Shown: piece after piece, positions 1-64,000 of the stretch
Layout: each line of letters begins with the position of its first letter
Position numbering within the stretch: position 1 is the first letter of the stretch
Source of the DNA: Clostridia bacterium
GTDB taxonomy: Bacteria > Bacillota > Clostridia > TANB77 > CAG-508
Reading direction: 5' to 3'
Assembly: GCA_045643205.1 (NCBI GenBank)
Contig: JAZUKI010000004.1
Coordinates: 8,331-72,330, forward strand
Length of the DNA: 64,000 nucleotides
Made by a program: the position numbers and the translations under genes
The notes under the pieces: model-generated
What the model saw: the letters and a program-made list of their open reading frames with translations, nothing else
Told to the model about the DNA's origin: nothing
The model's database searches: none

Positions 1-339
1 CAAATGTTAGAAGCTGGTGCAAAATTATATGCAGTTAAATACACAGATCCAGGATTACAAGAAACAGCTACAGCTACATATTTACCATCTGGTGCTGTAA
101 TGCAATTAATTAGTACAAATCCTAATATTGTTCAAGATGCTAAAGTTAAGATTTATCAATACTATATCAAGAATGCAGATATGTATAGAAACAATGCTAA
201 CACAGGAATTCAAGCTGGACTAAATATGGTTGAAGCTGATGAAAGAACTGATGGAATCAGTGCAAATACAAGACAAGAAATTACTGCTACAAAAGATAAT
301 AGAGAAGAATATTTAGAGAATTTATCAGATATGGAATAA
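1..339 (+). CDS. Hypothetical protein, 3' end (5' truncated by the window edge); possibly the first gene of the Tad-like operon
   Basis: ORF runs in frame to the window start and ends at TAA 337-339. No motif recognised. Same strand as, and immediately upstream of, the ParA-like/CpaF genes. Confidence 0.35.
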   Translation, partial: QMLEAGAKLYAVKYTDPGLQETATATYLPSGAVMQLISTNPNIVQDAKVKIYQYYIKNADMYRNNANTGIQAGLNMVEADERTDGISANTRQEITATKDNREEYLENLSDME

Positions 340-415
340 TTAAAATTTATTTTAAACAAAACAATTAATTTATTACATAGTAAATTTTAATTAATAGAAC
401 GTACAAAAGAAAGGA

Positions 416-1114
416 ATGAGGATTTTGGAACAAGTAGGTTTTTTCGGACCAATAGATAAAAAAGATTTAATGCTTAATATAGGTAGGATACTAACTGAAT
501 TTGGAAAGAAAGTTCTAATAGTTGATGGAACATATTTACAGAGACTAAGATATGTTGTTCCAAAAATCGGCGGAGGACAATCTGCTACTTATATTAGTGA
601 ATATTGCGGAATAGATGTTGCAGTTGGTTTTATGAATGCTCGTGGAATCATGCAATATCTAGGTAGCAATGATTTACCATATGATTATATATTTGTAGAT
701 ACAGATAATATTCAAACCTTTAATTCATATGGTTTGGCGTTTATGAAAAAATTGTTTTTTGTAACGTCATACGATAGATATGAAGTTGGTAAAGCGAAGG
801 AAGTATTTAGTTTCTTTCAACAACCAATAACAATGAAAAGAATCATTATTTCTTCAGATACATCTAAAGAACAACAAGAAGCATTAAATAGAGAATATGA
901 TGAAATTCCAAATATAAAATTTGAAAATCAAGATATTGTTTTTGCAGATACTAACCAAGATAGAGAATTTACATTAGAAAATCAATTAACAAAATCAATA
1001 TCATATAAACATTATACAACTGGTTATAAAGATGATTTAGAATACTTAACTGCTACTATTGCAGAAGGTAATGTAGATCAAACTTTTATAAAAAGAATAA
1101 TAAGACAATCATAA
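416..1114 (+). CDS. ParA/MinD-fold protein with degenerate Walker A (TadZ/CpaE-like pilus assembly protein, paralogue 1)
   Basis: 232 aa. N-terminus FFGPIDKKDLMLNIGRILTEFGKKVLIVDGT has MinD-like topology (P-loop position followed by a VLIVD strand) but no GKT/S. The AAAGGA ribosome-binding site is very close to the ATG, so the exact start is uncertain. Confidence 0.4.
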   Translation: MRILEQVGFFGPIDKKDLMLNIGRILTEFGKKVLIVDGTYLQRLRYVVPKIGGGQSATYISEYCGIDVAVGFMNARGIMQYLGSNDLPYDYIFVDTDNIQTFNSYGLAFMKKLFFVTSYDRYEVGKAKEVFSFFQQPITMKRIIISSDTSKEQQEALNREYDEIPNIKFENQDIVFADTNQDREFTLENQLTKSISYKHYTTGYKDDLEYLTATIAEGNVDQTFIKRIIRQS

Positions 1115-1180
1115 AGCTAAAGAAAATAGCATAAAAAACAGAGGAAGATAATATAGAAAACAAAAGAGAAAGGAAAGAGT

Positions 1181-2032
1181 ATGTCAGTAATCACATTTTA
1201 CAATGAAGACAAAAACGAAGCTGGACAAACATTGGGTGCTGCCGCAATTGCATCAGTTTTTGGAATTGAACGTAACTATAAAATTTTACTTATATCAGTT
1301 GAACGTGAAGATTATAAAATGGAAGATGCATTTTTTAGACCTTCAAGAATTAACTTAACTAGTTTGTTCATGGGACAAAACACAGCTGCAACAGATGCTA
1401 CAAATGGTATTGAAGGATTAATGAGAATGTTCTCAAGTAATAGAGTTGATGCTGATGCTATCGCAAGTTATGCTCGTCCAGTATTAAAAGATAGACTTGA
1501 TGTATTACTACCATTAAAATCAAGAAGTATTGAAGAATTTCAAAATTCATCTAAGTTTTATTCACCAATAATTGATGCAGCAAATAAGTATTATGATTTA
1601 GTTTTAGTTGATATGTGTAAAGATGTATTACCAGAAACTAGAGAGACAATAATGAATTTATCAAGTTTAGTAGTTGTTGGATTAAATCAAAATTCTAATT
1701 CAATAAAAGAGTATATTAAACTTAAAGAAAAAGATGAAAAATATAGAAAAAACAATGTTATTACAGCATTGATGAAATACGATGATGCTTCAATGTTTAA
1801 TGCTAAGAACATGGCAAGAGAATTAAAAGAAAAAGACATACCATTATTAGTTCCTTATAATATTCATTTTACAGATGAATGTAGTGGAGGAAGAATATTA
1901 GATTATTTATTGAAGGCACACAGTTTACACTTTACAGATAGACCAGATGGATATTTCTATAGTACTGTTAAAGAGACAGTTGATAGAATTGATTACTTAA
2001 GAAAACAAGTTGATTATGGATTACGTACATAA
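1181..2032 (+). CDS. TadZ/CpaE-like ParA/MinD-family protein with degenerate Walker A (paralogue 2)
   Basis: 283 aa. ITFYNEDKNEAGQTLGAAAIASVFG...ILLISVE resembles the MinD deviant Walker A region with the Lys/Thr lost. RBS AAGGAAAGAG precedes the ATG. Sits directly upstream of the CpaF-like ATPase, as tadZ does in Tad loci. Confidence 0.45.
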   Translation: MSVITFYNEDKNEAGQTLGAAAIASVFGIERNYKILLISVEREDYKMEDAFFRPSRINLTSLFMGQNTAATDATNGIEGLMRMFSSNRVDADAIASYARPVLKDRLDVLLPLKSRSIEEFQNSSKFYSPIIDAANKYYDLVLVDMCKDVLPETRETIMNLSSLVVVGLNQNSNSIKEYIKLKEKDEKYRKNNVITALMKYDDASMFNAKNMARELKEKDIPLLVPYNIHFTDECSGGRILDYLLKAHSLHFTDRPDGYFYSTVKETVDRIDYLRKQVDYGLRT

Positions 2033-2199
2033 TTATATGGAACTGAATATTCATATTTATATAAAATAGAATTATATAAATATAGAAAGAATTATATATA
2101 TAATAGAAAGACTTTAATATTTATAAAAGAAAAAATTAAAATAGGCAAAGATAAAAAAGATAGTAGCTTAATTACAAAAGCGAAAGGAGCAATCGACAT

Positions 2200-4119
2200 A
2201 TGTTAATTAATGCAATACTTATAATTGCTATAGTTGGTGTAGCTTTTTATCTTATACAAAGAAAGATAAAATCGAATCAATTAAAAGCAGAAAACGAAGG
2301 TAAAATTAACGACGTTCAAGTTGATGATAAAACATATACTTTAGATATGATGATTAAATTCGTTAAGAAAAGAATTGACGAAATAACAAAGGTTAACTTA
2401 TATGACCTTGGTTTATCTGAAGAAGAACTTAAGAGAAGAAAAGATAAAAAGTATGAATTAAAGAAAGCTTTAAAAGGCTGTACATATGGCGATGTTAATG
2501 ACAAGAAATATGTAAAGGAATTAATTTTTGATATTTTATCTAAAGAGTATGGAGTTGATGAAACTAATGTATCAAAGGCAATACCATTTGATATTCCTTC
2601 ATTATTAACACCACAAGATAAATATGACATCATTATTTATATGTATCAAAAAGAATTTGGCTATGAAGCATGGAATACTATAATGAAGAAATACAACTTA
2701 GCCACTTTAAAATTCGTAGATGGTGATACAAAACCTTGTTATGTTGTTACTCCAGAAGAAATTAGTGATATTTATATAAAAGAAAACTACACGTTATCAT
2801 TCCAAGATAAATTAATGGTTGTAGTTCAAAGAATATATCAATTATATAAAGGATATAGTTCAATCGACGAACTAAGAGATCAAAATATTGATGGTATTTC
2901 AGGTGGTGTATCTGGTTTACCAGAATCATTCTTAAGTCAGGTTGCTCAAACTGACGCAAACTATTTAACAAAAGTTATGGATCATAAAGTACCACGTTCT
3001 TGTGATTCTATTTGGATCATGTATCATGGTATTTCAATCCGTATGGCATTCTTATCATTTGGAAATGAATCAGAATTAAAGAGAGTTTGCCAAAATATTT
3101 ATAAATATAATAACCCAGGCCAGTTATCTGATGCCAATGGTTATAAGATTAATGAAATGAAAGATGGTTCCCGTGTCGTTGTTGTAAGACCAAGTTTCTC
3201 AGAATCATGGGGATTCTTCGTAAGAAAATTCGATGTTAAGAGAGCTACTCTTGATCAATTAATCAAATGTGATGGAAAAGATGAAGCTATTGCTTTATTA
3301 ACATACTTAGTAAAAGGTGCCAGAATTATATCACTTACTGGTGAGCAGGGTTGTGGTAAAACAACTATGTTAATGGCAATGATTGAAAATATTTATGAAA
3401 CAATGAACATTCGTGTTCAGGAAGTTGCATTCGAGTTACACTTAAGAAAAATTTACCCAACACGTAACATTTTATCTTTCCGTGAAACAGAAACAATTTC
3501 TGGACAAGAAGGTTTGGACGTTCAAAAGAAGACTGACGGTTCTGTTAATATTATCGGTGAGGTTGCAACTGACGAGGTTGCTTCTTGGATGATTCAAGCT
3601 GCACAAGTTGCATCTAAATTTACATTATTTACTCACCATGCTAAAACATTCCCAGACTTAATTACAGCTCTTCGTAACTCAATGTTAAGAACTGGTGTTT
3701 TCAACAACGAATTAGTTGCTGAAAAACAAGTTGTTTCAGTATTAAACTTTGATATTCACTTAGTTAAGGATTTCAGAGGAAATCGTTATATTGAGAGAGT
3801 TACAGAATGTGTACCTGTTGAAGACTTCAACAACTATACATTCGATCAAGATAAAGAAAAAACAATTGAAGGTAAATTTGAAAAATTTGCTGACAATGCT
3901 ACAAGATTCTTTACAAAACAAACAAACAAAGAAATATTTACATATAGAAATATTATGGAATATCAAGATGGAGGATATGTTTTAACTAATAGAATTACAG
4001 ATGCAAACTTACGTGGAATGGTTACAAACATGGACGACAATGACTCTGAAGGATTTAGAGAATTTGCATATAAATATTGGGGCATTAAACTAAATGATAG
4101 AGGAGAAATTATAAAATAA
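2200..4119 (+). CDS. CpaF/TadA-family (PulE/VirB11 superfamily) secretion ATPase with an N-terminal transmembrane anchor and about a 200-aa N-terminal extension
   Basis: 639 aa. Walker A LTGEQGCGKTTMLMAM, an Asp box, Walker B and His box LFTHHAKTFPD are typical of type II/IV secretion NTPases. Residues about 1-20 (LINAILIIAIVGVAFYLI) are hydrophobic. Confidence 0.75.
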   Translation: MLINAILIIAIVGVAFYLIQRKIKSNQLKAENEGKINDVQVDDKTYTLDMMIKFVKKRIDEITKVNLYDLGLSEEELKRRKDKKYELKKALKGCTYGDVNDKKYVKELIFDILSKEYGVDETNVSKAIPFDIPSLLTPQDKYDIIIYMYQKEFGYEAWNTIMKKYNLATLKFVDGDTKPCYVVTPEEISDIYIKENYTLSFQDKLMVVVQRIYQLYKGYSSIDELRDQNIDGISGGVSGLPESFLSQVAQTDANYLTKVMDHKVPRSCDSIWIMYHGISIRMAFLSFGNESELKRVCQNIYKYNNPGQLSDANGYKINEMKDGSRVVVVRPSFSESWGFFVRKFDVKRATLDQLIKCDGKDEAIALLTYLVKGARIISLTGEQGCGKTTMLMAMIENIYETMNIRVQEVAFELHLRKIYPTRNILSFRETETISGQEGLDVQKKTDGSVNIIGEVATDEVASWMIQAAQVASKFTLFTHHAKTFPDLITALRNSMLRTGVFNNELVAEKQVVSVLNFDIHLVKDFRGNRYIERVTECVPVEDFNNYTFDQDKEKTIEGKFEKFADNATRFFTKQTNKEIFTYRNIMEYQDGGYVLTNRITDANLRGMVTNMDDNDSEGFREFAYKYWGIKLNDRGEIIK

Positions 4120-4195
4120 TGTAGCTTTCTAAAATATAATTTAATGAGAGCTATGTATAATAAGTAGACTATAGAAATGGAGGAAGAATTTTCGA

Positions 4196-6271
4196 ATGCC
4201 ATCAGGTTTTATATTTTTTATTGGAATAATGGCTGTTCTTATAATTGGAATAATAGTGCTTTTCATTTATCTACAAAAGAAAAGTAAAAATTCCGATGTT
4301 GCAAGAATACAAAAGTTGAGAAAAGGTACAGATACTAAGAAATTTTCTTCTGAAATTTTGTATCAAAAATTATATGTTTTCTATTTAAGATTTATCTTAA
4401 CAAGATTTTACTTACTAAAAATTCGTAGAAGACTAGAAATTAATAATGCTGATGATGAGTTTTCTGTTAGATTACAAGCAGCAAAAATTATTACTAAAGC
4501 ATTTGCAATTATAATTCCATTAACAATTGTAGTTATTATAATAACACATGAAAATTTCTTGTTAATGGCTATTATATTAATATTTGAATTATTTATAATA
4601 GATGCATTTACTGAAAATGCAGTTACAAAATTAGATAATGAATTACTAACTCAACAAGTTAATTTCTTTGCTGAAATGAGACATTCATATCACCAATGTA
4701 ATATGGTTGGAGAAGCAATATACTTAACAGCACAAGAAACAGATAATGTTGAAGTTGCAAGACAAGCTGAAAAAATATATGAAATTTTAAACTCAGCAGA
4801 TCCAGAAATAGAACTTGAAAAATATTATGATGTTGCACCTAATAACTATTTAAGAGAGTTTGCAGGATTATCATACTTAACCCAAGAATTTGGTGATAGA
4901 AGAATGGATAATAATGCATCATTATATTTAACAAACTTAAATAACATTTCACAAGAAATGCAACTTGAAATTTTAAAGAGAGATAAATTAAATTATGTTT
5001 TTCAATCTTTATCATTTATAGCAATTGCACCAATACTAATGCTTGAACCATTAAAAGCATGGGCAACAAGCAACTTTGGTTTTACTAAACCATTTTATAG
5101 TGGAAGTGGTGGATTGTTAATGCAAATATTAGTTATGATACTAACTTATGTTTGCTATATATTTGTTAGAAAAGTTAGAGATAGCGGTTCTACAAAATTA
5201 GTTCAGAACACACAAAACCCATGGCAAGAAAAATTATATAAATTTCCTATAGTGAAAAAAATTGTTGATTTAGTTATGCCAGCAAGGGGAACAAAAGATT
5301 ATATTAAGCTTGAAAGAAAGATGAAGGATGCTGGTTATAAAATTAAAACCAGATGGTTCTTTGTTAATAAATTAGTAATTTGTTTAGGGGCATTTATTAT
5401 CACATTATTAGTATGCTTTGGTATGCATATCATGCAAACAAATTTTGTTTATACTGATCCTACAGCAGATTACAACTTAATAAGTAACATGAATTCTAGT
5501 CAAGAGAAAAAAGCAATGGCTACTACATTACGCCAAAACAAAATTCTTGATCACTTCAAAGGAAAAGACAAATTAAAAGATACTGAAATATATGACTACA
5601 TGAAAAAACAAGCTGACTATGAAAGTATGCAAGATGATGATATATACAGAGAAATTGCTCAGATTAGAAGTAAATTAACTACATTAAATGGTGAATATTT
5701 AAAAGCTTATGAAGTTTTACTAGCATTTGCAATAGCAGCATTAGGATATGTTTTCCCTAATATTATGCTTAAGTTCCAAACTAAAATGAGACAAATGCAA
5801 ATGGAAGATGAAGTTATGTCATATCAAACAATTATCATGATGTTAATGAGAATTGAGAGAGTTGATGTTGAGATGATTCTTGAATGGCTTGAAAGATATT
5901 CAGATATATTTAAACCACAAATTAGCAAATGTTTGAATAACTATGAATCAGGTGCCTGGGAAGCACTTGATGAAATGAAAGATGAAATTACTTATGAACC
6001 TTTAATAAGAATTGTTGAAAGTTTACAAACAGCAGTTGAACAAGTTCCAATAAAAGAAGCATTTGAAGAACTTGATGCAGACAAAGATTATTATAAGGAT
6101 AAACGTAAAGAAACAAACGAAAGATTAATAGCTAGAAAAGGAAGAATTGGAAAGATTATTGGTTTCGCACCGATGGTTGTTGCATTCGTTGGATACTTAA
6201 TTGTTCCATTAGTATTAATTGGTATGGAATCAATGAACAGTACGTTCGATGAAATGTCATCAATGAACTAA
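4196..6271 (+). CDS. Polytopic inner-membrane protein, probably a fused TadB/TadC-like (T2SS F-family) platform
   Basis: 691 aa with about 7-8 predicted TM helices in two similar blocks separated by cytoplasmic domains. Lies between the secretion ATPase and the pilin-like genes. No sequence signature verified beyond topology. Confidence 0.45.
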   Translation: MPSGFIFFIGIMAVLIIGIIVLFIYLQKKSKNSDVARIQKLRKGTDTKKFSSEILYQKLYVFYLRFILTRFYLLKIRRRLEINNADDEFSVRLQAAKIITKAFAIIIPLTIVVIIITHENFLLMAIILIFELFIIDAFTENAVTKLDNELLTQQVNFFAEMRHSYHQCNMVGEAIYLTAQETDNVEVARQAEKIYEILNSADPEIELEKYYDVAPNNYLREFAGLSYLTQEFGDRRMDNNASLYLTNLNNISQEMQLEILKRDKLNYVFQSLSFIAIAPILMLEPLKAWATSNFGFTKPFYSGSGGLLMQILVMILTYVCYIFVRKVRDSGSTKLVQNTQNPWQEKLYKFPIVKKIVDLVMPARGTKDYIKLERKMKDAGYKIKTRWFFVNKLVICLGAFIITLLVCFGMHIMQTNFVYTDPTADYNLISNMNSSQEKKAMATTLRQNKILDHFKGKDKLKDTEIYDYMKKQADYESMQDDDIYREIAQIRSKLTTLNGEYLKAYEVLLAFAIAALGYVFPNIMLKFQTKMRQMQMEDEVMSYQTIIMMLMRIERVDVEMILEWLERYSDIFKPQISKCLNNYESGAWEALDEMKDEITYEPLIRIVESLQTAVEQVPIKEAFEELDADKDYYKDKRKETNERLIARKGRIGKIIGFAPMVVAFVGYLIVPLVLIGMESMNSTFDEMSSMN

Positions 6272-6309
6272 ATAGCATTGATATAAATTAAGAGGAAAGG
6301 ATTTGTTAA

Positions 6310-6906
6310 ATGGAAAATGCTTCTTTGGCCTTACGTATGGCTGGTGGTGTATTAATTGCATTATTAATAATTGGTGTTTTTGTATCAGTTATGGTAGTTA
6401 TTAATAACAATCAACAAAAGCAACAAGACGAAGAAGATTTGCGACAAGTTGAACAATTTAACGAATCCTATAAATCTTATGAAAATAGAATTGTTACTGG
6501 ATATCAAATGATTTCATTAACTAATAAAGCAATTGATTATAATGAGCGTATGTCAAAAGAATCTAAATATGCAGATTCAGCAACTTACTATACACCAATT
6601 CATATATATGTTATTTTAGAGTCTGAAGCCAATGGTGGAAGTGTAAAGCTTCCTGGTCAAAAGACTAAAAATGATAATAAAAATGCAAACAAAAATAATT
6701 ATATAGATTTAAATGATTATTATAAAAAATATTATTCTTCAGCATCTACAGAAACAAAGAATGAATTTAAAAATATGTATTTTAAATGGGAAAAAACAGA
6801 ACATGTTAGTCCAAATGCAAAAGATACAGAAGGAAAAAGTCTTGGTAATGTAGATGGAGTAGGAAGAGTATATGAAATGTATTTCAAAGAATATGTAAAA
6901 GATTAA
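6310..6906 (+). CDS. Pilin-like protein P1 (N-terminal MENAS...GG hydrophobic segment)
   Basis: 198 aa. N-terminus MENASLALRMAGGVLIALLIIGVFVSVMVV is followed by a polar extracellular region. Paralogous to P2, P4 and P5. RBS GAGGAAAGGA. Confidence 0.5.
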   Translation: MENASLALRMAGGVLIALLIIGVFVSVMVVINNNQQKQQDEEDLRQVEQFNESYKSYENRIVTGYQMISLTNKAIDYNERMSKESKYADSATYYTPIHIYVILESEANGGSVKLPGQKTKNDNKNANKNNYIDLNDYYKKYYSSASTETKNEFKNMYFKWEKTEHVSPNAKDTEGKSLGNVDGVGRVYEMYFKEYVKD

Positions 6907-6923
6907 TAAAGGAGAAGTAAAGC

Positions 6924-7676
6924 ATGGATGAAAACGCTTCTCAATCTCTATTAATGGTTGGGGGAATATTATTAGCAATTTCAGTATTAAGTTTCTTCGT
7001 ATATGCAATGGCATCATTCGGTGGATTTGCAAGTAATATGAATGCTCAAATCGGAGAAAGTGAAATACAGAAACATAATCAAAATTTTCAAAAATATGAA
7101 AGCAGATATAACATTACATTTCAAGAAATTGTTTCTACAATAAATTATGCAAAAGATTGGAATGATCAAAATGATTATTCATTTGATCAAGTTACGAATT
7201 CTAACAACGATAAAAAAGGCCAATATGTTGTAAATGTTAACATTATTGATGCTAAAGGCAATGTAATCCAAGTTTTTGGAAAAAATGCTAATAGTTTAAT
7301 TAATGAAGCAAATTATAAAGATAATCAAAAAATAAAAAACATTTTAAACAAAATGCTAAATGATTCAAATTATTCTGATTATTATTATGCTGTAAATGTT
7401 AAGGCAATTGATATTTTAAAAAAGAAAGAAAATAATTATTACGTTTTAAATGGACAATTTGGAGCTAAACATGGAACAATTGCTAAAAAAGATAAAGATA
7501 TAGGCATAAATTCAACAACAGGTTTAGTTGAAGAAATTTATTTTACAGCAGTATCAAAAAGTAATTATTCAAACATTGATCAATTTAAAGTTGTTAACAA
7601 ACAAGGAAAAGATGTAAATGTAGAATACAAAGTTAAGGATAGAGAATATTTTAGAATGGCTGAATTAGAGGGTTGA
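6924..7676 (+). CDS. Pilin-like protein P2 (MDENAS...GG N-terminus)
   Basis: 250 aa. MDENASQSLLMVGGILLAISVLSFFVY. Shares the post-TM motif Q-x-F-x-x-Y-x-x-Y-E-x-R with P1 (QFNESYKSYENR versus QNFQKYESRYN). RBS AAGGAGAAG. Confidence 0.5.
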   Translation: MDENASQSLLMVGGILLAISVLSFFVYAMASFGGFASNMNAQIGESEIQKHNQNFQKYESRYNITFQEIVSTINYAKDWNDQNDYSFDQVTNSNNDKKGQYVVNVNIIDAKGNVIQVFGKNANSLINEANYKDNQKIKNILNKMLNDSNYSDYYYAVNVKAIDILKKKENNYYVLNGQFGAKHGTIAKKDKDIGINSTTGLVEEIYFTAVSKSNYSNIDQFKVVNKQGKDVNVEYKVKDREYFRMAELEG

Positions 7677-7679
7677 TGA

Positions 7680-8114
7680 ATGAAAAAAAGTACACTAACA
7701 GTTATCATATTAATGTTAATAGTATTTGGTTTAGCAGTCTATTTTGCAATTAATTCTAGAATAGGATCAAACATAGCTTCAGAAGAAAATAGATATTATC
7801 AACAATTATTGAATAAAGAAATAACAGGAACAGAATTATCATCTGTTATAAATAAAGTTATAGATACAAATAAGAAAAATGAAATTTCTTTAGATGATAA
7901 AAAGTTATATAAAGAAAATGATAGTAACTCAATTATAATGGAAGTTACATTCAAATATGAAGATGGAACAAAAACACTCAGAGGAGAGAAAATCTACAAT
8001 GGTGAAATTAAAAATTTTATTTCATATTATGGAAATATCAAATTCAAATGTACTAAACTAGAATATCATGATTCAACTAAGAAAGTTAAGAAAATATATG
8101 TAGAAGAAATATAA
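7680..8114 (+). CDS. Small membrane-anchored protein P3 (pilin/pseudopilin-like, different N-terminus)
   Basis: 144 aa. MKKSTLTVIILMLIVFGLAVYFAI is a TM segment followed by a polar domain. Start is 4 nt after the P2 stop, so translational coupling is likely. Confidence 0.4.
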   Translation: MKKSTLTVIILMLIVFGLAVYFAINSRIGSNIASEENRYYQQLLNKEITGTELSSVINKVIDTNKKNEISLDDKKLYKENDSNSIIMEVTFKYEDGTKTLRGEKIYNGEIKNFISYYGNIKFKCTKLEYHDSTKKVKKIYVEEI

Positions 8115-8282
8115 TTCAAAAAGAATATATATGAAATATAATATGATTCAAAAGATAGAAAATATAAAACACAAAAGATTTAGATAAACAAAAGTGCAGA
8201 AAAACATAAATTATATTATATTTATTACTTAGTTTTTAAAATTTTAAACATAAATTAATTTATTTTTTAGGAGGAAAATTTT

Positions 8283-8834
8283 ATGGAAAATGCATCAAAA
8301 GCCCTAATTATAGTAGGTGCCGTACTTATTGCAATTTTATTAATCGGTTTTGGAGTTATGATTTTAAATAACTCAACAAGTCAGGTTAGTCCTGATGCTT
8401 TGAACTCACAAGCAGCTCAAACACACAATGCACAATTTAATAATTACACAGGAAAAACAATTACAGCTCAACAAGTTAAAACATTAATGAATGTTATTAC
8501 AACAAATAATGTAACAGGTAAAACAGCAGACACACCACAAAAAGTATATGTTTACTATACACCAGCATCAGCAACAACATCAACATCAACATCAGATAAA
8601 GAAGCGATTAAAGAAGGATATAATGATCCAGCAAGAATTTCTGCAGCTGTAAGAAATGGTTACACATATACAGTTGAAATTAATAACTCAAATGCAGTTG
8701 ATGTTACAGACAAAGAAGTAACAGATGAAAGCACAGCACCAAGTGATAAAAATGATACATCAGCAGCAAGTTATTATTCAAATGGTTATATAAGAGTTAT
8801 TTGTATTACAGAAAATTCAAGAAGTAGCAAATAA
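8283..8834 (+). CDS. Pilin-like protein P4 (MENAS...VGAVLIA N-terminus)
   Basis: 183 aa. MENASKALIIVGAVLIAILLIGFGVMIL, with a Thr/Ser-rich C-terminal half. RBS AGGAGGAAAA. Confidence 0.5.
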   Translation: MENASKALIIVGAVLIAILLIGFGVMILNNSTSQVSPDALNSQAAQTHNAQFNNYTGKTITAQQVKTLMNVITTNNVTGKTADTPQKVYVYYTPASATTSTSTSDKEAIKEGYNDPARISAAVRNGYTYTVEINNSNAVDVTDKEVTDESTAPSDKNDTSAASYYSNGYIRVICITENSRSSK

Positions 8835-8881
8835 TTAACTAGTATATTGTACTAATATCCATAAAATTAGGAGAAATATAA

Positions 8882-9757
8882 ATGGAGAATGCATCAGAAG
8901 CTTTAAAAATGGCAGGCGCTATGCTAATTTTTGTAGTGGCCTTAACCATCACAATAATTTCATTTACTGCCGCAAGACAAGCTTCTGATAGCATTGTCAG
9001 TACTTATGGCCAGTTAACTACTTTTTATGATTATGAACTATACAAAAATACAGGTTCATATAGAGAAGTAAAATCTGATGAGATAATAGCTAATTTGTAT
9101 TCATATTATCAAACCAACAATACAATTTTGTTTTATTATTTAAAAGATGGAACTTATAATACAAAGAGTAAAACCTTTTCAACAGATGCTGTCATTAATA
9201 AGATGACTTTATATTATACTCCTACATCAGACACGGTAACACAAGCAGATAAAAACCAAGGAAGGCTTTCAAACTTAAGAAAATCATTCTTAAGAAATAC
9301 AACTCTTGGTGATGATGATACACGTGCAATTTATGGATTAGACATTCAAGATGAAACAATAACTAGAAATGAAGCCTGGAAGGGAACAGCAGGAGATGCT
9401 AAAATCTTTATAGATTGTTTAGTTTCAGGAACTACATATGTAAATAACAATGTAAGTAAATCAAATTATAATGATATTAATCGTACATATTATGATAATA
9501 AAGGAACATTAAATATTATATTTCAATATCAAGGAATATTAAAAAAGCCATTGAATCAAGCTAGTGATTGTTTATTCATTGAAAGAGATGGAGAATATAT
9601 TTCTTCAGCGAAAGATGAAGATACAAGAAATGATGAATGGAAAAGAGTTGTCGCAAATTCAACCGAGGAGTTGAATGATGAAGTTTTAGAAAATAATACT
9701 GCTACAACAAAGAAAGTAATACAGTATATTTATATACCAAATGAAAAGTGTATATAA
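8882..9757 (+). CDS. Pilin-like protein P5 (MENAS...AGAMLIF N-terminus)
   Basis: 291 aa. MENASEALKMAGAMLIFVVALTITIISF. RBS AGGAGAAAT. Confidence 0.5.
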   Translation: MENASEALKMAGAMLIFVVALTITIISFTAARQASDSIVSTYGQLTTFYDYELYKNTGSYREVKSDEIIANLYSYYQTNNTILFYYLKDGTYNTKSKTFSTDAVINKMTLYYTPTSDTVTQADKNQGRLSNLRKSFLRNTTLGDDDTRAIYGLDIQDETITRNEAWKGTAGDAKIFIDCLVSGTTYVNNNVSKSNYNDINRTYYDNKGTLNIIFQYQGILKKPLNQASDCLFIERDGEYISSAKDEDTRNDEWKRVVANSTEELNDEVLENNTATTKKVIQYIYIPNEKCI

Positions 9758-9870
9758 GTAAAGAGTATAAAAAACAGACAAAGCATAGATATATAAGGGT
9801 TACATGTCTAATTTCATAGTATATTTTTGGAATAAAATTGTTAAAAATTACCTATATTTGGGTAAAACTA

Positions 9871-9899
9871 TTGGAAAAACGGGAAAATCATGCTATAAT
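9871..9899 (+). promoter_or_regulatory. Putative sigma-A-type promoter for P6 (TTGGAA-17 bp-TGcTATAAT)
   Basis: TTGGAA at 9871-9876, a 17-nt spacer, and TATAAT at 9894-9899 with a TG extended -10. Sits about 35 nt upstream of RBS AGGAGGA and the ATG at 9935. Confidence 0.4.
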
Positions 9900-9934
9900 A
9901 TTAGTATTGATTAAATTTTTAGGAGGATAAGAGA

Positions 9935-10459
9935 ATGAATGATACAGTAATGTCAATCGTTGCAATCTTTTTGGCAGCAATTTTAATGTTTATATTTCCA
10001 CTAATGTCTACTGCAGATAGAAGTGATGATATAGCACAACAAGCTGTACAAACACAAACAACTGAGTTTGTTGATAATATTAGAACTACTGGAAAAATAA
10101 CTCAAGATAGTTATAATAGTTTTGCAACAACTATTGCTGGAACTGGTAATTCTTTTGATATAGAGCTTGAAGTTCAAATACTAGATGATAATGCTAGAAA
10201 GAAAACAGCTCAAGCATCAGCATCTAAAGTTGGTGAAAATAGTTATTATAGTGAGTATACATCACAAATCCAAGAACATATGGATAAAAATGGTGGAACT
10301 TATATTTTAAAAGAAGGTGATATTGTATCTTGTACAGTTAGAAATACAAGCCAAACAATGTCTCAAATGTTAAAGAATTTCTTTTACCAAGTAACAGGTA
10401 ATAATTCATATAATATTTCTGGACAACACTCAGGAATTGTTAATGTTAATGGAAATTAA
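9935..10459 (+). CDS. Membrane-anchored pilin/pseudopilin-like protein P6
   Basis: 174 aa. MNDTVMSIVAIFLAAILMFIFPLM is a TM segment followed by a polar domain. Own promoter and followed by a terminator. Confidence 0.4.
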   Translation: MNDTVMSIVAIFLAAILMFIFPLMSTADRSDDIAQQAVQTQTTEFVDNIRTTGKITQDSYNSFATTIAGTGNSFDIELEVQILDDNARKKTAQASASKVGENSYYSEYTSQIQEHMDKNGGTYILKEGDIVSCTVRNTSQTMSQMLKNFFYQVTGNNSYNISGQHSGIVNVNGN

Positions 10460-10488
10460 TAATTAAATAAAAATGTATAAATGAAAAA

Positions 10489-10519
10489 TAAACTTAAGAC
10501 AACTTGAGTTTATTTTTTT
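10489..10519 (+). terminator. Rho-independent terminator closing the pilin gene block
   Basis: TAAACTTAAG-acaa-CTTGAGTTTA forms a 10-bp stem with one G-U pair, followed by TTTTTTT. Confidence 0.65.
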
Positions 10520-10564
10520 GTTTGTATATAATTATTTTCATAAAATAGGTGAAGGAATTGATAA

Positions 10565-11581
10565 ATGAAGGATTCAAAAATTTCTTTTAAGTTAATTGAT
10601 TTTATAATTCTTAATATAGCAATAGTTGCAATAATTGCAGTTATTGTTTTTTGTAATGTAAATAAATTACATAATAATTCAAATCCTAGCAGTATTTCAA
10701 AAGAAATTATTCAAGAAGACTTAAAAAAATCAATAGAAAATAGATATTACTATAATCAATTAGATGCTAATGGTCAAAAAATGTACAATACATTTTTAAG
10801 TAACACTGAAAAATTTAGAGCAGGAAACGAATACATATCAATTGATATAAATGAAGAAAGTGCAGGGGATAGTTTTCAAGCAGCATGGGATGCATTTTCT
10901 GTAGATAGACCAGAGTATTTTTACATAGATACTAATAAACTTTCACTATTAACTAATGTTAAAACTAACATTTTTAATAATAAAGAATATGAATATAAGC
11001 TTCAACCTAAGAACGGAGAAACATATTTTGAAAAAGAATTTCCAACAAAAGAGGATGTTGATTTTGCAAATTCACAATTAGAAACAATTACTAAATCAAT
11101 AATAGATCAAGCAAATAGCAAATCAACTAGATATGAGAAAGTAAAGTTTATACATGACTATCTAGTAGATAACATTTCTTATTCAAAAGATGAAAATGAA
11201 GCTAGTGCTGATACAATATATGGAGCATTGATTAATAAAGTTTGTGTTTGCGAAGGATATGCAAAATCATTCAAATATTTATTAGATAAATTAGAAATAC
11301 CATGTATTATTGTTTTTGGAAACGGAACCAACTCAGAGGGAAAACAAGAATATCATTCTTGGAACTATGTGAAAATGGAAGATGATAAATGGTATGCTGT
11401 TGATGTTACATGGGATGATCCTATTGTAGTTGGCGGAGGAAAAGTAACAACAGCAATTAAGTATAAATATTTTTTAGTTGGAACAGAAATTAATTCTAAT
11501 CATACTTTAGAATCAGATATCTCAGGAACAGGTCAAAATTTTAAATATCCTGAGTTAAGTTTTAGTAACTATAGTAAATAA
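10565..11581 (+). CDS. Membrane-anchored transglutaminase-like cysteine protease-fold protein
   Basis: 338 aa. N-terminal TM segment FIILNIAIVAIIAVIVF. Cys-His-Asp triad context CVCEGYAKSF ... EYHSWNYV ... WYAVDVTWDD matches the transglutaminase-like core. Confidence 0.7.
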   Translation: MKDSKISFKLIDFIILNIAIVAIIAVIVFCNVNKLHNNSNPSSISKEIIQEDLKKSIENRYYYNQLDANGQKMYNTFLSNTEKFRAGNEYISIDINEESAGDSFQAAWDAFSVDRPEYFYIDTNKLSLLTNVKTNIFNNKEYEYKLQPKNGETYFEKEFPTKEDVDFANSQLETITKSIIDQANSKSTRYEKVKFIHDYLVDNISYSKDENEASADTIYGALINKVCVCEGYAKSFKYLLDKLEIPCIIVFGNGTNSEGKQEYHSWNYVKMEDDKWYAVDVTWDDPIVVGGGKVTTAIKYKYFLVGTEINSNHTLESDISGTGQNFKYPELSFSNYSK

Positions 11582-11609
11582 AAACAATATTCTTAAAAAA
11601 TAAAAAGTA

Positions 11610-11886
11610 TTAAGTATAGAGAATAATAAAAAAATAGGAGCAATCTAAATTGCTCCTATTTTTATGTTGTTTATTTGTTATCGCTGTTATTGTTATTATT
11701 GCTATTATTATAGTTGTTATAGCCATGGTTGTTATGGTTATAATTGTTATATCCATGATTATTATGATTATAATAATTATTTTTATAATTGTTATGGCCA
11801 TGGTAGTTATTATAATTATTGTGATAATGATAATTACTATTCTTAGTATTATTGTTATTATTGTTATTATTATTATTTTCAACTGA
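11610..11886. repeat. Low-complexity (ATT/ATA/GTT)n microsatellite-like tract, open in several frames on both strands
   Basis: About 270 nt made almost only of att/gtt/ata/atg triplets. The ORF track shows stop-free frames on both strands. It encodes the Asn/Tyr/His-rich tail of the murC ORF. Confidence 0.7.
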
Positions 11887-13512
11887 TTCTTCTGATTGAG
11901 ATTCAGTTACATTGTTTGATGGAGTAGAGCTAAATTGTTCTAATGAATCAAAGTTCTCTATTTTTGTTTCTTCAATTGATGAACATGTTTCACAGTCATT
12001 TTCTTGAGTACAAGCACATTTATTTGTACATCCATTTGCACATTCGTTTTCACAATGATCTTCACATTCATTTTCGCAGTGATCTTCACAATGACATTCA
12101 AAAGTAGAAGAGCATTCAGCAGAGTCTTGTTCACTTTTAACAAGTTCATGTCCAACTTTAGTGATTGAACCAGCACCTTGTGTAATGATGATATCATCTG
12201 GTTTTGCATTTCTTCTAACAAAATCAACAATGTTTTCTAAATCTTTAATATAGTATGCTTTTCTACCAAGAGCTTCGATTTTATCAATAATATCTTTTGA
12301 AGATACTTCGTTATTATCAATTTCTCTAGCAGCATATATATCAGTAACAATAATGTTATCAAAGTTTGTTAAAACATTAGCAAAGTCATCTAGCAATGCT
12401 TTTGTTCTACTAAATGTATGTGGTTGGAAAAGAATCCATGAATGATTATATTTTCTCTTTTTAACTGCATTTGCAACAGCTAAAATTTCTGTAGGATGAT
12501 GTCCATAATCATCAAAAACATTTGCACCATTAACTTTTCCTAAATATTGAAAACGTCTTTCAGCACCACCATATGTTTTTAATGTATTTTTTACTGAGTT
12601 TTTATCAACTTCAAATTGACTACAAACAGCGATACAAGCTAATGCATCATAAATATTATGTTCTCCAGGAACACCTAGTTTGAATGTTTTATAAAAAGTA
12701 TTGTTATGATAAACATCAAATGAAGCACATCCGTTTACATCATAAGAAATATTTTTTGCTACAAAGTTTGCATTATTTGATTTTATACTAAATGAAATAC
12801 TCTTTGCTTTAGTATGAGAAGATAGTCCATGACAATTCTCATCATCAGCATTGTAAACCAATATTCCATCATCAGGTAATAATTTAACGTATTCTACGAA
12901 AGCTGCTTTAATATTGTCCATTGTTTTATAGTAATCTAAGTGATCATTATCAATATTTAAGATAACTTCAACTTTAGGGAAGAAATCTAGGAAACTTGCA
13001 GAATATTCGCAAGCTTCAATGATAAAATATTCACTTTCACCAACTCTATAATTTCCACCAATTGAATCTAAAACAGCGCCAATTTGAATTGTTGGATCTT
13101 TTTTGGCATCTAAGAAACATTGAGCAATCATTGAAGTAGTAGTCGATTTTCCATGAGTTCCAGAAACACAAATAGAATTTCTGAAAACTCTAGTAAGTTC
13201 ACCCATGATTTCTTTTCTTTCAATTGTAGGAATACCTAATTCTTTAGCTCTAACTAATTCAGGATCTTCTGGTTTTATAGCTGCAGAATAAATAACTAAA
13301 TCAGATCTATCAACATTCATAGGATTATGACCTATATAAACTGGGATATCATTTTCAATTAATTGATTTGTAATGTCAGATTCGGTTGAATCAGAGCCAG
13401 TTACATTAAAATCCCACTTTTTTAAAATTTCGGCAATACCACTCATAGATGAACCACCGATACCTATCATATGTATATTTTTATATTGTTTTAGTTCTTG
13501 TAAATTTGGCAT
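11671..13512 (-). CDS. murC: UDP-N-acetylmuramate--L-alanine ligase MurC with an unusual C-terminal extension of about 150 aa (Cys/His/Glu-rich, then Asn/Tyr/His-rich)
   Basis: N-terminus MPNLQELKQYKNIHMIGIGGSSMSGIAEIL (the MurC GIGG nucleotide motif). Start chosen at ATG 13510-13512, preceded by GGAGAT. The MurC domain ends near ...ITKVGHELVK, and the frame stays open for about 150 more aa. Confidence 0.85.
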   Translation of the reverse strand: MPNLQELKQYKNIHMIGIGGSSMSGIAEILKKWDFNVTGSDSTESDITNQLIENDIPVYIGHNPMNVDRSDLVIYSAAIKPEDPELVRAKELGIPTIERKEIMGELTRVFRNSICVSGTHGKSTTTSMIAQCFLDAKKDPTIQIGAVLDSIGGNYRVGESEYFIIEACEYSASFLDFFPKVEVILNIDNDHLDYYKTMDNIKAAFVEYVKLLPDDGILVYNADDENCHGLSSHTKAKSISFSIKSNNANFVAKNISYDVNGCASFDVYHNNTFYKTFKLGVPGEHNIYDALACIAVCSQFEVDKNSVKNTLKTYGGAERRFQYLGKVNGANVFDDYGHHPTEILAVANAVKKRKYNHSWILFQPHTFSRTKALLDDFANVLTNFDNIIVTDIYAAREIDNNEVSSKDIIDKIEALGRKAYYIKDLENIVDFVRRNAKPDDIIITQGAGSITKVGHELVKSEQDSAECSSTFECHCEDHCENECEDHCENECANGCTNKCACTQENDCETCSSIEETKIENFDSLEQFSSTPSNNVTESQSEESVENNNNNNNNNNTKNSNYHYHNNYNNYHGHNNYKNNYYNHNNHGYNNYNHNNHGYNNYNNSNNNNNSDNK

Positions 13513-13850
13513 AAAACAAAAATCTCCTTTACATATAGTCAAGTTACAAACTCTATTATACTACAAAACGGGCAAAAAAACAACAAATTAAGTAAAATAG
13601 AGAGGTAGAGTAAAGACAAAAATTTTGTCTTAAAAGGAACAAAAAGACACAGAAAAAAACATAAAAAAGCGAGTAGAAATTTTGAGCAAAATATTAATCA
13701 AAAAAATATGAAAAAACATGTAAAAAAATGCAAATAATTGTAAAAAACTATTGAAAATTTTATTTATTTATTATAAAAATTATACAGGTAAAGTTTTATC
13801 GCGTATATAGTACGTAAGTACAATTAAAACTTTGGAAGGAGACTTTTTAA

Positions 13851-14147
13851 ATGGAAATCACAGACGTAAGATTAAGAAAATTAAGCACAGACAACAAGCT
13901 TAAAGCTGTTGCATCTGTAACATTCGACAACGAATTCGTTGTACACGAAATCAAAGTTATCGAAAATCCTGAAGGAGTATTATTTATTGCTATGCCTAGC
14001 AGAAAAATTGGAACAACTGGAGAACACAGAGATGTAGCTCATCCAATTAACCCAGCTGCTAGAGAAAAGATCCAAAATGCAATCTTAGAAGTATACAATA
14101 ATACACCAGAGCCAGAAGCTAAAGCTGAAGAAACACCAGCTGAATAA
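13851..14147 (+). CDS. spoVG: Septation protein SpoVG
   Basis: 98 aa. [11 protein letters not shown]...[19 protein letters not shown]...FIAMPSRK is a near-canonical SpoVG sequence. RBS GGAAGGAG. Confidence 0.9.
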
Positions 14148-14193
14148 GCTTTAACAAAAAATTGTATATTATTTTAATATATGATAATTAAAG

Positions 14194-14250
14194 GATGCCT
14201 AATTATGTTGTTCAATAAAAGGACAGCATAGTTAGGCATCTTTTGTTTTT
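14194..14250 (+). terminator. Rho-independent terminator after spoVG
   Basis: GATGCCTAA ... TTAGGCATC is a 9-bp stem with a long loop, followed by TTTTGTTTTT. Confidence 0.55.
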
Positions 14251-14391
14251 AGGAAAAATAAAAAAATCATTATTAATATTAAAAAATAAGAAAGCATTTT
14301 TATATTAGAAAACTAGAAAATCGTTTCTTTACATTAAAATATAATAATGGTAAAATAATTTAGTCAATTTAGTTTTGCGGAGGAAAAGAAA

Positions 14392-15288
14392 GTGAATTAT
14401 TTATTTGCAGTAATATTTGGAATCATTGAAGGTATTACAGAGTGGTTACCAATTAGTAGTACAGGACATTTAATAATTGCCCAAGATTTTATAAAATTTA
14501 CAGATGTGTCACCAGATTTTTGGTCACTATTTGAAGTTGTTATCCAATTAGGTGCAATTTTAGCAGTTGTTATATTGTTCTTTAAAAAATTGTGGCCTTT
14601 AAAATATAAAACAAATGAGTCAGAAAAATTAGAAGATAGCGAAGGAAAGCGTTTTGCAAAAAGACATCTTGGATTTGATATGAACATATTAAAATTGTGG
14701 GGCAAAATAATTGTTGCTTGCATACCTGCAATTGTAATTGCCTTATTAAAACTTGATGAAAAAGCAGAAGAATTATTCTATAACACAACTTGTGTATCAA
14801 TTGCATTAATTGTTATTGGTATTGCATTTATTATTGTAGAAATCTTAAATAAAAAGAGAAAAAGAGAGCCAAGAGTTAAATCAATTGATGAATTAAGATG
14901 GTCAGATGCAATTATTATTGGATTATTTCAATTAATAGCTGCAATTTTTCCGGGAACATCACGTTCAGGTGCAACTATTATTGGTGCTTTGATAATTGGA
15001 GTTTCAAGATCTGTTTCAGCAGAATTTACATTCTTCTTAGCAATTCCAGCAATGTTCGGAGCATCATTATTGAAAGTTTTAAAATATGAAGCTGCACTAT
15101 CTAGCAACGAATTAATTCTTTTAGTAATAGCTTCAGTAGTAGCTTTCTTAATATCAATTTTTGTAATTAAATTCTTAATGAATTATATAAAGAAACATGA
15201 TTTCAAAGTATTTGGATTTTATAGAATTGCAATTGGTATTTTAATTTTAGCTTTAGGATTAACTAATGTAATTTCAATTGCATTATAA
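14392..15288 (+). CDS. uppP: Undecaprenyl-diphosphatase UppP/BacA
   Basis: 298 aa. GITEWLPISSTGHL and PGTSRSGATI are BacA signature motifs. GTG start with RBS GCGGAGGAAAAG. Confidence 0.9.
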   Translation: MNYLFAVIFGIIEGITEWLPISSTGHLIIAQDFIKFTDVSPDFWSLFEVVIQLGAILAVVILFFKKLWPLKYKTNESEKLEDSEGKRFAKRHLGFDMNILKLWGKIIVACIPAIVIALLKLDEKAEELFYNTTCVSIALIVIGIAFIIVEILNKKRKREPRVKSIDELRWSDAIIIGLFQLIAAIFPGTSRSGATIIGALIIGVSRSVSAEFTFFLAIPAMFGASLLKVLKYEAALSSNELILLVIASVVAFLISIFVIKFLMNYIKKHDFKVFGFYRIAIGILILALGLTNVISIAL

Positions 15289-15310
15289 GAAATGATTTTA
15301 AAACAAAATA

Positions 15311-15365
15311 AAAAGAGGTGATTGAGTGGATAACAAGTATTCACAAAAATCATCTCTTTTAATTT
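15311..15365. terminator. Bidirectional terminator between convergent uppP (+) and deoD (-)
   Basis: AAAAGAGGTGATT ... AATCATCTCTTTT is a 13-bp stem with one G-U pair, flanked by A-rich sequence on the 5' side and T-rich sequence on the 3' side. Confidence 0.55.
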
Positions 15366-15381
15366 ATTTAATTTTAAATTT

Positions 15382-16110
15382 CTAATTTTGAATTCTTGCA
15401 GCTGTATCTAAAGCAACTTTAATCATATTATTTAATGAAATTTCTCTTTCTCTAAAAGTAGCTTCTTCAATATCGCCATATAGGCAATCAACAACTGTTA
15501 ACAAACAACTAGCTTTTTTATGAAAATAGTTTGCAATGTAAAACAATGCAAAAGCTTCCATTTCAGAACAACTTATTTTAAATGTAGTAGGGAAACGACG
15601 CATTACTGTTTTCATATCTTGCATATAATGATCAAAAACTTCTGAACAACAAGAATTTGCATGAATAACATTTATATTATCTTCTTGAGCAATTTGAGAG
15701 ATTAATGAATTCAAATATGCAGATGATTCAACAATATGGCAATCTACATTATTAAAAGTTCTTGAAAAATTTCCTTCTGTAAAAGTTTTTTCAACAAGAA
15801 CAGTGTCAAAAAGTTTTAAATCTTCAGTATATGCACCACATGAACCAATTCTAATAATGTTTTCTACTCCATAAAATTTGTACAATTCATAAGCATAAAT
15901 TCCAATACTAGGCATACCCATACCAGAAGCAAAAACAGTAACTTCTTTACCTTTATAGAGTCCAGTAAATCCATACATACCTCTGACAGTATTAACAACT
16001 CTAGCATTTTGAAGATAATTTTCTGCTATATATTTTGCTCGAAGAGGATCACCAGGCATCAAAACTGTCTTAGCAATATCACCTAATTGTGCTTCATTAT
16101 GTGGCGTCAT
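15382..16110 (-). CDS. deoD: Purine nucleoside phosphorylase, DeoD-type
   Basis: 242 aa. MTPHNEAQLGDIAKTVLMPGDPLRAKYIAE is the canonical PNP-I N-terminus. RBS AGGAGG. Confidence 0.9.
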   Translation of the reverse strand: MTPHNEAQLGDIAKTVLMPGDPLRAKYIAENYLQNARVVNTVRGMYGFTGLYKGKEVTVFASGMGMPSIGIYAYELYKFYGVENIIRIGSCGAYTEDLKLFDTVLVEKTFTEGNFSRTFNNVDCHIVESSAYLNSLISQIAQEDNINVIHANSCCSEVFDHYMQDMKTVMRRFPTTFKISCSEMEAFALFYIANYFHKKASCLLTVVDCLYGDIEEATFREREISLNNMIKVALDTAARIQN

Positions 16111-16322
16111 ATGTACCTCCTAATTTTCTTTAGTATCTACAATTTTATGATAGCATTATTGAATAAAAATCACAATAAAAATAATTATAAAGAAGAGAAA
16201 AAAGTGTTTTTTTGAAGAACGATTACAAGATTTTTTATTTGACTTTTAATAGTAAAAGAACTATATTTATGAATAGTTGTTACAGACCAAAACATAGATA
16301 AAATCTTAATTAGAGGGAGAAC

Positions 16323-18614
16323 ATGCAGTTAGTCGGCGAATTAGAAGATATAATTTATAGAAATGACACCAATAGCTACACAGTAGCTAGTTTTATTGTG
16401 CATGCTATGGATGAAAATATATCTAATAGTGAGCAAATAAGTTTTGAAGAACAAGGTATAAAATTTGCTAAAGAACTTGCTACTGTTTTTGAAACAACTA
16501 TTGTTGGATTTTTACCATTTATTAATCCAGGAGATAATCTTAAATTAATAGGAAAATTTGTTACTCATCCTGATTATGGTGAACAATTTAAGATTGAGAC
16601 ATTTGAAAAAATAATGCCACAAACATTAGATGCGTTAGAAAGATATTTAGGAAATGGATTAATCAAAGGAGTAGGAAAAGCTACAGCTAAAAAAATAATC
16701 CAAGAATTTGGAGAAGATACTGTTGAAGTAATAAAAGCTTATCCTGAAAAATTGGTTAAAATTAAAGGAATCACACCAGATAAAGCAATTGAAATTTCAC
16801 AAAGTTTTAACGAAAGTTGGGATATGTGGCAAATAGTTGGATTCCTTGATAAATTTGGGATTGGAGCACAATCTGCACAAAGTATTTATAAAACATTAGG
16901 ACAAGATACAATAGAAAGAATTCAAAATGATCCATACATTTTAGAAGATTGTGGAGTTAAAGTTGATTTTGCTCAAATTGACAAAATGGCATTATCAATT
17001 GGAATAGAAAGAACATCACTTAGAAGAATTGGAAGTGGAATTATTCACGCACTTAATTTAGCAACATATAATGGACATACTTGTGTTTTAGAAAGCAATT
17101 TAATAAATTTTACAACTCAACTTTTAGGAATTTCAGAAGAAGATGTAACTAATGGAATTATTGATTTAAAAGCCAAAGAAAAGATTGTTGAAGAAGAAAG
17201 AGAATCAATGGTTACTATTGATGGTAAAACTGAAATGAAAAATGCAAATTGGGTGTATCTTAAAAATTACTTTGATGCCGAACTTAATATTGTTAGAAAA
17301 ATCAAAGCTTTGCAAGAATCAGAAAATTTAAAAAAATTTGCTAATGTAGATAAAAGAATAAAAGAAGTTAGTGAAATAACTCCTTCTGAAAAACAAATAG
17401 AAGCAATAAAATTAGTTAATAATAACAATGTTGCAATTATTACCGGAGGACCTGGTACTGGAAAAACAACAATTATAAAAACACTTATAGAATTATATGA
17501 ATCAATCGGAAAGAAGACTGTTTTATGTGCGCCAACAGGAAGAGCTGCAAAACGTATGACAGAAGCAACAGGCAAAGAAGCAAAAACATTACATAGATTA
17601 CTGGAAATCAATAAAATAGGTGAAGAAAAACCAAATCCTGATTTAAATGTTGCTCCAATAGATGCAGATGTAATCATTATTGATGAGATGTCAATGGTTG
17701 ATTTATTCTTAATGAATTATTGCTTAAATGGAATTTATAAAGGTACAAAACTAGTAATGGTAGGAGATGTTGATCAATTAGCATCTGTAGGACCAGGCTG
17801 TGTTTTAAAAGATTTAATTGATTCTGGAAAAGTTCCTTTTATAGCATTAAATAAAATTTTTAGACAAGCTGCAAAAAGTAAAATTATTGTTAATGCCCAC
17901 AAAGTAAATGAAGGAATTAACTTTATTGAAGAGAGAAGCGAAGGCGATGAAACTATTGATGATTTTGAGTTTAATAACCAAACTAATCTACAAGTCGCTC
18001 AAAGTATGATTTTAGCATTATATGATTTTGACACTCAAATTATCACACCAACTAAAAAAGGTGATTTAGGAACTCGTACACTAAACGAACTAATTCAAAA
18101 AAGATATAATCCAGAAGATGATAATAAGCGTGAGAAAAAATTCGGCAGTGTCATTTTTAGAGAAGGTGACAAAGTAATGCAAACCAAGAATAATTATGAC
18201 ATTGAGTGGAAAAGAAAAAATTCAACATTTGGGTATGAAGTAGAGTATGGTTCTGGAATTTTTAATGGTGAAATGGGAATTATTGAAAGTATTGATAAAG
18301 ACGGAACTATTGAAATTAGATTTGAAGATGGTAAAGTTGCAGAATATGTAACACAGGATTTAGAACAGATTGAACATTGTTTTGCCATTACAATTCATAA
18401 ATCACAAGGGAGTGAATTTGAAAAAGTTCTAATGCCAATTTTAGGAGCAGCTCCAATGCTACTTACAAGAAACGTTCTATACACGGGAATGACAAGAGCA
18501 AAAAATAGACTAACTATTATTGGAAGCAGTAATACAGTTGAATATATGATAAATAATGCAAATAGCAGAATGAGAAATTCAGGTTTGAAATTTAAACTAG
18601 AAGAAACATTATAA
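16323..18614 (+). CDS. recD2: ATP-dependent RecD-like DNA helicase (RecD2 family)
   Basis: 763 aa. N-terminal HhH-containing region, Walker A ITGGPGTGKTT, and C-terminal helicase motifs (QSQGSEF). Confidence 0.85.
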   Translation: MQLVGELEDIIYRNDTNSYTVASFIVHAMDENISNSEQISFEEQGIKFAKELATVFETTIVGFLPFINPGDNLKLIGKFVTHPDYGEQFKIETFEKIMPQTLDALERYLGNGLIKGVGKATAKKIIQEFGEDTVEVIKAYPEKLVKIKGITPDKAIEISQSFNESWDMWQIVGFLDKFGIGAQSAQSIYKTLGQDTIERIQNDPYILEDCGVKVDFAQIDKMALSIGIERTSLRRIGSGIIHALNLATYNGHTCVLESNLINFTTQLLGISEEDVTNGIIDLKAKEKIVEEERESMVTIDGKTEMKNANWVYLKNYFDAELNIVRKIKALQESENLKKFANVDKRIKEVSEITPSEKQIEAIKLVNNNNVAIITGGPGTGKTTIIKTLIELYESIGKKTVLCAPTGRAAKRMTEATGKEAKTLHRLLEINKIGEEKPNPDLNVAPIDADVIIIDEMSMVDLFLMNYCLNGIYKGTKLVMVGDVDQLASVGPGCVLKDLIDSGKVPFIALNKIFRQAAKSKIIVNAHKVNEGINFIEERSEGDETIDDFEFNNQTNLQVAQSMILALYDFDTQIITPTKKGDLGTRTLNELIQKRYNPEDDNKREKKFGSVIFREGDKVMQTKNNYDIEWKRKNSTFGYEVEYGSGIFNGEMGIIESIDKDGTIEIRFEDGKVAEYVTQDLEQIEHCFAITIHKSQGSEFEKVLMPILGAAPMLLTRNVLYTGMTRAKNRLTIIGSSNTVEYMINNANSRMRNSGLKFKLEETL

Positions 18615-18776
18615 TTAAAGGCAAAAAATATAAGTTAAAAGTTATCTTATAATTGAAAATTTAAGAAATATAAAAAAGTAAAATTTAAAAATAAAACTAA
18701 GTTTTTTTATAAAAAGTGAGAGAAAGAGACTAAAATAGTTTACATAAAATTAATTTTTGAAAAAATATTAGATATT

Positions 18777-19454
18777 TTGTTTCCAAAATCTTGCGGAATA
18801 TGTGGAAAGATGGGCGATACAATATGTTCTAATTGTGTTGCTAAAATGGAAAAATATAGAAATAACAATACCACAGATAATCAAATAAAAGTGCTTGAAA
18901 GTACTATAAATATGCACTTTTTATACAAATATGAAGGATTGGTCAGAAAAATCTTGTTAAAATACAAATTTGATGACCAATCTTATTTGTTTTTTACGAT
19001 AATTTTTCTCATATTAAATAGCCCTGAAACGTGTATTTTTATAAGACATTATGATATAATCATGCCAGTTCCTTTGCACAAAAAAAGACACTTAGAAAGA
19101 GGGTATAACCAAACTGAATTGGTGGCAAAAAATCTAGGTGAAAAATTAAAAATTGATGTAAATGGAAAAATACTGAAAAAGAATAAGAATATAAAACCTC
19201 AGAGTCAAAAAAATGGCGAAGATCGATTAAAAGATGTAATCGGAATATATGAATTAGATTCTAGGTATAGTTCTGAAATTATTGGAAAGAGCGTGCTAAT
19301 AGTAGATGATATCTATACTACAGGAAGTACATGTAGAGAATGTGCAAAAATGCTTCTTCAAGGAGGGGCAAAAGAGGTTGGAATATTTTGTATTGCAAAA
19401 GATTATTTAAGTATGAAAAATATAGATAAAAGGAGCCAAGATGCCAAAGGTTAG
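18777..19454 (+). CDS. comFC: ComF family protein (ComFC-type phosphoribosyltransferase-fold competence protein)
   Basis: 225 aa. N-terminal Cys cluster CGICGK...CSNC and the PRTase motif VLIVDDIYTTGST. TTG start per the ORF track. Confidence 0.7.
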   Translation: MFPKSCGICGKMGDTICSNCVAKMEKYRNNNTTDNQIKVLESTINMHFLYKYEGLVRKILLKYKFDDQSYLFFTIIFLILNSPETCIFIRHYDIIMPVPLHKKRHLERGYNQTELVAKNLGEKLKIDVNGKILKKNKNIKPQSQKNGEDRLKDVIGIYELDSRYSSEIIGKSVLIVDDIYTTGSTCRECAKMLLQGGAKEVGIFCIAKDYLSMKNIDKRSQDAKG

Positions 19455-20412
19455 CGTAATAGTACCTGTATATAATGTTCAGGACTACGTAACTAAATGT
19501 TTAATAAGTTTAGGTGAACAAACTATTGATGACTTAGAAGTTATCATTGTTAATGATGGTGCAACAGATGATTCTAAAGAGCGAATTATGAACTTTCTTG
19601 AAGATAAAGCACCAAAATTTAAAGGTAAAAAGTTTAAATATTTAGAAAAGCCAAATGGAGGACTGTCTGATGCTAGAAATTTTGGAATGAAAGAAGCAAC
19701 AGGTGATTACATAGCTTTTCTAGATTCAGATGACTATGTAGATAGTACTCTTTACGAAAAAATGTATAACAAAGCAATAAAAACAAATGCTGATTATGTA
19801 GAATGTGATTTTTATTGGACTTATTCAAAGAAAAATGGAAAATTAAAACTAAAAAAAGATGTTGGTTATAGGGCAAAGACAAGAAGAGATTTATTCGTAT
19901 ATGGAAGAGTAGTTGCTTGGAATAAATTAATAAGAAGAAGTTTAATAAATATTATTTTCCCAGTAGGACTTAATTATGAAGATGTAGAGTTTTTCTACAA
20001 GTTATTACCTAGTATTGAAAAATTTGCTGTAGTTGAAGAACCTCTAATCTATTATGTTCAAAGAGAAGGTTCTATTGTAAATAAACAAGATTATAAAACA
20101 GCACAAATATTTACAGTTCTTAATAATGTAATTGAATGGTACAAAAAACACAATTTATATGATGAGTATTTTGAAGAAATTGAGTATACATATACAAGAC
20201 TTATTTTCTGTAGTTCATTAAAAAGAATTGCAAAAATTAAAGATAACGTAGCAAGAGAAAAATTATTTTATGAAACATGGTCAAATGTTAATACAAAGTT
20301 TCCTAACTGGAAGAAGAACAAATATCTAAAAAAGAAGAGCAGAAAGAACTTATATTTAAAATCAATAACAAAAGTCACATACAAGATTTACTGCAAACTT
20401 TTAAAGAAATAA
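19441..20412 (+). CDS. Glycosyltransferase family 2
   Basis: 323 aa. VSVIVPVYNVQDYVTKCL...VIIVNDGATDDS...FLDSDD is the GT-A DxD architecture. Confidence 0.8.
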   Translation: MPKVSVIVPVYNVQDYVTKCLISLGEQTIDDLEVIIVNDGATDDSKERIMNFLEDKAPKFKGKKFKYLEKPNGGLSDARNFGMKEATGDYIAFLDSDDYVDSTLYEKMYNKAIKTNADYVECDFYWTYSKKNGKLKLKKDVGYRAKTRRDLFVYGRVVAWNKLIRRSLINIIFPVGLNYEDVEFFYKLLPSIEKFAVVEEPLIYYVQREGSIVNKQDYKTAQIFTVLNNVIEWYKKHNLYDEYFEEIEYTYTRLIFCSSLKRIAKIKDNVAREKLFYETWSNVNTKFPNWKKNKYLKKKSRKNLYLKSITKVTYKIYCKLLKK

Positions 20413-20502
20413 GTTTTATATAAATAGCAAGAAATAAAATTAAGCAAAGATAAATGAAATAGCAAATAAAGAACAAATAGTTCTAAGAAATAAAGGAAAA
20501 AG

Positions 20503-21624
20503 ATGAAAAAAGTTTTATTTGGAATTACTAGTTTAACTTTAGGTGGTGCCGAAAGAGTTCTAGTAGATTTAGCTAATAGAATAAAAAATGATTACGCAGT
20601 TACAATATTAACTGTGTATGCTAATGGAGAACTTGAAAAACAACTTGATGAATCAATTGAAGTTAGAAGTATATTTCCAAAGAGATTTGAGGAATATTCA
20701 AAAGTTGAAATCTTTAAAAATTCTAGACAACTTTTAAAGAAAGAGCAATTACCTGAAGGATTTGATTTATATGTTTCATTTTTAGAGGGACCCATTACAA
20801 GATTATTTGCTAAAGATATTAAAAATTCAGATGCTAAGAAAATAGTTTGGGTGCATAACGATATTTCAAAAGTTTTTGGTCAAGGATATAAAGCAAAATT
20901 AAAATTGAAAAATGATAAAAAAGCTTATGAAAAATTCGATGAAATAATATTTGTTTCACAAGAGAATTTAGAAGACTTTAAAAACACTTATCCACAAATT
21001 GATAACAAAAAGTTGAAAGTTATAAGAAACTATATTGATTATAAAAAAGTTTTAGAAAAGGCAGAACAAAAAGTTGATGATGCATTAGTAGAAACAGATA
21101 ATGTTAATCTTGTTTCTGTATGCAGACTAGTTGATCAAAAGGCATTAGATAGATTTGCTGTTGTACATAGAAGATTATTAGATGATGGATTTAAACATCA
21201 AGTATATATAGTCGGTGATGGACCAGCAAAGAGTAGTCTAAATGACTTAATAGATAAATTGGAAATAAAAGAAAGTTTCCATTTGTTAGGTTCAAAACAA
21301 AATCCATATCCTTATATAAAACAAGCAGATTACTTTTGCTTACTTTCATACTATGAAGGTTGGGGAATGGTTTTGGATGAAGCTAAGATTTTAAATAAAA
21401 ACATTTTAATCACAGATACTGCCGCAAAAGAATGTGTTAAAGAATATTCTAAAGCAGAAGTTTTTGAAAATTCAGAAGATGGAGTATATGCAGGATTAAA
21501 GAATGCTTTAAAAAATGCAAAACAAAAAGATAATAGTACAAATGATGCTATCGATGAAGTTGCTAAGTATTATGAAGATATCGCAATGCAAGTCGAAACA
21601 ATGTTTAACGAAAAGATAAAGTAG
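20503..21624 (+). CDS. Glycosyltransferase, GT-B fold (family 4-like)
   Basis: 373 aa. C-terminal EGWGMVLDEA motif (the E-x7-E region of GT4). Confidence 0.7.
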   Translation: MKKVLFGITSLTLGGAERVLVDLANRIKNDYAVTILTVYANGELEKQLDESIEVRSIFPKRFEEYSKVEIFKNSRQLLKKEQLPEGFDLYVSFLEGPITRLFAKDIKNSDAKKIVWVHNDISKVFGQGYKAKLKLKNDKKAYEKFDEIIFVSQENLEDFKNTYPQIDNKKLKVIRNYIDYKKVLEKAEQKVDDALVETDNVNLVSVCRLVDQKALDRFAVVHRRLLDDGFKHQVYIVGDGPAKSSLNDLIDKLEIKESFHLLGSKQNPYPYIKQADYFCLLSYYEGWGMVLDEAKILNKNILITDTAAKECVKEYSKAEVFENSEDGVYAGLKNALKNAKQKDNSTNDAIDEVAKYYEDIAMQVETMFNEKIK

Positions 21625-21639
21625 ATAAAGAGGATAATT

Positions 21640-22674
21640 ATGAAAATTTCAATTCTAACACCAACATACAATAGAGCAAAATATTTGGAACAAGTTTATA
21701 ACAGTTTAGTTATTAATACTCATTGCGGAGTTGATTTTGAATGGCTTATTATGGATGATGGCTCAACAGACAATACAGAAGTTGTAGTTCAAAATTATAT
21801 TGCACAAGGAATTGTTAATATCAAATATTATAAACAACATAACATGGGAAAAATGACAGCAATAAATAATTTGATGGATTATGTAACAGGAGATATCTGC
21901 TTTACATGTGATTCAGACGATTATTTAGCAACTGGTGCTTTAGATATCATTAGAGAAAATGCGGATAGATTATTAAAAGATGATACAGTTTATGCGTTAG
22001 CTTTCTTAAAGCAAAAGGAAAACGGCAAAATAAGCGGTGATAAATTTCCAGAAGAATATCATAGAAGTGATATGTTCAGTTTATATTTTAGAGAATGCAT
22101 TGATGGAGAATTTGTTTTAGTTTTCAAAACAGAAATAAGAAAACAATATCATCATGAAATTGAAGCGGATGAAAAGTTTATTACTGAAAGAAGAATGTAT
22201 CATAAAATGGATTTAGATCATGACATTATAGGAATAAACAAAGCTATTGAAGTAGGTGACTATCTAGAAGACGGCTATACTAAAAACATTACACATGTTT
22301 TTAAACAAAATCCTTTAGGATATTTTATGTATTTTAGAGAACTTCTTGAATTAGATTTAACAGGGGTTAAGTTCAATAAGAAAATGTATTTATACAAACA
22401 TTTTATATTGTTTTCAAATCTTGCTGAAAGAAGTCACACAATAAGAGAAACAAGAGGTTTGTTTAATAAATTTATGCTTTGTATTTTATGGATACCAGGA
22501 ACATTAGCAACAAAGAAAAGATTTTCAGGGGCCAATAATTTTAAAAATGATGCTGATGAAGAAGCGGAAGCAAAAGGATATATTGGTTCACACAAGCACG
22601 AAGAAGAAGTAAAAGAAATACAAGAAGAAATTAAAAAGAGAGAATTGAAAAAGAAAAAAGAAAAACAAAAATAA
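21640..22674 (+). CDS. Glycosyltransferase family 2 with Lys/Glu-rich C-terminal tail
   Basis: 344 aa. ISILTPTYNRAKYLEQ ... LIMDDGSTD ... CDSDD. Confidence 0.75.
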   Translation: MKISILTPTYNRAKYLEQVYNSLVINTHCGVDFEWLIMDDGSTDNTEVVVQNYIAQGIVNIKYYKQHNMGKMTAINNLMDYVTGDICFTCDSDDYLATGALDIIRENADRLLKDDTVYALAFLKQKENGKISGDKFPEEYHRSDMFSLYFRECIDGEFVLVFKTEIRKQYHHEIEADEKFITERRMYHKMDLDHDIIGINKAIEVGDYLEDGYTKNITHVFKQNPLGYFMYFRELLELDLTGVKFNKKMYLYKHFILFSNLAERSHTIRETRGLFNKFMLCILWIPGTLATKKRFSGANNFKNDADEEAEAKGYIGSHKHEEEVKEIQEEIKKRELKKKKEKQK

Positions 22675-22788
22675 AATTTATAAAAGATATGAAATCAGAA
22701 AATAAATTTATTAAAAAATAAAATTGAAATTTATGCAAAAGACAAAAGTTTATAAAAAATCAAAAAATAATTTAGATGGAGAAGAAGA

Positions 22789-23532
22789 ATGGCTAAGATA
22801 TCAGATGAATATAGCATAGTAGTAGACCACGTATACAAAAATTTTATTGTATACATGGATAAAGCACCAAGTTTGAAAGAAAAATTATTGTTTTGGAAAA
22901 GAAACAGAAAAGAAAATAGAGAAGTATTAAAAGATATTAATTTAAACATAAAAAAAGGTGAAGCTGTTGCATTAATAGGTGTTAATGGTAGTGGTAAGTC
23001 AACATTACTTAAGTTAATGACAAAAATTATTTATCCAAACAAGGGAAAAATTACTACAAACGGAAAATTAACATCATTACTAGAATTAGGTGCTGGTTTC
23101 CATCCTGATTTTTCTGGCAGAGAAAATATTTATTTTAATGCTTCTATCTTTGGTTTAACTAGAAAAGAAATTGATGCAAGATTAGATCAAATAATTGAGT
23201 TTTCAGAATTAGGAGATTATATAGATAATCCTGTAAGAACTTATTCTTCAGGTATGTATATGAGACTTGCATTTGCAGTAGCAATAAATGTTGATGCCGA
23301 AATTCTTTTAGTTGATGAAATCTTAGCAGTTGGTGATCAACATTTCCAAGATAAATGTATTAACAAGATGAAAGAATTAAAAAAAGAAGGCAAGACTATG
23401 ATTTTTGTTACACATAGTTTAAATTCTGCAAGAGAATTATGCGATAGAGGTATATGGATTAAAAATGGAGTAGTAGAAGAAGATGGCAACATAAACGAAG
23501 TAGTTGATCATTATCTTGAAGCTACAAAATAA
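22789..23532 (+). CDS. ABC transporter ATP-binding protein (polysaccharide/teichoic-acid exporter, TagH/Wzt-like)
   Basis: 247 aa. Walker A GVNGSGKST, signature YSSGMYMRL, Walker B LLVDE. Confidence 0.8.
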   Translation: MAKISDEYSIVVDHVYKNFIVYMDKAPSLKEKLLFWKRNRKENREVLKDINLNIKKGEAVALIGVNGSGKSTLLKLMTKIIYPNKGKITTNGKLTSLLELGAGFHPDFSGRENIYFNASIFGLTRKEIDARLDQIIEFSELGDYIDNPVRTYSSGMYMRLAFAVAINVDAEILLVDEILAVGDQHFQDKCINKMKELKKEGKTMIFVTHSLNSARELCDRGIWIKNGVVEEDGNINEVVDHYLEATK

Positions 23533-23577
23533 AAAATATAAGACAAGAATAAATATCAAAATAAAACAGGAGATTTT

Positions 23578-24351
23578 ATGAGCATTTTTAAGAATTTATA
23601 TAATTATAGAGAATTAATAAAAACAAGTGTTAAGAAAGATATAGGTGGAAAATACAAACATTCATTCTTTGGAGTGCTTTGGTCATTCATAAATCCACTT
23701 TTACAAATTGCTGTTTATGCAATTGTATTTCCATTAATAATGAGAAACAACATACCTAATTACACAGTATTTATGGTATGTGGTCTTATACCATGGGCAT
23801 ATTTTAGTTCAAGTGTAAATCGTTCAACATTTGTAATGATTGAGAATGGAAATATTTTGAAAAAAGTTTATTTTCCGCGAGAGATATTACCATTGTCATT
23901 AGTTACTAGTGAAACTGTAAACTTTTTAATTTCATCGATTATAATTCTAGTATTTACTTTAGCTAATGGAATTGCTTTAAGTTGGTTAATTGTATTATTC
24001 CCAGTAGTTTTACTTGTACAATATGTTTTACAACTAGGAATTGCTTTAATACTTTCAAGTGTAACTGTTTACTTTAGAGATTTAAATCACTTTATGGGTG
24101 TTTTATTACAATTATTCTTCTATGCAACACCTATTGTTTATAGTATTGAAACTATACCTGAGAACTTTAGATGGATACTTAAATTTAATCCAATGACATA
24201 CATAATTGAAGGATATAGATCAATTTTCTATACACATGAAATGCCAGACTTTAAAGCAATTGGAATAGTGTTTGCAATTGCAGTTGCATTATTAATATTA
24301 GGATATTTATTATTCAATAAATTGCAAAAGAGATTTGCAGAAGAACTATAG
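23578..24351 (+). CDS. ABC-2 type transporter permease (TagG/Wzm-like)
   Basis: 257 aa with 6 predicted TM helices. Immediately downstream of the ATPase. Confidence 0.75.
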   Translation: MSIFKNLYNYRELIKTSVKKDIGGKYKHSFFGVLWSFINPLLQIAVYAIVFPLIMRNNIPNYTVFMVCGLIPWAYFSSSVNRSTFVMIENGNILKKVYFPREILPLSLVTSETVNFLISSIIILVFTLANGIALSWLIVLFPVVLLVQYVLQLGIALILSSVTVYFRDLNHFMGVLLQLFFYATPIVYSIETIPENFRWILKFNPMTYIIEGYRSIFYTHEMPDFKAIGIVFAIAVALLILGYLLFNKLQKRFAEEL

Positions 24352-24369
24352 AAGTGGGGGAAAATAATA

Positions 24370-26619
24370 ATGGAAGAATTTTTTGACTTCAGCAAGGAGC
24401 CAGGAAAAAAATTAGAAAGACTAAAATACGAAAAACATAAACCTGAAATTTCAGTAATTATTCCATTTTATAATGATAAAGATTATATAGAACAATCAGT
24501 AAATTGTATATTAAATCAAACATATCCATATTTTGAATTACTTATTGTAGATGATGGTTCAAAAGATGAAGAAAGTTTAAAAAAGTTAGAAGAAGTTTCG
24601 AAACTAGATGAGAGAATAACTGTTTTTCATAAACAAAATGAAGGATTAGCTGCAACAAGAGATTATGGAGCTTCAAAAGCATCAAAAGATACAAAATATT
24701 TAATGTTTATAGATTCAGATGACTTAATAGATAAAACATTTTTTGAATGTGCATATTGGGCATTAGAAACTAATAAAGATGCAAGTTGGGCATATGCAGA
24801 TTCAGTAGGATTTGGATGTACTACATATACATGGAATAAGTGGTTCAGTTCAGAAAAAATGAAAAAAGTAAATGATTTAATATCAGCAGCAGTAATAAGA
24901 AAAGAGGCATTCGAAGAAGTTGGCGGCTATGAGCTAAGAGAAAAATCAGTAAATGAAGATTGGAACTTTTGGCTAAAATTAATAGCTAAAGGCAGATATC
25001 CTGTTCATATGAGTTATTATGCAGAATGGTATAGAAGAAAAGAATCAGGAGAATTAGCTAAAGCAACTGCTAATAGAAAAAGATCACTAGAAATAGTAAA
25101 GAAAACAGCTAAAACAATTACTAAAAAAGTAGAAGCTATACAATATCCATCATATAGATTTGATAAAGAAATAGTAAGCAATGTTGATATAGTCCAACCA
25201 AAAATACAAAATGATAAGAAAATTCATTTGTTAATGATTATTCCATGGATGGTTATGGGTGGTGCTGATAAATTTAATATAGACTTATTAAGTAGATTAG
25301 ATAAAGATAAGTATGATATCACAATTGTTTCAACCGAACCAGGAATGAATGAATTTAGACAAAGTTTTGAACAAGTTGCTACAGTTTATGATTTATCTTC
25401 TTTCTTAAGTCAAAAAGATTGGTTAGCTTTTGTAAAATATATTATTGAAAAAAATAATATAAATTTAATTTTTAATACAAATAGTTACACAGGATACAAT
25501 ATGTTACCAAGTATTAAAGGAATGTTTCCAGAGATTCCTATTATGGATTATATACATATGGAAGAATGGTATAACAGAGATGGTGGATATTCTAGAGATT
25601 CTAGTGAAGTTGAAAATGTAATTGATAAAACTATTTGTTGTAATGCCAATAGTACTAGAATATTAGAAGAGTATTTTGGAAGAAATCCAAAAGAATTAGG
25701 AACTGTTTATATTGGAGTAGATGAGAAAAAATTTGATCCAACACAGTTTGATGTTGAAGAATCAAGAAAAGAACTAAATGTAAACAAGAAGTATGCAATA
25801 GGATTTATTTGTAGAATTTCAAAACAAAAAAGACCATTTTTAATGTTAGAAATAGCTAAAAAGTTAAAAGAAAAAAGAGATGATTTTGTTATTTTAGTTG
25901 CAGGAGATGGAGAACTTTTAGAACAGGTTAAGAAAAAAGCTAAAAAATATGGATTAAAAGATAATATACAATTTTTAGGAAGAGTTTTAAAGCCAAGAAC
26001 TATATATAGAGCATCTGATGTTACTTTAAATTGCTCTATTAAAGAAGGCTTAGCGCTTACTTCATACGAATCATTAAGTATGGGAACACCAGTTGTTTCG
26101 GCAGATGTTGGTGGACAAAAAGAACTAATTAATGAAGATGTTGGTGTAATTGTACCATGTATGCAAGAAGAAAAAGACATTGATATAATTGAATATTCAG
26201 ATGAAGAAATTGACCCATATGTAGATGGATTAAATAAAGTGTTAGATAACATTGATCAATACAAGAATAAATGTAGAGATAGAATATTAAATGGATTTAC
26301 AATTGATCAAATGGTAGTAAATATGGATAAAGAATTTACAATGATAATGGAAAATCCGAATAAAGAAAAAATTCATAATGGACAAGTGATAGCACAAAAT
26401 TTAGATGAAGCATATGCTAGACTAGCAAAACATTTTGAAGATATAAAAGATGTATATGAATGGCAAGCAAAAGAATTTAATATTAAGCATGGAATGGAAG
26501 GAACATATAAACTTCAAATATTCAGAGAAAAAATGTGGAAACATGCTTGGTATAGAGGAATAGTAAAAGTCTTTCAAAAAATAGGAATAATAAAATTTGC
26601 AAAGAAAATTATTAATTAA
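24370..26619 (+). CDS. Two-domain glycosyltransferase (N-terminal GT2, C-terminal GT-B/GT4-like)
   Basis: 749 aa. ISVIIPFYNDKDYIEQ...LLIVDDGSKDE...FIDSDD in the N-terminal half. The C-terminal half has the GT4-like E-x7-E region (EGLALTSYESLSMGTPVV). Confidence 0.7.
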   Translation: MEEFFDFSKEPGKKLERLKYEKHKPEISVIIPFYNDKDYIEQSVNCILNQTYPYFELLIVDDGSKDEESLKKLEEVSKLDERITVFHKQNEGLAATRDYGASKASKDTKYLMFIDSDDLIDKTFFECAYWALETNKDASWAYADSVGFGCTTYTWNKWFSSEKMKKVNDLISAAVIRKEAFEEVGGYELREKSVNEDWNFWLKLIAKGRYPVHMSYYAEWYRRKESGELAKATANRKRSLEIVKKTAKTITKKVEAIQYPSYRFDKEIVSNVDIVQPKIQNDKKIHLLMIIPWMVMGGADKFNIDLLSRLDKDKYDITIVSTEPGMNEFRQSFEQVATVYDLSSFLSQKDWLAFVKYIIEKNNINLIFNTNSYTGYNMLPSIKGMFPEIPIMDYIHMEEWYNRDGGYSRDSSEVENVIDKTICCNANSTRILEEYFGRNPKELGTVYIGVDEKKFDPTQFDVEESRKELNVNKKYAIGFICRISKQKRPFLMLEIAKKLKEKRDDFVILVAGDGELLEQVKKKAKKYGLKDNIQFLGRVLKPRTIYRASDVTLNCSIKEGLALTSYESLSMGTPVVSADVGGQKELINEDVGVIVPCMQEEKDIDIIEYSDEEIDPYVDGLNKVLDNIDQYKNKCRDRILNGFTIDQMVVNMDKEFTMIMENPNKEKIHNGQVIAQNLDEAYARLAKHFEDIKDVYEWQAKEFNIKHGMEGTYKLQIFREKMWKHAWYRGIVKVFQKIGIIKFAKKIIN

Positions 26620-26639
26620 GTATAAGATAGAAGGAAAAA

Positions 26640-28151
26640 ATGAAAGAAAAAATTAAAAATGCAATTATAGACAGAAAAATATATATTATTTTACTAATTG
26701 TATTAGTGTTTTTTGGAAGTTTTGTAAATACTAATTATACAACTGATACATATGCTGTTATTGGTTCATCAATAAAAAAAATAGTAAATAATTATTTAAT
26801 GTGTGGTAGACCATTTCAAGCAGTATTTCATATAATTTTTTCAGTAATGCATATAGGAATAGAAAGAATATACATATTTTCATATATAGCAGCAATAATA
26901 TTTATAACACTTGCAATTTACAAATTATATAAACTATTTGAAAGTGAAGTGAGGGCATTAAAGTTATCAACTAAAATTTTAATGTTAGTAATATCAGTAG
27001 TTACTATAATCAATCCATTTTCTATAGAATTGTTTTTTTACATTGAAAAAGGACTGATGGTTGCTTCATTATTCTTTATTGTAAAGGCACTTGAATTATT
27101 TGTAAGATTTTTAAAACAAGGTACATATAAAAATGGAAAAAAAGAATTCTATTTTTCTATGATTAACATGTTTATTGCTACATTACTATATCAAGGCACA
27201 GTTGGAATATTTTTACCATTGGCTACAATATTTATTTTTAAGTATGAAAAGAATTTTAAGAGTTTCTTAATAAAAACATTTAATACAATTGTTATTTATG
27301 CAATTCCAGCAATAATTGATCTAGGTATTGCAAAATTTATATTTAAGGGGAATAGAGTTAGTGAAACAACAAACATTTTAGATGCAATAAGTAAATGCTT
27401 TTCTGGATCACTTGAAATGTTTAATGCATTTGAAATTTTTCCAAAATACTTTTTAGTTATTATGATTCTAGCAATATTTACTATTACTGCAAAGTCAGCA
27501 ATAGTAAAATGTAATAATTTAAAAAAATCAGTAATGCAACTAGTAAAATTAATTTATATTTGCATATTAACATATATAATTGCTATTGCACCACAATTAC
27601 TTCAATCAAGTAATGCAATATGGTTTACACCACGAGCATTATATAGTTTTGGAAGTGTTTTAGGAATTATAGGTTCTTACTATATAGTAAATATTAAAAA
27701 TGAAGAATCAAATGAAAAAGGATTAAACTATATTTTAATAATTACATACTTAATATTAATGATTGTTCAATTTAAGTCATTCAATACAATTATTTTAGAT
27801 AACTATAAAATAGCACTTGCTGATGAACAATATGCAAAAACAATTCAAACATATATTGATGAATATGAAAAAGAAAAAGATATAAAAATTAAAACAATAA
27901 GCATTTATTATGATAAAAATAAAACATACACATATGAAGAAATTACACCAATCAAAGATATGAATATAAAAGCAATAGCTACATATTGGTCAGATGTAAA
28001 TTCTATAAATTATTATAATTATAAAAATTATGAAAGAGTTGAAGGTACAGATGAAAATATAAAACAAATATTTCAAGAAAAAGATTGGAACAAATTTGAT
28101 AAAGAACAACTTATTTTTATAGGGGATACATTACATTTATGCGTTTATTAG
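26640..28151 (+). CDS. Polytopic membrane protein of unknown function (possible polymerase or GT-C-like)
   Basis: 503 aa with about 10 TM helices in the N-terminal 370 aa and a soluble C-terminal domain. No motif verified. Confidence 0.35.
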   Translation: MKEKIKNAIIDRKIYIILLIVLVFFGSFVNTNYTTDTYAVIGSSIKKIVNNYLMCGRPFQAVFHIIFSVMHIGIERIYIFSYIAAIIFITLAIYKLYKLFESEVRALKLSTKILMLVISVVTIINPFSIELFFYIEKGLMVASLFFIVKALELFVRFLKQGTYKNGKKEFYFSMINMFIATLLYQGTVGIFLPLATIFIFKYEKNFKSFLIKTFNTIVIYAIPAIIDLGIAKFIFKGNRVSETTNILDAISKCFSGSLEMFNAFEIFPKYFLVIMILAIFTITAKSAIVKCNNLKKSVMQLVKLIYICILTYIIAIAPQLLQSSNAIWFTPRALYSFGSVLGIIGSYYIVNIKNEESNEKGLNYILIITYLILMIVQFKSFNTIILDNYKIALADEQYAKTIQTYIDEYEKEKDIKIKTISIYYDKNKTYTYEEITPIKDMNIKAIATYWSDVNSINYYNYKNYERVEGTDENIKQIFQEKDWNKFDKEQLIFIGDTLHLCVY

Positions 28152-28176
28152 AATCTATAAAATGAATGGAGAATTT

Positions 28177-29133
28177 ATGAAAAAAAAATTATCAATAATT
28201 GTATCATGTTATAACGAAGAACAAGTATTACCATTATTTTACAAAGAAGTATCAAAAGTAATAGATGAAATGAAGGAATTAGATTTTGAGTTATTATTTG
28301 TTAATGATGGTTCAAAAGATAATACTTTAAATGTTATGAAAGAACTTGCTAAAAAAGATGAAAGAATACGATATGTAAGTTTTTCTAGAAACTTTGGAAA
28401 AGAATCAGCAATGTATGCAGGATTGAAAAATGCTACAGGAGATTATGTAACTCTTATGGATGCTGATTTACAAGATCCGCCAGCATTATTACCTGAAATG
28501 TACAAAGAGTTAATTGAAGGCAATTACGATATGATTGGTACTAGAAGAGTAACACGTAAAGGAGAGCCACCAATTCGTTCTTTTTTTGCTAGAAGATTTT
28601 ATAAACTAATAAATAGAATGTCTGATATTGAAATGGTTGATGGAGCTAGAGATTATAGATTAATGACTAGACAAGTTGTTGATGCGATAGTTTCATTAGA
28701 AGAATATAACAGATATTCAAAAGGATTATTTTCATTTGTAGGATTTAATACAAAATGGATTGAATTTGAAAATGTTAAAAGAGCAGCAGGAGAAACAAAA
28801 TGGTCATTCTGGAAATTATTTAAATATGCTATAGATGGTATTGTAGGCTTTTCTACAGCTCCATTAAATATAGCTTCAATATTAGGATTACTTATGTGCT
28901 TTTTAGCATTTATATTAATAATAGTTATTATTGTTAAAACATTAGTACTAGGAGATCCAACATCTGGATGGCCTAGCACAATATGTACTATATTATTAGT
29001 TTCTGGTGTTCAAATGTTAAGCTTAGGAATAGTTGGTAAATATTTGGCAAAAACTTATTTAGAAGTAAAGAAAAGACCAATTTATATAATAAAAGAAACT
29101 GAAAAAGATTTAAAACAAGATAGCAAAGATTAA
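28177..29133 (+). CDS. Polyprenol-phosphate glycosyltransferase (GT2, GtrB/CsbB/DPM1-like) with C-terminal TM helices
   Basis: Start moved to ATG 28177 (MKKKLSIIVSCYNEE), preceded by GGAGA. LMDADLQD is the DxD motif, and two C-terminal TM helices are typical of GtrB-type enzymes. Confidence 0.8.
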   Translation: MKKKLSIIVSCYNEEQVLPLFYKEVSKVIDEMKELDFELLFVNDGSKDNTLNVMKELAKKDERIRYVSFSRNFGKESAMYAGLKNATGDYVTLMDADLQDPPALLPEMYKELIEGNYDMIGTRRVTRKGEPPIRSFFARRFYKLINRMSDIEMVDGARDYRLMTRQVVDAIVSLEEYNRYSKGLFSFVGFNTKWIEFENVKRAAGETKWSFWKLFKYAIDGIVGFSTAPLNIASILGLLMCFLAFILIIVIIVKTLVLGDPTSGWPSTICTILLVSGVQMLSLGIVGKYLAKTYLEVKKRPIYIIKETEKDLKQDSKD

Positions 29134-29180
29134 TTAATAAAAGACAAATATATTATTAATAAAGATATCAAAGGAAAAAT

Positions 29181-29876
29181 ATGAGTAACATAGTAGTATT
29201 AGTTCCATGCTATAACGAGAGTATAACAATAAAAAAAGTTGTTGAAGATTTCAAAAAAATATTACCTGAAGCTGCAATTTATGTTTATGATAATAATTCA
29301 ACAGATAAGACAGATGAAATTGCAAAAGAAGCTGGCGCAATAGTTAGATATGAACATAAGCAAGGCAAGGGAAACGTAGTAAAAACAATGTTTGAAGAAA
29401 TAGATGCAGATTGTTACATCATGGTAGATGGTGATGATACATATCCGGCAGAAGAAGCACAAAAGTTTGTAAAAGAAATATTAGAAAATAATATTGATAT
29501 GGTTATAGGAGATAGAATTTCTTTAAACAATTTTGGAAAAATAAAAGGAACATCGCATAGATTTGGAAATAAATTAGTTAGAGATTTAGTTAATAAATCT
29601 TATCATAGTGATATTAAAGATGTTATGACAGGATATAGAGCTTTTAGCAAAAAATTTGTAAAATCATTTCATCCAATTTCAGAAGGGTTTGAGATAGAAA
29701 CAGAAATGACTATATATGCATTGGAAAAAAATATGAAAACTTCAAATCTAATTATAGAATATAGAGATAGACCTCAAGGCAGTCATTCGAAATTGAAAAC
29801 ATATTCAGATGGTTTAAAAGTTTTGAAAATGATTAGAAGATTAAAGAAAAAGAATAAAAATTGTAAGGAAGAATAA
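29181..29876 (+). CDS. Glycosyltransferase family 2 (short, soluble, GtrB-like catalytic domain only)
   Basis: 231 aa. VVLVPCYNESITI ... YVYDNNSTDKT ... MVDGDD. Confidence 0.7.
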   Translation: MSNIVVLVPCYNESITIKKVVEDFKKILPEAAIYVYDNNSTDKTDEIAKEAGAIVRYEHKQGKGNVVKTMFEEIDADCYIMVDGDDTYPAEEAQKFVKEILENNIDMVIGDRISLNNFGKIKGTSHRFGNKLVRDLVNKSYHSDIKDVMTGYRAFSKKFVKSFHPISEGFEIETEMTIYALEKNMKTSNLIIEYRDRPQGSHSKLKTYSDGLKVLKMIRRLKKKNKNCKEE

Positions 29877-31232
29877 ATGACAACTGAAAAAAGAGTAGGA
29901 TCACATAATATTAATATAAAAACTAATGCAATAATAGTAGTTATAGCTTATGTAGCGATTCTTTTAGCAGTATTAAATTTCTTTCGTATAGAATATTACA
30001 ATGCTCAGCATGATGTTTTTTATACATATCCAACAGAAGAAGAAACAGTTTATGAAGATCATATACACTATATTAGAGAAATTGCAGATAATAATAGATT
30101 ACCTCAAACAAATGATTTGCAATATTATCATCCACCATTACATCATTTTATATGTGCAATGTTTTTAAAAGTAATTGAAGTATTTACAAGTAATGTAGAA
30201 ATACAATATGCATTATTACAAATAGTTCCGTTAATAGAATATATATTGTTGATGATTGTTATTAGTAAATTATTAGATACTTTGCATATAGTTGGCAAAT
30301 ATAAAATTTTAGTATTTATATTATTGATATTACATCCATCATACTTTATGCTTTCGAGAGTATTAAACAATGATATGCTAGTTACATTATTAATGTATAC
30401 AGCAATATGGAGAGCTTTTAAATGGTACCAAAAACCAACGGTTAAAAATATTATTTTAACAGGTATATGTGCAGGACTAGCAGTAATGACTAAAATTTCA
30501 GGTGGATTAGTAGCTATACCAATATTATATTTATTTATTAAGAGGGCAATTTCTGATTATAAGAAAAATGAAAATAAAAAGATAATTGTAAAAAAATACA
30601 TAGGACAAACATTGCTATTAGGATTAACTGCATTACCTTTAGGATTATGGTATCCAATTCGAAACTATATAAAATTTAATCAAAGCTTTTTCTATGTATT
30701 AAATCCAACAGAAATATTTAATATAGAAAACGTTGGAGGTAGAAATTTATGGGAAAGATATGGTTTAGATTTTACTTCTAATGCAATTACATTTAGAGGC
30801 AGAACATCATACAATATACCATTAGCAATAATTCAAACTTCAATAATTGGAGAATTAGGACGGGATAATAGTGCAGGATTAGTAAGCATAGTTTTAATTA
30901 TGAATATGATTGCAATATCATTTGCTATATATTGTTTTTGCAAAACTATGTTTAGTAAAAACACATTTAAGAAAAGTAAAACTGCTAAGGGTACACTAAC
31001 ATTATTATTGGTTTTTAATTTTATATCATATTTGATGATGAATAATAAATTGCCATATCCATGTACAATGCATTATAGATATTTGCTAACAACAGCATTT
31101 GTAGGATTTGCATTTATAAAATATTATTTAGACTATTTAAGACACAAAAATAAGAAACAAGAAAATATAATATATTATACAATTTTGTTTTTTGCAGTTA
31201 CTTTATATATATTAGCAATTTTAGCTCAATAA
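29877..31232 (+). CDS. GT-C fold membrane glycosyltransferase (GT39/GT83, PMT/ArnT-like)
   Basis: 451 aa, polytopic. YYHPPLHHFI in the first periplasmic loop region resembles the conserved HPPL motif of the PMT_2/ArnT family. Follows the GtrB-like gene, as GtrC/YfhO-type partners do. Confidence 0.6.
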   Translation: MTTEKRVGSHNINIKTNAIIVVIAYVAILLAVLNFFRIEYYNAQHDVFYTYPTEEETVYEDHIHYIREIADNNRLPQTNDLQYYHPPLHHFICAMFLKVIEVFTSNVEIQYALLQIVPLIEYILLMIVISKLLDTLHIVGKYKILVFILLILHPSYFMLSRVLNNDMLVTLLMYTAIWRAFKWYQKPTVKNIILTGICAGLAVMTKISGGLVAIPILYLFIKRAISDYKKNENKKIIVKKYIGQTLLLGLTALPLGLWYPIRNYIKFNQSFFYVLNPTEIFNIENVGGRNLWERYGLDFTSNAITFRGRTSYNIPLAIIQTSIIGELGRDNSAGLVSIVLIMNMIAISFAIYCFCKTMFSKNTFKKSKTAKGTLTLLLVFNFISYLMMNNKLPYPCTMHYRYLLTTAFVGFAFIKYYLDYLRHKNKKQENIIYYTILFFAVTLYILAILAQ

Positions 31233-31282
31233 AAAAATAAAATACAGAAGAAAACAATAATAGAATCCTGCAGAGGAGAAAA

Positions 31283-32842
31283 ATGAAAACGAGAGTAGTT
31301 ATAATAGGCGCTGGACCAGCTGGTTTAACGGCAGCATATGAACTATTAAAAAATGATGGCCAAAAAAAGTATAGTGTTGAAATTTTTGAAGAGAGTAAAG
31401 ACATCGGAGGAATATCAAAAACAATAAAATTTAATGGCAATAGAATGGATATTGGAGGACATAGATTCTTTTCAAAGAATGATGAAATAATGAATTTTTG
31501 GAAAGAACTAATGCCTATACAAGGGAAAAATTCTTTTGATGATGAAGAATTAGGAAGAGTTAAAAAACTTGAAGAAGGTGGTCCTAATCCAGAGAAAGAA
31601 GACAAAGTATTTTTAATAAGACAAAGAGTTTCAAGAATTTATTTTAATAAAAAATTTTATGACTATCCTATAAGTTTAAAGAAGCAAACATTAAAGAATA
31701 TGGGCTTCAAAAATACAATAGTTGTTGGTTTAAGTTACTTAAAATCATTAATACATAAAAGAGAAGAAAAATCATTAGAAGATTTTTATATAAATAGATT
31801 TGGAAAAAAATTGTATTCAATGTTTTTTGAAAGTTATACTGAAAAACTTTGGGGAAGACATCCAAGTAAAATTTCAGCAGACTGGGGAGCCCAAAGAATA
31901 AAAGGAATTTCAATTAAAACTATCATTAAAGATATTTTTAATAAGAAAAATAATAAGAAAAACAATAAAAACACTGAAACATCACTGATTGAACAGTTTT
32001 ATTATCCTAAATTTGGACCAGGACAATTATGGGAGACTTTAGCCAATAAGGTTGTAGAACTGGGTGGAAAAATAAATTTAGAATGCTCAGTACAAAAAAT
32101 AAATTTCAACGAAAACAAAATTGTTTCTATAGAATACAAAAAAGAGAATAAAGTTAAAGTAGTTGATACTGACATTTGTATTTCTTCAATGCCTATAAAA
32201 AATCTAATTAATAGTTTTGAAAAAACAGTTCCAATAGAAATGCAAGATATTGCTAATGGATTACCTTATAGAGATTTTGTTACTGTCGGAATTCAAGTAG
32301 ATAAATTAAATATAAAAAATGAAACTGATATTAAAACAATAAACAACATTGTTCCTGATTGTTGGATATATGTTCAAGAACCAAATATTAAAATGATGAG
32401 AATTCAAGTTTTCAATAATTGGTCTCCTTACTTGGTTAAAGATATACATAATAAAGTTTGGATAGGTACAGAATATACTTGTGAAGAAGGAGATGAATTT
32501 TGGAATAAAGCAGATGAAGAAATTTCAAAATTTGCAGTAGAAGAGCTAGCAAAAATGAACATTATAGATAAGGAACAAGTCGAATTTACTCATTGTGAAA
32601 AAGTAAAAAAAGGTTATCCAGCATATTTTGATACATATAAAGATATAAACAAGTTAGTTTCATATTTAAACAAAATAGAAAATTTATATTGTATAGGAAG
32701 AAATGGACAACATAGATATAACAACATGGATCATTCAATGCTTACTGGGATTGAAACAGTAAAATGTATTAAAAAAAATAAAAATGACAAATCAAGTATT
32801 TGGAATATAAATGCTGAAAAAGAATATCATGAAGAAAAATAA
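31283..32842 (+). CDS. FAD/NAD(P)-binding oxidoreductase (amine-oxidase / UDP-galactopyranose-mutase superfamily)
   Basis: 519 aa. N-terminal Rossmann motif [17 protein letters not shown]. Embedded in the glycan locus. Precise function not determinable. Confidence 0.55.
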
Positions 32843-32916
32843 TGTTATGAAGAAAATAATATAAACTAGAAATATTAAAAAGAACAAAACCATAATAAGT
32901 TTAAGGAGGTTACATT

Positions 32917-34089
32917 ATGTGGGGAGATATAGCAATTGCTTTTATGCTTTCTTTTATTACATCGTTTGTTTGCGTACCAATGACAATTAAATTAGCTAAG
33001 AGAGTTGGAGCAATAGATTATCCTGATGAGAGAAGAGTAAATGTAAAACCAATACCTAGAATAGGTGGAATTGCAGTAATACTAGGCTTTTTAGTTGCAA
33101 TGGTGTTTCTAATTACAACTATGGTAATTCAAGGCGATTTAAATTTAGAAGAAGAAAATATGAAAATGAAACTTATTGGTTTCTTACTTGGAGGAATTAT
33201 TTTAGTTTCTGCAGCATTATTTGATGATATTAAAAATTTAAAACCTTGGATGAAATTTTTAGCACAATTAGTTGCAGCTGGAATAGTTGTAGGATTTGGT
33301 GTTAGAATTGATAGTTTCAACAATATTGAAATTCCAGTTTGGGCAAGTATTAGCATAACTATATTATGGATTGTTGGAATAATAAATGCGATTAATCTTA
33401 TAGATGGATTAGATGGATTATCATCAGGTATTTCATTAATATCATGTTTGTGCTTATTAATAATATTTGCAACAAATTTTTCACCAATTATTTCTATTAT
33501 ATTAGTAACTGCATTAGCTGGAGGAATTACAGGATTCTTACCATTTAATATAAATCCAGCAAAAACTTTTATAGGTGATGTAGGAGCACAATTTTTAGGT
33601 TATGCATTATCTGTTATAGCAATATTTGGTGTTGCAAAAACAGTTACATTATTTGTATTAATTGCTCCAATTTTAATTTTGGGATTACCTATTTTTGATA
33701 CAGTATTTGCCATTATTAGAAGAATGATAAAAGGAAAATCAATTAAAGCTGTTTTTCAAGCAGATAGAGGACATTTGCATCATAGATTAATGGATCAAGG
33801 TTTTACACAAAAACAATCTGTTACAATTTTATATGCACTAAGTGCTTCTTTAGGAATGTTTGCAATTATTTTAGTAGATGACAATTGGCAAAAAGCATTA
33901 GCATTTATTATAGTAGTTGCCATAGTCGTATTATTAGGATTTAGAGGAGTTAAGGCATATAAGAAATCAATAATTGAAGAAAATAAAGAATTAAATTTAG
34001 TAGATAAAGAAAAGCTTGAAAAAATAGCAAAAGATAAAGAAAAAGAAAAAGTAGAAAAGAAAAAGACTAAAGAGAATAAAAAGAAGTAA
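32917..34089 (+). CDS. Polyprenyl-phosphate N-acetylhexosamine-1-phosphate transferase (WecA/TagO/MraY family, GT4) with Lys/Glu-rich tail
   Basis: 390 aa, polytopic. DDIKNL ... NAINLIDGLDGL ... FIGDVGAQFLG are the conserved PNPT-family motifs. Confidence 0.8.
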   Translation: MWGDIAIAFMLSFITSFVCVPMTIKLAKRVGAIDYPDERRVNVKPIPRIGGIAVILGFLVAMVFLITTMVIQGDLNLEEENMKMKLIGFLLGGIILVSAALFDDIKNLKPWMKFLAQLVAAGIVVGFGVRIDSFNNIEIPVWASISITILWIVGIINAINLIDGLDGLSSGISLISCLCLLIIFATNFSPIISIILVTALAGGITGFLPFNINPAKTFIGDVGAQFLGYALSVIAIFGVAKTVTLFVLIAPILILGLPIFDTVFAIIRRMIKGKSIKAVFQADRGHLHHRLMDQGFTQKQSVTILYALSASLGMFAIILVDDNWQKALAFIIVVAIVVLLGFRGVKAYKKSIIEENKELNLVDKEKLEKIAKDKEKEKVEKKKTKENKKK

Positions 34090-34135
34090 TAAAAGCAAGT
34101 GATAAAAACAAAAAATAAAAAGGGGAAAATTTAAT

Positions 34136-35137
34136 ATGGGAGAAAACATAGTTAACCCAGAATTGAATAATGAAATTGAAGAATCTTCTGAAAATGCTTT
34201 AAGACCACAAAGATTAAGCGAATATATTGGACAAACAGGTGTTAAAGAAAAGATGCAAGTATACATTGAAGCAGCAAAGAAAAGAAATGAGACTTTAGAC
34301 CATGTTTTATTATATGGTCCTCCAGGATTAGGAAAAACAACTCTTGCAAATATAATTTCAAATGAAATGAATTCAAACATAAAGACAACATCTGGTCCTG
34401 CAATTGAAAAAGCAGGAGATTTAGCGGCAATATTAACTAGTCTTTCTGAAAATGATGTTTTGTTTATCGATGAGATTCATAGATTAAATAAAAATGTAGA
34501 GGAAATACTTTATCCAGCATTAGAAGATTTTACAGTAGATATAATGATTGGAAAAGGACCAACAGCAAAATCAATCAGATTAAATTTACCTAAATTTACT
34601 TTAATTGGTGCAACTACAAAAGCAGGTTCATTAACAACACCTTTACGTGATAGATTTGGAATAGTTGAAAGACTAGAACTATATGAACCAGAAGAATTGG
34701 CTATGATTGTAAAAAGATCAGCTAAAATTTTAAAGGTAAATATTGATGAAGATGCAGCATATGAAATAGCTAGACGTTCTCGTGGAACACCTAGAATTGC
34801 AAATAGATTGCTAAAAAGAGTAAGCGATTATGCTGTAGTTTTAGGTGATGGAAATATTAACTTAAACGATGCAAAGAATGCATTAAATAAATTAGAAATT
34901 GATGAATTAGGATTAGATAATTTAGATAGAAGACTATTAAAGACATTAATAGATACATATCATGGAAGACCAGTTGGGGCAGATACATTGGCTACAACTT
35001 TAGGAGAAGAAACAACGACTATTGAAGATGTATATGAACCATACTTAATACAAATAGGATTTATAGCAAGAACACCTAGAGGAAGACAAGCAATGCCAGA
35101 AGCATATAAGCATCTTGGATATAAATATGAAGAATAA
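34136..35137 (+). CDS. ruvB: Holliday junction branch migration helicase RuvB
   Basis: 333 aa. [12 protein letters not shown]...[14 protein letters not shown]...LFIDEIHRL. Confidence 0.9.
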
Positions 35138-35151
35138 TTAGGAGAATATAG

Positions 35152-36732
35152 ATGAAAAAAGATAAAATCTTTTTTTGGATAATTACAATTTTAACTGTAG
35201 GATTTGTTTTCTGTGTTACACTTAGCGGAATAATTAATCATAACATTTCAGATTTGGATGAATTATGGCAATTTAATATATCAAAACAAATAGGTAATGG
35301 TTTAATTCCATATACAGATATAAGTATGATAACAACACCTTTAACATCATGGATAGGAGCAATATTTCTAAATATAATTGGAGTTAATGTTTTTAATTTT
35401 AGAATTTTAACTGCAATTATAGTTAGCATAATAGCATTAGTAACTATGCTTATATGCAAAGAATTAACCAATAAAAAATTATTTGCATTTGTTACTACAA
35501 TGATTCTTACAGAAATGTTTTTGATTAATTATAGATTGGATTACAATGTTACCACCAATATATTAGTTTTAATAATTCTTCTAATTGAATTAAAATTAAT
35601 GAAGAAATATAACAATGAAACAAATTCTAAAGTACCATTAAAATTTAATCATATAATAATTGGAATTGTTTCAGGACTAGCTATTATTAATAAACAAACA
35701 TTAGGAATATTTATATCATTAGCTGTTATTATTGTTCCGTTATTGTTTTTAACAAAAGATAATAAAAAAAATATATTAAAAAATATACTATATAGAATAA
35801 TTGGTATTGTAATTCCAGTTGCAATATTTATAGTATATCTTTTAATAAGTAATAGTTTTTATGATTGCATGAGTTATATAATACTTGGAATTAAATCTTT
35901 TGATAACTTTATTGGATATTCAAAATTAATTGAAAAAAGAGAGGGAGGTATTAATGTTTTAGCAATATTAGTACCTATGATAGAAATATTAACTCTTATT
36001 GTAATCTTAGTAGTAAGAATAGGAAAGCATAAAGGTAAAAAATCAACATTAGAAAAAAGTGAATTTGATAAATTACAATTATTATTTATATATTCTTTAC
36101 CAATGTTTACTTTAATATATCCAATTGCAGATAGAATACATTTTTTAATTGGGATATATGTTATATCAATTTTAATTATGTATGAATTATATATAAGCAT
36201 TCAAATTATTATTAAAAACAAAAAGGAAAAAACTAAATATTTAATTTATATATTTAGTTTTATACTGTTAATGGGATATCCAGTATATTCAAATCTTGTT
36301 TATTTAAAGGAGAATACAACTCAATATATTGATGCAAAAAAATCAGACATTCATTATTATGAGAATACAGTTTATTCTAGTGCAATACAACAAAGAGTAT
36401 ACGAAATAGAAAATTTTATAAATTTAGAACAAAATAAAGGATATAAGATAATCATAGTTGATGCAGAAGCAGCAGCTAGTGAAATACCATTAGATATATA
36501 TAATAAAAATTACTCAATGTTTACAAAAGGAAATTTGGGAGCAAAAGGGGAAGATGGAATTATAGAGGATATAAAGAAATCTGAAAAATGCATATATTTA
36601 ATTAAAAATAGTAGATATAAACCTAATTGGCAAAATCCTTCTAAAGTTACAAACTTTATAAAAGAAAATTTATATTTAATTGATTCTGTTTATGTTTTTG
36701 ATTGTTATGTAGTTGAAGCAGGAGGAAGATAA
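35152..36732 (+). CDS. Polytopic membrane protein (possible GT-C-type glycosyltransferase)
   Basis: 526 aa with more than 10 TM helices. An acidic DLDELW segment follows TM1 (GT-C enzymes carry a DE/DD motif in the first external loop). Weak support. Confidence 0.3.
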   Translation: MKKDKIFFWIITILTVGFVFCVTLSGIINHNISDLDELWQFNISKQIGNGLIPYTDISMITTPLTSWIGAIFLNIIGVNVFNFRILTAIIVSIIALVTMLICKELTNKKLFAFVTTMILTEMFLINYRLDYNVTTNILVLIILLIELKLMKKYNNETNSKVPLKFNHIIIGIVSGLAIINKQTLGIFISLAVIIVPLLFLTKDNKKNILKNILYRIIGIVIPVAIFIVYLLISNSFYDCMSYIILGIKSFDNFIGYSKLIEKREGGINVLAILVPMIEILTLIVILVVRIGKHKGKKSTLEKSEFDKLQLLFIYSLPMFTLIYPIADRIHFLIGIYVISILIMYELYISIQIIIKNKKEKTKYLIYIFSFILLMGYPVYSNLVYLKENTTQYIDAKKSDIHYYENTVYSSAIQQRVYEIENFINLEQNKGYKIIIVDAEAAASEIPLDIYNKNYSMFTKGNLGAKGEDGIIEDIKKSEKCIYLIKNSRYKPNWQNPSKVTNFIKENLYLIDSVYVFDCYVVEAGGR

Positions 36733-37770
36733 ATGAAATTATTGTTACATGCTTGTTGTGCACCTTGCAGTGTGTATTGTGTGGATACATTAAGAGCAGA
36801 AGGCATTGAGCCTACAATGTATTGGTTCAATCCAAATATTCATCCATACAAAGAATATGTTTCAAGAAGAGATTGTTTTAAAGAATATTGTCAAACACAA
36901 AATTTAAAAAGTATTATTGAAGATGAATATGGACTTGATGAATTTTGTAAGAATGTTTCGAATGACATTAAAGGAAGATGTATAAATTATTGTTATCCAA
37001 TAAGACTAAGAAAAATTTTTGAATATGCAAAAGAAAATGGATACGATACAGTTAGTACAACATTACTTTATAGTATTTATCAAAAACATGATTTTATAAA
37101 AAAGTATTGCGAAGATTTATCTAAAGAATTTGAAATAGATTTTTTATATAGAGATTTTAGGGTTGGTTTTGAACAAGGACATCAAAAAGCATATGAACTA
37201 GAATTATATTTACAAAAATATTGTGGATGTGTTTTTAGCGAAGAAGATAGGTATTATTACCATAGTGCAGAGAAACCAACAATACCAATAAATTATGAAG
37301 AAATGAACCAAAAGAACATATGTGTAAAAAAGATAGAAAATAAAGAAGAATATATAGACTTATTTTTAGAAGCAGATCCATCAGAAGAATGTATTAAAAA
37401 ATATTTAAATGATTCAGATGTATATGGATTACAAGTAGATAAGGATATTGTTTCTTTAGCAGTAATTTTGCATATTTCTGATAAAACATTAGAATTAAAA
37501 AATCTAGTCACAAAAGAAGAATATCGAGGAAAAGGATATGCAAAAAAATTATTGAAGTCATTATGTGGAAATTACAAACAAAAATACAACCAAATAATAG
37601 TTGGAACATCAGAAAATAATATACCATTCTATGTAAAACAAGGATTTGATAAATACGAAAAGACAATTAAGAACTTCTTTATAGATAATTATAATGAAGA
37701 AATATGGGATGGAAATTTACAATGCATTGATATGTATTATTATTCAAAAGATTTAAAGAAAAAACTATAG
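36733..37770 (+). CDS. queH: Epoxyqueuosine reductase QueH fused to a C-terminal GNAT acetyltransferase-like domain
   Basis: Residues 1-180 carry MKLLLHACCAPCS...YxxxxGC, the QueH/DUF208 Cys-cluster hallmarks. Residues about 230-320 carry EEYRGKGYAKKLLKSL and an FYVKQGF-type GNAT core. Confidence 0.7.
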   Translation: MKLLLHACCAPCSVYCVDTLRAEGIEPTMYWFNPNIHPYKEYVSRRDCFKEYCQTQNLKSIIEDEYGLDEFCKNVSNDIKGRCINYCYPIRLRKIFEYAKENGYDTVSTTLLYSIYQKHDFIKKYCEDLSKEFEIDFLYRDFRVGFEQGHQKAYELELYLQKYCGCVFSEEDRYYYHSAEKPTIPINYEEMNQKNICVKKIENKEEYIDLFLEADPSEECIKKYLNDSDVYGLQVDKDIVSLAVILHISDKTLELKNLVTKEEYRGKGYAKKLLKSLCGNYKQKYNQIIVGTSENNIPFYVKQGFDKYEKTIKNFFIDNYNEEIWDGNLQCIDMYYYSKDLKKKL

Positions 37771-37793
37771 ATTAAAATTAATGGAGAAAATTT

Positions 37794-40193
37794 GTGATAA
37801 TAAAGGATGAATTAAAAAGAAAAAATATAATAGACAGAATGATAAAAGAACAAGATATTATTTCATTTTATGCAAATACACATTTTAATAAATCTTTAAA
37901 TATCTTACAAGATTATGATGAAGGTCTATATTATAGCCAAATAGGTGACTTTATTATGGAAAACAGTGAAATGCTAGCAAATTTTTCAGTGAAAAATTTA
38001 TACAATGTACTTGCTAGTGTATCTGAAGATGAAGATAAAAAGAAAATAAATTCTTTTCTTATTAGTAAATTAGAAAAAGAAGATTTTTTCATTGAACCAA
38101 TAGATTTAGAATTTATGATGAAAAATTTTTATACAAGTTCATACTATAGCAAGATAGAAGAAAATACTAGAAGTTCAATAAATGAAAAATTAATGGCTAG
38201 CTATGATGAATTAAAAGGCACAAAATATGAAAAGATAATAAAGAGTTTTTCAAAATATACAGATATAGCCAACTTTTTAAAATATTATAAAGAGGGCATT
38301 TTTACAGATGAAAAAATTAAAGCATTAGAAGCAATGATAGATAAAAATCCTAATGCAATGGATAATGTAAATTTTGGAATATTTAAAGATGAAATATTTG
38401 CCATGGGAACTGAATTTTGTGAATATGTATCAAAATTCCCATCACTAAGTTACCAACTTGTTTTTTTAAGTGAACATGCTCCTGAATTAGTAAAAGTTAT
38501 TTCAAATAGAGTAAAAACATACGATAATGTAAAAGATAATCTTGATGAAATAGAAACATTAATTACATATTCTGCTAGAAATGCATTCGAATTAAAAAAT
38601 ATTTCAATAAACAGTAATGAACTTATTGAATGTGCATATAGAAACTCAAATGATTTTGGATTAATAAATGTTCCATATGGGGAAGATTATGAAAAAAGAT
38701 TAAATGAAGAGTTAAATAGAAAATATGAAAATGCTAGAGATAAAGATGAAAAGCTAAATATATATTTAAATAAAGTATATTCTATCTCTTTAGATAAATC
38801 AAAAAAAATGTTAAGTGAGTACGGAAGTGATCTAGGAAACTTAAATTTACCAGAAGAAACATTATCATTCTTCAGTGAATTAAACAAGATAATTCAGATA
38901 GATGATGAAACTTCAATTAATAAGATGTTTGAAAATTCTACTAGAAGTTACTTACCAAGTCAAATAGCACAAATTAAAAAAAGTATCGCAAATGAATGTG
39001 CAAAAGACTTTTCTAAAGAATTTGATTTAACAGGAAAAAATTTAGATTCACAAAATGAAGATATTGAAGAAATTGAATTTGATGGAAAGAAAATAAAACA
39101 AATAAATCTACATGGCAAGTTTAATATGCTAGTACATAGTACAGATTCTGGATTTATAAGAAATGCAAAAGAGACAGAAAACTATAAAGAAGAATGGAAT
39201 TCTAACAAAGATAAGAAAAATCATATAGTTTCTACAACATATATAAATCAAGACTTTATAGGATTAGCTCCTGTAGGAGAAAGTGGCGTAAGATACGGCT
39301 TTGCACATCTAAATGAATCTCAAATAAAGTTAATGGGAGTTACAGATTTAAATACTTATTCAAGTAATTTCGCATATGATGCAGCTACAAAACAATATAT
39401 GTCATCTAAGACTTTACTATACAACACAAGAAGAGTTTATAGTGAATTTGGAATAGAACGTGAAGAAACTAATCCTGATTATATTATTATATGTGATGAT
39501 GATTCAAAGGAATTAACTCAAAATGCATATAAAGCAGCAAGTCAATTTAATATACCTATAGTTTATATTGATAAGCAAAAAATCGAACAAAATCAAATTA
39601 ATAATTTAGATAATTTAATAGAAGAATTTAAACGAACTCAAGATACAAACACATTAAAGAAATTAATTAATGCATATGAAACTAATATGTCAGGCTGGTT
39701 ATTAAATAGAAGTGATACAATAGAAAACGACAATTCATATACTGCGGATATAGATAATTCAAGATTTATAGATGACTTTAATAATAGAAAAACACAATTG
39801 ACTGATTTAGTTCAAGATTTTTTAAGTAAAGAAAATAAAGAAAATGAAATTGTTGAAGTAATAGAAATTTTATTAGAAGAAATTGAATTATATGAAGATT
39901 GTGAAAAGGATAAACCGATTAGCAAAACGAAAATAAGTTTTGATGCAAATGATTTACTAATAAATGCAAATGAAAAACTAACAGAAATGGGTAAGGACAA
40001 TTTAAAAGTTAATTTAGAGTCAGGAGAAAAATTATCACAATACAAATTAAGAATTAATGATTGTGTAAAAAGTTTCTTAAGTGGAGAAGAACCAGTTACA
40101 TCAGAAAATGTTAGAGCAGTAAAAGAAAAAATGCTTAGTTTAGAAAAGTCAGAAATTACAAATGATACAAAGGAAATTAATGAACTAGAGTAA
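37794..40193 (+). CDS. Large hypothetical cytoplasmic protein (Lys/Glu/Asn-rich)
   Basis: 799 aa. GTG start with RBS GGAGAAAA. No TM segment, signal peptide or recognisable motif. Confidence 0.4.
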   Translation: MIIKDELKRKNIIDRMIKEQDIISFYANTHFNKSLNILQDYDEGLYYSQIGDFIMENSEMLANFSVKNLYNVLASVSEDEDKKKINSFLISKLEKEDFFIEPIDLEFMMKNFYTSSYYSKIEENTRSSINEKLMASYDELKGTKYEKIIKSFSKYTDIANFLKYYKEGIFTDEKIKALEAMIDKNPNAMDNVNFGIFKDEIFAMGTEFCEYVSKFPSLSYQLVFLSEHAPELVKVISNRVKTYDNVKDNLDEIETLITYSARNAFELKNISINSNELIECAYRNSNDFGLINVPYGEDYEKRLNEELNRKYENARDKDEKLNIYLNKVYSISLDKSKKMLSEYGSDLGNLNLPEETLSFFSELNKIIQIDDETSINKMFENSTRSYLPSQIAQIKKSIANECAKDFSKEFDLTGKNLDSQNEDIEEIEFDGKKIKQINLHGKFNMLVHSTDSGFIRNAKETENYKEEWNSNKDKKNHIVSTTYINQDFIGLAPVGESGVRYGFAHLNESQIKLMGVTDLNTYSSNFAYDAATKQYMSSKTLLYNTRRVYSEFGIEREETNPDYIIICDDDSKELTQNAYKAASQFNIPIVYIDKQKIEQNQINNLDNLIEEFKRTQDTNTLKKLINAYETNMSGWLLNRSDTIENDNSYTADIDNSRFIDDFNNRKTQLTDLVQDFLSKENKENEIVEVIEILLEEIELYEDCEKDKPISKTKISFDANDLLINANEKLTEMGKDNLKVNLESGEKLSQYKLRINDCVKSFLSGEEPVTSENVRAVKEKMLSLEKSEITNDTKEINELE

Positions 40194-40212
40194 AAAAATA
40201 GGAGAAAATTTT

Positions 40213-40728
40213 ATGGTAAATACATTCAATGTTTCGTGTACAGAAGTATATGAAATAATAAAAAAATTGCCAGAGAAAGAATTAGAAAAAATACCTCAAA
40301 AAGAAATAGAATTTTTAGAAAAAAATATGGATAAGTCATATTCTTTTGAATGTAATGAAAATATTTTAAATCCTAATAGTAATATTTCATTAGAAGCTAA
40401 AGCTATGATTATAATATTATGGGAAAAATATTTTGCAAGTGATTTACAAAGACAAAAATTGAAAGCTATACTAGAAAGAAATCAAATTAAAGTTGAAGAG
40501 GAAAAAAGAAGAAAATATTCCTATGAAATGCTATTTGAAAGAAACAGTAAAACACAAAATTTAAAAGAAAAAAATCACAATGATTTTAAAATAAATGAGA
40601 ATACAAAAAATATAGAAACTATTAAAAATACCGCAAATGCAACCAATATAGAGAATGCATTAGTTGTAAAAAAAGAAGGCTTATTAAGTAAAATCAAAAA
40701 CTTTTTTAAAAAAATTTTGAAAAAATAA
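40213..40728 (+). CDS. Hypothetical protein
   Basis: 171 aa with RBS AGGAGAAAA. No motif. Confidence 0.4.
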   Translation: MVNTFNVSCTEVYEIIKKLPEKELEKIPQKEIEFLEKNMDKSYSFECNENILNPNSNISLEAKAMIIILWEKYFASDLQRQKLKAILERNQIKVEEEKRRKYSYEMLFERNSKTQNLKEKNHNDFKINENTKNIETIKNTANATNIENALVVKKEGLLSKIKNFFKKILKK

Positions 40729-40744
40729 AAGTAAAGGAATGAAT

Positions 40745-41743
40745 ATGGGAAAAGTAAGTTATTTGATTAAAAGAATTGCAAAAATGGATAAAAAAGCAAT
40801 GCTAAGAAAAACAAGAGAAATTCATAAGAAAACAGGAAAATCTAGAATATATTTATTTTTTGACATGATTAAATGTGGAAGAAAATATGGAGCAGGTTAT
40901 ATGGATTATGACTTATATGAAATGTATAATTTAACTCCAGAACAAAGAGATACATATTTAACTCGTGGAAGAAATAATAATATAGATAAAACATTTAATA
41001 ACAAAGAATATAAATGGAGACTTGAGAGAAAAGACCAATTTAATACAAATTTCAATAAATATTTAAAACGTGATTGGGTAAATGTTTCAGGAGATAATAA
41101 AGAAGAGGTTATTAAATTTTTGGAAAAGCATGAAGAATTCTTAGCAAAACCAATAAATGGTTCATGCGGAAAAAATATAGAAAAGATACATACTAAAGAT
41201 TATGAAAATTTAGATGAATTATATAATTATCTTATTGATAAAGAATTTGAACTTGAAGAAATTATTCAACAACATTCTGAAGTAAGTAAAATTTATCCTG
41301 GATCAATAAATACAGTAAGAGTAGTTACAATTTTAAAAGATAACGAAACTCATATAATGGCAACTTATTTTAGAATTGGTAACAATGGAAAATTTGTTGA
41401 TAATTTTAATTCGGGAGGAATGGTTGCACCAGTTAATGAAGAAACTGGTGAAGTTACACAAAGTGCAATTGATAAAAATAAAAATCTTTATGATGTTCAT
41501 CCTACTACAGGAACACAAATAAAAGGATTTAAGTTTCCTTATTGGAAAGAAATGCGCAAAATGGTAGAAGAAGCAAGCAAAGTAATTCCTCAAATGGGAT
41601 ATGTAGGATGGGATGTTGCATTTACACCTAATGGACCTGTACTAGTTGAAGCAAATGATTTTCCTGGCCACGATATTTATCAATTACCAGAACATACTCC
41701 AGATAAAATAGGTGTATATCCTAAATTTAGAAAATATTTATAA
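40745..41743 (+). CDS. Sugar-transfer-associated ATP-grasp family protein
   Basis: C-terminal YVGWDVAFTPNGPVLVEANDFPGHDIYQLP and upstream SINTVRVVT ... YFRIGNNGKFVDNFNSGG match the ATP-grasp_ST family. Start moved to ATG 40745 so that RBS AAAGGAA has 5-nt spacing. Confidence 0.6.
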   Translation: MGKVSYLIKRIAKMDKKAMLRKTREIHKKTGKSRIYLFFDMIKCGRKYGAGYMDYDLYEMYNLTPEQRDTYLTRGRNNNIDKTFNNKEYKWRLERKDQFNTNFNKYLKRDWVNVSGDNKEEVIKFLEKHEEFLAKPINGSCGKNIEKIHTKDYENLDELYNYLIDKEFELEEIIQQHSEVSKIYPGSINTVRVVTILKDNETHIMATYFRIGNNGKFVDNFNSGGMVAPVNEETGEVTQSAIDKNKNLYDVHPTTGTQIKGFKFPYWKEMRKMVEEASKVIPQMGYVGWDVAFTPNGPVLVEANDFPGHDIYQLPEHTPDKIGVYPKFRKYL

Positions 41744-41821
41744 TATATCTATAATATAAATATTTATAAAAAATATCATAATATAATATATAGAAAACCA
41801 AAATAAAAGAAAGAGATTATT

Positions 41822-43213
41822 ATGAAAAAGAAAGTTTTATTTAGTCTATTATTTGTTTTATTATTTTTAGTAATGATGCAATTAAATAGTTATGCTACAA
41901 GTATTCCAAAAGTAAGTATTGAAGGCAATATTTCTAATATGCAAAGTAAATCAGATGTTAGAAATGTAAAAATAAAATATGAAAGCGATGAGATAAATTT
42001 TGAAGCTTATACAGAAATTAAAATTCAAGGAAATACTAGTTTATCTTTCGAAAAGAAAAATTACACTATTAAATTATTTAAAGATAATGAACATAAAGAA
42101 AAAAATAAAGTTCAAGTAAAAGAAGAATGGGGAAAACAAAGTAAATATTGCTTAAAAGCTAACTGGGTAGATGATGTTACGCAAGCTAGAAATATTGTTT
42201 CAGCAAGAATAGCAGCTAAAGTTAATGAAAGATATAACGTTTTTACTAATACACCACATAATGGAACTATAGATGGTTTTCCAATTGAAATTTATAATAA
42301 TGGAAACTTTTTAGGAGTATATACATGGAATATTCCTAAAGATGATTGGCTTTGGAATTTAGATGATGAGGATGAAAATCAATATGCAATTGAAACAGAA
42401 GAATATACAAAAGCATCATCTTTTAAAGAAAATATAACAAAATTTGATGAAAATGTTTTTGATGTAGAAGCAGGAACTAAAAGTGATAAAGCATTAAAAC
42501 ATATTCAAGATACAATTACATTTGTAAAAGATAGTACTGATGAAGAATTTAAAGAAAACTTTGAAAAGTATTTTAATTTTGATGCTACAGTAGATTACAT
42601 TTTATGTTGTTATTATTTTGGAGCCTATGATAATCTTGAAAAAAACATGTTATTAGTATCATATGATGGTCAAAAGTTTATACCATCACTATATGACTTA
42701 GATACAACTTTTGGTACAAAGTATGATGGATCAGAGAAAGTAAGCTATGATACTAATTTTGATAAAGATAATTCATTATTATGGTACAAATTAATTAAGA
42801 ATTTTCCAAATGAAATTGCTCAAAGGTGGTTTGATTTAAGAAAAGATATATTTACAAAAGAAGCAACAATGAAGGAATTTTATGATTTTTATAATTCAAT
42901 TCCGGAAGAAACATGGCAAAGAGAGAAAGAAAAATGGGGAGAAGATAAGCTTCCTGGATTTGGATTAGATCAAATTGAAGAGTTCTTAGACTTTAGAATT
43001 AAATTTGTAGATGATATAATGGATGAAAAATTTACTCCGGAATACAAAGAAAAATTAGAAGAAGAAAAGAAACAAGAACTTCAAAGAATTAAAAGCGAAG
43101 AAGAAATAGAAAGCTTCAATAAAAAAATAATACCTGCATTTGCAATAATTGCAGTAATAATAGTAGTATTAATAATTGCCAAAATAGTAATACAAATTAA
43201 GAGAAGAAAATAA
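41822..43213 (+). CDS. CotH kinase-family protein, secreted with C-terminal membrane anchor
   Basis: 463 aa. Signal peptide, then blocks matching B. subtilis CotH by eye: KKNYTIKLF (KKSYRVEF), LKANWVDDVTQARN (LNAEYQDPSLIRN), NGNFLGVY (NGVMAGVY), IPSLYDLDTTFG (IPWDYDATWG). C-terminal TM segment plus a KRRK tail. Confidence 0.6.
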   Translation: MKKKVLFSLLFVLLFLVMMQLNSYATSIPKVSIEGNISNMQSKSDVRNVKIKYESDEINFEAYTEIKIQGNTSLSFEKKNYTIKLFKDNEHKEKNKVQVKEEWGKQSKYCLKANWVDDVTQARNIVSARIAAKVNERYNVFTNTPHNGTIDGFPIEIYNNGNFLGVYTWNIPKDDWLWNLDDEDENQYAIETEEYTKASSFKENITKFDENVFDVEAGTKSDKALKHIQDTITFVKDSTDEEFKENFEKYFNFDATVDYILCCYYFGAYDNLEKNMLLVSYDGQKFIPSLYDLDTTFGTKYDGSEKVSYDTNFDKDNSLLWYKLIKNFPNEIAQRWFDLRKDIFTKEATMKEFYDFYNSIPEETWQREKEKWGEDKLPGFGLDQIEEFLDFRIKFVDDIMDEKFTPEYKEKLEEEKKQELQRIKSEEEIESFNKKIIPAFAIIAVIIVVLIIAKIVIQIKRRK

Positions 43214-43298
43214 AACACAAACAACAAGAAAAAATAAGAATTAAAATAAAAACAGAAGAAAATAAAAATAGAAAAAAATAAAGCAAAAGGGAATATAC

Positions 43299-44696
43299 AT
43301 GAAAAGAAAAGTGTTTACAATAATTAAAAGCATAATTAAATATATTTCTATATTCATTGCATTAATTGCTTGCTACAATGGATTAATGTATGCAGTTTGC
43401 AAAATTCCATCTAGCATGATGAAATCAACAGTAGAAAAGTCTGCTGAGATATTGAGAGGGCAAGGCATACGATATAGATTTGCTTTTTATGCATATAATG
43501 ATAATGAAACAGATGCATTAATGGTTAATAATGCTTATTCTATAGATAGTGAGAAACCATTTGATTCTTATATGTGGGCAAGAAAAAATTATAATCCTGA
43601 AATAACCAAAGAAGTACAAGATGAAACTCAAGGTGAATTAATTTCTTATGATAAAACAGATACAATAGTTGAAGATTATAATGCACCAAATGAATTATAT
43701 GATTTCTTAGAAGGAAAAATAACTCACTCAATCTCATATCAAAGATATTGGCATGGATATTTAATAGTTTTGAGATTATTACTATTAGTATTTAACGTTA
43801 CAGAATTAAGAGTAGTAAGACTATTAGTATTAGGAGGAATTTTATACTTTTTCTTAAAACAATTAAAAAGAAATTTTGGATTCAAAGCAGTATTTGGAAT
43901 GCTAGCAATAATTTTGTTATATGAATTTTATAGTATTCCAGCAACATTAGCAACTTATCCAGTTGTTCTTATTACTATACTTTTCTCAATGTTCTTATTA
44001 AGAAAAGTAGGAAAGAATGGAAAAGCAATTCATTTTGAAAAACTATATAAATATTTCTTTATAATTGGTTCAATAGTTAATTTTGTGGATTTCTTATCTA
44101 TACCACTAATTTCATTAGGAATACCATTACTATTAGTGTTAATGAAATATAATGAAACACAAAGGCAAAACAATGGATTGATTAACAGAAAAAAATGTGT
44201 AAAATTTGTAATAGGAGCAGCACTAATTTGGTTAACAGGTTATGCGCTAACTTGGGTAGCTAAATGGGTAATATTCATGATTTACACAAATAACTTTGAT
44301 TTATCTAACATTATTTCACAAATAGGATTTAGAATGTCACATACTATTAAGTTTGGAAACATAGGAGAAAATGTTAATTACATATTTACTTTATCAATAG
44401 TTATAACAGCATTTTCTATTGCAATATCACTATTAAGAAATAAAAAAATAAAAACAATGAAAGAAATAATTAATGATAACTTAGCAATTATATTAGTAGG
44501 ATTATTTCCAATAATTTGGGTAACAGTACTATTAAATCATTCAGCTTTTCACTATTTTTTCACTTACAGAGTATCAATGGTTACAGCTCTTGCAGGAGAA
44601 ATGGTAGCAATGTATATGGTTAAACCAATAAAAAAAGAAAAGAAGCAAAAAAGAGTAAAATCACTTTTACCAAAATGGCTTAAGGCAAAAAACTAG
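43299..44696 (+). CDS. Polytopic membrane protein of unknown function
   Basis: 465 aa. N-terminal TM segment, a soluble domain of about 130 aa, then about 8 TM helices. Confidence 0.4.
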   Translation: MKRKVFTIIKSIIKYISIFIALIACYNGLMYAVCKIPSSMMKSTVEKSAEILRGQGIRYRFAFYAYNDNETDALMVNNAYSIDSEKPFDSYMWARKNYNPEITKEVQDETQGELISYDKTDTIVEDYNAPNELYDFLEGKITHSISYQRYWHGYLIVLRLLLLVFNVTELRVVRLLVLGGILYFFLKQLKRNFGFKAVFGMLAIILLYEFYSIPATLATYPVVLITILFSMFLLRKVGKNGKAIHFEKLYKYFFIIGSIVNFVDFLSIPLISLGIPLLLVLMKYNETQRQNNGLINRKKCVKFVIGAALIWLTGYALTWVAKWVIFMIYTNNFDLSNIISQIGFRMSHTIKFGNIGENVNYIFTLSIVITAFSIAISLLRNKKIKTMKEIINDNLAIILVGLFPIIWVTVLLNHSAFHYFFTYRVSMVTALAGEMVAMYMVKPIKKEKKQKRVKSLLPKWLKAKN

Positions 44697-44808
44697 AAAT
44701 ATAGTATGTTGAAACACACTTACATGCACTTTTACATAAATTAATAATTTGGAAAATAGGATATGAAGTGATATAATACGTTAGAAGGAAGTAGACAGGA
44801 GAAATAAT

Positions 44809-46602
44809 ATGATTTTTACTAAAAAGCAAATTGAAGATACAAGGGATAGTAAAAAACCTGACTTAAGAATATATACATCTAGAAAAATTAAAAACTATAG
44901 AGAATTAGTTAGCTATAGTGCAGAAAACTATGCCGATCATATTGCTTACAAATATAAAAATAATCCAAATGACAAAATGATTATTGAAAAAACCTATGAA
45001 CAAGCTGGCAATGATATTAAAACATTTGCAACAGCTTTATTAAGCAAGAAAATCAAGTCAAAAAAAGTAGCTGTCATTGGAAAAAATAGATATGAATGGT
45101 GCATGACTTATTTAGCAGTTACAACTGCCGGAATGGTTATTTGTCCACTTGATCGAATGCTTCCAGAAAATGAAATTAAAAACCTAATAAAGAGAAGTGA
45201 AGCTGAAATAGTAGTTTGTGACAAACAATTTGTAGAAATATTCAAACAAATAAAAGCAACTAAAGGTAGCAATTTAAAGAATATAATATGCTTTGATGAA
45301 TTGGAAAATTATGATAAAGATGTTGAATATTGGTATGATTTAAGAGATGAAGGCTTTAAATTACGTTATGAAGGAAATGATGAATATGATAAAGTTGAAA
45401 TAGATGAAGATAATATGTCAATTTTATTATTTACATCAGGAACAACATCAGAGGCAAAAGGAGTTATGCTTTCTCAAAAGAATGTTTGCACTAATATTGA
45501 AGATATGGCTTCATTTTCTAAATTGTATGATACAGACGTAATCTTATCAGTATTACCATTACATCACACTTTTGAATGTACAATATCATTCTTATATGGT
45601 TTTTATAGTGGAGTTTGTGTAGCATTTTGTGATGGACTTAGATATTATGCAAAGAATCTTAAAGAATATGAAGCAACAGTTATAGTGGCAGTTCCTGTAT
45701 TATTAGAAACTATGTATAAGAAAATAAAAAAAGGCATAAAAGAATCTGGAAAGGAAAAAACTTTCCAAAGAGGAATCAAAATTTCTAAATTTTTATTAAA
45801 ATTTCACATAGATATTAGAAAGAAATTATTTAAACAAGTACTTGAATCATTAGGTGGCAAAGTTAGAATTCTATATTATGGTGCTGCCCAAATGGAAAAA
45901 GATACAATAAATGGATATTTTAATTTAGGAATTAATTCTGTTCAAGGCTATGGTTTAACAGAAACATCACCAATTTTAACTGCAGAAACAGATAAATTAC
46001 ACAAATTAGGAACAGTTGGACAATGTTTACCATCACTTGAAATGAAAATTATTGATAAAAATGAAGAAGGCATAGGCGAAGTTTGTGCAAAAGGCGCAAG
46101 TATAATGCTTGGATATTATAAGAATGAAAGCAAAACAAAAGAAGCTTTTGATGAAGATGGTTATTTTAAAACAGGTGACTATGGATATTTTGATAAAGCA
46201 GGTTTCTTACATTTAACTGGAAGAAAAAATGATATCATTGTTTTAAGAAATGGAAAAAATATATATCCAGATGAAATCGAAGGATTAATTAATAAAATAC
46301 CATATGTAAATGAAAGCCTTGTTTTTGCTAGAAATGAAAAGAAGACAGATACTTTATTAGCAGCTAAAATTGTTTATGATCCAGACGAATTAAAAAGAGT
46401 TCATGAAGGAATTGATTTAGAAAATCAAAAAGAATTAAAGAAAATAGTTATGGAAGATATTAAAAATGATGTAGATACAAAATTATCAACATTTAAACAT
46501 GTTAAGAGAGTAATTTTAACTACTGAGCCTATGGAAAAAACAACAACACAAAAAATAAAGAGAAATCTTGAATTAAAGAAATTAGAAGATACTAAAATAT
46601 AA
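44809..46602 (+). CDS. AMP-dependent synthetase/ligase (long-chain acyl-CoA synthetase-like)
   Basis: 597 aa. AMP-binding motif LLFTSGTTSEAKGVML, plus YGLTE and GDYGYFDKAGFLHLTGRKNDII. Confidence 0.8.
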   Translation: MIFTKKQIEDTRDSKKPDLRIYTSRKIKNYRELVSYSAENYADHIAYKYKNNPNDKMIIEKTYEQAGNDIKTFATALLSKKIKSKKVAVIGKNRYEWCMTYLAVTTAGMVICPLDRMLPENEIKNLIKRSEAEIVVCDKQFVEIFKQIKATKGSNLKNIICFDELENYDKDVEYWYDLRDEGFKLRYEGNDEYDKVEIDEDNMSILLFTSGTTSEAKGVMLSQKNVCTNIEDMASFSKLYDTDVILSVLPLHHTFECTISFLYGFYSGVCVAFCDGLRYYAKNLKEYEATVIVAVPVLLETMYKKIKKGIKESGKEKTFQRGIKISKFLLKFHIDIRKKLFKQVLESLGGKVRILYYGAAQMEKDTINGYFNLGINSVQGYGLTETSPILTAETDKLHKLGTVGQCLPSLEMKIIDKNEEGIGEVCAKGASIMLGYYKNESKTKEAFDEDGYFKTGDYGYFDKAGFLHLTGRKNDIIVLRNGKNIYPDEIEGLINKIPYVNESLVFARNEKKTDTLLAAKIVYDPDELKRVHEGIDLENQKELKKIVMEDIKNDVDTKLSTFKHVKRVILTTEPMEKTTTQKIKRNLELKKLEDTKI

Positions 46603-46641
46603 TTTAAAAAATTAAAATTTTACTAAAGAAAAAGGAGAAGT

Positions 46642-47934
46642 TTGTTGACCGCAGAAGAAAAGAAAATCTTAAATGAAAAAAGAACTGCGATGAATCGTAA
46701 AAATAATATTAAGTTATATCCAATATATAAAGCTTTTGGATTTGATACTTGGTTTTATTTTGCAATTAGTGTCAGTTACTATATTCATAAAGGATTGACC
46801 TCATCTGAAATTATGATGAGGACTGCATTTTTTGCATTGTTTTCAATCTTATTTCAACCTATTGCAAATTTATGCACAGAAAAATTCGGAAAGCGAAACA
46901 CAATAATTATAGGAAATATTATTGTTATAATTTCTATGATTGTTTTGATTCTTGCACAACATTTTTGGTCAGTAATAGTTTTTGTATTACTAAATGCATT
47001 AGGTTTTGATATGAAATATATTGCAGAAGCAAACTTGTTATACGATTCATTTGCAGAAGGACAGCATAGACATGAAGCATATGCTAGAATAGAGCAAAAA
47101 GGGTATACTGCTTACTGTGTATTTCAAGCACTTTCATCAATTGCGGCAGGTTTCTTATTTAATATAAATCCAGATTTGCCAATATATTGTGGATTAATAG
47201 TTACTGTAATAGCGACATTAATATCATTTAGCTTTGTTGAAATTTTACCACTAGATAAAAAGCCAGTGGAGGAAACGAAAAAATATTTTAAAGTTTTATT
47301 TAAAAAATATAAAAAAATTAATAAATCAAATCGACTTAGAGCATTGCTTATAATTACTGGAATAGGATTTGGTTTAACATACATATCTGAAGGATATGAG
47401 CTTCAATTATTTGATAAGATTGAAATAAATACAACAATTGTCGGTATATTATATGCTGTAATGATAGCAATGCGTGGCATAGGAGCGAAAGCAGCTAATG
47501 CTATAAATAGAAAATTTAAGAACAAAACACTCACATACATTTTACAAGCATATGTTATAAACTTCTTTTTAGGCGGTATTATTGCATTAATAAGTATACC
47601 AATTGAAATTAAGGTTGCTTTGTTAGGAATTTTATACGCATTCTATTCAATTAATGATGGAGCACAACATGTTTTAGAGCGAAGATACTTATTTAGCTTT
47701 TCTAATGATAATGTAGAAAATTCAATTTCATCAATAAAGTCAATTACAGATAATATTATAAAAATGATAATGTCATTTATTGCATCAGGGGTTTTAATTA
47801 TTGTAGATATTAGATATGCATTTTTAATAATGGGTGTAGTAGCGATAATATTAATATTTATAGGTTCATCATATGCAAAAAATAGATTAGGACTACAGCC
47901 AGAAGAATATACTAAAAAAGATAAATACGAATAA
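46642..47934 (+). CDS. Polytopic membrane protein, MFS-transporter-like
   Basis: 430 aa with about 12 TM helices in 6+6 arrangement. TTG start per the ORF track. No signature checked. Confidence 0.4.
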   Translation: MLTAEEKKILNEKRTAMNRKNNIKLYPIYKAFGFDTWFYFAISVSYYIHKGLTSSEIMMRTAFFALFSILFQPIANLCTEKFGKRNTIIIGNIIVIISMIVLILAQHFWSVIVFVLLNALGFDMKYIAEANLLYDSFAEGQHRHEAYARIEQKGYTAYCVFQALSSIAAGFLFNINPDLPIYCGLIVTVIATLISFSFVEILPLDKKPVEETKKYFKVLFKKYKKINKSNRLRALLIITGIGFGLTYISEGYELQLFDKIEINTTIVGILYAVMIAMRGIGAKAANAINRKFKNKTLTYILQAYVINFFLGGIIALISIPIEIKVALLGILYAFYSINDGAQHVLERRYLFSFSNDNVENSISSIKSITDNIIKMIMSFIASGVLIIVDIRYAFLIMGVVAIILIFIGSSYAKNRLGLQPEEYTKKDKYE

Positions 47935-47959
47935 TCTTATAATATAGAATAGAGGAATC

Positions 47960-48409
47960 ATGAGAGCAGTAGTGCAAAGAGTTTCACATGCACAAGTGAA
48001 AGTTAATGATAAAGTAGTTGGAAAAATTCAAAAAGGATATTTAGTTTTATTAGGGATAAAAGAAGGCGATACAACCAAGGAAGCAGATTTCTTAGCTAAA
48101 AAATTAATTAATTTAAGAATTTTTGAAGATGAAAATGATAAAATGAATTTATCGATAAATGATGTTGGAGGAGAGATGTTAATTGTTTCTCAATTTACTT
48201 TATATGGAGATGCATCTCATGGAAACAGACCATCATTTATAGAAGCAGCTAGACCTGAAAAAGCGAATGAATTATATGAATATTTATGCCAAAAAGTTAA
48301 TGAAGAAGTCCATGTTGAAAAAGGGATTTTTCAAGCCGAAATGAAGGTAGAACTTCTAAATGATGGACCCGTTACAATATTGATAGAAAAAGATCCTGAA
48401 AACGTGTGA
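47960..48409 (+). CDS. dtd: D-aminoacyl-tRNA deacylase
   Basis: 149 aa. MRAVVQRVSHAQVKV...GYLVLLGI...SQFTLYGD is the canonical Dtd sequence. Confidence 0.9.
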   Translation: MRAVVQRVSHAQVKVNDKVVGKIQKGYLVLLGIKEGDTTKEADFLAKKLINLRIFEDENDKMNLSINDVGGEMLIVSQFTLYGDASHGNRPSFIEAARPEKANELYEYLCQKVNEEVHVEKGIFQAEMKVELLNDGPVTILIEKDPENV

Positions 48410-48503
48410 CAGAGCAAACCACAATGCTCAAAACAGCATTTAAAGCATTGAAAATACTGACTTTTAGGAACAAAGATACATAGCACCAAAAACGCTAAAA
48501 ATA

Positions 48504-48532
48504 TGGACAAAATTGGTAAAATATGTTATAAT
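48504..48532 (+). promoter_or_regulatory. Putative sigma-A promoter (TGGACA-17 bp-TATAAT) for the small ORF and fic
   Basis: TGGACA at 48504-48509, a 17-nt spacer, and TATAAT at 48527-48532, followed by RBS AGGAGG and the ATG at 48563. Confidence 0.4.
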
Positions 48533-48562
48533 TATGGTGTGTTGATTTTTTAGGAGGTTGCT

Positions 48563-48739
48563 ATGAATAACGAAGAAAAATTTAAATTTGATATCGCTAA
48601 TTTAAAAACTGATTTTGCCGTTGAAAACATGGCAATCACTAGCGATGATATCAATATGTTAAGAAAATTAAATAATAATGAAATTACAATGAATGAAACA
48701 ATAAACAATATTAAAAAGACGTATATTCAAGGAGTTTAA
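48563..48739 (+). CDS. Small protein (58 aa) immediately upstream of fic, a candidate Fic-associated antitoxin or regulator
   Basis: Not in the ORF track (under 60 aa). Strong RBS TAGGAGG. Its stop TAA overlaps the fic start region (TAATATG), indicating translational coupling. Confidence 0.4.
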   Translation: MNNEEKFKFDIANLKTDFAVENMAITSDDINMLRKLNNNEITMNETINNIKKTYIQGV

Positions 48740-48740
48740 T

Positions 48741-49343
48741 ATGGCAGATGATTTATACGAAGCAAGAAATTCTATTTACTGTTATCCAAATTCTGATGTT
48801 TTAATAAATAAGTTAAACATTAAAGATAATCAGGTATTGCATGAAGCGGAAAGAAAGATTGTTCTAACAAAGTCTTATGAACTTAGGAAAAACAGCCAAA
48901 TAGGTAACTTCGATTTAAATCATTTTTTAGAAATTCATAAATTTTTATTTGAAGATATATATCCTTTTGCTGGAAAGTTCAGAAATGAAAACATAGCAAA
49001 AGGATATTTTTCTTTTGCTGAATGGCAATATATTGAACCTGAAATAAAAAGACTGTTTGACAAATTAAAAGAAGAGGATTATTTACAAGGAAAATCTAGA
49101 GAAGAGTTAGTAAAAGGATTAGCTTATTATTTAAGTGAACTTAATGTTTTACATCCATTTAGAGAAGGTAATGGAAGAACAATTAGAGAGTTTATAAGAG
49201 AATTAGCCTTTTACAATGGATACATATTAGATTTGCAAAACACTACTTCTGATGAACTACTAAAAGCAAGCATTGATTCAATCGCTGACACAAAAGAATT
49301 AGAAGAAACATTAAATAGATGCCTAATTAAAACAGATTTTTAA
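48741..49343 (+). CDS. fic: Fic/Doc family protein (AMPylation-type Fido domain)
   Basis: 200 aa. Fic core motif HPFREGNGRTIREF (HPFx[DE]GNGR). Confidence 0.8.
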   Translation: MADDLYEARNSIYCYPNSDVLINKLNIKDNQVLHEAERKIVLTKSYELRKNSQIGNFDLNHFLEIHKFLFEDIYPFAGKFRNENIAKGYFSFAEWQYIEPEIKRLFDKLKEEDYLQGKSREELVKGLAYYLSELNVLHPFREGNGRTIREFIRELAFYNGYILDLQNTTSDELLKASIDSIADTKELEETLNRCLIKTDF

Positions 49344-49450
49344 ATAAATTTAAAATATATTACTAAGACAATTATTAGCCCAATTTAACTATGATATTTA
49401 AATTTAGTTATGATATAATGCAAAAAACTAAAGAAGATAAAGGAATTAAT

Positions 49451-50479
49451 ATGAAAAGTGAAAACACTTTAAAAAATATTAATATTGAGAATTCAGAAAC
49501 CTTAGATGTTGAGAGAAAACTTAACATATCTAAGGCTATTGCTAGTATGTTAATAGATCAAATATATGAGATGCCATACACATACAATGAACTATTTATT
49601 AGAATTTATAATAAAGAATATAAAACTGCAGAGTTTTTAGAAACATCAAACCAAATTTATTATGATGGTAAGAACGATATAATATATTTAGATAGAACAA
49701 TATTAGAACAATCAGAAGATGAATTTATTGATGAATTTTTTATTCACGAAATAATTCATGCTTTACAAAAGTTTGGCAGTAGCAACAAAAGAACAGGATT
49801 ATGTTTTGATGCAGATTCGAAGCCTAAAGGTATAGGTTTGAATGAAGCAGTTATTCATTATATGTCATCAAAAGCTGTAAAAATGGTAATTGAAAGAGTT
49901 CAAGATGATAATTTAAATTATTACACAAATAACACTAAATATTATGATTATATGATTGGATTAGTAATTGAATTATTTGAATTTATTGATCCGTTGATTA
50001 CATATGAAAGCTGCATTTCAAGTAATGAAAAAGTAAGCATTTTGATGAATGACATATTTGCAGAGGATGCAAATCAAATTATTTGTAATTTTGATGAATT
50101 ATATAAAGAGTATCAAGATAGTAATTATCAAAACATGGCAGACATCTTTATAAAAACTCAAAAAATAATATATAAAAGATTCTTTTCTATCAACTATAAA
50201 AAAGCAGAAGATGCAGATCAATTAAATATGGTTGTTCAAAAAATGGAAGACTTCGAAAAAGTATTAGCAATAAGAGTTAAAGATGGAAAAGAAGTAACAG
50301 AAGATAAAGAAGAATTTGAAAATTTCAAAAATGAAATGCATAAAGAATATTTTCAAAAATACCTTGAAGTCGACAAACATCAAAAAAACACACAACTAGT
50401 TGTCGTTAAAGAAGGTTTACTTGCAAGATTTTTTAGATGGATAAAGGAAAAGTTTAATGAAAAAAATTCTACTAATTGA
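49451..50479 (+). CDS. Hypothetical protein with HExxH zinc-metallopeptidase-like motif
   Basis: FIHEIIHALQKFG (HExxH). Start moved to ATG 49451 (MKSENTLK) with RBS AAAGGAA. The 3' end overlaps the polA start by 23 nt. Confidence 0.45.
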   Translation: MKSENTLKNINIENSETLDVERKLNISKAIASMLIDQIYEMPYTYNELFIRIYNKEYKTAEFLETSNQIYYDGKNDIIYLDRTILEQSEDEFIDEFFIHEIIHALQKFGSSNKRTGLCFDADSKPKGIGLNEAVIHYMSSKAVKMVIERVQDDNLNYYTNNTKYYDYMIGLVIELFEFIDPLITYESCISSNEKVSILMNDIFAEDANQIICNFDELYKEYQDSNYQNMADIFIKTQKIIYKRFFSINYKKAEDADQLNMVVQKMEDFEKVLAIRVKDGKEVTEDKEEFENFKNEMHKEYFQKYLEVDKHQKNTQLVVVKEGLLARFFRWIKEKFNEKNSTN

Positions 50480-53141
50480 TGGCAATTCAATAATGAATAG
50501 AGCTTTCTATGGTATTTCTGCACCAATGAGTACTGAAGACGGAAAGCAAACTAATGCATTATATGGATTCTTAGCTATTATGTTTAAAAATATGGAAGAA
50601 GTTAATCCTGATTATATGTTAGTTGCATTTGACTCAAAAACAGCAGCCAACGTTAGAAAACAACAATATTCAGGGTATAAAGCATCACGTCATGGTATGC
50701 CAGAAGAACTTGCATATCAAATGCCTGAAATAAAAGAGATTCTTGATGCAATGAATATTAAACATCTAGAATTACCAGATTTTGAAGGTGATGATATCTT
50801 AGGAACAACTGCAAAAAAATTCGCCTCTAATGATGTTGAAGTTTTTATTCTTTCAGGAGATAGAGATTTATTTCAATTAGTTCAAGACAATATAACAATA
50901 AGAATTCCTAAAACAAAAATGGGAAAAACAGAAACAGAAATTTATGATGTTAAAAAAGTAGAAGAAGAATATGGGCTAGAACCATCTGATCTAATTGATT
51001 TAAAAGCATTGATGGGAGACTCATCAGATGAAATACCAGGTGCACCAGGTGTTGGTCCAAAAACAGCAACAACATTACTTCAAAAATTTAAATCAATAGA
51101 TGGAATATATGAAGCACTTCAAAATGAAGAATATGCAAAAGATTTTAAACCAAAAGTTAGAGAGAGTTTAGAAAATAATAAAGAATTAGTTGATATATCA
51201 AAAGTTTTAGGAGCAATAAAATTAGATGCAACTGTAACTGACAACATTGATGAAATTAAAGTTTCTGAATGGAATAAAGAAGAAGTTGTAAAACAATTTA
51301 ATAAATACAAATTTAAAAAATATTTAAGCAAATTTGGACTTGAAGGTGTTTCTACAACAAGTGATGCAGGCGAATCAATTATTGATGAAAAAGAAATCGA
51401 ACCATTCTTAAATGTAGAAATTATCACAGATTTAGCAGATGCTAAATTAAGTGATAAAATAATTATGTATGTTGAAACAAAACCAATAAATGATGAAACT
51501 AGAATTATAAAAAAAGACATAGTAGGAATTGCATTATATAATGAACAAAATAACAAAGTAGTTTATTTAAATAATCCAAGCGATGAACAATTAAAAGAAA
51601 TAGCAGAAAATAATTCTGAAAAAATTGGATTTAATTTGAGTGAACTTTATGTTTTATTAAAAGAAAAAAATATCAATTTAAATAATATGAAATTCAATGC
51701 TGAAGTTGCTGCATATAACATTAATCCGACAAATGCTAAACATACATTAGAAGAGATTGCATTTCAATATTTAGAAATTAATTTAGAACAATATAAAGGA
51801 GAAAAGCAAACTTCATTATTCGAAGAAAATGTTTCTAGTGATAAAAAAGAACTTGGCGCATATATTTTTGCTATAAAGAAATTTTATGAAATGGCATTAA
51901 AAAAATTAGAAGAAGAGGGTGCACTAAAATTATTTAATGATATTGAAATGCCATTAATTAGAGTTCTTGGCGACATGCAATTTAATGGAATGATGTGCAT
52001 AGAAGAAGTTCTACAAGAGTTTGGTAAAATGTTAAAAGAAGAAATAGACCAATTAACTCATGAAATATATGATGATGCTGGTGAAGAATTTAATATTAAT
52101 TCAACACAACAATTAGGCGTTGTATTATTTGAAAAACTGGGACTTCCAGCACCTAAGAAAAATAAAAAAGGATATTCAACAGATGTTGATACACTTGAAA
52201 AAATTGCTTATATGCATGATATCGTTCCTAAAATTTTACAATACAGAACTTTATCAAAATTAAATTCTACATATATAGATGGATTAATACCTTGCATTAA
52301 TCCAAAAGATAATAGAATACATTCAACATTCAATCAAACAATTACAACAACAGGAAGAATTAGTTCTACAGATCCTAATTTACAAAACATCCCAGCAAGA
52401 GATGAATTAGGAAAAAATATAAAGAAAGCATTTGTTCCAAAACAAGGTTATGTTTATATAGATGCTGACTATTCACAAATTGAACTTAGAGTTTTAGCAC
52501 ATATGTCTCAAGATGAAAATATGTTAAATGCATTTAGAAATGATGAAGATATTCATAGAGAAGTAGCTTCAAAAGTTTTTAACACACCATTTGATGAAGT
52601 AACCAAAGAACAAAGATCAAGAGCAAAAGCGGTTAACTTTGGCATTGTTTATGGAATAACAGGATTTGGATTGGCAAATCAAATTGGAACAACAAATAAA
52701 GAAGCAACAAATTATATTAATAGTTATCTTGAAAAATATAGTGGCGTTAATGAATACATGAAAAAGCAAGCCGATAAAGCTAAAGAAACTGGCTATGTCG
52801 AAACTTTATTTGGTAGAAGAAGATATATTTCGGAATTAAAATCTTCAAATTATATGGTTAGAGAATTTGGAAAACGTGCCGCTATGAATTCACCAATTCA
52901 AGGAACAGCAGCAGATATTATGAAAATTGCTATGAATAAAGTTTATGATGAACTAGAAAAAGCAAAGATTGATGCTAAAATTGTTCTACAGGTACATGAT
53001 GAATTGATCATTGAAGCTAGTGAAGAATGTAAAGAAAAAGCAAAAGAAATATTAAAGAATTCAATGGAAACAGCAGTTAAATTAGATATCCCACTAAAAG
53101 TTGAATTAGAAGAGGCAAAAACTTGGTATGATGCCAAATAA
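50457..53141 (+). CDS. polA: DNA polymerase I
   Basis: 894 aa. N-terminal 5'-3' exonuclease (LLIDGNSIMNRAFY), polymerase motif A (DYSQIELR) and motif B (RSRAKAVNFGIVYG). Confidence 0.9.
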   Translation: MKKILLIDGNSIMNRAFYGISAPMSTEDGKQTNALYGFLAIMFKNMEEVNPDYMLVAFDSKTAANVRKQQYSGYKASRHGMPEELAYQMPEIKEILDAMNIKHLELPDFEGDDILGTTAKKFASNDVEVFILSGDRDLFQLVQDNITIRIPKTKMGKTETEIYDVKKVEEEYGLEPSDLIDLKALMGDSSDEIPGAPGVGPKTATTLLQKFKSIDGIYEALQNEEYAKDFKPKVRESLENNKELVDISKVLGAIKLDATVTDNIDEIKVSEWNKEEVVKQFNKYKFKKYLSKFGLEGVSTTSDAGESIIDEKEIEPFLNVEIITDLADAKLSDKIIMYVETKPINDETRIIKKDIVGIALYNEQNNKVVYLNNPSDEQLKEIAENNSEKIGFNLSELYVLLKEKNINLNNMKFNAEVAAYNINPTNAKHTLEEIAFQYLEINLEQYKGEKQTSLFEENVSSDKKELGAYIFAIKKFYEMALKKLEEEGALKLFNDIEMPLIRVLGDMQFNGMMCIEEVLQEFGKMLKEEIDQLTHEIYDDAGEEFNINSTQQLGVVLFEKLGLPAPKKNKKGYSTDVDTLEKIAYMHDIVPKILQYRTLSKLNSTYIDGLIPCINPKDNRIHSTFNQTITTTGRISSTDPNLQNIPARDELGKNIKKAFVPKQGYVYIDADYSQIELRVLAHMSQDENMLNAFRNDEDIHREVASKVFNTPFDEVTKEQRSRAKAVNFGIVYGITGFGLANQIGTTNKEATNYINSYLEKYSGVNEYMKKQADKAKETGYVETLFGRRRYISELKSSNYMVREFGKRAAMNSPIQGTAADIMKIAMNKVYDELEKAKIDAKIVLQVHDELIIEASEECKEKAKEILKNSMETAVKLDIPLKVELEEAKTWYDAK

Positions 53142-53256
53142 GACAAAACAAGCAAGATAATATTACAAAAATATAATAATACAAAGGTTGAAAAATAAGG
53201 TATTTTGTTATAACATCAATTTGTGTTACACACATACAAATGAGAGGAGATTTAGA

Positions 53257-53577
53257 ATGGACAACGAAAATATGAATGAAGAAAATAATATAGTTACTTT
53301 AAAAGACGAGAAAGGTAACGATGTACGTTTTGAATTTTTAGATTATATCCAATATTTAGGTGAAAATTATGTAGTTTTATTACCAGCTGATGAAGATTCT
53401 ACAGAAGTTCTAATTCTTAAAGAAGGAAAACAAATTATTGATGGAACTGAAGATGTTGAATATACAACAATAGATGATGAAAATGAAACTAAAGAGGTTT
53501 TTGAAATTTTCAAAGATAAATTCAAAGATGAATTTGATTTTGAAGATGATGAAGACGAAGATGAAACTGAAGAATAA
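53257..53577 (+). CDS. Small acidic protein, DUF1292-like
   Basis: Start moved to ATG 53257 (MDNENM) after RBS GAGGAG. The core (VRFEFLDYIQYLGENYVVLL...STEVLILK) followed by an acidic tail resembles the DUF1292/UPF0473 family. Confidence 0.45.
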   Translation: MDNENMNEENNIVTLKDEKGNDVRFEFLDYIQYLGENYVVLLPADEDSTEVLILKEGKQIIDGTEDVEYTTIDDENETKEVFEIFKDKFKDEFDFEDDEDEDETEE

Positions 53578-53590
53578 TTAAATAATTAGT

Positions 53591-53625
53591 AAAGCCTTTT
53601 GTTTCAAACAAAAGGCTTTATTTCG
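53591..53625 (+). terminator. Rho-independent terminator
   Basis: AAAGCCTTTTG-tttcaaa-CAAAAGGCTTT is an 11-bp perfect stem followed by ATTTC. Confidence 0.7.
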
Positions 53626-53676
53626 TGAAGATAAGTAGTTTTATTTATCAAAACTTTTTAATGAAAGAGGATAAAT

Positions 53677-54147
53677 ATGAGAAGTCTAATGAACTGGATA
53701 ATTGCATTTTTTATGGGTGCATTTACTATTTTTAGAACTATAGTATCATTGATGGATGCAAGAGGAGAAGAGTTTTTTGTAAAGCCTTTAGATCCAACAG
53801 TAGAATTAGTATTGTTATTTGTTGCTTTAGCATGCATTGTTATGGTATTTAAAAGATTAAAACTTGGTGGAATATTGTATTTAGTAGCATATTTAGGCTA
53901 TTTTGGCGCTGATATTGTTAGTCACATTCAACCATTAATGGACGGAGAACAATTACCTAGTGGTATGGGAATACAACTATTTTGTTCTGCAATTGGAGTA
54001 GTTTTAGCTGTTATTGTTATGATAGATCTTTTAACTGATCATGTAAAAAAATCAGATGATACAAAAACTTCGTGGTTCTATAATAATTCTGATTTAGATA
54101 GAAAGAAAGATGAAAGAGAAGACACACATAATTACAGAATTTATTAG
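53677..54147 (+). CDS. Small integral membrane protein of unknown function
   Basis: 156 aa with 4 predicted TM helices. RBS AAAGAGGA. Confidence 0.4.
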   Translation: MRSLMNWIIAFFMGAFTIFRTIVSLMDARGEEFFVKPLDPTVELVLLFVALACIVMVFKRLKLGGILYLVAYLGYFGADIVSHIQPLMDGEQLPSGMGIQLFCSAIGVVLAVIVMIDLLTDHVKKSDDTKTSWFYNNSDLDRKKDEREDTHNYRIY

Positions 54148-54351
54148 AATAAGGAACGGAAAACACACAAATAAATTTATAAAAAACACTTTAATTTATG
54201 GATTAAGGTGTTTTTTTATGCATATTTGTTATATAATTTATGCGAAATTTAAAGAAAAACAAAACTACAATAAAATAGATATAATTGAAAGAAAATTAGA
54301 GAAAGAATTAAAGAAAATATTAAAGAAAATATTAAAGAAAGCGAGGTTGTT

Positions 54352-54963
54352 ATGAAAGTTTTATTTGCAACAGGAAATCCATCAAAAGCAAAAAGATTTT
54401 CAGAAGGATTAGCTAAAAATGGAATAGAGGTAATTTCATTAAAAGATATTGATACAAAAGTTGATGTTGATGAAAATGGAAATGATAGAGTTGAAAATGC
54501 ATTAATAAAAGCAAGAGCATATAATCAAGCAACAGGAATGCCAACAATAGGAATGGATGACAACCTTTATTTAGAAGGAGTACCAGAAGACAAGCAACCA
54601 GGAATGTTTGTGAGAAGATTAGATAAAAAACATGAATCATCAGACAATGAGTTATTGGAATATTATATAAATTTAGTTAAAGAGTTCGGCATAAATGGAA
54701 AATTAGAAGCAAAGTGGAAATACGGAATGGCTTTAATAAATAATGGAAAAGAATATACTTATACATGGGAAAAAGGTAATATGTATATAGTTGATAAAGC
54801 ATCAAGTATAATTAATCCTGGATATCCGATAAATTCAATTTCAATAAATAAAACTTTAGGAAAATATTTTACGGAAATGACAAAAGAAGATCATAAAAAA
54901 GTTAAACAAAGTGAAGATCATGTTATAGATTTTATAGTTAATAGTTTGAATGATAGCAAATAA
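54352..54963 (+). CDS. Ham1/RdgB-like non-canonical purine NTP pyrophosphatase family protein (divergent)
   Basis: 203 aa. N-terminus VLFATGNPSKAKRF (Ham1 signature ATxNxxK) and IGMDDNLYLEGVP (DDSGL-like block). Confidence 0.45.
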   Translation: MKVLFATGNPSKAKRFSEGLAKNGIEVISLKDIDTKVDVDENGNDRVENALIKARAYNQATGMPTIGMDDNLYLEGVPEDKQPGMFVRRLDKKHESSDNELLEYYINLVKEFGINGKLEAKWKYGMALINNGKEYTYTWEKGNMYIVDKASSIINPGYPINSISINKTLGKYFTEMTKEDHKKVKQSEDHVIDFIVNSLNDSK

Positions 54964-55020
54964 AAGTTAGCAAAAATAAAATGAAATCATAACAATATGA
55001 AATAAAATGGAGAATTAATA

Positions 55021-56073
55021 ATGATTAACAACGAAAATGGAAATAATAAAAAATCAATTTCACTTGTAAGTATTATAATTATTATACTTGCAGGTTTGTT
55101 AATCATAGGATTACTAGTACTAGATATTAATAATTCTTTAACTAATATTAATAAAATTAGTTTAGCTCAACAAGAAATAATTGCTACTAAAGAAGATAAT
55201 GAAGAACAAAATAAAAAACAAAACGAAAATGAAAAACAAAACGAAAATTCTAAAAAAGAGAATGAAAGTAAAAATCAAAAAACGCAGCAACCTAATGAAC
55301 AAAAACAAGTAGAACTACAAAATAAAATACAAGAACAAGAAAAAAAGCAAGAACAAAATAATCCAGAACCAATAGAAGCAAAAAAACAAGAAGAGCAACA
55401 AGTAAAACCTGAAACAACAGAAACAAAGCAACCTACAAAGCCTGCACAAAGCAGTGGAGGAAAGATATTTTTAACTTTTGATGATGGTCCAAGTGATGAA
55501 TACACAGGAAAAATTCTAGACATTTTAAAAAAATATAATGTAAAAGCAACTTTCTTTGTAACAGGAAGAGGTAGCGATGCATTAATAAAAAGAGAATATG
55601 ATGAAGGGCATAGTATAGGACTACATAGTTATACTCATACATATAAAACTGTTTACGAATCAGAAAAAGCATATTTTAATGATATTGCAAAAGTAGATCA
55701 ACGAGTTTTTAATATAACAGGACAACATACAAAAATTGTTAGATTTCCTGGAGGAGCATCTAATACAGTAAGCAAATTTAATCCTGGAATAATGACTAGA
55801 TTAGCAAAACAAGTAAAGGAAAAAGGATATAAATACTGGGATTGGAATGTTTCATCAGGAGATGCAGGAGAAACAAAAGATCCAGATAAGATATTTGAAA
55901 ACGTAAAAAATGGAGTAACTAGCACAAAAAGAAATATTGTTTTACTTCATGATATACACGAATATACAGCTAATTCAATTGAAAAAATAATAGTTTGGGC
56001 TAAAGAAAACAACTATCAATTTTATAGAATAGAAGAAAGTATGGATCCAGTACAACATAAAATCGCTAATTAA
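55021..56073 (+). CDS. Membrane-anchored polysaccharide deacetylase (NodB/CE4 family) with Lys/Gln/Glu-rich linker
   Basis: 350 aa. N-terminal TM segment, a low-complexity KQNENEKQ linker, then FLTFDDGPSDEYT ... HSYTH ... LLHD (CE4 motifs). Confidence 0.8.
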   Translation: MINNENGNNKKSISLVSIIIIILAGLLIIGLLVLDINNSLTNINKISLAQQEIIATKEDNEEQNKKQNENEKQNENSKKENESKNQKTQQPNEQKQVELQNKIQEQEKKQEQNNPEPIEAKKQEEQQVKPETTETKQPTKPAQSSGGKIFLTFDDGPSDEYTGKILDILKKYNVKATFFVTGRGSDALIKREYDEGHSIGLHSYTHTYKTVYESEKAYFNDIAKVDQRVFNITGQHTKIVRFPGGASNTVSKFNPGIMTRLAKQVKEKGYKYWDWNVSSGDAGETKDPDKIFENVKNGVTSTKRNIVLLHDIHEYTANSIEKIIVWAKENNYQFYRIEESMDPVQHKIAN

Positions 56074-56150
56074 AATAACAAAAATTACCAATTTATAAAA
56101 ATAAAACAAAAGATATAAAAATGAAATAACAGAAATAAATACACTATTAC

Positions 56151-56197
56151 AGATTTGTAACACCCTTATTAAAAAAAGGTTACAAATCTTTTTTTTG
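56151..56197 (+). terminator. Rho-independent terminator
   Basis: AGATTTGTAAC ... GTTACAAATCT is an 11-bp stem followed by TTTTTTTT. Confidence 0.7.
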
Positions 56198-56265
56198 CTT
56201 TTAAAAATTAGCAAATAATAGTAAAATTATAAGTATCAAAATTCAAAAGAAAGAGGAAAAAACTT

Positions 56266-57315
56266 ATGAAAAGAAAAACTATTATTTTATTACTTATCGT
56301 TTTAATGTTTGCATCAGTATTAGGCGGAACAAGTTTCGCAGCTAATTACATTCCACCAACAAATCCAACTGGTGACACAACTGTAACAGTAACAAAAACA
56401 CTAGAAGGAATTACAAACCCTGTTTCAGTTACATTTGGATATCAAGTAACAGCAGCTGAAGGAAATCCAGCAGCAGTTTCAGGAACACTTCCACTTACAG
56501 CTAGTATTGTATTTAACAATGCTGCACCAAATGAAGATGATGAAGTTATTGGAACAACAGAAGTTGACTTTGCAGGATTAAGTTTCCCAAAAGTTGGAGA
56601 TTACAAATTCATTATTTCTGAAGTTTCTACTACAAATTCAACACTATATCCAATAAGCAATGACAAATATTATTTATATGTTTCTGTTAGAAATGGAGAA
56701 GGCGATACATTAGTTGCAACAGTAGCACAACAAGGAATTCTTACAACAGATGAAACTCAAACAAAGGTTGACGTTGTTTATCCATCACCTGTTAACTTAA
56801 CATACATTACAGTAGAAAAAAGAGTAACAGGAAATATGGCTGACAAAACAGAATACTTTAAATTCAAAGTAAACATCGAAGGTGGAAACACAGGAGATAC
56901 ATATACAATTATTGGACAAGATACAAATGTTACATACAACGGATCAACATTTGCAGCACCTACAACATATACAGTAGGACAAGATAACTATGTATACTTA
57001 CAACATGGACAAACAGCAACTATTGGTTTGTATAAGAATTCAATTCCACAAATCCCAGTAAATGTAAAATACTCATTTGTTGAGCAAGATGCATCAACTT
57101 ACGAAACATATGTTGATGGAAGCACAACAAAATCAAAAACATCAGCTGAAAAGACAACAGTTCTTACAGCAGCTAACAACAAAACAACATTCGTAAACAA
57201 TAAAGAAGAAGCAACATTTACAGGAGTAGTTGTTACTATAGCTCCTTATGTAGCAGTAGTTGCAATTGCAGCACTTGGAATTGTTGTTGTTAAAAAATCA
57301 AAAAGAAGAGACTAA
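56266..57315 (+). CDS. Secreted pilin-like / cell-wall-sorted surface protein (candidate backbone pilin)
   Basis: 349 aa. Signal peptide (SFA/AN) and a Thr/Val-rich beta-type sequence. The C-terminus ATFTG + hydrophobic VVVTIAPYVAVVAIAALGIVVV + KKSKRRD resembles a sorting signal with a non-canonical motif. Confidence 0.5.
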   Translation: MKRKTIILLLIVLMFASVLGGTSFAANYIPPTNPTGDTTVTVTKTLEGITNPVSVTFGYQVTAAEGNPAAVSGTLPLTASIVFNNAAPNEDDEVIGTTEVDFAGLSFPKVGDYKFIISEVSTTNSTLYPISNDKYYLYVSVRNGEGDTLVATVAQQGILTTDETQTKVDVVYPSPVNLTYITVEKRVTGNMADKTEYFKFKVNIEGGNTGDTYTIIGQDTNVTYNGSTFAAPTTYTVGQDNYVYLQHGQTATIGLYKNSIPQIPVNVKYSFVEQDASTYETYVDGSTTKSKTSAEKTTVLTAANNKTTFVNNKEEATFTGVVVTIAPYVAVVAIAALGIVVVKKSKRRD

Positions 57316-57362
57316 TACAAGAATAAAATAAAAACAAAAGAAAATAACAAGGAAGGAATAAT

Positions 57363-57698
57363 ATGGAGAAGCCACTTGGAGTAGATATAGGAAAAATTAA
57401 ATTCAAAAGAAAATTATTTGGTGGATTTAATGAAATAGATACTTATATGAAACTAAAAGAAATTAATAATAAGTATTATGAATCTATTGAAATTGCTTCA
57501 ATGGAACACCAGATTATTCTTGAAAAAAGAGAAAAAGAAATCAAAGAGTTGAAACAACAACTTGAAGAGAAAGATAAAGAAATTGAAAGGCTAAATAACA
57601 ATGTTAGAAATTTAGAAAACATTGTTAGCCAAAGTCAAATTTATGAACAAATGAAAAACATTCAAGAATTAAATTCAAATAAAGATACAAAGGATTGA
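57363..57698 (+). CDS. Hypothetical coiled-coil protein
   Basis: 111 aa. Heptad-like EKREKEIKELKQQLEEKDKEIERL. RBS AAGGAAGGA. Confidence 0.4.
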   Translation: MEKPLGVDIGKIKFKRKLFGGFNEIDTYMKLKEINNKYYESIEIASMEHQIILEKREKEIKELKQQLEEKDKEIERLNNNVRNLENIVSQSQIYEQMKNIQELNSNKDTKD

Positions 57699-57700
57699 TT

Positions 57701-58273
57701 ATGCAACTTTTATTAGACGATAAAATTGTTAATAAAAGAATATTGGACCAACAATTAATTGATAAAAAAATTGAGAAGGCAAAATCTGTAAGAGATATAA
57801 AAGCTCTACTTATAAAAATAATAGTTGTTTTATTAGTTTTATACGGATTACATTTCTTTATATTTCAATTAGTTAGACATACTGGTCTTTCTATGAGCCC
57901 CGCTATAAATGATGGAGATCTATTATTTGTGTACAAATTAGATCGAAATTTTAAAGAAGGAGACATAGTATCGGTTAATCATGAAGGAAGACAATTAATT
58001 TTAAGAATAGTTGCAACAGGAGGTCAAACTGTAAATATTACTGATGATGGTAATATGTATGTTGATGAACATAACGAAGCACAAAAAGTTTTTTATGATA
58101 CGAAACCTGTTAGAAATTCTGGAATTAATTATCCATATAAAGTTGAAGAAGGAAAAGTTTTTCTATGTGGTGATTATAGAATAGATAGCTATGATTCTAG
58201 AATATTTGGGGCAGTTTCTTTAAATGAAATAGAAGGAAAGGTAATCACAACCTTAAAAGTAAGAAATATATAG
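57701..58273 (+). CDS. Signal peptidase I (S26) homologue, probably catalytically impaired (SipA/LepA-like pilus assembly factor)
   Basis: N-terminal TM segment. Box B GLSMSPAINDGDLL has the Ser. The box D position reads LRIVATGGQTV, with Leu where the general-base Lys normally is. Box E GDYRIDSYDSRIFG is conserved. Start set at ATG 57701 (RBS AAGGA, 6-nt spacing). Confidence 0.65.
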   Translation: MQLLLDDKIVNKRILDQQLIDKKIEKAKSVRDIKALLIKIIVVLLVLYGLHFFIFQLVRHTGLSMSPAINDGDLLFVYKLDRNFKEGDIVSVNHEGRQLILRIVATGGQTVNITDDGNMYVDEHNEAQKVFYDTKPVRNSGINYPYKVEEGKVFLCGDYRIDSYDSRIFGAVSLNEIEGKVITTLKVRNI

Positions 58274-58284
58274 GAGTATAAGAA

Positions 58285-58881
58285 ATGCAGAAAGGCAAAG
58301 TAATAATTTTTAATCGCATATTAATAATTGCAATGATAATTATTGCTAGCAATTTCTGCATTTTTTCTTATGCTCAAGAGCAATACAATCATGAAATTAA
58401 GGTTAATGTTACCAGCAAAGATGACATAGAATGTACATATTCTTTATACACAGAAGAAGACAAAAACAATCCAGATAAAATAGAAAATCTTCCAAAAAGT
58501 TTAGATGTTTTGCTAGATGGATATTCAACTGAAAAAGTATTTGAATTAAATGATTTGAAATTTACAAAACCAGGTGACTACATATTTTATATTTATGAAG
58601 GCGCGAGCGAGATACCAGAAGTATTTCCAGTTTCACCACAAAAATATGGCATTGGAATACATGTAGATTATCTACTAAATTATAATATACATATACAAGT
58701 AATTGATTGTACAACAGGAGAAAAAACAGATGGAGTTGTATTTAAAAATGAAGGACAGCTAATTGATTTTCCTAAGACAGGAGTAAAGTTAGATACCGAT
58801 CCATTCGTTTTTGTTACAGCAGGTTCAATTTTATTTTTAGCAATTGTAATTGCTATTATACCTAAAAGGAAAAAAGAATGA
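58285..58881 (+). CDS. Small secreted pilin-like protein with FPKTG sorting signal (candidate minor/basal pilin)
   Basis: 198 aa. Signal peptide (SYA/QEQ). C-terminus DFPKTGVKLDTDPFVFVTAGSILFLAIVIAIIPKRKKE is xPxTG + TM + positive tail. Confidence 0.55.
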   Translation: MQKGKVIIFNRILIIAMIIIASNFCIFSYAQEQYNHEIKVNVTSKDDIECTYSLYTEEDKNNPDKIENLPKSLDVLLDGYSTEKVFELNDLKFTKPGDYIFYIYEGASEIPEVFPVSPQKYGIGIHVDYLLNYNIHIQVIDCTTGEKTDGVVFKNEGQLIDFPKTGVKLDTDPFVFVTAGSILFLAIVIAIIPKRKKE

Positions 58882-59630
58882 TTATAAGAAAAGCAACTAA
58901 GATAGTTGATAAAATAATTAATTTTGTAATCATTATTCTATTATTAGTTTCAATAAGCTATGGAGCTTATGCAATTATTGATGGAGTAAATGTTCAGAAT
59001 GGTGCTACTTTATCAGAAGATATTAAAAAAAATGCACCATCTAATAAGTTTGCTCAATTACCAATTGATGAACTAAGAAAAATAAATTCTGATATATGTG
59101 CATGGTTAAATATTGATGATACATTGATGGATTATCCAATAACACAATATACAGACAATGATTATTATTTAAATAGAAATTATAAAAAGGAATTTGCTGC
59201 AGCTGGTACTGTATTTCTTGATTATAGAAACAATGTTGACTTTGATGATGACTATAATGTTGTTTATGGTCATAACATGAAGGGAAGTGTAATGTTTGGA
59301 GGAATAAAGAAATATGAAGATAAAGAATATTTCGATGCTCATTCAACAGGAACATTATTTACAGCTAAATGTAACTATAAATTAAATGTACTATTTTATG
59401 ATCGTATAAGTGCTTATGAATCAACTGTATACAATGTAACTCATTACAAAAATGGATGTAATGAAAATTTATTTAATTTTTTTAAAACACACGCTATTAC
59501 ACAAGGCAATATAGATAAATATGATGGATCAAAAATACTTGTTCTATCAACATGTACTACAAATCAAAACGAAAGAGTATTATTAGTATGCACTCTTTCA
59601 AAATTAGATGAAGACACCAATGAAGAATAA
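58878..59630 (+). CDS. Class B sortase
   Basis: 250 aa. N-terminal TM anchor. The long N-terminal segment with DYPITQ, VYGHNM (His) and LVLSTCT (Cys) is characteristic of SrtB-type enzymes. Confidence 0.8.
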   Translation: MIIRKATKIVDKIINFVIIILLLVSISYGAYAIIDGVNVQNGATLSEDIKKNAPSNKFAQLPIDELRKINSDICAWLNIDDTLMDYPITQYTDNDYYLNRNYKKEFAAAGTVFLDYRNNVDFDDDYNVVYGHNMKGSVMFGGIKKYEDKEYFDAHSTGTLFTAKCNYKLNVLFYDRISAYESTVYNVTHYKNGCNENLFNFFKTHAITQGNIDKYDGSKILVLSTCTTNQNERVLLVCTLSKLDEDTNEE

Positions 59631-59643
59631 TTAGGAGAAAAAC

Positions 59644-61833
59644 TTGAGAAGTAAAATATTTTTAATTTTAAATATGTTAATTACTTTAATCATTGTTTTA
59701 ATCATTACTTGTTTAGGTAATGATTGTTTAGCATATTCAAAATTAGAAATATTTGAATCTTCTAAAGTAGCTGAAGCTTATCAAAGTGGAAAAAAATATC
59801 TTTTCAGAATTAAACAAAATGATGGAACATATAGTTATTATGAACGCGCTGAAGATTTCCAAGCATGGCAATATCCACCTATTGAAGCAAATCCATCTAA
59901 TTATTACGATGAATTAACCATAGAATTTTTACAACCAGAATGCCAATTAACATCATCAATTACTACTTATTATAATTATCCATTACATTTTGTAACAGCA
60001 CCTGTATCTGATTCTGATTATGGATATCAAGGAACACCAGGAACTAGTGCAGTTATAAAAAGAGCTAATAGCTATACCGGAAACATGTTTACAACAACAA
60101 ATGGAGAATTAACGTTTGAAAACTTAGTTATTGATGGTGGCTGGCAAGACAATAGAAAAGGAACAGCAACTGGAGGAGCATTAATTAATAATGATGGAGC
60201 TGCATTAGTTACATTAACAAATGTGATTTTAAGAAATAATAATAATACAACTAGTGAAGGTGGAGCTATAAGAGCATGTGGCGATAATGAATTTGAATTT
60301 AATAATGTTCAAATCACAAATTGCCAAGCAAGCAATGGAGGAGCTATATATTGTACTAATACAACAGCTACTTATAATAACGTAACAGTTACAAATTGTT
60401 GTGCAACAGGATCAGGAAATCAAATAGCAAGTGCTATTTATAGTTCACCATCAGATTATTCATACTATAATAGATTTAATGGATTAACAATAACAGAATG
60501 TTCAGCTATAAATGCGACAGGTTCAGGTTCTGCATTCTTTGTAAATAGCCAAGGAAATTATATTGTTTCTAATACAGCTAGTGGTGCCCCAGGTTTAGTT
60601 ATAACTAATAATTATAGTTCAGGAGATAAAGCTGGTTTTGCAATTGTAAGAGGATCATGGTATCCAAAAATTGAAATATATGGGGACATGGTAATAGATA
60701 ACAACTATACAGGATGTAGCTTTAATAAAAATAATAAAGCAACTAAAAAAGGTGATGAGGTCAACCTTTTCATCCAAAAAGAAGCAGAAGATCAAACATT
60801 AGTTACATTTCACTATAGTCCTACAAGTAATAGTAAAGTAGGTGTTGTAACTGCTTATACTATCCAAGGAACAAGTAATTATAAAACAGAAGATGCAGCT
60901 ACAAAAGAAGCAACAATATTTGCAAATGCAGATAATAGCATAACAGGTTTAGAAAATTACTTTTATGATGGAAACACATCAATTACAGGTAAAACAGATG
61001 GAAGCGGTCATGCTGTTTTTGAAGGAGATTCATCTTTATCACCATTAGGAAGAGTAATTATAAAATATATTGATTACGATGCAGGAACTGCAACAGCTAT
61101 AAATAGTATTTCAGGACCAATCGAGTATGTAAAAGATGGCCAATCAACTACTGAATACAATGTAAATTATACAAATGGAACAACAATAGAAAGAATTGTT
61201 GATCCTAATACAAATATCAATGTATATTTATATTGGATACCAGACGGAGTAACTGTAAGTTATACTTTATCAGCAGGTGCAACCTCAACATTTACAGTTA
61301 ATCAAGCAAATGGCGGTAGAGTATCAGGACAATTAAATCCTAGAGAAACAATAACAATACTTTATGAACATGGAACAAAACCAGCTGGTAACAAAACTTC
61401 AGACTTAACATTTAAACATGTAGACTCAGGAAACTATGCAGATAAAACAAAGAAACATAGTTACAGAGTAGTATATACTTTAAATGGAGAATCGAAAAAT
61501 GAAGTATACGAATTAGCAGATGGCGAAACTCAAAAAATCACAATAGATCAAGGTACAACATATACAATTTCATTAGATGAGACATCAGATGGAAATTATG
61601 GTATTACTTATACAATGCCTAGTGGAAACACAGCTAATCCAACAGTAAGCTCAGCAAATGTATCAATTTCAGGAACTATAGATGCTGATGGAGAAGGTCA
61701 GGTAACATTTACACATACATTGAATAAAGCAGTAGAGACAGGCTTTACAGACAATATTCCAATGATTTGTATGCTTAGTGGAATAGTTATAATATCGCTA
61801 TTATTAGTAAAGAAATTTAAGATAAAAGATTAG
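59644..61833 (+). CDS. Large secreted adhesin-like protein with parallel beta-helix (PbH1-type) repeats and C-terminal sorting-like signal
   Basis: 729 aa. Signal peptide. Repeated N-x-T/GGAI-type segments (TSEGGAIRACGDNEFEFNNVQITNCQASNGGAIYCTN...). C-terminus AVETGFTDNIPMICMLSGIVIISLLLV + KKFKIKD. TTG start after AGGAGA. Confidence 0.5.
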   Translation: MRSKIFLILNMLITLIIVLIITCLGNDCLAYSKLEIFESSKVAEAYQSGKKYLFRIKQNDGTYSYYERAEDFQAWQYPPIEANPSNYYDELTIEFLQPECQLTSSITTYYNYPLHFVTAPVSDSDYGYQGTPGTSAVIKRANSYTGNMFTTTNGELTFENLVIDGGWQDNRKGTATGGALINNDGAALVTLTNVILRNNNNTTSEGGAIRACGDNEFEFNNVQITNCQASNGGAIYCTNTTATYNNVTVTNCCATGSGNQIASAIYSSPSDYSYYNRFNGLTITECSAINATGSGSAFFVNSQGNYIVSNTASGAPGLVITNNYSSGDKAGFAIVRGSWYPKIEIYGDMVIDNNYTGCSFNKNNKATKKGDEVNLFIQKEAEDQTLVTFHYSPTSNSKVGVVTAYTIQGTSNYKTEDAATKEATIFANADNSITGLENYFYDGNTSITGKTDGSGHAVFEGDSSLSPLGRVIIKYIDYDAGTATAINSISGPIEYVKDGQSTTEYNVNYTNGTTIERIVDPNTNINVYLYWIPDGVTVSYTLSAGATSTFTVNQANGGRVSGQLNPRETITILYEHGTKPAGNKTSDLTFKHVDSGNYADKTKKHSYRVVYTLNGESKNEVYELADGETQKITIDQGTTYTISLDETSDGNYGITYTMPSGNTANPTVSSANVSISGTIDADGEGQVTFTHTLNKAVETGFTDNIPMICMLSGIVIISLLLVKKFKIKD

Positions 61834-61924
61834 TGTTAACATAATTGAAAAAAGTAAGCTTTTATGCTAAAATAAGTACGTATTAAACCTTATAATTATA
61901 ATAATATTCTTAGGAGGTTATATT

Positions 61925-62527
61925 ATGGAAAAATATAAGTACACAGAAGAAGATTTAGATCTTGTTTCTTGGGAAAGAGTAGATGAGTTCATTAATAAAA
62001 TTTATAATGAAGTTTCAGAATATCTTACAAAAAACAAATTAAGTATTAAGTATATTGTTCCAATTTTAAGAGGTGGTGGAATTCCAGCAATAAAACTTTC
62101 ACACATGTTTGATGCAGTAAATCTATTACCAATTCAATTAAAATATAATACAAGCAATAATTTAATTGAAAAGAAAATCTCTTTAGATGATTATGAAAAT
62201 ATTAAAGAATTAAATGACAATGAGGTTATATTATTAGTAGAAGGAAATCATTGTACAGGAAGAACTTCTAATATTGCATGTAAGAGCATTAAAGAAAAGT
62301 TTGGCGACAATGTTAAAGTTATATATGTTTCTCTAACAAGAGATTATACATATAAAGATTCAGTTGAAGGAACAGTTTTTGATACATGGGCATTAACAAC
62401 AAATGAATCTAAAAGATTAAGCAAAGAAGAATGCGATAAATTAAATATTAACTATCATAAAGTTTCAGTTTATCCTTGGGAAAATGCCAAGGAAGAACTT
62501 GAGGAATTAAATGAATATGATGCCTAA
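61925..62527 (+). CDS. Phosphoribosyltransferase-fold protein (type I PRTase-like)
   Basis: 200 aa. VPILRGGGIPA and VILLVEGNHCTGRT resemble PRTase PRPP-binding loops. RBS AGGAGG. Confidence 0.45.
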   Translation: MEKYKYTEEDLDLVSWERVDEFINKIYNEVSEYLTKNKLSIKYIVPILRGGGIPAIKLSHMFDAVNLLPIQLKYNTSNNLIEKKISLDDYENIKELNDNEVILLVEGNHCTGRTSNIACKSIKEKFGDNVKVIYVSLTRDYTYKDSVEGTVFDTWALTTNESKRLSKEECDKLNINYHKVSVYPWENAKEELEELNEYDA

Positions 62528-62540
62528 GTTTAGGCTTTTA

Positions 62541-62570
62541 AAGGGCAAAATATTTTGCCCTTTTATTTTT
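62541..62570 (+). terminator. Rho-independent terminator
   Basis: AAGGGCAAAA-ta-TTTTGCCCTT is a 10-bp stem followed by TTATTTTT. Confidence 0.65.
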
Positions 62571-62610
62571 GTAAAAATAAAAGGTAGTATAAAGAAGGAA
62601 TAATTAAGAA

Positions 62611-63234
62611 ATGTTAGAAAAAATTAAAAGCTTATCAAATCAAGAAATATTAGAAAAGATTAGAAGCTTATCAAATCAAGAAAAAAGAGAATTAAGTTAT
62701 GAAACATTAAGTGGAATAATAAATAAACTAACACCTGATGAAATTATAGAACTAAGCAATATAATTGGATATCCTGTTTTTACTAGACTTTGCATGAATG
62801 AATTAAAACATAAATTTGTTCTATTACAAGATGGTGCAGCTGCAATTATAGTAAATGATAAAGGAAAAATATTACTTCAATCAAGAACAGATAATGAAAG
62901 ATGGGGACTTCCAGGTGGATGCCAAGAATTAGGAGAAAGATTTGAAGAAACTATTATTAGAGAAGTAAAAGAAGAAACAAATCTAGACATAACAGAAGAA
63001 AATTTAGAGTTGATTGGAATTGTTTCAGGCAATACAAGAAGAAAGTCATATCCTAATGGAGATGTAGTAATTAATAATACAATTCTATATTGCGTAAAGA
63101 ATTATTCTGGTGAAGTAAAGTGGGATAGTGAATCTAAAGAAATGAAATTTTTTGATTTAGATAATTTACCAGAAAATCAACATGATCCTGATTTGGTAGA
63201 AGCATATATTAAATACATAAATAAGAAAGCATAA
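62611..63234 (+). CDS. NUDIX hydrolase
   Basis: 207 aa. Nudix box GLPGGCQELGERFEETIIREVKEETNL (GX5EX7REUXEEXGU). Confidence 0.75.
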   Translation: MLEKIKSLSNQEILEKIRSLSNQEKRELSYETLSGIINKLTPDEIIELSNIIGYPVFTRLCMNELKHKFVLLQDGAAAIIVNDKGKILLQSRTDNERWGLPGGCQELGERFEETIIREVKEETNLDITEENLELIGIVSGNTRRKSYPNGDVVINNTILYCVKNYSGEVKWDSESKEMKFFDLDNLPENQHDPDLVEAYIKYINKKA

Positions 63235-63243
63235 GGAGTTTTT

Positions 63244-63828
63244 ATGACAGCTAACGAACTATATAAAATATTACTTGAAGACAAGCCAAGTAAAGCAATC
63301 AAAGAAAATGAAGAAGAAATTTTTAAGTTAATACCAATATTAGAAACATGTAAAGGATTTGATCAAAATAATTCAGAGTGGCATATATATGATGTATATG
63401 AACATATATTACATGTAGTAGATGGAGTCCCAAAAGATTTAGAATTAAGACTAGCAGCATTATTTCATGATGTTGGAAAACCAAGTCATTATCAAGAAGA
63501 TGAAAAAGGCGTAGGTCATTTTTATGGACATTGGGAAACTTCACAAGAAGAATTTGAAAAGTTTGCTAGCGAATATAATATTCAAGGCAAAATAAGAGAA
63601 CTAACATCAAATTTAATTTTTTATCATGACAAAAGTCTTGCTAGAATGACAGAGGATGAATTAAAAAACATACGCAAAACTTTTGGAAAAGATGGAATTA
63701 GAAAACTATATACATTAAAGAGAGCTGACACATTAGCACAAAATCCAAAACATTATGATCGACTAGATATTATAAATAATCAGGAAATGAATATTTTATC
63801 AAGCTTTCCAGAAGAAATAGAGAGATAA
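63244..63828 (+). CDS. HD-domain phosphohydrolase-like protein
   Basis: 194 aa. H...HDVGKP...GH...D is the HD motif pattern. Confidence 0.6.
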   Translation: MTANELYKILLEDKPSKAIKENEEEIFKLIPILETCKGFDQNNSEWHIYDVYEHILHVVDGVPKDLELRLAALFHDVGKPSHYQEDEKGVGHFYGHWETSQEEFEKFASEYNIQGKIRELTSNLIFYHDKSLARMTEDELKNIRKTFGKDGIRKLYTLKRADTLAQNPKHYDRLDIINNQEMNILSSFPEEIER

Positions 63829-63851
63829 GAAATTAGCAATAGGAGAAATAA

Positions 63852-64000
63852 ATGTATATAAAGGATTACTTAGAACAATTTAAAGATAAAAAAATAAAAT
63901 TGTATATTGATATGGATGGAGTTATTGTTGATTACATTTTAGGTGAAGCAAGAGATTACGATAAAAAGAGACCATTAGTTGATAGTATTAAAAAATTAGA
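63852..64000 (+). CDS. HAD-superfamily protein, 5' end only (possibly a 5'(3')-deoxyribonucleotidase-like enzyme), truncated by the window
   Basis: MYIKDY...KLYIDMDGVIVDY carries the DxDGV HAD motif I. RBS AGGAGAAAT. Confidence 0.4.
   Translation, partial: MYIKDYLEQFKDKKIKLYIDMDGVIVDYILGEARDYDKKRPLVDSIKKL

Follow-up and report, generated by a model that had tools for sequence, protein, structure and literature searches.

Pilus loci that employ a class B sortase share a common operon logic, in which pilin genes are accompanied by a peptidase S26 homologue and by the gene for the class B sortase. Operons of this type have been documented in streptococci (reviewed in PMC7900414) and in Clostridium perfringens VR-10B (PMC8088525), and the S26 homologue was needed for pilus assembly in those loci where this was assessed (PMC7900414, PMC8088525). 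SipA of S. pyogenes (GAS), a factor of the FCT-2/3/4 pili, is devoid of peptidase activity and carries Asp48 and Gly85 at the two positions of the catalytic dyad (Young et al. 2014, PMC4049620). It is essential for pilus polymerisation, and its function was unaffected in the D61S and D61A mutants (PMC4049620). Binding of GAS SipA to pilins, pilin peptides or sortase was not detected in vitro (PMC7900414). In S. suis and S. agalactiae, some SipA homologues seem to keep an intact dyad (PMC4049620).

A gene of this kind is present in the window, by which the whole 64-kb stretch of DNA analysed here is meant. The window has a GC content of 26.9%, and unlike the hosts of the S. pyogenes genes its host is not a streptococcus. 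The original prediction, which was made by eye, described the gene as a signal peptidase I paralogue that has an intact Ser box and a Leu in place of the catalytic Lys. The evidence given below points to a non-proteolytic pilus assembly (polymerisation) factor of the SipA/LepA type, a reading to which we assign a probability of roughly 0.8. With it, the known SipA/LepA class of pseudo-signal peptidases is extended to a low-GC genome beyond the streptococci. The gene is an ordinary addition to this known family and matters little in itself.

Domain layout of the S26 protein

The features of the S26 protein and of the surrounding operon are displayed in Table 1.

Table 1. Features of the SipA-like protein and of the pilus operon (nt, position in the window; aa, residue of the SipA-like protein)
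Feature	Position	Strand	Basis
Putative SipA/LepA-like pseudo-signal peptidase	57701..58273	+	Pfam S26, PDB matches to SipA/LepA, AF2, Foldseek
Predicted cytoplasmic helical tail of the SipA-like protein	aa 1-33	+	
TM anchor of the SipA-like protein	about aa 34-58, nt 57800-57874	+	hydropathy maximum, window from aa 36
Predicted extracellular S26 domain of the SipA-like protein	C-terminal to the TM anchor	+	
Box B, GLSMSPAINDGDLL	Ser64, nt 57890-57892	+	GLSMSP, aligns with the SPase Ser
Box D, LILRIVATGGQTV	Leu101, nt 58001-58003, then Arg102	+	reads LIL-R-IVATGGQTV
Box E, GDYRIDSYDSRIFG	Gly157..Gly170; Gly157-Arg167, nt 58169-58201	+	
Major (backbone) pilin candidate, 349 aa, FctA/T-antigen/Spy0128/PitB type	56266..57315	+	Pfam DUF7601, profile
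Small cytoplasmic coiled-coil protein, 111 aa	57363..57698	+	family HMM, neighbourhood, fusions
Small surface protein, 198 aa, signal peptide and FPKTG sorting signal	58285..58881	+	C-terminus read
Class B sortase, 250 aa	58878..59630	+	TIGR03064, PDB 3psq; start overlaps the preceding stop by 4 nt
Large surface protein, 729 aa, C-terminal pilin-like domain and sorting signal	59644..61833	+	pilin profile, C-terminus read

The open reading frame encodes a membrane-anchored peptidase S26 protein of 190 aa. Its ATG start at 57701 is preceded, with a spacer of 6 nt, by the sequence AAGGA, and the frame is closed by a TAG stop at 58271-58273; an in-frame TTG at 57695 is an alternative start that is less likely than the ATG. 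The Pfam family PF10502 (Peptidase_S26) matches aa 37-182 with an E-value of 6.8e-26 and 91.6 bits against a cut-off of 22.9, and the NCBIfam equivalog for signal peptidase I, TIGR02227, is matched with 97.4 bits against a cut-off of 47. Judged by sequence, homology to the peptidase S26 family is unambiguous and far above chance. Boxes B and E were found exactly as they had been quoted in the original prediction, with Ser64 present in box B and box E intact as well. The reading of box D as LRIVATGGQTV is likewise exact in the translated frame, in which Leu101 is followed by Arg102.

The AF2 model, which was built from an alignment of 110 homologues, has a mean pLDDT of 96.7 and consists of a helix (aa 2-54) followed by a beta-domain. 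There is a single N-terminal hydrophobic helix, and the SPase-I fold is present together with the N-terminal membrane anchor. The topology would be the usual Gram-positive SPase type, with the catalytic-type domain outside the cell.

Similarity to SipA/LepA and to catalytic signal peptidases

When the PDB was searched by sequence, the top matches were SipA (4n31; 2e-22, 83 bits) and LepA (4k8w; 5.5e-22, 82 bits) of S. pyogenes, whereas catalytic SPases were matched at 6.3e-06 or weaker and with no more than 29 bits. The structural comparison gave a similar picture. Foldseek placed 4n31 first in the PDB, with an rmsd of 1.3 A over 138 columns, a TM score of 0.92-0.96 (normalised to SipA) and 36% identity; SpsB and E. 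coli LepB came behind SipA, with an rmsd of 4-9 A. The closest solved relative is therefore the non-catalytic SipA/LepA of S. pyogenes, and this is the best-supported identification of the protein.

With S. pyogenes SipA, the protein shares the single N-terminal TM anchor, the S26 core with a small cap domain and the C-terminal LxVRxI ending. In both, the general-base Lys is lacking and box E is of the DYR variant, and both genes have an FctA-type pilin gene and a class B sortase gene as operon partners. The fold and the membrane topology are those of the catalytic SPases (LepB, SpsB and the SipS type), which also have boxes B and E, including the Asp/Arg pair of the latter, the nucleophilic Ser and an Arg directly behind the general-base residue. 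The protein differs from them in having Leu in place of the general-base Lys and DYR in box E where SPases have DNR, and also in its setting, a pilus operon here and housekeeping genes there. At the dyad itself, GAS SipA has Asp at the Ser position and Gly at the Lys position, whereas the protein studied here has Ser and Leu. At the positions equivalent to Gly272 and Ser278 of E. coli, GAS SipA has Asn and Arg (PMC4049620), and this protein has Gly157 and Ser163. In comparison with GAS SipA, a single catalytic element, the Lys, is thus missing here, and Ser64, Gly157 and Ser163 are kept.

These differences bear on the earlier statement that the loss of the general base matches SipA/LepA. It stands for the Lys, and SipA/LepA are also the top sequence and structure matches in the PDB. 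It does not stand for the Ser, which is retained here: SipA lost both Ser and Lys and the present protein only the Lys, so the match to SipA holds for the Lys alone.

Leucine at the general-base position

In pairwise HMMER alignments, Leu101 stands opposite the Lys of 'yvKRiiGlPGDhi' in the B. anthracis SPase (4nv4), opposite the Lys of 'yvKRviGvPGDkv' in S. aureus SpsB (4wvh), and opposite the Gly of 'kvGRIAAQAGDEV' in S. pyogenes SipA (4n31). A HMMER search of 1.84 billion representatives yielded 11,424 matches at E<=1e-3, with 1,721 at 1e-10. The best 150 of the 11,424 were aligned with MAFFT together with nine sequences from a word-indexed search, one of which was the query, giving 158 sequences in total. 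The Arg after the base position is invariant in this alignment (158/158). The column that precedes it contains Lys in 7 of the 158 sequences, and the other 151 are Lys-less, with G in 50, L in 29, A in 21, S in 16, R in 11 and other residues in the rest. All seven Lys-bearing sequences also carry Ser, Gly and Ser at the other SPase positions. In none of the 151 sequences without Lys is the general-base column occupied by His.

Sequence, profile and structural comparisons therefore agree that Leu101 occupies the position of the general-base Lys. The assignment that had been made by eye is borne out by the pairwise HMMER alignments, by the MAFFT alignment of 158 sequences and by superposition on SipA. 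The original prediction had named a profile alignment and a structural model as the way to check it; the former puts Leu101 in the Lys column, and the latter fits SipA at the 1.3 A given above. Neither a Lys nor an ER-type His is located at the general-base position, since every alignment places Leu101 there.

In view of this agreement, it is scarcely credible that the gene encodes the housekeeping signal peptidase of the organism and that the alignment is misleading. The gene is the only S26 gene in the window, a stretch that is uninformative on the remaining genome, and its product passes the NCBIfam threshold for 'signal peptidase I'; however, three independent alignments and the structural match concur on Leu101, and the operon context is specific to pili.

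Apart from Lys180 (in the motif GKV), which is kept in 72% of the Lys-less sequences, no Lys or His of the ectodomain is well conserved. Lys180 was considered as a substitute base and rejected, because GKV occurs also in the true SPases of the pairwise HMMER alignments.

Variability of the nucleophile column

The nucleophile column is variable across the family as well. Ser is found there in 41 of the 151 Lys-less homologues, and the remainder have mostly D, N, G or A. In all 158 sequences, the non-Ser residues at this column include D (27), N (24), G (18), A (15), E (8) and Y (7). The entropy is 2.9 bits at the Ser column and 3.0 bits at the Lys column, compared with a median of 2.36 in the ectodomain. 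When only the query and its 30 closest cluster representatives are considered, Ser is present in 13 of 31, along with A in 5, G in 3, N in 3 and others, and the base column has L in 15, F in 3, M in 2 and V in 1 (21/31). Because the Ser column varies across Lys-less homologues, the retained Ser64 provides no evidence of catalysis, and its retention is probably not meaningful. As the survey of the family makes clear, retention of the Ser has no diagnostic value. Free drift at both dyad positions, with 151 of 158 sequences lacking the Lys, supports a non-catalytic role for the whole clade.

The idea that the retention of Ser64 marks residual activity was also considered, and it was rejected on the column variability and on the published result for the GAS D61S mutant. 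The state in which everything but the Lys is kept (equivalents of Ser, Gly157 and Ser163) is found in 7 of the 151 homologues that lack the Lys; Leu stands at the base column in six of these seven. It is tentatively read as that of a less-decayed lineage. Additionally, Ser and Leu are associated, Ser being present in 13 of 29 Leu sequences against 28 of 122 others (Fisher p 0.02); this association is probably due to shared ancestry.

These data can be compared with what would be expected of an active signal peptidase dedicated to pilins, in which Ser64 and a non-canonical base would remove the signal peptides of the operon's pilins. The base could then be another residue, a group of the substrate or a partner protein. 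Such an enzyme would account for the retention of Ser64, Gly157, Ser163 and the Asp165/Arg167 pair of box E, as well as for a score above the TIGR02227 equivalog cut-off, and the seemingly intact dyad in some of the S. suis and S. agalactiae homologues speaks in its favour too (PMC4049620). However, Leu is unable to serve as a base, no His is found at the base column of the Lys-less relatives, and no alternative conserved Lys or His exists in the ectodomain. In the SPases of E. coli and B. subtilis, replacement of the Lys abolishes activity, which also counts against an active enzyme here. Even among the closest relatives Ser is kept in only 13 of 31, and in both sequence and structure the protein is far nearer to the inactive SipA than to any active SPase. 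Given that the alignment offers no candidate base and that the Ser is not conserved, an active peptidase is quite improbable.

Constraint outside the catalytic dyad

The alignment shows that the protein is under constraint, but that the catalytic dyad is exempt. Among more than 150 divergent clusters, no variation is seen at Arg102 and Asp158, and next to none at Met65, Pro67, Arg160, Asp165, Ser166 and Arg167. The free drift of both catalytic columns across the family is what a functionless relic of a former signal peptidase, decaying and carried along in the operon, would be expected to show. The open reading frame is nevertheless intact and has a good ribosome-binding site, its fold is predicted with very high confidence, and the positions just named, including Arg102, Asp158, Met65, Pro67 and the run Asp165-Ser166-Arg167, have not drifted. 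Synteny with pilin and sortase genes is kept across distant loci, and the streptococcal homologues are essential for polymerisation (PMC4049620, PMC7900414). With conservation outside the dyad and synteny both this strong, a relic is very unlikely, even a little more so than an active enzyme.

The pilus operon and its conservation

All genes between 56266 and 61833 are located on the plus strand, with gaps of at most 47 nt and one overlap of 4 nt. The S26 gene lies between pilin and sortase genes, as had been claimed, and two small ORFs, one of them pilin-like, lie in the same interval. A scan of the region 55900-62100 gave fewer promoter-like sites than shuffled sequences did and no terminator-like sites.

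The backbone pilin candidate begins with a signal peptide and ends in a sorting signal composed of ATFTG, a hydrophobic stretch and KKSKRRD. It matches DUF7601 with 40 bits against a cut-off of 27 and the T-antigen 6n0a with 1.9e-4 in a phmmer search, and the profile of its family matches GAS T-antigens, Spy0128 and pneumococcal PitB with E-values of 1e-20 to 2e-23. In the small surface protein that follows the S26 gene, the C-terminus consists of FPKTG, a hydrophobic stretch and KRKKE. This protein has a weak match to the TIGR03786 pilin isopeptide domain (E 0.003) and is matched by the pilin profile at E 2.4e-4 among the ORFs of the window; no sequence match was obtained for it in the PDB. 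It may be a minor or basal pilin.

The sortase scores 169.8 bits against the cut-off of 153.75 for TIGR03064 (sortase_srtB), and its PDB matches include Spy0129, the pilus sortase of S. pyogenes (3psq, 2.2e-31). In the large surface protein at the end of the operon, residues 597-729, about 130 aa, match the pilin profile at 1.4e-7 among the ORFs of the window, and the C-terminus is formed by AVETG, a hydrophobic stretch and KKFKIKD. There was no Pfam or NCBIfam match for this product, whose N-terminal region is without a family. It is a candidate tip adhesin.

The order of the genes is unlike that of GAS: the backbone-type pilin gene and an additional small ORF precede the SipA-like gene, and the operon ends with the large adhesin-like gene. 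There is a difference in sorting signals as well, with ATFTG, FPKTG and AVETG here and xVPTG in the GAS system. S. pneumoniae PI-2 with its SipA, S. agalactiae PI-2b and C. perfringens VR-10B have the same operon logic as the present locus, and are likened to it by operon content.

The operon context is conserved beyond the window. Lys-less homologues adjoin DUF7601/FctA pilins in seven loci (L001, L002, L003, L004, L005, L007/L008 and L009/L010). A sortase or a sortase-sized ORF is present in all of these except L001, in which none is visible because the contig stops shortly downstream of the S26 gene. In L004 the order is GAS-like, with adhesin, S26, FctA and sortase genes following one another. 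A homologue that has both Ser and Lys, P0009 in L006, is situated among unrelated housekeeping genes. In a contig search with the SipA-like protein as the query, one distant locus was retrieved, from a Lachnospiraceae MAG, at 34% identity.

Proposed role in pilus assembly

The evidence favours a non-proteolytic assembly factor, which could act as follows. The protein is a homologue of type I signal peptidases that keeps the SPase fold and has Leu in place of the general-base Lys. It would be anchored by one N-terminal TM helix, and its S26 domain would face the outside of the cell. Because of this Leu, Ser64 could presumably not be activated, and signal peptides would be left uncleaved. By analogy with S. 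pyogenes SipA, the class B sortase of the operon would need the SipA-like protein in order to polymerise the FctA-type backbone pilin, and the two other proteins with sorting signals may also be joined into the pilus. The likely mode of action would be that a segment of the pilin precursor is bound or positioned at the membrane.

A small coiled-coil gene upstream of the S26 gene

The gene directly upstream of the SipA-like gene encodes a product with the N-terminal motif D-I-x-KIKFKRKLFGGF, in which no hydrophobic segment, TM helix or signal peptide was found. Its family comprises 53 clusters, with lengths of 54-150 aa, and has no Pfam annotation. Members of the family are located directly upstream of an S26-like gene in the window and in L001, L003, L007/L008 (Oribacterium sp. 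KHPX15) and L009/L010; in L002, no small coiled-coil gene stands beside the S26-like gene. The family HMM also matches the N-termini of three S26-like proteins, P0129 (4.6e-11), P0113 (3.1e-10) and P0137 (6.6e-09). These three can be regarded as fusions of the two genes, since it is their cytoplasmic N-termini that the HMM matches. Neighbourhood and fusion together give good support to a functional link of the small coiled-coil protein with the SipA-like one. The recurrent coiled-coil partner and the fusions provide a new, testable handle on how SipA-type factors work. A full-text literature search, screened by titles and abstracts, returned no report of a gene of this kind from a sortase-pilus locus.

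The conserved motif of the family is (K/R)F(K/R)K.L.GG(V/Y/F).E..V..K...L...Y, which is followed by a long helix and resembles the N-terminal domain of DivIVA. Sub-threshold matches to the Pfam DivIVA family (PF05103) were obtained for 7 of 28 family members, with a best E-value of 2.4e-4, and two members scanned singly scored 13.5-14.3 bits against the DivIVA cut-off of 28, at profile positions 5-63. For the protein in the window, there was no match to PF05103 even at E<=10. An hhalign comparison with a B. subtilis DivIVA sequence placed the motif in register at a probability of 2%. Neither DivIVA nor GpsB was found when the PDB was searched with the small ORF by sequence and by profile, and the matches amounted to generic coiled-coil noise. 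The top Foldseek match of its AF2 model was the N-domain of Wag31, which at E 6.8 is non-significant. A DivIVA-like nature of the protein is thus a weak lead.

It is conceivable, though doubtful, that the SipA-like protein and the small coiled-coil protein together form a trans-membrane scaffold that sites pilus assembly. The weakly DivIVA-like cytoplasmic part would fix the assembly site, which could be the poles, the septa or curved membrane, and pilin precursors would be kept in place for the class B sortase by the degenerate peptidase domain on the outer side. If this were true, SipA-type factors would gain a role as spatial organisers, one that is undescribed for the streptococcal systems.

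A minor observation concerns annotation. The protein exceeds the TIGR02227 equivalog cut-off without having the catalytic Lys, and automated annotation would therefore mislabel it, and many of its relatives, as 'signal peptidase I', which is a small pitfall.

Genes accompanying the SipA-like gene

As seen in the table, the SipA-like gene of the window, whose product carries Leu101 at the position of the general-base Lys, lies within a pilus operon. In all five loci checked (the window, L001, L003, L007 and L009), this gene is directly preceded by a small ORF for a cytoplasmic coiled-coil protein. Additionally, three S26-like homologues (P0113, P0129 and P0137) are fused at the N-terminus to the domain of this small protein. 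No Pfam family was found for the small protein of the window, and no description of such a gene was found in the literature on streptococcal FCT loci. The DivIVA-like signals in Pfam, hhalign and Foldseek, the last leading to Wag31, are weak and sub-threshold, yet consistent.

Features of the window and of related loci with Lys-less S26-like homologues beside DUF7601/FctA pilins
Locus	Position	Strand	Feature
Window	2200..4119	+	ORF, 639 aa
Window	57260..57315		C-terminus with sorting signal, ATFTG
Window	57363..57698	+	Small cytoplasmic coiled-coil protein, 111 aa, directly 5' of SipA-like gene
Window	57701..58273	+	SipA-like gene
Window	58820..58881		C-terminus with sorting signal, FPKTG
Window	59644..61833	+	729-aa protein
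Window	61760..61833		C-terminus with sorting signal, AVETG
L001	4060..4545		Small coiled-coil protein
L003	7663..7923		Small coiled-coil protein
L007	6001..6225		Small coiled-coil protein
L009	6001..6444		Small coiled-coil protein
L003 (Lachnospiraceae MAG)	9912..10664; 12073..12819		Two class B sortase paralogues flanking an extra sorting-signal protein

The first ~590 aa of the 729-aa surface protein have no Pfam, NCBIfam or PDB match and contain repeated GGA[IL] motifs (GGALINN, GGAIRAC, GGAIYCT) that resemble the Pmp or parallel beta-helix repeats found in adhesins of the autotransporter-like kind. The pilin profile matches the last ~130 aa of the protein.

Annotation and the general-base column

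The SipA-like protein scores 97.4 bits against the equivalog model TIGR02227 (sigpep_I_bact, cut-off 47) despite the absence of the catalytic Lys. Therefore, automated pipelines would label it 'signal peptidase I', and most of the large Lys-less clade would probably be named likewise. In 11 of the 158 family members (P0079, P0084, P0088, P0104, P0112, P0124, P0128, P0131, P0140, P0145 and P0146), the general-base column is occupied by Arg, forming an 'RR' pair (e.g. QVRRVVA), and 7 of these 11 have Ser in the nucleophile column.

Sorting signals and other pilus genes

The sorting motifs in pilins of the related loci L002, L003 and L005 are mostly of the xPTG form (IVPTG, ISPTG, VTPTG, LIPTG), close to EVPTG and VPPTG of GAS. 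Only the final TG is common to these and the three window motifs, which suggests that the specificity of the window class B sortase is shifted. The L003 sortase paralogues are 35% and 31% identical to this sortase.

The 639-aa ORF belongs to a 90%-identity cluster, and the JGI proteins in this cluster bear the name 'pilus assembly protein CpaF'. CpaF is a Tad/Flp-type pilus ATPase. Because of this clustering, another pilus system, unrelated to the first, may also be partly encoded in the window.
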